Below are positions 1 to 64,000 of a DNA stretch of 64,000 nucleotides, in pieces. The DNA is taken from NCBI RefSeq assembly GCF_035594765.1, contig NC_085842.1, positions 4,339,256 through 4,403,255 of the forward strand. The letters run 5' to 3'. Below the pieces are notes generated by a model that ran no database searches, was not told the DNA's origin, and saw nothing but the letters and a program-made list of their open reading frames with translations. The translations under genes and the position numbers were made by a program. Origin of the DNA: Anolis carolinensis. Lineage: Eukaryota. Positions within the stretch are counted from its first letter, which is position 1. Each line of letters begins with the position of its first letter.

Positions 1-11909: not shown

Positions 11910-12949
11910 TTAGCTTGGGGACCCAACGATGCCTGGGTTATTTGAAAAAGGCATGATTCATTTTTGGATGTTAGATATTCTCAGTTTAGTGCGGGTGAAC
12001 TACAATTCCCAGAATCGTGGGTCAATCCTCCCTGTTGGGTCTGTGTGCCAAGTTTGGTCCAGATACGTTGCCATCTGGCTGTAGTGCTCTCTGAATTGTT
12101 TGGGTTCATAGTGCACTCTGGATGTAGGTGAACTACAACTCCTATAAATCCCCCCCAAGACCTCCAATATTTTTTATTGGTCATGGGGGTTCTGTGTGCC
12201 AAATTAGTTCCAGGGCCATCACTGGTGGGGTCCAGAGTGCTCTTTGATTGTAGGTGAACTATAAATACCAGTGCCTACAACAGCTGTAAGTTTGGCCCAG
12301 ATACGACATCTGGCTGTAGTGCTCTCTGGGTTTGGGTTCATAGTGTGTTCTGGGTGTAGGTGAACTACAACTCCTATAAATCCCCCCAAACGTCTCCAGC
12401 GTTTTTCTTTGGTCATGGGGGTTCTGTGTGCCCAATGTGGTCCAGGTCCATGGTCAGTGGGGGTCACAGTGTTCTGACTTGATGCAGGGTGAACTACAAC
12501 TTCCATCATGTGGAGTCAATCCCCCAAACTCCTCCAGTATGTTTAGCTGCTGCTCAGTTCTGCTCTGTTATGCAGACAGAGTTGAAAAGAGTAGGAAAGG
12601 GTTAAGGGAGAAGCAGTGGGCAGGGTCATGCAAATTCCACAGCAATGGAGAGATAAAGGTATCCTGGGATGCCTGCCTGTGGTGGAGGAAACACTAACAT
12701 CTAGGATGAAATGGTCCCCGAATGAAAGCATTCCTTGGGTGGTGGGCCGTAATGTTTGGGGAGGACATTGGTAGGGTTTGGGCTACATGTTCATGGCGGT
12801 CACTATAACCTGCAATGTCAGTGGAAGGAGGGCCATTGGTGTCTCAGGGGGAACTAGAGCTGTTTGTGGAGGTGGGAGGCTGTCTGTGTAAGTGGACACA
12901 TCTGCCACATACACACATACACATTTTTAACTTTTATTATGTGTATAGA
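11910..12949 (-). mobile_element. Helitron-like element (family B) carrying ~120-bp ACTACAACTCCC repeats
   Basis: Minus strand starts TCTATACAC and ends hairpin CCCAGGCATCGTTGGG..AAGCTAA. Related copies start at ctagcttgg near 43011 and 56181. Confidence 0.55.
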
Positions 12950-13328
12950 TATAGAAAGAACCTTTTAGGAAGGAAAGGCCTGACGAACTATATCGAACAA
13001 AGTCTCACAGAAATTGATGTATAAGTAACATCAAAAGTATAAGAACAATCAAAAGCCATTGTTGTAACCACCAAGCATCTGTTACTGAAACCATCATGCT
13101 GTCGCTTACATACCTCACCAGTGACAAATAAACAGACAGTTATTGTTTCACCTTATTCAATGTCTCTCTCTCTCAAATCCCAACAATAATAAAAGTAAGG
13201 CTCCTGAACACATGAACAGTGGGATATTTGGAATAAACCCTTATCCTCTATATATTTTGGAGGCACAGGATAAGCACAGGACATTGGCCTTTCAGGAGCA
13301 ACCCAAAGAAGACAAAAGGAATCCTTAC

Positions 13329-13433
13329 CCAGAGAAGCCATGCTCCCGTCATCCTCCATCCTGACTTCCTTATAGGGTGACCCTATTCCTTCTCTGCAAG
13401 TTTCACAGACACCTTCGGAAAGGTCACAAGATG
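13329..13433 (-). CDS. ZNF-A internal exon: eroded KRAB-A-derived exon (105 nt)
   Basis: ctttcag|CATCTTGTGACCTTT...GCTTCTCTGG|gtaagg. The phase-0 frame reads LVTFPKVSVKLAEKE*. The phase-1 frame is open and ends YKEVRMEDDGSMASL. Confidence 0.7.
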
Positions 13434-13535
13434 CTGAAAGACGTAAAGATTAAGTAAATGGGTTCCTAGTTACACACCAAACTACATACCCTCAAGTACA
13501 ATGATATGCACTGGTCAATGGTCAATAAACAGGTA

Positions 13536-14061
13536 TCTATATATATAAAAGAGGGATGGCATCAGGGCAGCGGACAAAACAACAAAACTACAGGCCCCCC
13601 AACCTTGAAATTTGACAACACAACCCATCATTCACGCCTCTAGGTTGATACAACAAAAAGAAAAGAAAAATAAAGTCCTAATTACAGGGAGAGGAATAAT
13701 AGTTTTAATCCAATTGCTGCCAGTTAGAAGGATAAGCTCCGCCCACTTGGTCTCCTAGCAACCTACTCAGCTCAGGGGACAGGCACAGTTAGGCCTCACT
13801 TAGGCCTCTTCCACAGATTATCAGATTTTAACTGGATTATATGGCAGTGTAGACTCAAGGCCCTTCCACACAACTATATAACCCATTTAGAATCTTATAT
13901 TATCTGCTTTGAACTGGATTATCTTGACTCCACACTGCCATATAATCCACTTCAGTGTGCATACTAAACATAAAGACAACCATACAACAGACATTCAGTA
14001 CCACCACTACCTCAACAATTTCTCACCAACACCACAGCAATGCGTGGCCAGGCACAGCTAG
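13536..14061 (+). mobile_element. Non-autonomous Helitron (family A)
   Basis: a|TCTATATATATAAAAGAG...CCACAGCAATGCGTGG..CACAGCTAG|t. Confidence 0.8.
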
Positions 14062-14076
14062 TAAAATATAAACTTA

Positions 14077-14845
14077 CTAGCTGTGCCCGGCCACACATTG
14101 CTGTGGCTTATGGGAATCATTTGTTGGCCAGGTGGAATAGCAGTGAATAGCCTTGCAGCCTCAAAGCCTGTCTACTTCCTGCTTGGGGGAATCCTTTGTT
14201 GGGAGGTGTTAGCTGGCCCTGATTGTTGCCTGTCTGGAATTTCTCTGTTGTCAGAGTGTTGCTCTTTATTTACTGTCCTGATTTTAGAGATTATATTGTT
14301 CTGTATTATACCACAACAATTATTATATATTATATTTATAACCTTATATTATCTGCTTAGAACTGGATTATATGAGGCCCCTTCTACACAGCTGTATAAA
14401 ATCCACACTGAACTGAGTTATATGGCAGTGTGGACTCAAGATAATCCAGTTCAAAGCAGATACTGTAGATTATCTGCCTTGGCATTCTGGGTGTGGAAGG
14501 GCCTTGAGTCTACACTGCCATATAATCCAGTTCAAATCAGATAATCTGTATTTTATAGGCAGTGTGGAAGAGGCCTGAGTGAAGAGGCCCTGGGCACCAT
14601 TCTGGCTGAGTGGGTTGCTAGGAGATGAAGTGGGCGGAGCCTACCCTTCTAACTTGCAGCAAGGGGAAAACACAGTTCTTCCTCTTCCTCTAATTTGGAC
14701 TTTATTTTTCTAGGGTTTTTTTTTCTTTGAAAGACATAGACTGGATGACTATGTCTTTTGTGGCTAAATTTGGTGTGATTTGGTTCAGTGGTTTTGTTGT
14801 TTACTCCATAGTAAAACATCACATTACATTTATATATATATAAGA
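14077..14845 (-). mobile_element. Non-autonomous Helitron (family A), tail-to-tail with the previous copy 15 bp away
   Basis: Starts ctagctgtgcccggccacac on the plus strand and ends tatatatatataaga|t. Confidence 0.75.
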
Positions 14846-16518
14846 TATTTAATGAATTACAATAAGTACAGAATTTACAATTATAATGCTGATGCTCCGT
14901 ACATCAAAATGAATATATAACCGAACAATGCTGGCTCTATACATAAATTTGCCCCTTATGAAATCAATCAGTTGAAATGAAGAGCATGTAGAACACACAA
15001 CCGGTTTCAACTCTCAGTCTTCCTCAGGTGAATTCATCTGAGAAAATTATAATGAATTAACAGGAGCACATAACATATCCACACAAATACAGTTATAACT
15101 CTGACATAAGTACTCAAAATTGTACATTCGCCCTTTACATTCTTCTCTCAAGTTTGTATTCCTATATCTTTTTTCTCTGATGGGTACTGAACAAAAGGAA
15201 CATACAGTGGCTATAACAAGATCAAAAGTTTTAAGATTTCAAATTCAAAAGTTTATATACATATCCGTATACTCACAGTGTCTGTGAATTTATGTATTTC
15301 TGTGACTCTCTGTTAGTTCTTACTGCGAGTATAGAATGTTCTTTGGGATCACCCATAATATAATGGGAAAATTTATCATCAGGTGAGATGATTTCAAGTA
15401 CCAGCTAGACTGTATGGATCCATTTAAAGCGATAAGGAGCTACTGCATATAATGATATATATTCATTTTGATGTACGGCACATCAACTTTACAATTGTAA
15501 ATTCTGTACTTACGGTATTTCATTAAATATAAGTTTATATTCTATACTTGTTTATTGACCATTGACCAGTGCATATTGTTGCACTGTATACCGTATATAC
15601 TCGAGTATAAGCCGACCTGAATATAAGCCAAGGCACCTAATTTTACCACAAAAAACCTGGGAAAACATTAACTCCAGTATAAGCTGAAATACCAATAAAA
15701 TTACATTAATTGAGGCATCAGTAGTTTAAATGTTTTTGAATCTTTACATCAAACTGTAATTTAAGATATGACTGTTCAACTCTGATTAAATCATTATTTC
15801 CATCTTCTTCAATGTAAATGTGCTTATGTATCCTTTCAATAATAATAGAGTAAAATAATAAATGTAATAATAATAATAATAATAAATGCAGTAAAATAAT
15901 AAATGCAATAATAATAATAAATGCAATAATAATAATAATAAATGCAGTAAAATAATAAATGTAATAATAATAAAATAGAGTAAAATAAATGTAAAAGTAA
16001 CAACAATAATAGAGTAAAATAATAAATGTAATAATAATCATTAATAGAGAAAATAATAAATATACAATATATACTTGAGTATAAGCCGACCTGAATATAA
16101 GCCCCTCAGGACCTTCACCCGAGTATAAGCCGAGGAGGTTTTTTTTCAGTCTTAAAAAAGGGCTGAAAAACTAGGCTTATACTCAAGTATATACAGTATA
16201 TTAGCTTGGAAAGAAGTAAAGAAACATTTGACATTCAGAAATAATTTCTCCAATGAGATGTTCCACAAAGCGAAAAAGGGAGAGAGCCCACTTGTACCCC
16301 TCTTTGTTCTCACTGTTGGAGACACATCCAGCTAAAAGGAAATCTGAAAAAGGAAAGCAATCGATAGAGCCCAAATGCAAACCGCATCCCTCTTATACAG
16401 TGAGAAATTACTTTTAATCCTTGCAAGACTCGCTCTCAATGTCAGCGCTCAAAAGTGGCACAACATTTTCTGAGGATATAATTACTTCATTATTTATATA
16501 GAGCAACAGATATCTATA

Positions 16519-17741
16519 TCTATATAAATGTTCTGCATAGTTTCTGCTTTAAGGTAAACAAAAAACTAAACAACCCAAACCCACAAAACTTGGCCACAAA
16601 ATACATGGTCATCCAGACTGTGTTAAGACATCAAAAAACCCAAGAAAAATAAAGTCCTAATTAAAGGGAGAGGAATAACTCTTTTTTTCCCCATTGATGC
16701 CAGTTAGAAGGCTAAGCTTCGCTCACTTTGTCTCCTAGCAACCCACTCAGCCATTAAATGGCACCCAGGGCCTCTTCAATCAGGCCTCTTCCACACTGCC
16801 TATAAAATACAGATTATCTGTTTTGAACTGGATTATATGGCAGTGTAGACTCAAGGCCCTTCCACACAGCTATATTATCCATTTATAATCTTATCTGCTT
16901 TGAACTGGATTATCTTGAGTCCACACTGCCATATAATCCACTTCAGTGTGCATTTTATACAGCTGTGTAGAAGGAGCCTCATATAATCCAATTCTAAGAA
17001 GATAATATAAGATTATCAATATACAGTAGAGTCTCACTTATCCAACATAACACCCCGGCAGAAGGTTGGATAAGCGAATATGTTGGATAATAAGAAGGGA
17101 TTAAGGAGAAGTCTATTAAACATCAAATTAGGTTATGATTTTATAAATTAAGCACCAAAACATCATGTTATACAACAAATTTGACAGAAAAAGTAGTTCA
17201 ATGCGCAGTAATGCTATGTAGTAATTACTGTGTTTACGAATTTAGCACCAAAACATCACAGTGTATTGAAAACATTGACTACAAAAACATTGACTACTAA
17301 AAGGCCGACTGTATTGGATAATCCAGAACATTGGATAAGCGAATGTTGGATAAGTGAGATTCTGCTGTAATATGAAATAATTACTGCGGTATAATAATAC
17401 AGAACAATATAATCTCTAAAACCAGGACAGTAAATAAAGAGCAACACTCTGAAAGTAGGGAAATTGGGAATTCCAGAAAGGAAACAATCAGGGCCAGTTA
17501 ACACTTCCCAACAAAGGATTCTCCCAGGCAGGAAACAAACAGGCTTTGAAGCTGCAAGGCTAATTGCAGCATTCATACCTGCCACACCGAGACTATTAAT
17601 TGCTATTCAAACTGGCCAACCAAGGATTGCGCAAGGTAGAAAGTGGCCAGGCTTGCAAGCAGCAAGGCTATTCAGTGCTATTCCACCTGGCCAACAAAGA
17701 ATTCCCATAAGCCACAGCAACGCGTGGCCGGGCAAAGCTAG
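16519..17741 (+). mobile_element. Non-autonomous Helitron with a nested MITE and a 30-bp flanking duplication
   Basis: TCTATATAAATG start; ends GCCACAGCAACGCGTGGC..AAAGCTAG at 17741. Confidence 0.7.
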
Positions 17742-19411
17742 TTATTTATATAGAGCAACAGATATCTATATATCTCTATTAAGTGTTAAGTTGTTCTGTA
17801 ACTAAATCAAGTATGACACTGATTTATAGAGTGCATATAATATGTACGGTAAGATTATTGTTACTACTGATACTAACAATAATATTACTGTACATATTAC
17901 AGTACAGTCTCACTTATCCAACCTTCACTTATCCAACAATCTGGATTATTCAACACGGTCGGCCTCCTGCCACGATCCACAGCTGTTTCTCTAGGCAGCA
18001 AGGACTGAACTTTTCACGGATTTAATTCCCGACAATGTTGTTGCTGTAAGGTCATTCTATGCAATTCTATCTTTATTTGTAGTGTTTTTCTTAGTAGTCA
18101 AAGTTTTTGCAGTCAATGTTTTCAATACATTGCGATGTTTTGGTGCTAAATTTGTAAATACAGTAGAGTCTCGCTTATCCAACATAAATGGGCCGGTAGA
18201 ACATTGGATAAGCGAAAATGTTGGATAATAAGAAGGGATTAAGGAAAAGCCTATTAAACATCAAATTGCATTATGATTTTACAAATTAAGCACCAAAACA
18301 TCATGTTTTACAACAAATTGATCCCTTCTTATTATCCAACATTTTCGCTTATCCAATGTTCTGCCGGCCCGTTTATGTTGGATAAGTGAGACTCTACTGT
18401 ATATGCATTGTATAAATCAGTGTCATAATTGATTTAGTTACAGAACAACTTAACACTTATATAGATATACAGTAGAGTCTCACTTATCCGACTTTCTGGA
18501 TTATCTAACGCATTTTTGTAGTCAATGTTTTCAATACATCGTGATATTTTGGTGCTAAATTTGTAAATACAATCATTACTACATAGCATTACTGCGTATT
18601 GAACTACCTTTTTCTGTCAAATTTGTTGTATAACACGATGTTTTGGTGCTTAATTTGTAAAATCACAACCTAATTTGATGTTTAATAGGCTTTTCCTTAA
18701 TGCCTCCTTATTATCCAACATACAGTAGAGTCTCACTTATCCAACACTCGCTTATCCAACGTTCTGGATTATCCAACGTTCTGGATTATCCAACGCATTT
18801 TTATAGTCAATGTTTTCAATATATCGTGATATTTTGGTGCTAAATTTGTAAATACAGTAATTACTACATAGCATTACTGCGTATTGAACTACCTTTTTCT
18901 GTCAAATTTGTTGTATAACATAACGTGATGTTTTGGTGCTTAATTTGTAAAATCACAACCTAATTTGATGTTTAATAGGCTTTTCCTTAATCTCTCCTTA
19001 TTATCCAACATACAGTAGAGTCTCACTTATCCAACACTCGCTTATCCAACGTTCTGGATTATCCAACGCATTTTTATAGTCAATGTTTTCAATATATCGT
19101 GATATTTTGGTGCTAAATTTGTAAATACAGTAATTACTACATAGCATTACTGCGTATTGAACTACTTTTTCTGTCAAATTTGTTGTATAACATAACGTGA
19201 TGTTTTGGTGCTTAATTTGTAAAATCACAACCTAATTTGATGTTTAATAGGCTTTTCCTTAATCCCTCCTTATTATCCAACATATTTGCTTATCCAACAT
19301 TCTGCCGGCCCGTTTATGTTGGATAAACGAGACTCGACTGTAATTACTTCCCGAAATGTCAACATGTTTACTTTGGAAGGGATACATTGTATTCTTGTTT
19401 TGGATACTCAC

Positions 19412-19576
19412 AGGAAATTTGGCGAAGGCGATTTTGCTGCTTCCTTGTTCCTTTTGCAGGCGGCAGATCACTCGCATTCAGATGAACAAAAGCCGGGGAG
19501 GATGCTTGCACGGCGTGCGTGTTTCTCTCCTCGGCATCTCTTTCTCTCCAGTCCGACACACCCTTCACTTGGGATC
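19412..19576 (-). CDS. ZNF-A internal exon (165 nt, phase 1-1)
   Basis: ccttttcccctcctgcag|GATCCC...ATTTCCT|gtgagt. Open frame SQVKGVSDWRERDAEE...NRLRQIS in unique, non-repeat sequence. Confidence 0.6.
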
Positions 19577-20099
19577 CTGCAGGAGGGGAAAAGGAGACAG
19601 ACAGACAGACAGGCAGACCGACAGAGAGAGGCAGGTGTGCCTTTTGTCCTCCAAAGAGCAGAAGCACAGGTTTCCAGAGAGACAAGAGAAGCAAACAAAA
19701 GGGGGAGCAGGCGGGAGGAAAGGGGCCGCTTGAGGGGGGAGCAGTGAGGCCCACACGGAGACACGGGCATGGCCCTTGCTTGGAAATATTTGTAAATATT
19801 TGATGTTAGGACATGTGTCATAATCATGTTATTCTACCATGACATCCCCAGTGCAGTCGCATAAAATAAGGACAAATGGGCCAGGAAGGTGACATTAGCT
19901 GGCCATTTGATGGGCTTTGATGTGCAAGAAAGGGGGAACATCAGAGCATCTCGGTGATGGATGCCTGCCCTATACAGACTGAGAGCAGGGTAAGATTGAT
20001 CAATGGCTCTGATGTGTGGGAAAGGGCAGGCATCAGTCAGAAGATTCCTGTGATGTATAACATTATAGGGTAAGCCCCATATATATGGAACACCTCATA

Positions 20100-20518
20100 C
20101 CCTGTTTCCCCGAAAATAAGACATCCCCAGAAAATAAGGCCTAGTAAAGGTTTTGCTGGATTGCTAAATATAAGGCCTCCCCCAAAAGTAAGACCTAGCA
20201 AAGTTTTTGTTTAGAAGCATGCCCGCCAAACACAACACCAGAGCACACAGTATTGGTAAATGTACATACCATTGAATGTTGTACATGGAAATAATGGTAG
20301 TAACAAGAAATTTTTGATAGGATTCACAGTTTGTCTGGTTATGCTGGTTTGTGATGAGAACTACTGTACAGTATATAATAAATGTCAAAAAATTTGTTCA
20401 ACAATAAATTTAAATTCTTCTTCATTGAAAAATAAGACATCCCCTGAAAATAAGACCTAGCACATCTTTGGGAGCAAAAATTAATATAAGACACTGTCTT
20501 ATTTTCGGGGAAACACGG
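20100..20518. mobile_element. Tc1/mariner/pogo-type MITE, family 3
   Basis: TA-flanked TIRs tgtttccccgaaaataagaca...tgtcttattttcggggaaaca, with subterminal aaataag repeats. Confidence 0.75.
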
Positions 20519-21297
20519 TATATATCCCATGTGTGTATATGTATATTATTATTAATTCATTTCTATCCCGCTTTTCTCCCATGGATGGGACTCAAAGCAG
20601 CGTACAAAGTTTAAAACCAATATAAATACATCAGAACACAATACATAATCAACTAAACATCATTTACAAATGCAGTAGAGTCTCACTTATCCAACCTTCA
20701 TTATCAAATGTTCTGTGTTATCCAACACAGTTTGCCTTTTAGCAGTCAGTGTTTTTGTAGTCAATTTTTCAATACATTGTGAAGTTTTGGTGCTAAATTC
20801 GTAAATACAACTATTACTACGTAACGTTACTGTGTATTGAACTGCTTTTTCTTTCCATTTGTTGTAAAACATGATGTTTTAATTTGTAAAATCATAATGG
20901 AATTTGATGTTTAATAGGCTTATTATCCAACATTTTAGCTTATCCAACGTTCTGCCAGCCCGTTTATGTTGGATAAGTAAGACTCTACTGTATAAAAATA
21001 ACCTAATTTAACACATCATATAAAACAGTTAAAACTTACAAGTACCAATTAAAAGTATCAATAACCTCCAGCCATTGAGGTTGTTTGTAAAACTAAAAAT
21101 TATACGGCTTCTAAGACACCTCTTTTCCAAGGTCAGATTGCAGTAAATGCCACAAGCATTTACATACAAATGTATGTATATCTGTATCTGTATCTGTGTG
21201 TGTGTGTGTATTAGATTGTATTTGTGTGTGTGACAGAATATACACACACATGCACATCCATACGTACAGGTATATAAGGATAAGGGATGCTCAATGT

Positions 21298-21610
21298 AGG
21301 TAAAGATTTCCCCCAACATTAAGTCTAGTCGTGTCCGACTCTGGTGGGGGTTGGTGCTCATCTCCATTTCTAAGCCAAAGAACCGGTGTTGTCTGTAGAC
21401 ACCTCCAAGGCCATGTGGCCGACATGACTGCATGGAGCACCGTTACCTTCCCATTGGAGCGGTATCTATTGATCTACTTACATTTGCATGTTTTCAAACT
21501 GCTAGGTTGGCAGAAGCTGGGGCTAACAGCAAGCGCTCACTCCGCTCCCTGGATTTGAACCTGCAACCTTTCGGTCTGCACGTTCAGCACCTCAGCAGTT
21601 TATCGGGGGC
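21298..21610 (-). mobile_element. Sauria SINE
   Basis: Characteristic core and (acctt)n-type tail. Further copies at ~26133-26460 (-), 32655-32972 (+), 33370-33625 (fold-back), 34064-34380 (-) and 43595-43896 (-). Confidence 0.8.
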
Positions 21611-21642
21611 TCAATGTACACTATATATATAGACATACACAT

Positions 21643-21675
<33 letters not shown>

Positions 21676-22259
21676 TTGATATGTGGACACAGTCATCCCC
21701 CCAGCCATATATAGCAAAAATATGAAATGCAGATTTGATAAATATGGATATGAATATATATTGTGTTGGTATGAATGGAAGAATGAATGAATGAAAACTA
21801 ATAATTTTGGAGACACCATTCTAAAATATTAAGGTCTGCAATGACTAACCTCCTACTTGCTGAATTGTAATAAAAAGTTGCAATGTGTGAAATAGTCGAG
21901 CTGCCTGGTAAAACGTGATAGGAACTGGGACAGTGTTAAGAGAAATGTTTACATCAAGTTAAGGAAATATTTACAACTGTTAAGAAGGAAGTCAACACAA
22001 GGCTAACACCAATCAAAAAGAATCAACATCTGGTGCAGGAAACTGAGATGGAGCTAGGATATTCCAGGATGGAAGATGTCTAGCATTAATTTGCAACTTT
22101 GGGACAACATCAGTAAAATATTGCTATATAAGTGACATTATGACAATCCAGCAATTGTGACAGACAGAGACGCTGTTCACCCACCATGCTCTGCTACATG
22201 GGAAGGCCAGAGATAGTGTACGTGTCAGAGCTGCTATGGGAAAGCAGGATTCTGCTCAC

Positions 22260-22377
22260 TTTTGGGGCCTCTTTTTCTCATGGGAAGAAAAAAAGAGTGC
22301 GTTTTAGAGTCATGTAGTTGCATAGAATCTGTATGTTTGCATGAGAGGTTGTTATGCTTTGTGGGCAAGCTGGCCAT
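22260..22377 (-). CDS. ZNF-A first coding exon (exon 22402-22260, ATG at 22377)
   Basis: Long polypyrimidine acceptor ..ccacctgcctcag| at 22402, Kozak ATAATGG, MASLPTKHNNLSC...RKRGPK, donor A|gtgagc (phase 1). Joins the three downstream exons into a 1512-nt open frame. Confidence 0.55.
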
Positions 22378-23183
22378 TATTATCCTCGGTTCCTGGACGA
22401 GTCTGAGGCAGGTGGAGAAAGCAGAGAGGGGAAAGAAAGAAAACCAGACTGCCTCGGCCTCTTCTCTTTCATTGTTGTCTCTTTTGGGGACAAAAAGGCG
22501 GCTGATGAAGGGGCTGCTGGATGTAGGCTCTCCTCTTTTCACCACTTAGGCCTGGCTGCCGTATCAGGGACGGCTGTCTCCCTGGCAATGGTTGGTGCAT
22601 TATTTTTTTCTCCACATGTTGGAGGGGGCCAGAGCTAAGGGGTTATATCTTGCACATGCACTGTGTTGTTTTCTTAATGTTTTGGATTTTTTTAATGTCC
22701 TTTTTTGGGGTTTTCTTTTTTCTTTGTGGTGGTCAGTCATTGGGTAGTGAGTTTTGTGGCCAAATTTGGTGTTATTTGCTCCAAGGGTTTTGCTATTAAT
22801 TCGGTTCTACAAGCAGTATACAGTATAAACAGTAGAGTCTCGCTTATCCAACATAAACGGGCTGGAAGAACTTTGGATAAATGAAAATGCTGGATAATAA
22901 GGCAGGATTAAGGAAAAGCCTTAACAAATTGACAGAAAAAGCAGTTCAATATATGGCAATTATGAAGTAATTACTGTGTTTACAAATTTACCAAAACATC
23001 CCAATGTATTGAAAATATAGACTACAAAAAACATTGACTACTAAAAGGCAGACTACGTTGGATAATACAGAATGTTGGATAAGGGAGGTTGGATAAACAA
23101 GACTCTACTGTATATAGATTATATGGGTTGGGTGCAATAATAATAATAATAAATGTGTGTGTGTATTTATATGTGTGTATGTG

Positions 23184-23218
<35 letters not shown>

Positions 23219-23594
23219 GTGTGTATATAGATATACACAATATAATTTACAATAATATATATATTAATTATAACATATTGTATATACATATAATATTCAT
23301 ATTATATTGTATATACATATAATATTCATAATATTATATTGTAATACGATATAATACTAATAATACAATATAATAATATTAATTATATATTATATTTTAC
23401 ATGTAATATTACTAATAATATTACAATATATTGATACAGTACAATATAGTAATTTATTACCAGTATTGCACTGTGCTAATATAATATTGTATGTAAATTT
23501 AATTTGTAAGCCGCTCTGAGTCTCCTTCGGGGTGAGAAGGGCGGCATATAAATGTAGCAAACAAACAAACAAATAAATAAATAATAAACCTCTA

Positions 23595-23905
23595 TAAAAC
23601 TTGGATTGATTACAAAAAAGCATTTGACTCACTGCCACATTGCTGGATTATCAAATGTCTAGATGTCATCGGGGTTTGTGAAAATATTAGAAAGTTCACT
23701 GAAAACGCAATGAAACAATGGAAAACTGAGTTGTTCATCATTGCAATGGTCCCTCTGTCAGTAATTCTACAGAAAACAAACCTGGGCTACGAAACAGCAA
23801 GAAATTCACCAAAAATGTCCCACTTGCTGTACATGGACGATCTACAGCTTTATGGAAAATCAGAAACAGAAATCCAGTCCTTGACCAACACAGTCAGAAT
23901 TTTCA
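23595..23905 (+). mobile_element. R4/Dong RT fragment
   Basis: Degenerate WIDY.KAFDSLPH and HLLYMDDLQLY motifs. Confidence 0.65.
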
Positions 23906-24349
23906 CAGTGCCACGTTGGATAAGCGAAAATGTTGGATAATAAAGAGGGATTAAGGAAAAGCCTATTAAATGTCAAATTACATTATGATTTTATAAATTA
24001 AGCACCAAAACATCATGCTTTACACCAAATGGACAGAAAAATTAGTTCAAGATACGATAATGTTATGTAGTAATTACTCTATTTACGAATTTAGCACCAA
24101 AACATCGTAATATATTGAAAATATTGACTACAAAAACATTGGCTACTAACAAATTGACTACAAATGAAGATAGAATAGCATAAAATGAACTTACAGTAAC
24201 AACATTGTTGGAAGTTAAATCTGTAAAATATTCAGTCCTTGCTGCCTAGAGAAACAGCTGTGGATGGGGGCAGGAGGCAAACTGCATTGTATAACCCAGA
24301 ACATTGGATAAGCAAATGTTGGATAAGCGAGACTCTGCTGTATTTTGGA

Positions 24350-25578
24350 TTCATAGAATCCTAGAACAATAAGTTGGAAGAGTCCCCATGGGCCATCTAG
24401 TCCAACGCTCTGCCATGTCAGAAAAGCACAAAGTATCCCTGACAGATGGCCATACAGCCTCTGTTTAAAAGCCTCTCCACCACACTCCGAGGCAGAGAGT
24501 TCCACCGCTGAACAGCTCTTCTTGTGGTCAGGAAGTTCTTCCTAATGTTCAGGTGGAATCTCCTCTTCTGTCATTTGAACCCATGGCTCCGAGTCCTAAT
24601 CTCCAGGGCAGCAGAAAACAGGCTTCCTCCCTCCTCCCTCTGACTTCCCCTCACATATTTCTATATGTCTCTCATGTCACCTCTCAACCTTCTCTTCTGC
24701 AGGCTAAACAAACCCAGCTCTTTAAGACACTCCTCATAGGGATTCCTGGACGATCTAAAGACCTTTGATCATTTTAGTTGCCCTCCTCTGGACACCTTCC
24801 AGCTTGTCAGTATATCTCTTAAGCTACGAGGCCCAGAATTGGACACAATATTCCAGGTGAGATACTGGTCAAATGACATTTTAGAAAAGCCTTAAAAACA
24901 TGGCTATGTGCTCAGGCTTTTAACGAATAAACAACAAAGAAGACCCAGACTGATGTATGGATAAAGCATGAGGATATTGGATGAACGGATTTTAACCATA
25001 TGTTTTATATTTTATACTGTATTCAATTGTTTGTAATAGATTTTATATGCTGTTTGATTTTAATGATGTGTCGGCATCGAATTGTTGCCAGTTGTACGCC
25101 GCCCTGAGTCCCTTCGGGTGAGAAGGGCGAGACAGAAATATTGGAAATAAATAAATAAATAAAATTTAGTATAATGCCAAATTGTTGTTTTTAAAACTTT
25201 GTGTTTTCAAATACATTACAACTTGTACCCTGGGTTTGCTTCTGACACGATAAATAAATCCAGGTGAGGTCTAACCAAAGCAGAATAGAGAGGCACCATG
25301 ACTTCCTTCGATCTAGACACTTCAGATGCAACCCAAAATCGCATTGGCCTTTTTAGCTGTTGGCTCATGTTCACCTTGTTCTCCCTGAAGACTCCAAGAT
25401 CTTTCTCACATGGACTGTTGGGGAGCCAGGCGTCACCCGTTCTGTATCTTTGCGCTTCTTTTTTTCTGCCTAAGCATCATATCCTACATTTGTCCTTGTT
25501 GAAATTCATGTTGTTAGTTTTGGCCAATCAGCTCTCTAACCTATTACAGTCATTTTGAATTCTGATCCTGTCCTCTTG
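24350..25578 (-). mobile_element. CR1 LINE 3' fragment, interrupted by an L2/Vingi-tail insertion (~24862-25258)
   Basis: Similar to 57069-57915. The insertion is flanked by a duplicated tccaggtgag. Confidence 0.75.
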
Positions 25579-26589
25579 ACAGCGCTCCCTCCTATAGATA
25601 TCGAATCTAGACCACAATAATTTGGGGATCCTGCCTGGCAAGGAATGCTAGCAATTAATTAAGTTCCGAGATTAGAATTAACTCAGCAAAGGCAGTTGAA
25701 GACACAAGACATACGTAGATTTATTCATCCATGGCTGGAGACCTGTGGACCCATGCCCAAGAGATAAGTTGGGCCACATGTTCTCCTGCAAAGAGCTAAA
25801 TAGAGTCTATTTCACTTTTACTGTTTGAATCCTCCCTCCCTTGCCCGGAATTGGCTGAGCCTTCAATGAAATCTCAGTGGAGACAAGGCTCTGGGGGTGG
25901 GGAGGAGTTCACAGAGGGGAGGTTTGGAGGATGTTATGACTATGGGATCCACATCCCTGAGAACAATGGAGGGTCTGTTCAGGAGGAAGCTTGACTTGAC
26001 AAACCAGTTTAGAGAGTATATGAATGTCTCTCACCCTTGGTAGACAAAAGGCATTGGGGTTCCTTTGTGAGTTGTTTAACATGGATTCCAGTACCTTTAC
26101 CACATGTTCATTTCTGCTATAAATATGTATATAAGGTAAAGGTTCCCCCCTGACTTAATCCAGTTGTGTCCAACTCTGGGGGTTGGTGCTCATCTCCATT
26201 TCTAAGCCAAAGAGCCGGCGTTGTCCGTAGACACCTCCAAGGGCATGTGGCCACTGGCATGACTGCATGGAGAACCATTACCTTCCCACTGGAGCGGTAT
26301 CTATTGATCTACTCACATTTGTATGTTTTCAAACTGGTAGGTTGGCAGATGCTGGGGCTAACAGTGGGCACTCATTCTGCTCACCGGATTCGAACCTGCA
26401 ACCTTTTGGTCCGCAAGTTCAGCAGCTCAGCGCTTTGACACACTGCGCCACCGAGGGTCCCATATATACTGTATATATATATAATCATCCTATATATAGT
26501 CATCCCAGTCATCCGCAAACCCAATCAACAATTGGGCCATACATTTTACAGAAAACCCACATACACGGATAGATCTACATAAAAATTCC

Positions 26590-27385
26590 AACCGTCATTT
26601 AAGTAAAAAAAAAAAAAGCACAATTAAATCCCTGGCAGACTGTGTGAAAAAAATCTGTGAAGCCCAACTCCTCCAAGAGGGACTGAATCACCTCAACTGG
26701 ACTCTCCAGGCCAATGGAGACTCCACCACAGACATCAGAAGAGCTGCAAGGCCAAGAACAAGACAGGAAGAGTCAAGACAAAGATCCACCCAGACGAAAA
26801 GGGTTCTCACCATATATCAAGGGAACCACTGACCGCAGAGGAAAGCTGATGAAGAAACACAACCTACAAACTATCTACAGACCAACGAAGAAAATCCAAC
26901 CAATGCTGCGTTCAGTGAAGGACAAGAGGGATCCTCTCACCTCTGCAGGAGTCTACTGTATACCATGTATCTGTGGACAAGTCTACAGAGGGATAATCAA
27001 ACACAGCACTGCCCAAACTTGAATCAAGGAACGTGAAAGGAACGGCAGACGTAAGTCAACCAGAGAAGTCAGCCATAGCAGAGCACCTGATGGACCAACC
27101 TGGACACAGGATATTATTTGAGAACACAGAAATGCTGGACCACTCCAACAACTACCATGCCAGACTACACAGAGAAGCCATTGAAATCCACAAGCATGTG
27201 GGCAATTTCAACAGAAAGGAGGAAACCATGAAAATGAACACAATCTGGCTATGAGTATTAAAAAAACTATTAACATCAGGACAGCAAAAAAAGAACAACA
27301 CTTTGAAAACAGAGGAATTCCAGACATGAATCAATCAGGGCCAGCTAATACCTCCCAACAAAGGATTCCCAGGCAGGAAGGTGCA
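26590..27385 (+). mobile_element. Penelope-like element 3' part (GIY-YIG region), degenerate
   Basis: PYIKGTTDR, AGVYCIPCICGQVY.G, KSAIAEH and HREAIEIHKH..NFNR motifs. Confidence 0.8.
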
Positions 27386-27499
27386 AGGCCTTGCTGAAAT
27401 CAAGATATGCTAGATCAGGCCTGGGCCAACGTGGGCCCTCCAGGCGTTTTGGACTCCAACTCCCACAATTCCTAACGCCTGGAGGGTGTTAATTCAGGC

Positions 27500-28625
27500 C
27501 TGGGCCAACTCCAGGTGTTTTGGACTTCAACTCCCACAATGCCTTGTACTTTCCTCCTCCTCCTCCTCCCTTCTTCCTCCCACCAAGTAAACAAGCTCCT
27601 CCCAGGCACTTTCCGGAAGTGACGTCAGAGGAAATTGCGTCACTCTCTTTCTCCATTAGCATTCCCTACCTCTCTAGGAAGCTGAGCTCGCATTTGGAGG
27701 ACTCAGGTGGGACCCAAAGGCGCTTCTTCTTTTTCTTCCTCTATTTTCCTGCAAAGGTAAGCCTTGAGGAGGGTAGGAGAGTTAGAAAGGGAATAAATAC
27801 AAATCCCAACGGGCGAGGGAATGAGGTAAACTGTGAGGCCCTGATGTCACGTGATTGGGCCGCGTCGGGGAGGGGTTGAGCCAATGGGACGCTGATTGGT
27901 AGGACTCCTCTTCGGATTTGAATACGGCCCCTGATTGGCTGTTGCTGTGGCGACGCCAGGGCGGTGCTCCGGCCTGTTTTATGCCCAGTCAGGGAAGGAG
28001 GGGGCGCGCTGAGTAAATGCGAACGTTGAGCGCGAGCGCTGATTGGTGGGACGCCTCTTTAGATTTGAATACGGCTCCTGATTGGCTGTTGCTCTGGCGA
28101 CGGCAGGGCGGTCCTCTTGCCTGTTTAATGCCCCGTCAGAGTAGACGCAGGAAGGAGGGGGCGTGCGCTGAGTATACTGAACGTTCAGCGTGAGCGCTGA
28201 TTGGTTGGGACTCATGTCTGGATTTGAATACGGCTCCTGATTGGCTGTTGCTCTGGCGACGGCAGGGCGGTCCTCTTGCCTGTTTAATGCCCCGTCAGAG
28301 TAGACGCAGGAAGGAGGGGGCGTGCGCTGAGTATACTGAACGTTCAGCGTGAGCGCTGATTGGTTGGGACTCATGTCTGGATTTGAATACGGCTCCTGAT
28401 TGGCTGTTGCTCTGGAGACGGCAAGGAGGTGCGCGTTCCCGTTTTGTGCCCAGTCAGGAAAGACGCGGGAGGGAGGTGGCGAGCGCTGATTGGTGGGACG
28501 CCCGTTGAATTTTGAATACGGCTCCCGATTGGCTATTGCTGTGGAAACGTCAGGGCGGAAGGAGGAAGAGGGTTGCGAGCGCCCTTAGTCACGTGTAGGG
28601 AAGCCGAGTGGAAGGGAAAAGGTGA
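27500..28625. promoter_or_regulatory. CpG-island promoter between divergent ZNF-A and ZNF-B
   Basis: CpG-dense. ETS-CRE CCGGAAGTGACGTCA at 27613-27627, E-boxes GTCACGTG at ~27846 and ~28588, more than 10 CCAAT boxes, plus-strand donors aag|gtaagc (27757) and aag|gtgagt (28622). Confidence 0.8.
27891..28560. repeat. Five tandem copies (about 130-159 bp; last copy partial) of a CCAAT / ATTTGAAT / CCAAT / X-box-like module
   Basis: Units start gctgattgg at 27891, 28038, 28196, 28355 and 28485. The central units are nearly identical. Confidence 0.9.
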
Positions 28626-29111
28626 GTTGCAATCCTTATCTCACTTATCCGAGCTTCACTTATCCAATGTTCTGTATTATCCAAGGCAGTCTGCTTTTTA
28701 GTAGTCATGGGTTTTGTAGTCAATGTTGCAATGTTTTGGTGCTAAATTCGTAAATACAGTAATTAATACATAACATGACTGTGTATTGACATGCTTTTCC
28801 TGTCAATTTCTTGTAAAACATGATGTTTTGGTGCTTAATTTGTAAAATCATAATGTAATTTTATGTTTAATAGGCTTTTTTCTTAATCCCTCCTTATTAT
28901 CCAAGATTTTCGCTTATCAAATGTTCTGCCAGCAACGTTATGGAGTAATTACTGTATATACGATTTTAGCACCAAAACATTGCCGTGTATTGAAAACATT
29001 GACTACAAAAAGACAGACTGCATTGGATAATACAGAACATTGGATGAGCAAAGATTGGATAAGTGAGACTCTACTGTAATATTACTAATAATATTGCAGT
29101 ATGGCAGTATA

Positions 29112-29342
29112 TTTATTTATTTATTTATTTACAGCATTTATATTCCGCCCTTCTCACCCCGAAGGGGACTCAGGGCGGATCACATTACACATATAGGCAA
29201 ACATTCAGTGCCTTTTAACATAGAACAAAGACAAACAAACATAGGCTCCGAGCGGGGCTCGAACTCATGACCTCCTGGTCAGAGTGATTCATTGCAGTTA
29301 ATTGCACTGGCTTGCTCTCCCGCCTGCGCCAAGCCCGGGCTG
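29112..29342 (-). mobile_element. tRNA-derived SINE with an L2-type tail
   Basis: Head similar to 38530-38610 (cactctgacca.gaggtcatgagttcgag), plus ctgagtccccttcggggtgagaagggcgg and an (aaat)n tail. Confidence 0.6.
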
Positions 29343-29446
29343 TGTATAGTTATACGAAATACTAATATTGTGCTAGGCTAATCATATAATCTATTGTATA
29401 TACATATAATATTGATAATATTACAATGTGGTACAGTATGATACTA

Positions 29447-30222
29447 CAAGGGTTGAATGAAAAGTAATGCCTCCACCTTCGTAACTCTTCAACAGATGGC
29501 GTCACTGGTCTGTGGCAGGTACTGGCTTGTTCAGTAGACTCTCCTCTACAGTTCCGTTTCGCGGGAAGCCTTAGCATTGAAAGGTTGTGTTGTTAAAGTG
29601 CAAAGTATGGAACCCTGTGCAGACGGTCGGTCAATGCGATTTAAGCAACGTGCAGTCATTGAATTCTTGACAGCAGAAGGTGTCACCCCAAAGGAGATTC
29701 ATCAGAGAATGCAAGCTGTTTATGGTGATTGTGTTGATGTGAGTCTTGTGCGTCGTTGGGTGAGTAAGTTGGAAGATGTTGAGGTGGGAACATCTGACTT
29801 GCATGACAAACAAAGAGTTGGAGGTCCTGTGGCAGCAACTACTGGGTTTCACAAGCAAAAGGTTGACAGATTGATTCAGGACGGTTGTGATATCACTCAG
29901 AGAGAAATGTCAAACATATTCGGCATTGCACAAGAATGTGTGGGTTACATTATTGCTTTGCTTGGCTATTGGAAGATTTGTGCACGATGGGTACTGTGAG
30001 AAGCTGGTTGCGGAAACAGTGTCGACTTCTTCCATGACGGCTTCAGAAAACGTGTTCATCGTTGGCAGAAATGTATCCAATTGTCTGGTGATTATGTGGA
30101 AAAGTGAATAGTGGTAGTTAAAGAGCACATTCTAAGGATTATTTCTGCGTTTGATTTATTAAAATATTCCCATCCAAACCCAAGTAACGAAGGTGGAGGC
30201 ATTACTATTCTTTCAACCCTTG
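29447..30222 (+). mobile_element. Internally deleted mariner transposon
   Basis: TA TSD and ~40-bp TIRs caagggttgaatgaaaagtaatgcctccaccttcgt. Transposase N-terminal HTH remnant QRAVIEFL..IHQRMQAVYG..VRRW..KICARWV; the catalytic domain is missing. Confidence 0.85.
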
Positions 30223-31427
30223 TACAAATATGCAACTATCAGAAAAGAAATAATAATAATAATGCCACCTCTCTTTGCAATGCAGTAATAGTGTGCATAC
30301 AATATAATAATAACTCGGCTCTCTTTGCAAAACAACAATAGTCGGTATACAATATAATATTTATTTATTTATTTATTATTTTTATTTATTATTTAAACTT
30401 ATATGCCGCCACTCCCCTAGGGCTCGGGGCTGCTTACAAGAAGGATAAAATCTAACAATTTAAAAACATCTTTAAAATATCTTTTAAAAAAATATTAACA
30501 ACACACCTCTCTTTGCAAAGCAGTTATAGTGTAGATACAATATAATAATAATAATCCAATTCTCTTTGCAAAGCAGTAATAGTATACATGTAATATAATA
30601 ATAACAATAACAACGACCCACTTCTCTTAGCAAAAGCTGAAGTAGTGTACATAAAAAATATAATAATAATAATAATCCACTTCTCTTTGCAAACATAAAA
30701 ATAGGATTAAATATAAACAGTATTTTAAAATTCCTAATTAAAACCTATCAAAACATATTCAAAGTTAAATGTTCATCTGTGCCAGGGATCCTGTTCAAAT
30801 ACACAGACGAATTCCTCTGTGCAATGCACATACCTTATTTGTAGTACAAAAAAAAACCCCATGAAAGAACAATACAATATTTAAAATGAAGAACATTTTT
30901 ACCAAAATAAATGTGCCAATATTTCAGTGGAGAGTGTGGGCCTGCTTTTGGCTGATGAGAGAGTCAAGTTAATGAGGATTGTTGTTTATGTTATGTTGTT
31001 GTTGTTGTGTTCCTTCAAGTCGTTTCAGATGTAGGGTGACCCTAAGGCTAAAGTTTAGATGATAGATTGGTAAACATGTTTTAATATGTGCATTTTATTG
31101 AGTGTTTTTAAATGATTTATGTGTTTTAGCAATGCAGAGATATATAAAACTATGATTACAATGATTTTGGAGGGCTGCATCACCACCATTAAAAGACTCA
31201 TTGGGAATGTAGCTACACTGTAGAAATAATACATTTTGACTTCACTTGGATTGCCGTGGCTCAAAGTTAGGGAATCCCCAGGAGTGGCAATTTTACAAGG
31301 CCTTTTAGCTTTCTCTGCCAAACAAGGCTGGTACCTCACCAAGCTACAAGATAACACGATTCTATAGCATTGACCTGTGTCAGTTAAAGGGGTGTCCAAA
31401 TGCGTTCATTCTGCACTGCAGATATGC

Positions 31428-31570
31428 CAGGCATGGGCCAACTTTGGCCTTCCCTCCAGGTATTTTGGACTATAACTCCCACAGTTCCTAACAGTCTGCT
31501 GGCTGTTAGGGATTGTGGGAGTTGAAGTCCAAAACACCTGGACAGAAAGCTGAAGTTGGCCAATGTCTGC
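31428..31570. mobile_element. Short hAT-type MITE
   Basis: TIRs caggcatgggccaactt / aagttggccaatgtctg. Related short elements at 27416-27540 and 37973-38095. Confidence 0.55.
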
Positions 31571-31893
31571 TCTACACTGATGACTTCGTGTAGCCTGTGA
31601 TTCAGTCCAAAGCTTCTCCATGAAATCAAGGAATCTAGAGGTCCTTCAGGAGAACTTCTGTCTGCACCACTGGATCTTCTTGGTATTTGATTCTTCGATG
31701 TTCATTGAGATTGTTCATTGTCTGAAGGAGACTGGAGGTCCTTCAGGAGAACTTCCATCCACACTGCTGGCTCTTCCTGGTCTTTGATTCTTTGATGTTC
31801 ACTGAGATTGTCCATTGTCTCCTTTTTCAGGATCTGGTGGCTGTTAAAGAGAAGCCTGAATCTTCCGCAGAAGAGGAGCCTTTATTGGGAGAC

Positions 31894-31942
31894 ATGGAGG
31901 TCGTGGAGGAGAGCTCCGAGAGTGTGGCCTCCTCAGAAAGAG
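31894..31942 (+). CDS. ZNF-B coding part of exon 31831-31942 (highly eroded KRAB-A-like exon)
   Basis: cctttttcag|GATCTGGTG...GAAAGAG|gtatcc. 112 nt, phase 0 to 1, reads DLVAVKEKPESSAEEEPLLGDMEVVEESSESVASSER. In-frame ATG in GACATGG context at 31894. Confidence 0.6.
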
Positions 31943-32029
31943 GTATCCTTTTCTTGGGCTGAAGGACAAGGTTGTCCTCATTGGGGTCCATGCACTATGG
32001 GGTTGCTAGGGAAGCAACAGAATCCCACA

Positions 32030-32560
32030 TAGGTTTGAGGAAGGTTCTCTTATGATGATAGAACCCTAGACTTAGAAGAGACCTCAAGGGTGGGAGAACA
32101 CCATCCAAGCCCTCCTGACTGATGGACATCCAGCTTCTGCTTAGAAACCTTCAAAGAAGGAAAGAGACTCCACTGGAGTCCTAGGCATCGTATTCCACTG
32201 TTGAAGAATCTCATAGGTTCGAGGAAGATTCTCTTATGATGATAGAATCCTAGACTTAGAAGAGACCCAAGGGGTGGAAGGACACCATCCAAGCCCTCTT
32301 GACTGATGGCCATCCAGCTTCTGCTTAGAAACCTTCAAAGAAGGAAAGAGACTCCACTGGAGTCCCAGGCACCGTATCCCACTATTGAAGAACCTTGACC
32401 ATCAGGAGGTTCTTCTTCATGTTGAGGTGGGATCTCCTTACCTGATGTTTGAATCCAAGGCTCTGTTGTGTCCCAGTCTCTGAAGCAACAGATAAGCAAG
32501 CTTGCCCCTTTCTCCTCTTCTTCCTCAATGGGACCTCCTTCCCAATATTTAAACATGGCT
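32030..32560 (-). mobile_element. Old CR1 3' end with a ~184-bp tandem duplication
   Basis: Two copies of atagaa.cctagacttagaagagacc..gatgg.catccagcttctgcttagaaacc. Confidence 0.6.
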
Positions 32561-33984
32561 ACTTCTCTCCTTAGATGTTGTTACACAAGGTCCAAGCTCT
32601 TTTATAATATGTTGATCGGTATCTAAACACTCTGCTGACTTACTACAGAGTCGGTGATGTATGCTTGTCAAATAGTGTGTTAAAGCACTGACCTGCTGAA
32701 CTTGCAGACCGAAAGGTCCCAGGTTCAAACCCCGGGAGCGGAGTTGAGCGCCCGCTGTTAGCTCCAGCTTCTGCCAACCTAGCAGTTCGAAAACATGCCA
32801 GTGTGAATAGATCTGGGGGGAAGGTAACGGCACTCCATGCAGTCATGCCGGCCACATGACCTTGGAGGTGTCTACGGACAACGCCGGCTCTTCGGCTTAG
32901 AAATGGAGATGAGCACCAACCCCCAGAGTCAGACATGACTGAAGTTAACGTCAGGGGAAACCTTTACCTTTTTAAATTTCTCTTTGATAGTGCTGCTCAG
33001 TCCAATTGACCACTTTGTCCTCCTTTCCCCCAACAATTCTCCAGTTAAATTTTCTGTTCTCGTTAATCCTGCCTGTTCAATTATTGGGCCTAAGGATAAT
33101 AAGGAAAGTAACGGCGCTCCGTGGAGTCATGCTGGCCACATGACCTTGGAGGTGTCTATGGACAACGCCAGCTCTTAGCTTATAATAGTAATAATAATAA
33201 TAATAGTAATAGTAATAACTTTATTTTTGTATCCTGCCTCCATCTCCCTGAAGGGACTCAGGGTGACTAACACGGAGCCAAGCCCAGATAATTACAATAA
33301 AACAACATAAAATAGATGACTAGACTTAATCTCAGGGGAAAACCTTTACCTTTACCTAAGGACATTACTAGGAGTCCCCGGTGGCACAGCGGATTAAACC
33401 ACTGAGTTGCTGAACTTGCTGACTGAAAGGTTGGTGGTTTGGATCCGGAGAGCGGGGTGAGCTCCCAATGTTAGCTCCAGCTTCTGCCAACCTAGCAGTT
33501 CAAAAACATGCAAATGTGAGTAGATCAGTAGGCTCACTCCGCTCCCTGGGTTTCGAACCTACGACCTTTCGGTCTGCAAGTTCAGCAGCTCAGCGCTTTA
33601 ACACGCTGTGCCACTAGGGGCTCCTAATTAAAACTGTATAAGATATTAAAATATAGCTCTTCAATAAATTACAATTGAATAATCATTGTCTCTGTGATGG
33701 ACACCTCCTCCCCCTGTAGAGGGACAAACCACTTGTAGTCAAGAATTCTGAGAAGTGAGTTTGCTATTCATTTGAACGCAATCTAATAAGAATTCAAAAT
33801 TAAGTAAATCAGGTCTTGCCCAATATATAGCTAATTTAGATGCAGTGGATTGTGAGTAGGAAAAGAGAATGGATTATTCAGTGAAAGAGCCTAGTCTCCA
33901 ATCAGGGTATTACCTGATATTGTGTAGTTTGTGTTTGTTTAGCAATTTCCCCGGTTTGACTGTTCTGTAAACACTTGTATGTTA

Positions 33985-34760
33985 CTAGCTGTGCCCAGCC
34001 ACGCGTTGCTGTGGCAAAGTATGGTGGTATGGGAAATAACGTATTGAGGAATTGGTGGTAGTTAAGGTAAAGGATGAAGGTTTTCCCCTGACATTGAGCC
34101 CAGTCATGTCTGACTCTGGGGGTTGGTGCTCATCTCCATTTTTAAGCCGAAGAGCCGGCGTTGTCCATAGACTCCTCTAAGGTCATGTGGGATGACTTTA
34201 TGGAGCGCCGTTACCTTCCCGCCAGAGCAGTAGCTATACATCTACTCTCATTTGCATGTTTTTGAACTTTAGGGTTGGTATAAGCTGGGGCTAACAGTGG
34301 GAGCTCTCTCCGCTCCCCTAATTCAAACCTTTCGGTCCAGAAGTTCAGCACTTCAGCGCTTTAACATGCTGCGCCATCAGGGGATATTATTTCGTAAAGG
34401 TTGTGAATATACAATATTTCTGATTTATTTTTTTTGCCTGTTGGAGATGAATGCTGCAATTAGGCAAAATTATTAGCATGTAATGGAAGGTGTTAGCTGG
34501 CCCTGATGGTTTCCTGTCTGGAATACCCTTGTTTTTAGAGTGGTGTTCTTTGCGATATTTTCTGTGCTTCTATTGTCTGTGGCCCTTAGAAAACAATTAT
34601 TCCTCTATCTCTAATTAGGACTTTATTTTTCTTTTCTTTTTGTTGTATCAACCTAGAGGCGTGGATGAGGGGTTGTGCTGTCAATTTTCGAGATTGTTGG
34701 GTGTTTAGTTTTGTTGTTTTGTTGGTCACCGGGATTCCATCACTCTTTTATATATATAGA
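33985..34760 (-). mobile_element. Non-autonomous Helitron (family A) containing a Sauria SINE and a Penelope fragment
   Basis: a|ctagctgtgcccagccacgcgttgctgtggc ... cactcttttatatatataga|t. Confidence 0.8.
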
Positions 34761-34801
34761 TTCACTTAACAGCTCCATGGACTGTAATAAAGTTTAAAGT
34801 A

Positions 34802-35846
34802 CAGTAGAGTCCCGCCAATCCGAGTTCAGCTTATCCAACACTCCGTATTATCCAAGGCAAATGTCTTTCCTCACTTGCTGTCTCTTTCACTCACTCACCC
34901 CGCCGGGTCCTGGTGCTGTCAGAACCCAGCCGGGTGAGTGAGCGATGCTGCCGGGACCCAGCGTGGCAAAGGAGCTGAGGGATGGAGGGTGGGTGAGTGA
35001 AGGAGGGGGGCAAAGGCCCTCGCTTGCTCGCTCCTTCGCCAGGCCGGGCCCCGGTGCTGCCAGAATCTGGCATGGCGAAGGAGCTTAGGGGACGGAGGGC
35101 GAGCGAATGAAGGAGGGCAGCAAAGTTGCTCGCTCACTCACCACTTCGCCAGGCTGGCCCCCATGCTGCTGGGATCCGGCGTGACAAAGGAGCTGAGGGA
35201 CGGAGGGTGGGTGAGTGAAAGAGGGTAGCAAAGGCACTCACTTGTCACTACTTCGCCAGGCTGGGCCCCTTGTTGCCGGGACCCAGCGTGGCGAAGGAGC
35301 TGAGGGACGGAGGGCGGGCAAATAAAGGAGGGCAGCAAAGGTGCTCGCTCGCTCACCACTTTGCCGGGCTGGGCCCCGTGCTGTTGGGACCTGATGTGGC
35401 GAAGGAGCTGAGGGACGGAAGGCGGGCGAGTGAAGGAGGGCAGCAAAGACACTTGTTCGCTCGCCACTTCGCAAGGCCGGGACCCGATGTGGCGAAGGAG
35501 CTGAGGCACAGAGGGCGAGCGAGTGAAGGAGGGTAGCAAAGGTGCTTGCTTACTCACCACTTCGCCAAGCTGGGCCCTGTGCTGCTGGGACCCGGCGTGG
35601 CGAAGGAGTTGAGGGACCTAGGGCGGGCGAGTGGAGGGTGGCAAAGGTCCTCCCTCACCCGCTCGCTTTCTCACTCACTCGCCCCGCCAGGTCCCGGTGC
35701 TGCCGTCGCCACTGCTGGGACCTGGCCTGGTAAGTGAACGAGCGAGCGAGGGGGGCGGGCAAGCGAGCACCCACCTTGTTACCCGGCAGTTTCACTTATC
35801 TGTCATTCTGCCCGCCAGTTTATGACGGATAAGCGAGACTCTACTG
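34802..35846. mobile_element. Family-1-related MITE filled with a GC-rich ~90-bp tandem repeat
   Basis: TA-flanked cagtagagtc...gagactctactg. About 8 units of gtggcgaaggagctgagggacggagggc.. at ~34890-35760. Confidence 0.75.
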
Positions 35847-35921
35847 TAAATGTAATTATCATAATTTGAGTTTGTTTTCCCACTTTGGTGATTTCCTCTT
35901 CCAAAACTTCCCTTCCTTCAG

Positions 35922-36538
35922 GTGATTCCAAGGAGAAGAGGAAGAAGGAGGCAACTGTCGAAAATCAAGATTGGGACCACGATGCAGCTTACATTTCCCC
36001 CGAAGGGACTTACCTGCCTCAAACCGAATCACTTGGAGGAAATCGCACAGGAAATGAAATAAGCCTGCCAAAGCTGTCTGAGTTCGAGAAGAGCATCCTC
36101 CAGCCGATCTTCCACGACAAAGGCGAGAAAGCAGCCCCCAAAGTAGAGGACGTGCACCGATGCTTGGACTGTGGCAAGACCTTCAACCTCAACTCCAAGC
36201 TGAAGCTGCACCAGAAGATCCACTCCGAGGAGAAGCCCTTCGAGTGCCCCGAGTGCGGGAGGCACTTCCGCCACAAGGGGAACCTCCAGACGCACCAGAG
36301 GATCCACGTGAAGGATAAACCCTTCCGCTGCGAGGAGTGCGGGCGCTGCTTCAGCTACAGCTGGATCCTCCAGAAGCACCTCAAGTTCCACGAAAGCAGG
36401 AGGCTCCCCGTCAAGGAGAAAGCGGCTCCATCGTGGATCGGGCCACAAAAGGATCCTTCGCTCAACGGAGAAGCAACGCAAGGAGCCGTTGCTTCCAACG
36501 CTGAAGCAGAAGAGTTGACGCAGGTGTCGACTGATTGA
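35922..36538 (+). CDS. ZNF-B terminal exon: spacer, 3 C2H2 fingers and a C-terminal tail
   Basis: Acceptor cttcccttccttcag|GTGAT (phase 1). Fingers CLDC..HQKIH, CPEC..HQRIH and CEEC..HLKFH. Confidence 0.85.
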
Positions 36539-37024
36539 CGGAGTTGACCAGAAGGATCCATCCCAAGGGGGTGAATAGTCGGTGGCGATGCCTCAGTGGC
36601 CTGGGAGTTGTAGTTTAGCAACATTTTCAAGATGCCATGCAATTTCAAACACTGTCTTTAAGGGTATGGACAACTTTAGCTTGTAGGAAAAGCCTAGATC
36701 CCGTTGGGCCCGGCTGGGAATTACCACATATGAGCTGCATTTTGTATTGTCCTCCGATACTCCTTTTTTTTCCCCTCACAAGACCAAAAATAAGCCATGA
36801 TTTGTCTCTCATTTTCAAGGCAACGTCTTCATAGGTTTTCAAGGACTGGAGTTGAGTCTGTGGTTTGTTAAGTTGAGAATACTTTCTTTTTTCAATGCCC
36901 TCGCGTTGTGGGTTTGGTTCATTTGTGTTTGATTAAAGGCATTGTTGAGCTTGCGTGCTTCTTGGTCTCCTGACTCTTGAGAATCGCTCTTCAGCAGATC
37001 TTCCTTGAGAGAGAGTGGCCCTTT

Positions 37025-37886
37025 TTTTAAAAAAATATTTTTATTAATGTTTTTGTGATGCAACCATACAAACTTATGGATAAAAACAGGGGAAAGGAAT
37101 ACATTGGGGAAGCAGTGAAGGGGCGGGGAAAGGGGGAAGGGAAGGGGAGTAGAAGTACATAGATACAGACAGCAATTCCTCAAATTAATTCATTTTAAGT
37201 AAGTTATAATTTGTGACTGGGTCCTCCTATTGATTTGGTTTATACTTTTGTTTTGAGGTACATGTCCACTTTTTCCCAATTTGTCCTCTTGACAGGTTTG
37301 TCTCTTAGTTCTTTCATATAAAAAGTTAGTTGGTCCATGTCCCTGATTTCTTTCACCTTCTCTAACCAAAGATCTAAGTTAGGAATTTGTTCAAGTTTCC
37401 ATTTTTTGGCCAGTACTATTCTGGCAGCAGTTGTTGTATATATGAATAATTTGTCATCGTTTAATTCCCAATTTAGTGCCGGATCTAAGATCCCTAGTAG
37501 ATAGGATTCCGGTTTCATAAGGAACTTTATATTTAATATTTTTTGGATTTCATCATGAATAATTGTCCAAAATTTCTGTATTTTCGGGCACGACCACCAT
37601 AGATGATAAAAAGATCCCTCCTGTGACTTACATTTCCAACAGCTATTTGGGTAATTCTTATACATTGCATGCAACGTTTTTGGAGTCATGTGCCATCTGT
37701 GGAAGATTTTTAACCAGTTTTCTTTTAGGTTCCAGGCGTAGGTGTAATTGATTTTCTTCTTCCAAACTAATTCCCATTCTGAAAAATTGATAGGTTGGCT
37801 GATATTTCTAGCCCAGCTGGTCATACATTGTTTCACTGTCACTTCTTCTGTTGACCAGCCCAACAGTATATTGTAACTTTTTGATA
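37025..37886 (-). mobile_element. 5'-truncated L1-clade LINE with an 18-bp TSD
   Basis: ORF2 C-terminus with CWKC...H..W.C zinc knuckle and A-rich tail. TSD gagagagagtggcccttt at 37007-37024 and 37887-37904. Confidence 0.85.
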
Positions 37887-38329
37887 GAGAGAGAGTGGCC
37901 CTTTGACTTGGTCTCCAGTGCAATAGCGACTCCGCTCCGGGCTTTAGCCCAAAGTGTAAGGATCTTCTAAAGCAGTGGTTCCCAGCCTTTGGGCCTCCAA
38001 GTGTTTTGGACTTCAACTCCAGAAATCCCAGCGGTTAGGAAGTGTGGGAGGTGAAATCCAAAACATCTGGAGGCCCAAAGGTTGGGAACCACTGATTTAA
38101 AGCCTTGATTACAATGAGCCTGTAGGAGTGGGGAGGTGGGCAGAAGAGATGGTGGGTGCCTCCCTCCAGGAAAGCAGAACCTGCTTGCTCCCTTCTCCAG
38201 CTCTTCGAAGACCTGCCTCACTACGTCTCCATTGTGACACTCCAGCAAGCGTGGGCAGGCTCTTTCTTTCCTTTCTCTATTTCCCTCAACTCTTTTCTTC
38301 CTTGTGTTGTCAAAGACTTTCATGATTGG

Positions 38330-38436
38330 AATCACTGGGTTGTTATGAGTTTTCCAGGCTGTGTGGCCATGTTCCAGAAGCATTCTCTCCTGACGTTTCA
38401 CCCACATCTATGGCAGGCATCCTCAGAGGTTGTGAG
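38330..38436 (-). mobile_element. Penelope terminal-repeat fragment with a minimal hammerhead ribozyme motif
   Basis: Minus strand reads cct-CTGAGGA-t-gcctgc-catagat-gtgggt-GAAAC-GTC-agg. Confidence 0.65.
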
Positions 38437-38529
38437 AGAATGCTTCTGGAACATGGCCTTTCAGCTGGAAAAAAACTTTTCTTCCTGCCTGTCCTTATTT
38501 ATTTATTCATTTCTTTATTTATTTTAAGT

Positions 38530-39003
38530 GGCCGGGCTGTGGCACAGGCTGGTAAACAGCTGTTGCAATAAATCACTCTGACCATGAGGTCATGAGTTCG
38601 AGGCCAGCCCATGGCGGGGTGAGCACCCGTCAATTAAAAATAAAATATAGCCCCTGCTCGTTGGTTACCTAGCAACCCGAAAGATAAGTTGCATCTATCA
38701 AGTAGGAAATAAGGTACCACTTATAAAAGTGGGGAGGCAAGTTTAACTAATTTACAACGTTGGAATGAGGAAGTGCCATCAGAGTGGATGATGAAGCAGC
38801 TGCTCCCCCCTGTGGCCAGAATTGAACATCCCCTCAGGAGAAGGTTAAATTGCCTCTGCGTCTGTCTGTCTCTGTCTCGGTTCGGTGTGTTTATGAGCAT
38901 TGAATGTTTGCCCTATATGTACATAATGTGATCTGCCCTGAGTCCCCTTCGGGGTGAGAAAGAAGGGCGGAATATAAATACTGTAAATAATTAATAAATA
39001 AAT
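38530..39003 (+). mobile_element. SINE with a tRNA-like head and L2-type tail
   Basis: B-box-like gagttcgaggcc. Ends gccctgagtccccttcggggtgag..(aaat)n. Confidence 0.6.
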
Positions 39004-39989
39004 ATTTAGATCCTGCCCTTCTCACCCTGAAGGGAACTCAGGGTGGCTCCCAACAAAGGCACAATTCGATACCTTGAATACGTATCAAAATAGAACAACA
39101 TATACTTTAAAGTCACATAATTGAAACATATCAATGAAAGCAATTACTTACAACCACACAATCTGAAAACGTATGGCAGGAGCCATTGTTCCTTATTGCA
39201 CTAGCTTGACAGTCGGGTGCTCACCCCGACCAGGCCATCTTTCGGTTGGAAGATCTTATTCCTGCTGGTGATTTACCAGCTGTGCTACAGCCCAGAACTG
39301 CAGCTATGGGCCTCACCAATGTGCATTTTGCCATCCTGTCTCCATTCTGTGTCACCCGTCACTGCCCAGTTCTGGCCATGCTCAGTCAGTGTTAACTGGC
39401 CAGCAGAGTCTTCTCTAAGGCCTGGATCAAATGAAGGAAAAGCACCATCGGTTCCATCAGGAAACTACAAGACCTGGAGGTGGGTGCAAGCAGATACTTG
39501 GCCTTGGCCCATAGCACTTTCAGGGGTGCTTTGGAACCAAATACAAAAGTCATTGCAAAAAATCAAAGTCACGATCCAGTGAGACTCAACACTATTTTTA
39601 TTAGGATTATAAAACAAGCAAGTAACATGTACCGTATATACTCAAAGATAAGCCGAATTTTCCAGCCCTTATTTATGAGCTGAAAAAGCCTCCACAAACT
39701 TATAATCGGGTCAAGGCCGGCAACAGAGCCTGCAGGCTATTGCTTGCAATATGTGATCTATTTCTCTCTTCTCCTCCCTCATCAGTGTGTTTTCTTTTGC
39801 AAAGCCTCCCTCGCTCTTAATCAAGGGAATGTTTTGCAAAGACAAAGACACCCTTGCAAGTCAGGAAGAAGAAAAATATATATTCATTAATCTTATGAAA
39901 GCATTTTCCCCTGAAATATTTGTTAAACTCTCTTACAGATATATAGGCATTAACCCCTTGTAAGCTTTTGCCATCTCTATTTACCTTTA

Positions 39990-40470
39990 TATGTGTATCT
40001 ATCTACATACATTAATTTTATATATGAATTTGCCCTCATATGTTTGCAGGTCTTTGCAAATCCTTTATACAGATAGATCCATGTACCTGTGTATCTGTAG
40101 CCATACATATACATTTTTATATATGAATTTCGCCTCATATGTTTGCAGGTCTTTGCAAATCCTTTATACAGATAGATCCATGTACCTGTGTATCTGTAGC
40201 CATACATATACATTTTTATATATGAATTTCGCCTCATATGTTTGCAGGTCTTTGCAAATCCTTTATACAGATAGATCCATGTACCTGTGTATCTGTAGCC
40301 ATACATATACATTTTTATATATGAATTTCGCCTCATATGTTTGCAGGTCTTTGCAAATCCTTTATACATATAGATCCATGTACCTGTGTATCTGTAGCCA
40401 TACATATACATTATTTTTATATATGAATATACCCTCATATGTTTGCAAGCCTCTGCAAATATCTATATAA
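39990..40470. repeat. ~102-bp tandem repeat (about 4.5 copies) inside a family-2 MITE, followed by (TA)n
   Basis: Near-identical units atgaatttcgcctcatatgtttgcaggtctttgcaaatcc.., which explain the periodic ORFs. Confidence 0.9.
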
Positions 40471-40586
40471 AGAGAGATGTCTGGATAGATATGAATATAT
40501 TCTTACCTACCTATATATATAGGGCTTGCAAATATTACAGGGGGGAAATGAATACACAAATATCTATAGACATGTCTAGATAGATA

Positions 40587-40646
<60 letters not shown>

Positions 40647-40833
40647 TTGCAAATATTGTAGGGGAAATACACACACACAGGGGATTTGCAAACCTTTCAG
40701 GGGGAAATGAATATGTGAAATTAGTGTCTATAATTATAGATTTATATCTAGCTCTGCATTGTTCATTTAGGCTTTAAATGTTTGCCTGTTACTATGTTGG
40801 AAGCTGGCCTGAGTCCCCATGGGGAGATAGTTG

Positions 40834-40889
<56 letters not shown>

Positions 40890-41487
40890 GGTTATTGTTG
40901 ATACCATATTGTTTTTGTTGCCCCTACTTTTTCCACTTATAGAGCTAGTTTGTTTTTCTTTGAAATACGGTAAATATTCAAAAACATTTAACCTACTGAT
41001 GCCTCGATTAATGAAATGAAATTTTATTGGTATCTATTTTTATTTTGAAATTTACCCATAGCTGCTGCATTTCCCACCCTTGGCTTATACTCGAGTCAAT
41101 AAGTTATCCCAGTTTTTTGTGGTAAAATTAGGTGCCTTGGCTTACATTCAGGTCGGCTTATGCTTGAGTATATACGGTATACACATAATACTACTACAAT
41201 GCATGCTAATTGGAGTGAGAATAACAATATATCGTAATAATACGCCTTTATTTATACCCCGCCTCCATCTCCCATAGGGACTCGGGGCGACTTACACAAT
41301 GACGCACAATAGTGCCATAACATATACAACACAATACGACAATATATCATTCAGAGCACAATAGATAAGAGCCGACATATCAAACTGATAAAAGCAACCT
41401 CAATTAAGTAGAGACAGTAAAATATGGTCATAGCCATAATAAAAAGATCCATACAACAGTTCAGCATCACAAGTTATTACCTTAAAA

Positions 41488-42878
41488 CAGTGGTTCTCAT
41501 CCTTCCTAATGCCACAACCCCTTAATACAGTTCCTCATGTTGTGGTGACCCCCAACCATAACATTATTTTCATTGATGCTTCATTATCATAATTTGGCTA
41601 CTGTTATGAATCATAATGTAAATATCTGATATGCAGGATGAATTTTCATTCACTGGACCAAATTTGGCCCAAATATACCCACATTTGAATACTGGTGGGG
41701 TTGGGGGGATTGATTTTATCATTTGGGAGTTGTAGTTGCTGGGATTTATAGTTCACCTTCAATCAAAGAGCATTCTAAACTCCATCAACAATGGAATTGA
41801 ACCAAGCTTGGCACACAGAACTCCCATGACCAACAGAAAATACTGGGAGGGTTTGGTGGGCATTGACCTTGGGTTTTGGAGTTGTAGTTCACCTGCATCC
41901 AGACAGTACCATGAACTCCAAACAATGATGGATCTGGACCAAACTTGGCTCAAATACTCAATATGCCCAAATGTGAATCCTGGTGGAGTTTGTGTAAAAT
42001 AGGCCTTGACATATGGGAGTTGTAATTGTTGGGATTTACTGGGATTTATAGTTCACCTATAATCAAAGAGCCCCTTGAATCTCTCCAACTATAGAATTGG
42101 GCCAAACTTCCCACATAGAATGACCAACAGAAAATACTGGAGGGATTTGGGTTCCTAAGACCATCAGAAATACTGTTTGTGTTTTCTGATGGTCTTTGGC
42201 GACCCCTCTGGAATCCCCCTCGCGACCCACCCAGGGATCCTGACTGTTGGGAATGGACGAGCCGTTAAGCTCTAATCACCCTCTTTATGAGGTAAATCCC
42301 CTAGCAGAGTAAACATTACAGCAGCGTGAGACTTAAGCGGTGTGAGTTTGGAAGGCCTCTGTGTCTTCAGTAAGGCAAAGGGATGCAAAGTTAGCTTTAA
42401 AGTTTAGAAGCATTTATTGAGGTAAAAAGAAATCCATTGATGGATAGAAAAGGTTTGGAGCTAACTATCTAATCTATCCTGTTCTGATACACATAGACAG
42501 ATTAAAATAACAAAGAATATAGATAGCTACATCTTGACTAATAGAGGACAGAGGTGCATCCTATCTGGAACAAAGCAGGAAGCTGGAATGGCGACCAAGC
42601 CTCATGGGTCGCTTCTTCTCTAGGGCCATAAACATTCCAAAGGCCAAATTGGGGAAGTTACGTCAAAGCCCTAGGAGAGATCACATTTATAGGAACATCA
42701 AAAGGTGGGCTGACCTAAATAGGACGGGAAGCAGGAAACAATGGTGAATCCTATCTAGGCATGTTTTGGAAACGGGGAAAGGATTTCCTCAATCTAACTC
42801 TATCATCTATCTAACTACATCTAGACTTGAGTAGTCCAGGATGAATCCCAACACCGACCCCCAGGTTGAGAAATGCTG
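41488..42878 (+). mobile_element. SPIN (Space Invader)-type hAT non-autonomous element
   Basis: Begins cagtggttctca.ccttcctaatgcc..aatacagttcctcatgttgtggtgacccccaaccata and ends caggttgagaaatgctg. Recognised as SPIN/URR1-like ends. Confidence 0.75.
42245..42853 (-). mobile_element. Solo LTR (609 bp)
   Basis: Termini TGTTGGGA...TCCCAACA, 5-bp TSD ctgac/ccgac, AATAAA and TATA-like signals on the minus strand. Confidence 0.75.
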
Positions 42879-45192
42879 TGTTAGAGGGTCTTTTGATTCC
42901 ATGGATCTTTTAACTGATTCTATTTTAACAGAGGTTGTTTTGTCCAATTTATACACCCAGTTTGTGTAATGTTATTGTTTGCATGTTGATGTATTTTATT
43001 TTATGTATTACTAGCTTGGAAAAAGGCATTGTTTGTTTTGGGATGTTAGTTAATATCACTTAAGATTCCCAAGGTAATCACCCCCAAACCCTGATAGTAT
43101 TTGCAGTTGGCCATGTTGGGTCTGTGTGCCAAGTTTGAGCGAGATCCGTCACTTGCTGGGTTCAGTGTTCTCTGAATACGGGTGAGCTATAACTCTCTGA
43201 TGCCAAAGTCAATCACCCCTAAGTCCACCAGTATTCAAAGTTGGTAGCATTGGGTCTGTGTGTCAAGTTTGGTCCAGATCCGTCATTGGTGGGGTTCAGA
43301 GGGCTCACAGAATACAGGTGAACTGTAACTCCCAGAGTTAAAGATCAATCATCCCCAACGTCCACCAGTATTCCCATTTGGCCATGTGGAATTTGTGTGC
43401 CAAGTTTGGTTCATATTGTCTGAATACGGGTGAACTAGAACTCCTGGATGTCAAGGTCAATCACCCCCAAACCCTAGCAGTATGCAAAGTTGGCCATGTT
43501 GGGTCTGTGTGCCAAGTTAGTTCCAGGTCCATAGTTCAGGGTTCAGGGTGCTCTTAATTGCAGGTGAACTATACATCCCAGTCCCTATGTAAACGTTTAC
43601 CCTGATGTTAAGTTTAGTTGTGTCCAACTCTGGGAGATGGTGTTCATCTCCATTTCTAAGCCAAAGAGCCAGCGTTGTCCATAGACGCCTCCAAGGACAT
43701 GTTGCCGACATGACTGCATGGAGCTGGAGAGGTATCTATTAATCTACTCACATTTGCATGTTTTTGAACTGTTAGGTGGGCAGAAGCTGGGGCTAGTACC
43801 AGGAGCTCACTGTGTTCCCCAGATTAGAACCGCTGACCTTTCGGTCAGCAAGTTCAACAGCTCAGTGGTTTAATCCGCTGCATCACTGGGGGCTCCCAGT
43901 CCCTACAACTCCTATAAATCATGGTGAACTCTCCACAAAGCTTTCTCTCTAGTATGTTCAATTGCTGTGTGCTGTAAAAAAAAGAATAGGAAAAAGTTAA
44001 GGGAGAGGCAGTGGGCGGGGTCATGCAAATGGAGAGAGAAAGGAACACTGGGATGTGCTCGCTGTAACCTGCAATGTCCTTGGATGGAGTGCTTTGGTGG
44101 CTCCCCAGCATTCTGGGTTAAAGCTGTTTGTGGAGGCTGGAGGCCGTCTGTGTAAGTGGACACTTGTGCCATATACACACATGTTGGAGTTTTGGATTGT
44201 GTAGTTTGAAATTTAACTTATGGTTTAAAGCAATGTGCAATGTAATGCAGCATTCCAGTAGTGTAAGAGTTAAATGCATAGAGAGAGAGTTATGGCTAGA
44301 GGAAACAGTGTGGTTTCCGTTCACGTAACAGGACATTTGTCACTGCTTTCGAATGTGGGCATTGACAGTTCAGAGATAAGTGCTTCGCTCGTTGTCATCA
44401 ATCTAGCCGGACGCTTAGATGTACCAGCTGTGCTGTGTAAATACAGTAGAGTCTCACTTATCCAACATAAACGGGCCGGCAGAACATTGGATAAGCGAAT
44501 ATGTTTGATAACAAGGAGAGATTAAGGAGAAGCCTATTAAACATCAACTTAGGTTATAATTTTACAAATTAAGCACCAAAACATCATGTTATACAACAAA
44601 TTTGGCAGAAAAAATAGTTCAGTATGCAGTAATGCTACGTAGTAATTTCTGTATTTACGAATTTAGCACCAAAATATCGCGATGTATTGAAAACATTGAC
44701 TACAAAAATGCATTGGATAATCCAGTGTTAATTTGGATAGTTAATTTTAATTTTAATGTTAATTTTAACGTTGGATAAGCGAATGTTGGTTAGTGAGACT
44801 CTACTGTAGTTGTAAATAAATTGAATTGAGACAAAAAGGTGGATGTGTCTCAATTTAACTCTTCCACTAACAACACATACAGATTTTCATAGACATATAA
44901 TGTATTTTATGTTTGGCATCTTTATGTACTGTTTTGTAAGCCACCCCGAGTCCCTATGGAAGACAGTGGCGGGGTAGAAATAAAGTTTAGTTTATTTATA
45001 TTTATTTATAATCTTGGAAGATATACAACTCTAGAGCAGATAGGTCTCCTACCCAAGGAATGGGCTCAGCAGAGAAGGATAAGGGGGATTCCAGGTGAGC
45101 CTAGAAATCCATATCCATCATATTTGAATGGACATGTTGCGATAGATAGTGATGAAACAGTTTAAAAGACTTATTGGGGGAAACATACAGCT

Positions 45193-46860
45193 TCATGGTG
45201 AGGCAATTTGGAAATGCTTCTCCCCTGTGTGTATTCTTTTATGTCTAGCACACGTTGAAGCATTCCTGAAGCTCTCCCCACATTCCATACATTTGTAAGG
45301 CTTCTCCCCTGTGTGGATTCTTAGGTGATTAGTTAATGATCTACCATTACTGAAACTCATGCCACATTCTATGCATTTATATGGCATCTCCCCTCCATGG
45401 ATTCTTTGATGCTTAGTTAGTGATCTCCCACCACTGAAACTCATTCCACATTCCATGCATTTATGTGGCAACTCCTCTGTGTGGACCTTTAGATGGGAAC
45501 GCAGGTGTGCGCTCCGACTGAAGCTTCTTCCACATTCGATGCATTGATGTGGCTTCTCCCCTGTGTGGGTTCTTTGATGTTTCCTGCATGTTCCACTGTC
45601 ACTGAAGCTCATTCCACAGTCTGTGCATTTATATGGCATCTCCCCTGTGTGAACTCTTTGATGTTTAGTCAATGATCTTTCGCCATTGAAACCCATTCCA
45701 CATTCCACGCATTTATATGGCATCTCCCCTGTGTGGACCCTTTGGTGGTAACGCAGATGTGTGCTCCGACTGAAACTTTTTCCACACTCGATGCATTTAA
45801 ATGGTTTCTCCCCGGTATGGATTCTTTGATGTCTTCTGCATGTCCCACCTTCACTGAAGCTCATTCCACATTCTGTGCATTCATACGGCATCTCCTTTGT
45901 GTGGGTCCTTTGATGGTAACGCAGATGGCTACTTTGGCTGAAGCTCTTCCCACATTCTGTGCATTTATAAGGCTTCTCTCCTGTGTGGGTCCTTCGATGG
46001 GAATGCAGATGTCCGATCTGAGAGAAGGTCTTTTCACATTCTGTGCATTTATATGGCTTCTCTCCTGTGTGGGTCCTTTGATGGGAATAAAGCGATCCAG
46101 CCTGAGAGAAGGTCTTTCCACATTCTGTGCATTTATAGGGTTTCTCCCCTGTGTGGGTCCTTTGATGGCAAAGCAGCTGTCCAGCCTGAGAGAAGGTCTT
46201 TCCACATTCCATACATTCATATGGTTTTTCTCCTGTGTGAATTCTCTGGTGTTTAGTAAATGTACTATCATCACTGAAACTCATTCCACATTGCATACAT
46301 TTATATGGGATCTCCCCGGTGTCAATTTGTTGATGTTCATTTAACGTTCCACCATCACTGAAGCTCATTCCTAATTCCAGGCACTGATATGGGTTCTCCC
46401 TTGTGTGAATTCTTCGATGTTTAGCAAATTCTGAACTCCATCTGAAGTTCTTTCCACATTCTGTGCATTCAAATGGCTTCTCCCCTGTGTGGATCCTTTG
46501 ATGGCAATGCAGCTGTCCACTACGAATGAAGCTCTTTCCACATTCTATGCATTCGTACGGCTTTTCCCCTGTGTGGATCCTTTGATGGGAACGCAGAGCT
46601 CCACTTTGAGAGAAGTTCTTTCCACATTCCATGCATTCGTATGGCTTCTCCCCTGTGTGGGTCCTTTGATGGGAACGCAGCTCTCCTCTTCGAATGAAGC
46701 TCTTTCCACATTCTGTGCATCTGTGTGGCTTATCTCCTGTGTGGGTCCTTTGATGTATAGTCAGAGAACTTTTCCAACTGAAGCTTTTTCCACATTCCAC
46801 ACATTTATATAACTTCTCCCTTGTGTGTGCTCCGGGATAAGGATATAAATGGTATGTCAT
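45193..46860 (-). CDS. ZNF-C: open array of 19 C2H2 fingers (18 intact, finger 6 degenerate); first in-frame ATG at 46860
   Basis: The 590-codon open frame starts at a TTG. The acceptor at 47078 is separated from the array by in-frame stops. Either a finger-only gene or a recent pseudogene. Confidence 0.8.
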   Translation of the reverse strand: MTYHLYPYPGAHTREKLYKCVECGKSFSWKSSLTIHQRTHTGDKPHRCTECGKSFIRRGELRSHQRTHTGEKPYECMECGKNFSQSGALRSHQRIHTGEKPYECIECGKSFIRSGQLHCHQRIHTGEKPFECTECGKNFRWSSEFAKHRRIHTRENPYQCLELGMSFSDGGTLNEHQQIDTGEIPYKCMQCGMSFSDDSTFTKHQRIHTGEKPYECMECGKTFSQAGQLLCHQRTHTGEKPYKCTECGKTFSQAGSLYSHQRTHTGEKPYKCTECEKTFSQIGHLHSHRRTHTGEKPYKCTECGKSFSQSSHLRYHQRTHTKEMPYECTECGMSFSEGGTCRRHQRIHTGEKPFKCIECGKSFSRSTHLRYHQRVHTGEMPYKCVECGMGFNGERSLTKHQRVHTGEMPYKCTDCGMSFSDSGTCRKHQRTHTGEKPHQCIECGRSFSRSAHLRSHLKVHTEELPHKCMECGMSFSGGRSLTKHQRIHGGEMPYKCIECGMSFSNGRSLTNHLRIHTGEKPYKCMECGESFRNASTCARHKRIHTGEKHFQIASP

Positions 46861-47239
46861 TCCTTTTGTCTTAAGATTTAAATATTTTGTCAAAGGTTTA
46901 CAAATATGAACTTCTTGAATAAAATTTCTTTGATTATTCTGTAGCTTCTCTGGTATAGTTTCCAAATGATTCTTTTTAGAGCACAGTCTTGTTTTTCTTC
47001 TTCAAATTCATACGTGTATGGTTTTCAATATTATGTTTTCCTCTACTTATTTCCTTCTTGTTATTGCTGTGTTACTGTCTGTAAAAAAGCAGGAAAAACT
47101 TATTAGGAGTTGAGCAAAAGATCTCATCTGACCTCAAGACCAATAGTCCAGTGCTGCAGCAGGGCCAGGAGAAGAGAGGACGAAAACTGGCCTACCTGAA
47201 AAGAGCTCATTGCATTTCAAAACATCTTTTAACTCAATT

Positions 47240-48335
47240 AAAAACAATCTCACCCAGAGAAAAAGTGTTCTTCCCATACATCAAGGGAACCACGGACCGC
47301 ATAGGAAAGCTGAGAAAGAGACACCATCTACAAACTATCTACAGACCCACTAAGAAAATCCAACAAATACTACGTTTAGCGAAGGACAAGAGGGATCCTC
47401 TCACCTCTGCAGGAGTCTACCGTATCCCATGCAGCTGTGAACAAGAAGTCTACAAAGGGACCACCAAATGCAGCATTTCCCAGACCTGAATCAAGGAACA
47501 TGAAAGGCACTGCAGAGTAACTCAACCAGAGAAGTCTGCCATAGCAGAGCACTTGAGGAACCAACCTGGACACAGGACATTATTTGAGAACACAGAAATG
47601 CTAGACCACTCCAACAACCACCATGCCAGACTACACAGAGAAGCTATAGAAATCCATAAGCATTTGGACAATTTCAACAGAAAGAAGGAAACCATGAAAA
47701 TGAACACAATCTGGCTTCCAGTATTAAAAAAACTCTAAAATCAGGAGAGTAAATAAAGAACAACACTCTGAAAACAGGGGAATTCCACACATGAAACAAT
47801 CAGGACCAGGTAACACCTCCCAACAAAGGATTCCCCCAGGCAAGAATCAGCCAGGTCTTGAAGCTGCAAGGCCATTAAATGCTAATCAAGGTGATTAATT
47901 ACAACATTCACACTGGCCTCCAAAAGACAAGAGTTCTTTCTCCTACCCTGTACATTCCATCTATATATATAAAAGAGTGATGGCATCAGGGCAGCGGACA
48001 AAACAACAAAACTACAGGCCCCCCAACCTCGAAATTTGACAACACAACCCATCATCCACGGCTCTAGGTTGATACAACAAAAAGAAAAGAAAAATAAAGT
48101 CCTAATTACAGGGAGAGGAATAATAGTTTTTATCCAATTGCAGCCAGTTAGAAGACAACACCACAGCAACGCGTGGCTAGGCACAGCTAGTAGATATATA
48201 AAACCTCACTTGCTTAGTTTTTCCAATATACCTCACAACTTCTGAGGATGCCTGCCATAGATGTAGGTGAAACATTAGGAGAGAATGCTTCTGGAACATG
48301 GCCAGACAGCCCGAAAAAATCACAGCAATCCAATC
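47240..48335 (+). mobile_element. Penelope-like element 3' part with terminal repeat, interrupted by a mini-Helitron
   Basis: FPYIKGTTDRIGKL, AGVYRIPCSC and HREAIEIHKH motifs. Terminal ctgaggatgcctgccatagatgtaggtgaaac at ~48242. Confidence 0.8.
47960..48190 (+). mobile_element. Minimal Helitron (231 bp)
   Basis: a|TCTATATATATAAAAGAG...CCACAGCAACGCGTGG..CACAGCTAG|t. Confidence 0.8.
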
Positions 48336-48479
48336 CCTAGTGAGATACAGTGGGAATAGTGGCCAAAGAATCTGATTTGAGTTTTTCATATTGCAATGTG
48401 TTAACCAAGTAATTCAAACTTTGTAAAGGAGAAGATCTTGAAATATGGCCAATGCAGGATGGAGTAAATATTGATGGCA

Positions 48480-49134
48480 CCTATTAGGACACGGGGGCGG
48501 GGCCAGAGGAGGGGCGGGGCCTCTTCCCAAGTGCCGGAGACAGGGCTGAGGACCTGAGGCACCTGTTAGGACACAGGGGGCGGAGTTAGAGGAGTGGGCG
48601 TGGCTTCTTCCCAAGAGCTCGAGACAGGGCTGAGAATCTATACCTCTCCTGAGGCGCTTGTTGGGACACAGAGGGCGGAGCTAGGGGTGAGGGCGGGGCC
48701 TCCTTCCAAGAGCCTGAGACAGGCCTGAGCCTCTTCCCAAGAGCGTGAGACAGGGCTGAGCCTCTGTACACTTCCCTTGAGGTGCTTGTTAGAACACGGG
48801 GGCGCGGTATAGAGGTTCAGCCCCGTCAGGCACTTGGGAAGAGGCCCCGCCCCCTCCTCTAGCCCCGCCCCCTGTGTCCTGACAAGCACCGCAGGACAGG
48901 GATAGAAGCTCAGCCCTGTCTCAGAGCTCGTAACTCCGCCTATCCCAGTCCACTTGAGGCCCCGCCCACCTCCCCTCGCAAGCCTGCATCTTGGACTAGG
49001 GGAGAGGCTCAGCCCCGCCCTCTTGAGCAGGAGCCACGCCCACCCCTCTAAGCCACGCCCCCTTCCCAGGGGGCACTGAGTCATATTTTTTTCTGGAAAG
49101 GGGGCGGCAGGCCAAACAAGTTTGGGAACCATTG
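48480..49134. repeat. GC-box-rich direct and inverted repeat array ending in a hAT-like terminus
   Basis: Repeated ggggcgg(g/a)gc..ctcttcccaag..gagacagggctga units, then their reverse complements. Ends aagtttgggaaccattg. Confidence 0.6.
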
Positions 49135-49142
49135 CTCTAAAG

Positions 49143-49873
49143 CAGGGGTCCCCAAACTAAGGCCCGGGGGCCGGATGCGGCCCTCCGAGGTCATTTACCT
49201 GGCCCCCGCCCTCAGTTTTATAATATAATATATTGTATATACATATAATATTGATAATAATATTATAACGTAATACAATATAACACTAATAATAATACCA
49301 TATAATAATATTAATTATATATTCTATATTGCATATAATATTACTAATAATATTACAGTATAGTGGTATAGTTCAATATAGTAACATATAATGCTAATAT
49401 TGTGCTATGCTAATAATATAATATATTGTATGTACATATAATTTGTAAGCCACTCTGAGTCCCCTTTGGGGTGAGAAGGGTGTGATACAAATGTAGTAAA
49501 TAAATGTAGTAAATAATAAATAAATAAATAAATTTTAGACTTAGGCTCACCCAAAATCTGAAATGACTTGAAGGCACACAACAACAACAACAACAACAAC
49601 AACAACCCTAATTAATTTGACTATCTCATTGGCCAGAAGCAGGACCACACTTCCCATTGAAATCCTGATAAATGTATGTTGGTTAAAATTGTTTTTATTT
49701 TTAAATATTGTATTGTTCTTTCGTTGTTGTTGTTGTTGTTGTTGTTTTAAGACATAAGACATGTACAGTGTGCATCGGAATTTGTTTGTATTTTTTTCAA
49801 ATGATAATCCGGCCCCTCAACAGTCTGAAGGATTGTGGACCGGCCCTCGGCTCAAAAAGTTTGAGGACCCCTG
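49143..49873. mobile_element. hAT non-autonomous element (OposCharlie1/OC1-like TIRs)
   Basis: TIRs caggggtccccaaact / agtttgaggacccctg and a perfect 8-bp TSD ctctaaag. Confidence 0.85.
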
Positions 49874-49925
49874 CTCTAAAGCATACATGCATCCACCTCC
49901 AATGAGGTCTGACTCAAAACACATC

Positions 49926-50626
49926 TGCTTTCATTGAAGACCAAATGTCATGAAATATCTAATGTTATGAAATATATTATATATGATTTAAGTGAGAAAG
50001 GTGTATGAATGTGGCCTAATTGGGCTGAAGATACCATCCTAAGGAATAAGGCCTGGAAAACTATAATTCATGGACTTGCTGATGAGACCTGTGACAGATG
50101 ATTAACTTGTTGACATTGCTGGCTTGATTAACTCTTGGTGGAAAAACAACTTGTTTACATTGCGAAAGACAATGGTTCTTATAAGTAAGGAAGTCAACAT
50201 GGTGGCTCCTTACGTTTGTCAACATTAAGGAAGCAAACAAGGCTCCTCGATAAGGAAAGCTAATTACGCAATATATACATCTGTCCAGGAACTGATGGAA
50301 TCAACGGGTTTTAGCTGTCTGTCAACAATGTACAACTTTCAGAATCAAATCAGCAGAAAATACTACATAAAGGACCCTTTTCTCTCAGGAAAAGTGTGTC
50401 AGACCAGCTGAACACCAATTTCTGAACACCACTATGAACAGCCGTCTCCTCTCAAGAAGCTGATCAACCTCAACAAGAAGGATGGTAAGGATGCTTGATG
50501 AATGAATGAATGACGAATGAATGTTAGATTATATGTGTAAATGTTGATGCAATATCCCCTTTTGTCTATGTAACCAATTTAATTATTATAAAACCCAATA
50601 TAGGAGTCTGTGTCAACCTGTCTCAC
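49926..50626 (+). mobile_element. Possible solo LTR inserted in a minisatellite
   Basis: TG..CA bounded and interrupts the cattgaag minisatellite. Shares short motifs (aggaagtcaaca, catctg..caggaa) with 21840-22230. No clear TSD. Confidence 0.3.
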
Positions 50627-51089
50627 TTCTCCATTGAAATCCAAACAGCAACCTGCTTTCATTGAAGAACAAATACATACATGCATCCACCTCCACTGAG
50701 GTCTGATGCAAGACTGAATACAAAATGAAGTCCTGAGTCTGAACATGCTCAGTACAATCACATATCTATAGCTCCTCCCACATCAAAGAGGTACAAACTG
50801 GCAAATCAACATACACATAGAATACAGGTTAGCAAATATATACATTAACAAAGAAATAGCGAGAGGCTTGGGAGGTTGCTATTTCCAACATGAGGAAAGA
50901 CCATTTTAAAAAATGATGTTGGCACAGAGATGGTCCATGGTTTGGTGGGAGAGGAATGAGGAGATAACACAAAAAAGGAGGAATGGAAAGAAAAAGAAAA
51001 GGAATTTAGGAGAAGCAAAGGAAAGAAAAAATGGAGGGGGTGGGAGGAACTTGTGGTCATGTGATGAGTTTTAGCCAATCAAATGTAAA

Positions 51090-51430
51090 ACATACATCTG
51101 CTTTTATTGAAATCCAAATACATCCTTCTCCATTGAAGTCCAAACAGTAATCTGCTTTCATTGAAGAACAAATACATACATACATCCACCTCCACTGAGG
51201 TCTGATGCAAAGCATACATCTGCTTTTATTGAAGTCCAAACACATTCTTCTCCATTGAAGTCCAAAGAATAAACTGCTTTCATTGAAGACCAAACACATG
51301 CTTCTCCACTGAAGTCCAAACAGTAACCTGCTTTCATCATTGAAGACCAAATACATATATGCATCCACCTCCACTGAGGTCTGATGCAAAACATACATCT
51401 GCTTTCATTGAAGTCTAAACACAAACTTCT
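51090..51430. repeat. Degenerate minisatellite (ccattgaagtccaaa / ctgctttcattgaag)
   Basis: Recurrent short units, also at 49880-49925 and 50625-50710. Confidence 0.75.
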
Positions 51431-51816
51431 TCAAACTTCTGGAACATGGCTATACTGCCTGGAAAATACGCAACAACCCAAAGATATACGCTTTTAGCTA
51501 TCCTTTCTGGATATCTGAAAGATAATCCTCTCTTCTTTTACAAAGATGGCCTTCTTTCCAATTCAATTTTTTCATGTGTCCACCTTGAAAACATTACTCA
51601 TTCAATCCTTTTATTTCTGCTTTCTTTTATCCACATAGAGACCCAAGGCAATGAATAATAACATGACACAACCCAATAAAATAGAAAAACAAGGCCAAGA
51701 TAAACATTAAAATGCAATTAAATATTTATATCATGGACACATGGGTTCATAGACCTGTCAGCAGTATATTTACTGTCAGCAGTAAATAATTTCCTTCTCC
51801 CGATAAAAACTTAGAG

Positions 51817-52326
51817 TGTCAGGGGGAACGATGGTGGGATGAGACCCTGGTTGCCGTGCAGAGTGGGTTCCAAAAATCATCATCCCGGTCTCACCTCCTT
51901 CTCCAGGCTGTCTTCCCATGCTGGGAATCAGCACTGGTCAACAAAACTCCAGCAGTCGAAGGGTCAGTTGAAATCCAACTGTTGTTTAACTTTATTTACA
52001 TAACTATATACAGTTGCAGTTATTTACAATAAGTCCCAGACACATGGCTGTGTCTCCTCGGCTACAGAGCATAGCATTCATAGTCCATCTCCAGTGAATG
52101 CTCACGCCGAACACACTAACCAAACGACACTCCCCTGCATTCCACAGATCATGAAGAAAGTCCCGGTCAAACAAACTTGACCCCCATTGGTCCTGTGATA
52201 CATCAATCAAAGCAGGTTCTTATTAACTCCATAGCTGCTGAAATGCCTTGCCGAAACTAACACAGAAGGCATTTCTAATAGCCTAGATTGATTTTAACAT
52301 TTCAAACAATTCACAATACCCTGACA
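51817..52326 (-). mobile_element. Solo LTR (510 bp)
   Basis: Termini TGTCAGGG...CCCTGACA, 5-bp TSD tagag/cagag, AATAAA on the minus strand at ~51991. Confidence 0.65.
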
Positions 52327-52329
52327 CAG

Positions 52330-52879
52330 AGAGCTTTGAAATGGTTGAACAGGAGCTCTCTGAAGCTTTAGGTGCTCTTACTGCCTATGACAGTGAAAAC
52401 CAGCTGATCCCTAATCCAGGAAGACGGGTGCTTTTCACCTTAAGAACAGACAAGCATCTCAAAAATTTTGGGAGAATGTCCATAAAATATGTCAACAAAT
52501 ACTTAAAACAAAATTCCCCAGAAAGGCAGAGTATTATTTATTGGGCATAACTGATCGGGATATCCATTTAGATACCAATGATGATATCTTATTTACATAC
52601 TTAACTATAGCTGCCAGAATTAGTTTTGCTAAAAGTTGGAAGCAAACAGAAATAGCGGATATGGAAGAATGGTTACAGAAAGTGAGAGAGACAAAGGACA
52701 TGGATAAACTAACTTTTTTTCTAAAGAAAAATACAGGTAACCCGATAAAATACACAGACTGGTCTAAAGTGATGTAAAGTAAAGTGATATTTTATATTTT
52801 ATCATTGTTTGTATTTTGATTTTGCTGTAAGCTGCCCCGAGTCCCCTTCAGGGGAGATGGAGGCGGGATACAAATAAAC

Positions 52880-52922
<43 letters not shown>

Positions 52923-54155
52923 AGTACAAGAATTTGAAAGGAAAAGAAGTTGAAGGATATTGAAGTTGAACAGAAGGATGATTTCTTTTTGTGTCTCTTT
53001 TCTTATTAACTTATGAAAAAATAAAGAATCATTGACTCAGCCAAGATAAAGGACAACATTCTTTTTGGGGTTTGTCCTTACTATTTCCAAAAAAGAGGTT
53101 GATTTATTTATTTTTCTTTTTAATCCTCTTTTCTCACTATAGAATTGAAAACGCAAAGGTGAAGATGGAAGTCAATTTTTATATATATTTATGTTTGTTT
53201 GTTTTTTAAAAAAATTCTTTTTCCCCTTTCTTTTCCTTTTTTTACCCTCTTCTTTATGTTTCTTTCCCATTCCTACACTTCTTCTTTTTCTTTTTTCTCA
53301 AAGTAGATTTTTTTTAACTTTCTTTTTTTCCCTTCACTTTCTATAAACAAACATTGTTCTCACTCTTTCGTTGTATTTAATTCTCATATATACAGTAGAG
53401 TCTCACTTATCCAACGTTCTGGATTATCCAACGCATTTTTGTAGTCAATGTTTTCAATACATCATGATATTTTCGTGCTAAATTCGTAAATACAGTGATT
53501 ACTACTTAGCATTACTACATATTGAAATACTTTTCTGTCAAATTTGTTGTATAACATGATGTTTTGGTGCTTAATTTGTAAAATCATAACCTAATTTGAT
53601 GTTTAATAGGCTTTTCCTTAATCCCTCCTTATTATCCAACATATTCACTTATCCAATGTTCTGCTGGCCCGTTTATGTTGGATAAGTGAGACTCTACTGT
53701 ACCAATAATAATAATAATAAGAAGAAGAAGAAGAAGAAGAAGAACATACAAGCACCTCGAGCTCTGAGGATGACTTGGGAAGGAATCCCCCTGGAGCATT
53801 GCAGCACACACAAATACCTGGGAATTACCCTGGACCGTGTTCTGACTTATAAGAAGCACGGCTTGACTATCAAGCAAAAAGTGGGTGCTAGAAATAATAT
53901 CAGACAAAAGCTGACTGGCACAACATTGGGATCACAACCAGCCACAGTGAAGACATCTGCCCTTGCGTTTGGATACTCTGTTGCTGAATATGCATGCCCA
54001 GTGTAGAACACATCTCACCACGTTAAAACAGTGGATGTGGCTCTTCATGAGACATGCCGCATTATCACAAGAAATCTACGCCCAACACTGCTATAGAAAT
54101 TATACTGTTTAGACAGTATTGCACCACCTGACATCCGTTGGGAAGTAGCAGCAAG
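52330..54155 (+). mobile_element. Vingi/Ingi-like LINE fragment split by an L1 3' fragment (~52460-53745)
   Basis: KYLGITLDRVLTYKKH..KVGARNNI..KLTGTT.GS motif. L1 piece AARISFAKSWK..EEWL. Duplicated acaagca(t/c)ctc at the junctions. Confidence 0.65.
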
Positions 54156-54269
54156 ATCTCATGGGCCATTTATGATTTTATGAATCCTGCATTCCTCCTG
54201 AAGGTCTTCTTTGACAGTAACGAGGCCACCCAGAGCTACTGGCCAGGATAACAAGCAGGAGGGTTAGAA

Positions 54270-55512
54270 TTCAAAATGATCGTAGATTAGAGAGATGATT
54301 AGCCAGAACTAACAAAATGAAGTTCAACAGGGACAAATGCCAGATACTCCCCTTAGGCAGAAAAAGGGAAATGCAAAGAGACAGAAAGTGGGACGATGCC
54401 TGGCTCGACAGCAGTATGTGTGAAAAGGATCTTGGAGTCCTCATGGGGAGGAAGGGGAACATGAGCCAGGAATGTCATGCGGCAGCTTAAAAAGCCAATG
54501 GGATTTTGGCCTGCATCAATAGGAGTCTAGTGCCTAGATCCAGGGAAGTCATGCTATCCATTTATTCTGCCTTGGTCAGACCACTTTACCTGGAATCACA
54601 CTGAGTCCAATTCTGGGCACTGCAATTAAAAGGAGACGTTGACTCTAAGCTGGGATGTGTCCAGAGGAGGGAGACTCAAAGGATCAAGCGTCTGGAGAAC
54701 AAGCCCTACGAGGAGCGGCTTAAAGAGTTGGGCATGTTTAGCCTGCAGAAGAGAAGGCAGAGAGGAGACATGATGAGGGCCAGGGATCAAGAAATGTCCA
54801 GAGGAGGGATTCTTGTTTTCCAGGACCTTGATCCTTTGAGTTGCCATCCTCTGGACACATCTTGATCCCTAGCCCTCATCATGTCTCCTCTCCACCTTCT
54901 CTTCCTCAGGCTAAACATGCCCAGCTCTTTCAACCGCTCCTCGTAGGGCTTGTTCTCCAGACCCTTGATCCTTTGAGTCTCCCTCTTCCTCTGGACACAG
55001 CCCAGCTTAGAGTCAACGTCTCCCTTAAATTGCGGTGCCCAGAATTGGACACGGGGCGGTTCCAGGTAAAGTGGACTCAAGGGTCTGGAGAACAAGCCCT
55101 ACGAGGAACGGCTGAAAGAGTTGGGCATGTTTAACCTGAAGAAGAAGAGGCTGAGAAGAAACATGATGAGGGCCATGCGTCAAGGTGTATGGGGAAGTTA
55201 TGAGGAGGAGGGAGCAAGCTTGTATTCTGCTGCCCTGGAGACTAGGATGCAATGGAACAACAGCTTCAATCGACAGGAGAGGAGATTCCACCTGAACATC
55301 AGGAAGAACTTCCTCACTGTGAGAGAGAGCTGTTCAGCAGTGGAACTCTGCCCCATGTGGAGTGTGATGGAGGCTCCTTGTTTGGAGGCTTTTAAGCAGA
55401 GGCTGGGTGGCCATCTGTCGGGGGTGCTTTGAATGGGATTTCAATGCTTCTTGGCAGAATGGGGTTGGACTGGGTGGCCCACGAGGTCTCTTCCAACTCT
55501 AGGATTCTAGGG
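54270..55512. mobile_element. Rearranged CR1 3' fragments (plus, inverted, plus)
   Basis: Three copies of [17 protein letters not shown]; the middle one is inverted. Confidence 0.75.
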
Positions 55513-55514
55513 TC

Positions 55515-55784
55515 NNNNNNNNNNNNNNNNNNNNNNNNNNNNNNNNNNNNNNNNNNNNNNNNNNNNNNNNNNNNNNNNNNNNNNNNNNNNNNNNNNNNNN
55601 NNNNNNNNNNNNNNNNNNNNNNNNNNNNNNNNNNNNNNNNNNNNNNNNNNNNNNNNNNNNNNNNNNNNNNNNNNNNNNNNNNNNNNNNNNNNNNNNNNNN
55701 NNNNNNNNNNNNNNNNNNNNNNNNNNNNNNNNNNNNNNNNNNNNNNNNNNNNNNNNNNNNNNNNNNNNNNNNNNNNNNNNNNNN
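55515..55784. other. Assembly gap (270 N)
   Basis: Run of N. Confidence 1.
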
Positions 55785-55821
55785 AAGGGCAAGGAACCCC
55801 CCTCCCCAAATCCCCCCTCAC

Positions 55822-56070
55822 CTTCTCCCTGGGCTCCCTCCTCCTGCTCTTCTTTCTCCCAAAGGCTTCAGCCGGGAAAGAGCCCGGCTCCTCCCTCTGG
55901 AAATGAGCTCAGAAGGGGAGGCGTCTCCCTGGCCTTCCTCCTCCTCCTCCTCCTCCTCCTCCTCCTCCTCCTCCTGCTTCCTCAACTCATCAGCATTTCC
56001 TTTCTCTCCAGCCAGCCTGGTCTTTTGCTGCTTCTTCTGGGAGGACTCATTGGACAGACGGGGACTTTCC
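55822..56070 (-). CDS. Candidate internal exon with a poly-Glu tract (249 nt, phase 2-2)
   Basis: ccttttccctttgacag|GGAAAG...GAGAAG|gtgagg. Open frame ESPRLSNESSQKKQQ..Q(E)13GQGDASP... Confidence 0.5.
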
Positions 56071-56180
56071 CTGTCAAAGGGAAAAGGTAAAAGAGGAGGG
56101 AGGAAACGCAGGCAACGGGCCAGGAGGAGATTATTGCATCCGAGGTTTCTTCTTCAAGGAGCCCCCTCGTTTACTTATTA

Positions 56181-58900
56181 CTAGCTTGGTGCCCGGATTT
56201 ATTAGAAGAAGGCATTGTTTGTTTTGGGATGTCAGGTCATATCACTGAAGTTTGGTCCAGATCAGTCCTTGGCTGTCTGGATAAGGGTGAACTACAACTC
56301 CCAGATTCCCAGGGCAGTCACCCCCAAACCCTGACAGTATTCGTAGTTGGTCAAGTTGGGTCTGTGTGCCAAGTTTGGTCCAGATCTGACATCAACTGGG
56401 TTCAGTGCTATCTGGGTGCAGGTGAACTACAACTCCCATAATCAAAGTCCATTCCCCTAAACACCTGCAGTATGTTCAGTTGGTCAAGGGACTTCTCTGT
56501 GCCAAGTTTGCTCCCAGTCCATTGTCGGTGGGGGTCACAGTTTCTCTGGATGTAGGTGAACTACAACTCCCAAAACCAAGGTCCATTCACACTAACCCCT
56601 GCATTATGTTCAGTTGGTCAGGGACTTCTCTGTGCCAACTTTCATCCCGGTCCATTGTCGGTGGGGGTCACAGTATCTCTGGATGTAGGTGAACTACAAC
56701 TCCCATAATCAAGGTCCATTCACACTAACCCCTGCAGTACATTCAGTTGGTCATGGGGCTTCTCAGTGCCAAGTTTGGTCCTAGTCCATTGTCAATGGGG
56801 GTCACAGTATCTCTGGATGCAGGTGAACTACAACTCCCAGTATCAAGGTCCATTCCCATTAACCCCTACAGTTTGTTCAATTGGTAATGGGGCTTCTCTG
56901 TGCCAAGTTTGGTCCCAGTCCATTGTTGGTGGGAGTCACAATATCTCTGGATGCAGGTGAACTACAACTCCCAAAATCAAGGTCCATTCCTCAAAACCCA
57001 TGCAGTATATTCAGTTTGTCAAGGGACTTCTCTGTGCCAAGTTTGGTCCTGGTCCATTGTCAGTGAGAATCATAGAATCATAGAATAGTAGAGTTGGAAG
57101 AGACCACATGGGCCATCCAGTCCAACCCCCTGCTAAGAAGCAGGAAATCGCATTCAAAGCACCCCGGACAGATGGCCATCCAGCCTCTGCTTAAAAGCCT
57201 CCAAGGAAGGAGCCTCCACCACGGCCCCGGGGAGAGAGTTCCACTGCCGAACAGCCCTCACAGTGAGGAAGTTCTTCCTGATGTTCAGGTGGAATCTCCT
57301 TTCCTGTAGTTTGAAGCCATTGTTCCATTGTGTCCTAGTCTGCAGGGCAGCAGAAAACAAGCTTACTCCCTTCTCCTTATGACTTCCCTTCACGTATTTG
57401 TACATGGCTATCATGTCTCCTCTCAGCCTTCTCTTCTGCAGGCTAAACATGCCCAGCTCTTTAAGCCGCTCCTCATAGGGCTTGTTCTCCAGACCCTTGA
57501 TCATTTTAGTCGCCCTCTCCGGACACATTCCAGCTTAGAGTCAACATCTCCCTTCAACTGTGGTGCCCAGAATTGGACACAGTATTCCAGGTGTGGTCTG
57601 ACCAAGGCAGAATAGAGGGGAGCATGACTTCCCTGGATCTAGACGCTATTCCCCTATTGATGTAGGCCAGAATCCCGTTGGCTTTTTTAGCAGCTGCATC
57701 ACATTGTTGGCTCATGTTTAACTTGTTGTCCACGAGGACTCCAAGATCTTTTTCACATGTACTGCTGTCAAGCCAGGCGTCCCCCATTCTGTATCTTGGA
57801 TTTCCATTTTTTCTGCCGAAGTGAAGTATCTTGCATTTGTCCCTGTTGAACTTCATTTTGTTAGTTTTGGCCCATCTCTCTAGTCTGTCAAGATCGTTTT
57901 GAATTCTGCTCCTGTCTTCTGGAGTGTTAGCTATCCCTCCCAGTTTTGTGTCGTCTGCAAACTTGATGATCGTGCCTTCTAACCCTTCGTCTAAGTCGTT
58001 AATAAAGATGTTGAACAGAACCGGGCCCAGGACGGAGCCCTGCGGCACTCCACTTGTCACTTCTTTCCATGATGAAGACGACGCATTGGTGAGCACCCTT
58101 TGGGTTCGTTCGCTTAGCGAATTGCAGATCCACCTAACCGTAGTTTTGTCTAGCCCACATTTTACTAGTTTATTTGCCAGAAGGTCGTGGGGGACTTTGT
58201 CGAAGGCCTTACTGAAATCCAGGTACACTACATCCACAGCATTCCCTGTATCGACCCAACTCGTAACTCTATCGAAAAAAGAGATCAGATTAGTCTGGCA
58301 TGACTTGTTTTTGGTAAATCCGTGTTGACTATTAGCAATGACCGCATTTGTTTCTAAGTGTTCGCAGACCACTTCCTTAATGATCTTTTCCAGGATCTTG
58401 CCTGGTATTGATGTGAGGCTGACCGGACGGTAATTGTTTGGGTTGTTCTTTTTTCCCTTCTTGAAGATAGGGACCACATTCGCCCTCCTCCAATCTGCTG
58501 GGACTTCTCCCGTTCTCCAAGAACTCTCGAAGATAATTGCTAGTGGTTCTGAAATAACTTCCGCTAATTCCTTCAATACTCTTGGATGTAGCTGATCTGG
58601 CCCTGGGTGACAGTATCACTGAAGGTACTGCAAGTCCCATCCTTCGTGTCAAGTTTGGTCCAGATCCATCCTTGGTTAGGTTCACAGTGCTCTCTGGATG
58701 TAGGTCAAGTGTGTGAATTCTCCCCAAACCTCTTGTTCAGTTGTTGATCAATTCCTCTGTGAACTGTGTGCCATAGGAAAGGGTAGGAAAGGGTTAAGGG
58801 AGAGGCAGTGGGTGGGGTCATGCAAATTAAGGAACCCTGGGATGTCCATTCTGGAGGAGAAACAGAACTTCCAGGATGAAATTGTCCCTGCATGAAAGCC
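56181..58900 (-). mobile_element. Family-B Helitron-like element with ~134-bp tandem units, interrupted by CR1
   Basis: ctagcttgg start, six units of ggtgaactacaactccc..tgtgccaagtttggtcc, and the host resumes at ~58607. Confidence 0.55.
57069..58606 (-). mobile_element. Young 5'-truncated CR1 LINE (reverse transcriptase)
   Basis: 340-aa open RT stretch: NYRPVSLTS, YLDFSKAFDKVPH, GVPQGSVLGP, FADD. (attctatg)n tail; frameshift near the 3' end. Confidence 0.92.
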
Positions 58901-59830
58901 TTATTATTATTATTTTATGACACAGCAAACAAGATAGACATGCTGGATTTCATATCACAAAATCACAAGTCGAACACTTCCCAAGTGTCTAGGACTGTGT
59001 GATGTATTATTGGATGATGTGCACAGATCCCAGTAGGGTGGCCTTTTGCAGTTGACAGATCGTAATTTTGACAATGTCAATAGACATTGCCAGCTGAGAT
59101 CTTTTGGCACGGCACCCAGTGTGCCGATCACCACCGGGACCACCTGTACTGGTTTCTGCCAGAATCTTTAAAGTTCAATCTTGAGGTCCTGAGAGCGACT
59201 GAGTTTTTCCTGTTGTTTTTCGTCAATGCGACTGTCACCTGGGATGGCAACATCAATGATCCAAACCTTTTTCTTTTCCACAACTGTGATGTCTGGTGTG
59301 TTGTGTTCCAGAACTTTGTCAGTCTGGATTCGGAAGTCCCACAGTATCTTTGCGTGCTCATTTTCCAATACTTTTGCAGGTTTGTGATCCCACCAGTTCT
59401 TTGCTGCTGGGAGGTGGTACTTGAGGCATAAGTTCCAATGAATCATTTGGGCCACATAGTTGTGCCTCTGTTTGTAGTCTGTCTGTGCGATTTTCTTACA
59501 GCAGCTGAGGATATGATCAATGGTTTTGTCAGCTTCCTTACACAGTCTGCATTTTGGGTCATCAGCTGATTTTTCAATCTTGGCCTGAATTGCCTTTGTT
59601 CTGGACTTTGCTCCTGGGCTGCAAGGATCAGGCCTTCTGTCTCCTTCTTCAGGGTCCCATTCGTGAGCCAGAGCCAGGTCTTCTCCTCATCAGCTTTTCC
59701 TTCAATTTTGTCAAGGAACTTTCCATGCAATGTTTTGTTGTGCCAGCTGTCAGCTCTAGTTTGTAGTGCGGTTTTCTTGTACTGGTTTTTTGTCTGATGT
59801 GCTTTAAGGAGTTTCTGATTTTTGATTTTG
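58900..59830 (-). mobile_element. R4/Dong-clade element 3' end in a (TAA)n target
   Basis: Zinc-knuckle region and REL endonuclease HNTPDITVV..IIDVAIPGD..EK. (TTA)n on both sides. Confidence 0.8.
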
Positions 59831-59831
59831 A

Positions 59832-59868
<37 letters not shown>

Positions 59869-59916
59869 GGAACAGAGGTGGGCTATGAAATAAAGACATG
59901 TATTTTTATAACTTAC

Positions 59917-60056
59917 CTCCCTCCAATTGTGCTTTCTGCAGGTGTGCATAACTCCAAGGTTGGCCTGCCTGGTCTCCAACCACAGGGAATGACTCCACTG
60001 AATTTTCCCTTCATTGAAGAAACAGCAGGAAAGTTCGTCTTGGAACAGGTTAACAT
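59917..60056 (-). CDS. Candidate coding exon (exon 60114-59917), in phase with 56070-55822
   Basis: ctttccacccttag| acceptor and strong donor GAG|gtaagt. MLTCSKTNFP...ESTIGG ends in phase 2. Confidence 0.35.
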
Positions 60057-60270
60057 TCACCTTCTTCTTTTTTTACATGAGGGGTCTGCAGCAGAAGGTC
60101 ACCAACAGTTGAAACTAAGGGTGGAAAGATCTCCCTTTCTAGTGTTGAATTCCACTTCTCAATAAATCCAGGGTACAAGAGGTGGCTCGAGTTACACTTA
60201 AAAAATCTACTCGTTTTGACTTACATACAAATTCAGCTTCAGAACAAACCTCCAGAACCTATCTTGTATG

Positions 60271-61125
60271 CAGAGCCGGCCCTAGGTAGTTTTCAAGTGT
60301 AGGCGAACAGAATTTTGGCGGCCCCCCCTCCAAACCAATCACTGAAAAATAAAAGCGTTGGATAAGTGAAAATGTTGGATAATAAGGAAAGATAAAGGAA
60401 AAGCCTATTAAACATCAAATTACATTATGATTTTACAAATTAAGCACCAAAACATCATGTTTTACAACAAATCAATAGAAAAAGCAGTTCAATACATGGT
60501 TTATGTTATGTAGGAATTACTATATTTGCAAATTTAGCACTAAACATTGAACAGGGATATAGGGCAGTGTGGACTTAGATAACCCAGATAGCCCTCAGTA
60601 TTGAAAAAAACCCCTCTAAAATCAGGACAATAAATAAAGAACAACACTCTGAAAACAGAAGAAACCCAGACAGTAAACAATCAGGGACAGCTAACTCCTC
60701 CCAAAAAAAGATTCTCCCAGGCAAGAAGAAGCCAGGCCTTGAAGCCACAGGGCCATTAAATTCTAATCAAGGTGATTAATTACAACATTCACACCTGCTT
60801 CAAAGAAAAGTTCTTTCTCCCACCCTGGACCTTCTACAGATATATAAACCCCACATACCTAGCTTCCAAGTTCCCACAGACCTCACAATCTCTGAAGGCC
60901 CCAAAAGTGGGCTCGCGTGGTGCGAAGGTGGGTCCGCGCTGGCCGAAAGGCCCAGCACGGGCAGAGGGAGGCCCAGCACGGCCGCCGGGAGGCCCAGCGT
61001 GGCCGCTGGAAGGCCCGAAAGAGAAGGAGGTGGAGAGTGGTGCCCTCCTCCCAGGACAATGGCGCCCCCGGGATGATGGCGCCACAGGCAAGTGCCTAGT
61101 TTGCCTTATGGTTGGACCGCCTCTG
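60271..61125. mobile_element. Composite hAT non-autonomous element
   Basis: Ends cagagccggcc / ggaccgcctctg with a perfect 8-bp TSD cttgtatg. The interior holds MITE and Penelope fragments plus a GC-rich repeat. Confidence 0.75.
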
Positions 61126-61619
61126 CTTGTATGTAACACGGGAACTCCCTGTATTTAGTTTCAGGTTCTTATATTATTACTGTGCAAAAGGAATTGACCA
61201 TAGATAATAGGATAATAAGGAGGGATCATGGAAAAGCCTATTAAACGTCAAATGACATTATGATTTTACAAATTAAGCTCCAAAAACATCATGTTTTACA
61301 ACAAATCGACAGAAAAAGCAGTCCAAAACACAGTAACGTTATGTAGTAATTACTATATTTATGAATTTAGCACCGAAACATCGCAATATATTGAAAACAT
61401 TGACTACAAAAACATTGGCTACTAACAAATTGACTACAAATAAAGATAGAATTGGATAAAATAAACTTACAGCAGCAACATTGTTGCAAATTAAATCCAT
61501 AAAAAGTTCAATCTTTGCTGCCTAGAGAAACAGCTGTGGACCAGGGCGAGAGGCAAATTGCGTTGGATAATCCAGAACATTGGATAAACAAATGTTGGAT
61601 AAGTGAGACTCTAACTGTA

Positions 61620-62519
61620 CCTCATTTCCTTTTTAAATAATCAAACTTAGGAGAGTACGACAGCCATTTCATTCCTGACTAAATTTCCAGTCAGCCTCTT
61701 TCTCCCTCTCCAGAGTAAAAGTGGCAGTTAAAGTCCATTGGCCTCAGTGCCAGGCAGGAAGCGACAGCCAATCGAAATCCTGGCCTGGCTAACCCTAACT
61801 GGCTGAGCCAGCCAATCAGCTGTTGCCACAACTTCTTTCCAGTTCACTCGCTTTAACATGGAGTCTCTTTTATAATCCCTCACATGGAGGAGGTCCTAAG
61901 GTTGAAAGTAGTATTGAACTACCACCTATTTACCATCACCCTGTTTGAAGTTGCACTGTCTGAGTTGCACTTCTCTAGATTATACTCCGGCCAGATCTCC
62001 GCCGGCACTTTAGGAGTCTCTGATGTCCAGTAACATTCCAAGATGTCCTGACAACCATAGGCCCAACAATTGTTGTTATAGTGAAAAATGTAAAAAATGT
62101 TTGTTAATGTGGGATTTGTGTATTGATAGTGTTTAAATGCAATTTGTGCCATGCTTGTATTGCAACTGATTGCACCATCCAGAATGTACCATAGTGTGGA
62201 AAGAGTTTATTGCCAAGAAGCTATGATGACCTTGATGTGTGGCTGGAACTAGGGAGTATCCAGACACAAGTGTTTGTGCATAACGATTGCATCTGTTCAG
62301 TTCTGTTCAGTTGAGTTCTGTCTGCCTAGAGTTCGAGTCAAGTTCTGTTGGAGAACAGAGCAGTCCTGTGTTCGTCTGTCGTCTGCAAGTCTGTTTGTGT
62401 TGATTATTGCTGCATACAGTAAAACTTTGTAAATAGTTTTACCAACGTCTCTGAGTGTCTCTTCGTTCTGCGTTCTACTGCTTCCATCCAACTACTGCTG
62501 CGCTGCAAATACTCTGACA
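61620..62519 (+). mobile_element. LTR-like unique segment
   Basis: Two CCAAT boxes, a TATA-like tataat, agtaaa and an ..ctgaca end. Left terminus and TSD are not resolved. Confidence 0.3.
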
Positions 62520-62968
62520 ATGTTGGTGTCAATAAAAGGCCATGGTGTAAAGTGCTGATATAGTATTGGCCTTGGAGATTATACTGAAGGGACCATAAGC
62601 CAGAAAATAGTAAACTTTTGCCTATATGGCTTTGCCTGTGCATATGCCCCTCCCTTCCTGTGAGCTGGTGCCTTTCTCCAGGAAGTTCCAAAGGGAGAAG
62701 AAAGCTCAGAGTAAACAAGTGAGGTCATTGGTATCACTTGTGCCAAGTGGGTGTGGAAGGTGAGGAAGACCCTCAGCCATTGGTCAATTTTAGATAAGCC
62801 AAAGGTACTGTATATACTCGAGTATAAGCCTAGTTTTTCAGCCCTTTTTTAGGGCTGAAAAAGCTCCCCTCGGCTTATACTCAAGTGAGGGTCCTGGCTG
62901 GCTTATGTTTGGGTCGGCTTATACTCAAGTATATGGGTAATCAGACCTAGTCTTATCTTATTAAAGTC

Positions 62969-63008
<40 letters not shown>

Positions 63009-64000
63009 CATTATAAATTACAATTTTATGTAAACATTCAAAAACATTTAACCTACTGATGACTCAAATAATGTACTGTATATACTCGAGTATAAGCCTA
63101 GTTTTTCAGCCCTTTTTTTAAGACTGAAAAAGCCCCTCTCGGCTTATAGTCGGGTGAGGGTCCTGGTTGGCTTATATTTGGGTCAGCTTATACTCGAGAA
63201 TATATGGTACATTTATTATTTTTCTCTATTATTATTATTGGTATTACAGTAGAGTCTCACTTATCTAAGCCTCGCTTATCCAAGCCTCTGGATTATCCAA
63301 ACCATTTTTGTAGTCAATGTTTTCAATATATCATATTTTGGTGCTAAATTTGTAAATACAGTAATTACAACATAATATTACTGCCCATTGAACTACTTTT
63401 TCTGTCAAATTTGTTGTATAACATGATGTTTTGGTGCTTAATTTATAAAATCATAACCTAATTTGATGTTTAATCAAATTAATCCCTCCTTATTATTCAA
63501 GATATTCGCTTATCCAAGCTTCTGCCGGCCCGTTTAGCTTGGATAAGTGAGACTCTACTGTACTACATTTATTATTTTTATATCTATTCTTGCTGCTACA
63601 ATTACATTTATTTTACGCTATTTTTAATATTATTAATACATTTATTATTTCACTCTGATCTTATTATTATTATTATTGCATTTATTATTTTACTCTATTA
63701 TTACATGTATTATTTTCCTGTATTTATTATTATTACATGTATTATTTTACTCTATTAATATTATTATTATTAAAAGGATAGTAAAAGGATACGTAAGCAC
63801 ATTTACACTGAAGAAGATGAGAAGAATGATTTAATCAGTTGGACAATCCTATCTTAAATTAGAGCTTTATGTAAATATTCAAAAACATTGAACCTATTGA
63901 TGCCTCAATTAATGTAATTTTATTGGCATCTATTTTTATTTCTGAAATTTACCACCCTCGGCTTATACTGGAGTCAATGTTTTCCCAGTTTTTTTGTGGT

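Follow-up and report, generated by a model that had tools for sequence, protein, structure and literature searches.

The window considered here is the whole analysed stretch of 64,000 nucleotides from Anolis carolinensis. On its minus strand lies a zinc-finger gene with a decayed KRAB-A exon at positions 13433–13329; the gene is present in a single copy and sits in a KRAB zinc-finger cluster. The features of the locus are as follows (positions are those of the window).

9792–10915, minus strand: last exon, encoding a linker of about 70 aa and 11 C2H2 fingers; phase-1 acceptor, no stop or frameshift
13329–13433, minus strand: decayed exon derived from KRAB-A, 105 nt with AG/GT ends, recognized by paralog alignment and a DNA profile
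13357–13359, minus strand: strong-context ATG (AGG ATG G) sharing the frame of the finger exon; putative start of a 384-aa protein
13374–13380, minus strand: site of a 22-nt deletion, its placement being uncertain within about this span
13383–13385, minus strand: TAG at the conserved Trp of KRAB-A, in the ancestral frame
19412–19576, minus strand: upstream exon 2, 165 nt, single copy; prediction only
21715–22309, no strand assigned: high-copy interspersed repeat of about 600 nt, 80–85% identical to its other copies
22260–22377, minus strand: first coding exon (exon 1), with a strong-context ATG in unique sequence; prediction only
27600–28560, no strand assigned: candidate shared promoter with CpG-rich 159-nt tandem repeats and CCAAT boxes

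The finger array (9792–10915) is contained in one last exon, gave a PF00096 match of 208.8 bits and has linkers of the TGEKP type. Cysteine and histidine residues are kept in 11/11 fingers, and no lesion was found in 1119 nt of this exon, whereas the rate at which the 5' part of the KRAB-A exon has decayed would predict 19–30. This absence of lesions makes it likely that the finger protein is, or was until recently, under selection. The linker of the closest paralog is only 45% identical to that of the gene, which argues that the gene is not young. A word-based protein search found neither the protein itself nor an ortholog (13 matches among 36 candidates, all distant), and two more searches of this kind, with 8000 candidates scored in each and long finger arrays dominating, returned none. 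An exact look-up of four open-frame versions of the protein gave no match; spliced forms fall outside such a look-up. The finger-exon stretch was present in 18 of 24 sequencing-run rows (6 studies), none of which is recorded as RNA, and this has no bearing on expression.

The CpG-rich 159-nt units with repeated CCAAT boxes occupy positions 27890–28560, between two divergent zinc-finger genes, and within 27600–28560 they are adjoined by motifs that we take to be CRE- and ETS-like. Similar arrays were found at G000:C2:4480979–4481785 and at positions 42–121 of the window. The array of these units is probably a promoter array specific to the cluster, and the candidate promoter at 27600–28560 may serve the gene described here.

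The exon 13433–13329 matched a DNA profile built from 30 intact KRAB-A exons with 51.8 bits (E 2e-14). Together with its alignment to paralog exons, this bears out the KRAB-A origin proposed for it in the first-pass annotation, and other structural claims made there also agree with the present results. Both splice signals are kept, with AG/GT ends at 13433 and 13329: the acceptor is pyrimidine-rich, ends in ...CGTCTTTCAG and ranks 15/1051, and the donor, TGG followed by GTAAGG, ranks 11/986. The exon is 105 nt long, the usual length being 127 nt (7/10 parsed intact loci; 30 were fetched). In a global alignment with intact 127-nt paralog exons, the loss of 22 nt appears as a single gap directly 3' of the Trp codon. 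Read from the acceptor in the ancestral phase-0 frame, the exon gives HLVTFPKVSVKLAEKE and then stops in the conserved Trp column at TAG 13385–13383, located 23 nt 5' of ATG 13359 and 54 nt 5' of the donor. The ATG in AGGATGG context was likewise found, at 13359; it divides the exon into a 5' part of 74 nt and a 3' part of 31 nt that encodes MEDDGSMASL in the ancestral frame. Two separate lesions and similar decay in six paralogs make an assembly error an unlikely explanation.

The characteristic motifs of the exon are altered (FE[DE]V to FPKV, VMLE to VRME) and the middle of the domain is deleted. The Pfam cut-off for KRAB (20.4 bits) was not reached, and no family was found in either frame, including a translation with X at the stop. 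A KRAB-A-derived exon upstream and a phase-1 acceptor at the finger exon are present as in KRAB zinc-finger genes, and no frame connects a whole KRAB-A with the fingers. The gene is a KRAB-ZNF descendant, but it fails the defining KRAB tests.

The DNA-profile scan covered an 815-kb region surrounding the window, of which 128 kb are N, together with 30 kb around one distant linker relative, and 16 KRAB-like exons were found. It was revealed that seven of them, including 13433–13329, form one clade (bootstrap 95, SH-aLRT 89). The bootstrap had not fully settled and the branches are long, and the clade could partly arise from long-branch attraction; a tree built from the first 600 nt of the finger frames gave no resolution. 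All seven exons have AG/GT ends, each lies 5' of an open frame with 11–20 fingers, and V-M-L-E is altered in every one, most of them reading V-[RK]-[MVI]-E. Frameshifts are present in five exons, with lengths of 125, 111, 105, 128 and 128 nt, and the 111-nt exon is symmetric, yet closed in the finger frame. One further exon has a stop at codon 2, which splicing to an acceptor 6 nt further downstream could avoid; the last one, a variant KRAB, is open (28.7 bits).

An in-frame ATG follows the last stop in 7/7 clade exons and falls in the same column in 4/7 (3/6 others). In five of the six other exons, a finger-frame stop precedes this ATG, so that read-through is blocked; in one of the five the stop can be bypassed. 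The frame-breaking lesions counted in the clade (10–11) all lie 5' of the ATG column, a distribution with a borderline chance of 0.05–0.06, and the last 31 nt of the clade exons contain none. The in-frame ATG is the ancestral state, found in 29/29 intact exons, and its strong context is not enriched in the clade (5/7 versus 15/29 intact exons). In the clade exon C2:4664689, the same ATG fails to reach the fingers and the linker has stops; judging by its sequence, this paralog can only start in the last exon.

Several other zinc-finger loci were noted. A second, more decayed KRAB-like exon (31831–31942, plus strand; 112 nt, frame 0 open, 20.7 bits with the DNA profile) lies outside the seven-exon clade and upstream of a 3-finger exon (35870–36535, plus strand). 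The open frame at 47001–45196 (minus strand) encodes 18 fingers and has a close paralog at G000:C2:4460460; no KRAB-like exon was found upstream of it within the window. An otherwise canonical 121-nt KRAB-A exon at G000:C2:4512324–4512175 (minus strand) has the same change of Trp to TAG, and an intact close copy is adjacent at 4499829. In the KRAB-A exon of the distant linker relative (G000:C2:19370277–19370171, minus strand), the 5' end is replaced by unrelated sequence and the ATG and donor are kept. Three weak linker matches (L132–L134) in G000:C2:12995802–13433073 may be further members of the subfamily.

A profile of the linker was compared with 1.84 billion representatives, which gave 14 matches; 13 sequences were compared. 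The nearest named relatives of the gene are from lizards. In two computed models from Sceloporus undulatus (XP_042308793.1 and XP_042309082.1), the first Met is in the column of ATG 13359, and their starts, MEEDGKKAFL and MENDENMDSP, align to MEDDGSMASL. A computed model from Elgaria (XP_062979024.1) starts one codon earlier, with the canonical MLENYG. These three models share with the gene the linker family and a Met start within the last 10–11 KRAB-A codons, and no Pfam KRAB is among the families listed for them; XP_042308793.1 differs in having 16 extra residues before the linker. Their linkers are 32–47% identical to that of the gene, and none is a clear one-to-one ortholog. A Phrynosoma model contains YKEVRMKD inside an open KRAB (39.9 bits). 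Since lizard models start at this position and Phrynosoma has the stretch inside an open KRAB, the Met of ATG 13359 is old. A full KRAB-like N-terminus was found in 7/13 relatives (P0133, P0259, P0261–P0264 and P0266); the others include one Sceloporus model with an unclear short start and one partial Phrynosoma model. In one Phrynosoma model (P0257, KAH0630671.1), AT-hook exons are joined to a variant KRAB of this subfamily, which may be a prediction artefact; no similar AT-hook exon was found in the 815-kb region.

We propose, with a probability of roughly 0.5, that KRAB has been lost from the gene and that the exon 13433–13329 now provides a 5'UTR and the predicted start (13359) of a KRAB-less 11-finger protein of 384 aa. 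The first-pass annotation had offered this ATG as an alternative start, and the comparisons favour it, namely the stops in the clade and the two Sceloporus models that start there. The first step would have been the loss of the VMLE motif in the clade ancestor, with V-M-L-E becoming V-[RK]-[MVI]-E, and the 5' three quarters of the KRAB-A exon would then have decayed separately in each gene, the splice sites and the last ten codons being retained, presumably because they carry the start. The exon would still be spliced in, mostly as an untranslated leader (its 5' 74 nt). If exon 2 is included, ribosomes may reach ATG 13359 either by scanning leakily past two short uORFs or by re-initiating after them. 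One of these, of 19 codons, is opened by ATG 19537 of exon 2; the other would run for 38 codons to the TAG from ATG 19477, whose context is weak and which is in phase 0 relative to the ancestral KRAB frame. The latter would be the old KRAB N-terminus, and ATG 19477 agrees with a former start exon whose product is now cut short at the TAG. Translation from ATG 13359 would yield ten residues from the end of the former KRAB-A, followed by the linker and the 11 fingers. In mammalian KRAB, the MLE motif (within VMLE) is needed for TRIM28 binding, according to the available part of the source (PMC8835667). Because this motif is lost here, the 384-aa product is predicted to bind DNA and not to recruit TRIM28. 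Leaky scanning could yield more than one protein form.

The start-exon reading is consistent with a clade of seven exons in which stops come before the ATG in five of the six others and three of the six share its column. The position of all 10–11 clade lesions 5' of that column, the intact last exon and the lizard models that start at or one codon before the Met of 13359 also argue for it. On the other side, the in-frame ATG is ancestral and its strong context is not enriched in the clade, and in C2:4664689 it is cut off from the fingers by linker stops. The lesion-position test is borderline, and the starts of the relatives are computed, with 7/13 keeping a KRAB-like N-terminus. The proximity of the TAG to the ATG (23 nt) and to the donor (54 nt) could hinder re-initiation or invite decay. 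Finally, under this reading an open upstream chain is left as a coincidence.

That chain underlies the reading put forward in the first-pass annotation, in which the exon is translated in a new frame. Splicing the four predicted exons in silico (22377–22260, 19576–19412, 13433–13329 and the finger exon) did give a continuous 503 codons from ATG 22377, open throughout. The N-terminus of such a protein would be made of part of the repeat, the upstream exon and 19 KRAB-A codons in a shifted frame. Because the exon became symmetric through the 22-nt deletion, its shifted frame rejoins the ancestral one and is followed by 11 intact fingers. The claim of a new frame holds in part. The phase-1 frame of the exon is open, but only its first 19 codons are new; the following 15 codons, YKEVRMEDDGSMASL, are the ancestral KRAB-A frame. 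The TGA that closes the shifted frame in most intact exons is missing here, which fits the 503-aa reading. However, the open shifted frame by itself is weak evidence, because an opening of 19 codons is common by chance. The same frame is open in 5/29 intact exons (1 of the 30, lacking the Trp anchor, was left out), and base shuffling put the chance of an open frame at 0.34, codon shuffling at 0.11 and simulated drift at 0.31–0.39, so that the observed case falls within chance (0.11–0.39). Among the frameshifted clade exons, 13433–13329 is the only one of five open in the finger frame (the other four, 0/4, include the second symmetric exon), which matches the chance expectation.

The upstream exons were assessed in the same way. 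Exon 2 is the top-scoring of 59 candidate exons, its acceptor ranks 1/1051, and it is open in the frame needed for the 503-aa chain (chance 0.08), which speaks for this reading; but 28/90 control windows have a top candidate exon that scores at least as well. The scores came from a donor matrix and from an acceptor matrix whose training set consisted of 30 local exons. The phase of ATG 19477, in turn, makes exon 2 look like an old start exon, which counts against the 503-aa reading. ATG 22377 has a strong context and lies behind good acceptors, and the donor of exon 1 has G at +5, where C is found in 5/5 other repeat copies; these points are favourable. However, this donor and the last 50 nt of exon 1 lie inside the interspersed repeat 21715–22309, for which a genome search gave 928 candidate copies, 40 of them scored. 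An open chain of at least 90 codons ending in phase 1 was found in only 4/90 control windows when a strong ATG was demanded, but in 18/90 with any ATG, the score thresholds having been set at the observed values.

Further comparisons do not favour the 503-aa reading. Exons 1–3 in the 503-aa frame gave no Pfam family above the cut-off, exon 2 has no relative in the genome or in the cluster, and a comparable N-terminus is present in 0/13 linker relatives. In addition, a symmetric exon can be skipped without changing the frame. As to the locus in general, no retrocopy or close paralog was found for exons 2 and 3, and no match to the N-termini of the linker relatives was found upstream of exon 13433–13329. 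Searches for a SCAN remnant within the 64-kb window, for a KRAB-B-like exon among the strong candidates in the last intron and for Rfam matches in 9000–23200 were negative. On balance, translation from ATG 22377 appears unlikely, and we are equally doubtful that a KRAB repressor has here become a protein with a new 119-residue N-terminus composed of the end of a repeat, a former leader exon and a frame-shifted KRAB-A exon.

Somewhat less probable still is that the exon 13433–13329 is a relic, skipped or untranslated, and that translation starts in the last exon. Its linker does contain further in-frame ATGs, at 10880 and 10847, one of them in strong context, which would give finger proteins of 362 or 351 aa. 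The paralog C2:4664689, apparently limited to such a start, and human ZNF252 (PMC2865497, as far as the source was available) provide parallels. Nevertheless, both splice signals of 13433–13329 score well, and the AG/GT ends, kept in 7/7 clade exons, and the lesion-free last 31 nt across the clade do not suggest a relic; if the exon is included, the strong-context ATG 13359 comes first. A pseudogene in early decay, in which the TAG makes the old N-terminus a uORF, little protein is produced and lesions have yet to reach the fingers, would agree with two disabling lesions in the effector exon, with a TAG 54 nt from the donor and with the absence of the protein from the exact look-up and word searches, but it is improbable given the lesion-free 1119 nt, the preserved Cys and His of all 11 fingers, a paralog linker too divergent for a young gene and look-ups that are blind to spliced forms.

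The loss of KRAB through decay of an exon that is itself retained is already known, for example, in human ZNF252. According to the available part of the source (PMC2865497), ZNF252 has an out-of-frame KRAB-A exon among untranslated 5' exons, in transcripts confirmed by RT-PCR. As in the lizard gene, the KRAB-A exon does not share a single frame with the fingers; that of ZNF252 was seen in a spliced transcript, whereas here splicing is predicted. The two genes also differ in that translation of ZNF252 was placed in the last exon and a stop interrupts its finger array as well, while the lizard gene has intact fingers and a start predicted to lie within the KRAB-A exon. In the accessible text of PMC2443715, KRAB loss by sequence degeneration with a kept exon layout is described as a recurrent theme. 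Dog LOC488318, reported there, resembles the lizard gene in keeping the position of the exon and in showing KRAB in its DNA but not in its protein; start-codon reuse is not described in that text, and the lizard case involves seven paralogs with different lesions. The part of PMC3126818 that was available contained nothing specific to this comparison. Canonical KRAB-A C2H2 repressors (PF01352 and PF00096) share with the gene the cluster location, the exon layout and the phase-1 junction into the finger exon, but they contain a KRAB match, which the gene has in neither frame. A literature search, with subscription papers mostly beyond reach, found neither start-codon reuse in decayed lizard KRAB-A exons nor a new-frame reading of a KRAB exon.

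The lizard case is a variant in which one subfamily seems to have made the KRAB-A exon its start exon, with lesions that differ from gene to gene. If the new-frame reading were true, the case would be more striking, since the origin of an N-terminus by frameshift could then be traced. If the start-exon reading is true, repressors that recruit TRIM28 could become plain DNA binders in a simple way, and the number of repressors in reptiles would be overestimated wherever KRAB genes are counted by their exons.

Follow-up and report, generated by a model that had tools for sequence, protein, structure and literature searches.

The window, that is, the whole 64,000-nt stretch analyzed here, contains three zinc finger arrays, namely ZNF-A (- strand, 11 fingers, at about 10 kb), ZNF-B (+ strand, 3 fingers, at 36 kb), and ZNF-C (- strand, 18 fingers, at about 46 kb). 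We placed 4 of 24 listed public runs (X9, X14, X19, and X20), all four in the form of contigs and chosen because they contain the stretch, on positions 23500–36650. Contig 18 of run X20 (671 nt, depth 81) joined 28386–28621, 31831–31942, and 35922–36244 on the + strand, both joints being GT..AG, and the sole ATG of its first 400 nt opened a 221-aa frame exactly identical to XP_008121827.1, the Anolis carolinensis "zinc finger protein 22". The ZNF-B gene comprises an exon 1 region at 28386–28621, left through the donor at 28622, exon 2 at 31831–31942 with the start codon at 31894, and a last coding exon at 35922–36538, which encodes 3 C2H2 fingers and no SCAN domain. Because this spliced contig leaves from donor 28622 and encodes XP_008121827.1 exactly, the tandem array of CCAAT boxes described below is located at the 5' end of the "zinc finger protein 22" gene, and the ZNF promoter proposed in the initial annotation is thereby supported for the + strand gene. 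The evidence for splicing is one contig from one run of the four, and its two GT..AG joints suggest an RNA library, a nature that is otherwise a guess, as none of the listed runs is recorded as RNA.

The start of the contig at 28386 was rejected as a transcription start, given that the de Bruijn model forks exactly there. In the same run, the contig over units 2–4 of the array had a depth of 3.2, similar to that of an intron contig (2.4), whereas the spliced contig reached 81, and this contrast hints at abundant starts in or after the last units. Nine ATGs lie between 27821 and 28373 and open uORFs of 2–58 codons; transcripts starting within the upstream units would carry such short uORFs.

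ZNF-B is a SCAN-less paralogue of the A. carolinensis ZSCAN31-like protein XP_062829274.1, to which it is 74% identical over the last exon and from which it differs by the absence of the N-terminal ~190 residues with the SCAN domain. Its Anolis sagrei counterpart (XP_060616730, 216 aa) likewise had no SCAN match, so that these 5' coding exons were likely lost before A. carolinensis and A. sagrei diverged. Regular expressions returned no KRAB or SCAN exon, and Pfam returned neither domain in 127 + 145 stop-to-stop frames (at least 38 aa on the - strand and at least 34 aa on the + strand, 3 N-containing frames set aside), the only matches being weak ones to POPDC1-3 and a mariner HTH. Intron 1 carries a decayed mariner-type transposase fragment at 29450–30150 (HTH_48, E 0.0015), and intron 2 a GC-rich 108/201-nt minisatellite at 34900–35760 (CpG o/e 0.66), which was nearly uncovered in X14, X19, and X20 and was used as a GC control.

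The CpG island and its flanking elements

The entire promoter region falls within a CpG island at 27586–28639 (1054 bp, GC 0.56), which exceeds the island thresholds of GC >50%, CpG o/e >0.6, and >200 bp. Its CpG o/e was 0.86, and that of the array 0.96, against 0.39 for the whole window, bearing out the island described initially. Near its left end lies a perfect, overlapping ETS-CRE motif match (CCGGAAGTGACGTCA, + strand, 27613–27627) that was absent from the initial annotation, and a degenerate copy of this composite stands at the equivalent place in the single-copy paralogue of the array. A candidate alternative first exon follows on the + strand, from approximately 27640 to 27756, with a donor GT at 27757 (score 7.08). 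As had been observed before, E-boxes bracket the array: GTCACGTG occurs at 27846 and 28588 and nowhere else in the window. The first overlaps an extra GATTGG (27846–27858, + strand), the ATTGG of which, at 27854, precedes the first box of unit 1 by 41 bp, and the second was found by motif scan at 28588–28595 (+ strand).

Among 3569 + strand GT dinucleotides, nine scored >6 by a weight matrix, and the donors at 27757 and 28622 belong to these nine. Both of these donors, named in the initial annotation, are strong, and 28622 is used; since both are on the + strand, they do not provide one donor per direction and are not divergent. No splice joint from 27757 appeared among the 15 of 209 joints listed, and X20 has a gap in cover at 27714–27739; neither blank carries evidential weight.

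A MITE-like element with 76-nt inverted arms (28639–29068) starts 17 nt past the used donor. One X14 contig loses its match at 28639 and has variants at 28605–28609, and may represent an allele without this insertion. Just 5' of the ETS-CRE, at 27415–27544, two ZNF143/SBS-like motifs (27453 and 27524) are part of a dispersed repeat with other copies at 31.4–31.5 and 38.0 kb, and a ZNF143/SBS-like motif belonging to a different repeat lies upstream of the paralogue (about 420–400). Rfam gave 0 matches in 26500–30000.

The five-unit array and its single-copy paralogue

The array consists of five units, the 65-nt cores of which start at 27900, 28047, 28206, 28365, and 28494 and are 78–100% identical to the reference copy. 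By motif scan, GATTGG, TTTGAAT, and a second GATTGG are present in 5/5 units, which confirms the five-fold module first reported. On the + strand, these motif cores span 27894–27954 in unit 1 (GATTGG / ATTTGAATA / GATTGG / X-box-like), 28041–28101 in unit 2, 28199–28260 in unit 3, 28358–28419 in unit 4, and 28488–28548 in unit 5, which carries TTTTGAATA and is the unit closest to the used donor; TTTGAA lies at 27917, 28064, 28223, 28382, and 28511, respectively. The paired CCAAT boxes are 39, 39, 40, 40, and 39 bp apart in units 1–5, and 41 bp for the extra box.

Successive unit starts are separated by 147, 159, 159, and 129 nt. Given that these spacings are irregular, with 159 in only 2 of 4, we rejected the nucleosomal meaning that had been attached to a ~159-bp period. 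The two spacings of 159 are due to a single perfect duplication, a period-159 repeat at 28062–28415 in which 195 positions are identical at offset 159 and which represents the youngest duplication. In an ungapped comparison of 80 columns, units 3 and 4 shared 77 and the other unit pairs 61–70; amplification was therefore stepwise. The five TTTGAA copies represent a single ancestral event.

The X-box-like GTTGCT.TGGCGAC, previously ascribed to every unit and read as RFX-like, occurs in three of them, with GGAGAC in unit 4 and ATTGCTGTGGAAAC in unit 5. Among the array units, 3 of its 14 columns differ, so that it is not better kept than spacer (P 0.35), for a pattern that was itself fitted to the array. 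Compared with the paralogue, 6–8 of the 14 columns differ, again no better than spacer, and the putative RFX X-box is not conserved there. In place of the X-box, the paralogue has AATGGCGG at 42–52 (- strand), which we take to be a YY1-like motif. A palindrome-like element, GAACGTT(C/G), is common to units 2–4, where it lies 5' of the first CCAAT (approximately 28021–28028, 28180–28187, and 28339–28346), and to the paralogue, which has it twice.

The paralogue is a single-copy module with ATTTGCATA at 42–121 on the - strand. It is preceded by an ETS/CRE-like site and by a donor (at 167), as in the layout of the array locus (ETS/CRE-like site, donor, then module). The initial annotation was right to point to a left-edge relative with ATTTGCAT: the match is supported by nhmmer (E 4e-6) and blastn (74% over 82 nt) and is the only non-array match below E 0.1 among 15 nhmmer rows. 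Its middle site is a perfect octamer, ATTTGCATA, one base apart from the ATTTGAATA of the array, and the CCAATC-N8-TAT(G/T)CAAA distance is constant in 6/6 copies, the gap to the first box varying by ≤2 nt. Anchor columns excluded, 1/9 columns of the octamer block differed between the paralogue and units 1–3, against 12–13/24 spacer columns (P 0.03–0.05), and 2/9 against 14/24 in unit 5 (P 0.07); among the array units, 1/9 block columns were variable against 8/24 in the spacer, which was not significant (P 0.21). As the octamer of the paralogue, like the middle site of the array, stands 8 nt from the second CCAAT, CCAAT-octamer-CCAAT is the likely ancestral module, and the ATTTGAATA of the array likely arose from it by a change of one base that brought it into agreement with the LIN54/CHR consensus.

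This polarity has modest support, from the one paralogue and from two unrelated sequences. The long exact pattern, with either middle base, was found at five metagenome loci, which represent three independent sequences. The CHR-form match at L001 is probably due to chance, as it lies inside a 319-aa bacterial-type ORF. L002–L004 represent a single non-coding sequence in which the middle site is the octamer, and L005 (378–730), also non-coding, contains four CCAATC-N8/9-TATGCAA copies in two tandem pairs with GTCACGTGAC E-boxes, apparently a convergent amplification of the same CCAAT/octamer composite. With n=2, the metagenome support for an ancestral octamer is modest. A search of 596 Gb of prokaryote genomes with the long pattern gave 0 matches, as did a search of viral contigs; a loose CCAAT/octamer scan of the viral contigs returned about 590 stretches, which is chance level by a rough estimate. 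Modest support likewise exists for CCAAT-N8/9-octamer as a recurring composite. In the literature searched, which was poor in older and subscription papers, we found neither this locus nor the N8 composite described.

At the histone H2B promoter, CCAAT boxes and the octamer cooperate. A role of Oct-1 at histone H2B is also given in PMC4176359. A POU factor might still bind the variant ATTTGAATA beside NF-Y in the array, as a functional Oct/NF-Y composite in which copy number would offset the weaker site. Such a composite is consistent with the retention of 8/9 octamer-block bases and of the N8 distance, and with the independent tandem CCAATC-N8/9-TATGCAA copies and GTCACGTGAC E-boxes of L005. 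However, the altered base sits in the octamer core, and no POU binding to the variant was found in the literature searched; we consider this alternative improbable.

A transposon or LTR piece with LTR12-like tandem CCAAT repeats, exapted as a promoter, was also considered. LTR12 U3 provides a precedent, with 5–17 CCAAT-bearing repeats of about 41 nt (PMC11853044), and the window is transposon-rich, the ZNF143-like motifs at 27453 and 27524 being themselves in a dispersed repeat. However, the summed contig depth of the array bin was 1.4–12.6 in three runs and 179 in X9, while neighboring transposon bins reach depths of thousands to hundreds of thousands. This low depth argues against any family at 95% identity, a measure that older families could escape, and together with the presence of one paralogue in the window it gave no indication of a dispersed multi-copy family. 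Given also that this only relative in the window, an old one, has a gene-promoter layout, and that the CpGs are undecayed, a transposon origin seems very improbable.

Read coverage, copy number, and the - strand gene

Unspliced contigs covered the island at depths of 7–13 in X14, 5–27 in X19 (left part), and 77–194 in X9. In the unique flanks, bins of X14 and X19 had depths of 0–0.6, and contigs of X9 were mostly at 5–17, with one at 43 (23602–23699). The island excess in these three runs fits open-chromatin or ChIP libraries, for preselected runs whose library types are unrecorded.

In a de Bruijn model with k=31, alleles with 4, 5, and 6 units yielded identical contigs. The repeat-to-flank depth ratio was about 2.1 in X9 (as expected from the reference) and 0.9 in X14 (as expected with one period fewer), where contig depth is not copy number and the libraries look enriched; we discarded the shape and the depth of contigs as a basis for counting units. 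Length variation could plausibly arise from the perfect 159-bp duplication.

The 11 C2H2 fingers of ZNF-A are encoded by an exon at 9792–10915 on the - strand, upstream of which two further - strand exons are predicted: a candidate internal exon at 19373–19576, with an alternative donor at 19412, and a candidate exon with an acceptor and ATG at 22260–22402. Together with the finger exon, these candidates gave frames of 467–481 aa in 3/12 trial chains (3/6 of those with the 22.4-kb exon). The candidates need a further 5' first exon, and the array island is the only CpG island upstream of the 22.4-kb candidate before 35 kb; on the - strand, the boxes of the array appear as CCAAT. The strongest - strand donor close to the array (27670) is weak (score 4.08). 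Among the joints (15 of 209) and loose ends (24 of 1132) listed, there was no - strand exon, nor a loose end at 27670, the latter blank having no evidential weight. No protein relative of the ZNF-A linker was found, and the putative product starting with the Met codon at 10880 was absent from the protein collection searched. A bidirectional promoter that also serves ZNF-A is plausible, somewhat more likely than not.

Several observations concern the neighboring genes. The only match to the 19.5-kb exon (E 6e-4) was rejected, as the protein is unrelated, has repeated KH-like motifs, and is no true relative. The ZNF-A finger exon has a tandem (NAGNAG) acceptor at 10915–10912; when spliced from the predicted donor at 19412, one of its two sites introduces a stop and the other preserves the reading frame. 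Upstream of ZNF-C, at 48400–49100, GC-box-rich tandem repeats (periods 84–95) lie apparently within a transposon and could act as a substitute promoter.

Readings of the probable promoter and known systems

TTTGAA, present in 5/5 units, is a canonical CHR (TTYRAA), and CCAAT plus CHR had led the initial annotation to propose a DREAM/MuvB architecture. LIN54 recognizes TTYRAA, TTTGAA being optimal (PMC4974476), and TTTGCA, the non-CHR middle site of the paralogue, is Oct1-like and poorly bound by DREAM, which binds TTTGAA best (PMC4176359). One base could therefore switch the reader from Oct-1 to MuvB. In such a scenario, a C-to-A change would have made an Oct-1 site a LIN54 site, and amplification would have produced five NF-Y/CHR/NF-Y units, through which DREAM would repress ZNF-B in G0/G1 and MMB/FOXM1 (in testis, A-MYB-MuvB) would activate it in G2/M. 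The invariance of the hexamer in the array is consistent with this gain of a CHR promoter, as are the array polymorphisms seen (28062, 28077, and 28520), all three of which, a small n, lie outside the motifs. An isolated CDE/CHR binds DREAM within foreign DNA, CHRs lie at or near the start, and the CDE is needed by only 23% (PMC4176359); the unit-5 site at 28511, probably close to the start, would be within 125 nt of a start, inside the 200 bp expected for a CHR, provided that starts fall in 28386–28621.

However, the layout is not that of cyclin B2, where the CCAAT boxes are ~33 bp apart (PMC3287175), a typical and not obligatory arrangement: in the array they are 39–41 bp apart, and the CHR is located between them. 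An NF-Y contact range of -7 to +17 (PMC4982600) would moreover put the second NF-Y 2 bases into TTTGAA. The hexamer is also common by chance, with 70 occurrences in the window against 79 expected, and in a 159-nt sequence of island composition P was 0.09 for TTTGAA and 0.54 for any of 10 validated CHR hexamers. Finally, 0/148 human CHR genes in the table of PMC4176359 are, by name, clustered multi-finger ZNF genes. What stands of the proposed architecture is the canonical hexamer, whereas the spacing, the position between the boxes, and the Oct-1 site of the paralogue depart from it. We regard a gained CHR promoter as a tentative alternative, and on balance an unlikely one. The fuller scenario, in which an octamer-to-CHR switch by one C-to-A change, amplified five-fold, put a young ZNF gene (perhaps with its divergent neighbor) under DREAM/MuvB, the unit number still varying and tuning expression, appears quite unlikely.

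The best explanation, to which we give slightly better than even weight, is that the array is an ordinary CpG-island, housekeeping-type NF-Y promoter of "zinc finger protein 22", the CCAAT-octamer-CCAAT module of which was duplicated to five. We read it as a promoter with predicted NF-Y binding because the CpGs are intact (array o/e 0.96), ZNF-B is spliced from donor 28622, and contigs are in excess over the island; the X20 contig and the ORF identity, in one run of 4, place the array where a promoter of this class is expected, 5' of a gene that is transcribed and spliced. NF-Y trimers would fill the paired CCAAT boxes, which at 39–41 bp are about four helical turns apart, and the island would be kept nucleosome-poor, while flanking ETS/CREB and E-box factors would supply broad, constitutive activity. 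Most starts would lie in or just past the last units, and the upstream units would be redundant proximal elements, possibly also driving ZNF-A on the - strand. Historically, a family promoter (ETS-CRE, short exon, donor, and module) would have been copied along with ZNF gene duplication, ATTTGCATA would have changed to ATTTGAATA in the array copy, unequal exchange would then have multiplied the unit, and the latest step would be the one perfect 159-bp duplication. The CHR match would be incidental or weak, and the period would have no nucleosomal meaning.

If the NF-Y promoter reading is true, the locus is a clear case of ZNF-cluster promoters growing by tandem duplication of whole factor-binding modules, for which the unamplified paralogue 28 kb away is a built-in control. 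The pair also poses the question of whether turning an octamer into a CHR by one base, with NF-Y boxes on either side, suffices to place a gene under the cell-cycle program. The fixed CCAAT-N8/9-octamer distance, found in unrelated sequences as well, may be an under-described composite element.

Promoter VNTRs are reportedly known to affect expression, and the array resembles them in its tandem units (>6 bp), its minisatellite size, its 5' position, and a very recent perfect duplication. With ETS-CRE composite promoters, in which an overlapping ETS-CRE motif has been described (PMC3464117), the locus shares the perfect CCGGAAGTGACGTCA at 27613, which in contrast lies outside the array, before the candidate alternative first exon. 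The CHR/DREAM promoters CCNB2 and UBE2C (PMC3287175, PMC4176359, PMC4974476) similarly have TTTGAA and several CCAAT boxes near the first exon; unlike in these promoters, the array spacing is 39–41 rather than ~33 bp, the site is between the boxes, the module has five copies, and the paralogue has an octamer. Oct-1 and NF-Y act together at GADD45A (PMC7037490), and the paralogue is comparable in having ATTTGCATA at a fixed distance from CCAAT, whereas the array has a one-base variant, and the literature searched gave no example of exactly this N8 geometry. LTR12/ERV9 U3 regions (PMC11853044) share tandem amplification of an NF-Y module with CCAAT boxes about 41 nt apart, although the array unit is 129–159 nt and belongs to a host gene promoter, and nothing here points to a repeat family or an LTR.

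The closest resemblance in sequence is to double-CCAAT NF-Y promoters (PMC4982600, PMC4889920), with which the array shares direct ATTGG pairs, a CpG island, a spacing near the 41-bp peak, and E-boxes with GC-rich sites. In human promoters, tandem CCAAT spacing peaks at 31, 41, and 52 bp, 41 being a common secondary value (PMC4982600), general partner factors of NF-Y are described in PMC4889920 and PMC3730095, and the direct pair near 31 or 41 bp that marks double-CCAAT promoters is present here. The anole array differs in that the pair and its middle site are repeated five times, and in that the spacing is mostly 39–40 rather than 31 or 41 bp. We place it in this class rather than among DREAM promoters, VNTRs, or bidirectional promoters. 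Having the sequence features of this class, the array is predicted to work like a double-CCAAT NF-Y promoter, and it is not a new kind of system, tandem amplification of a CCAAT module being already known from LTR12.
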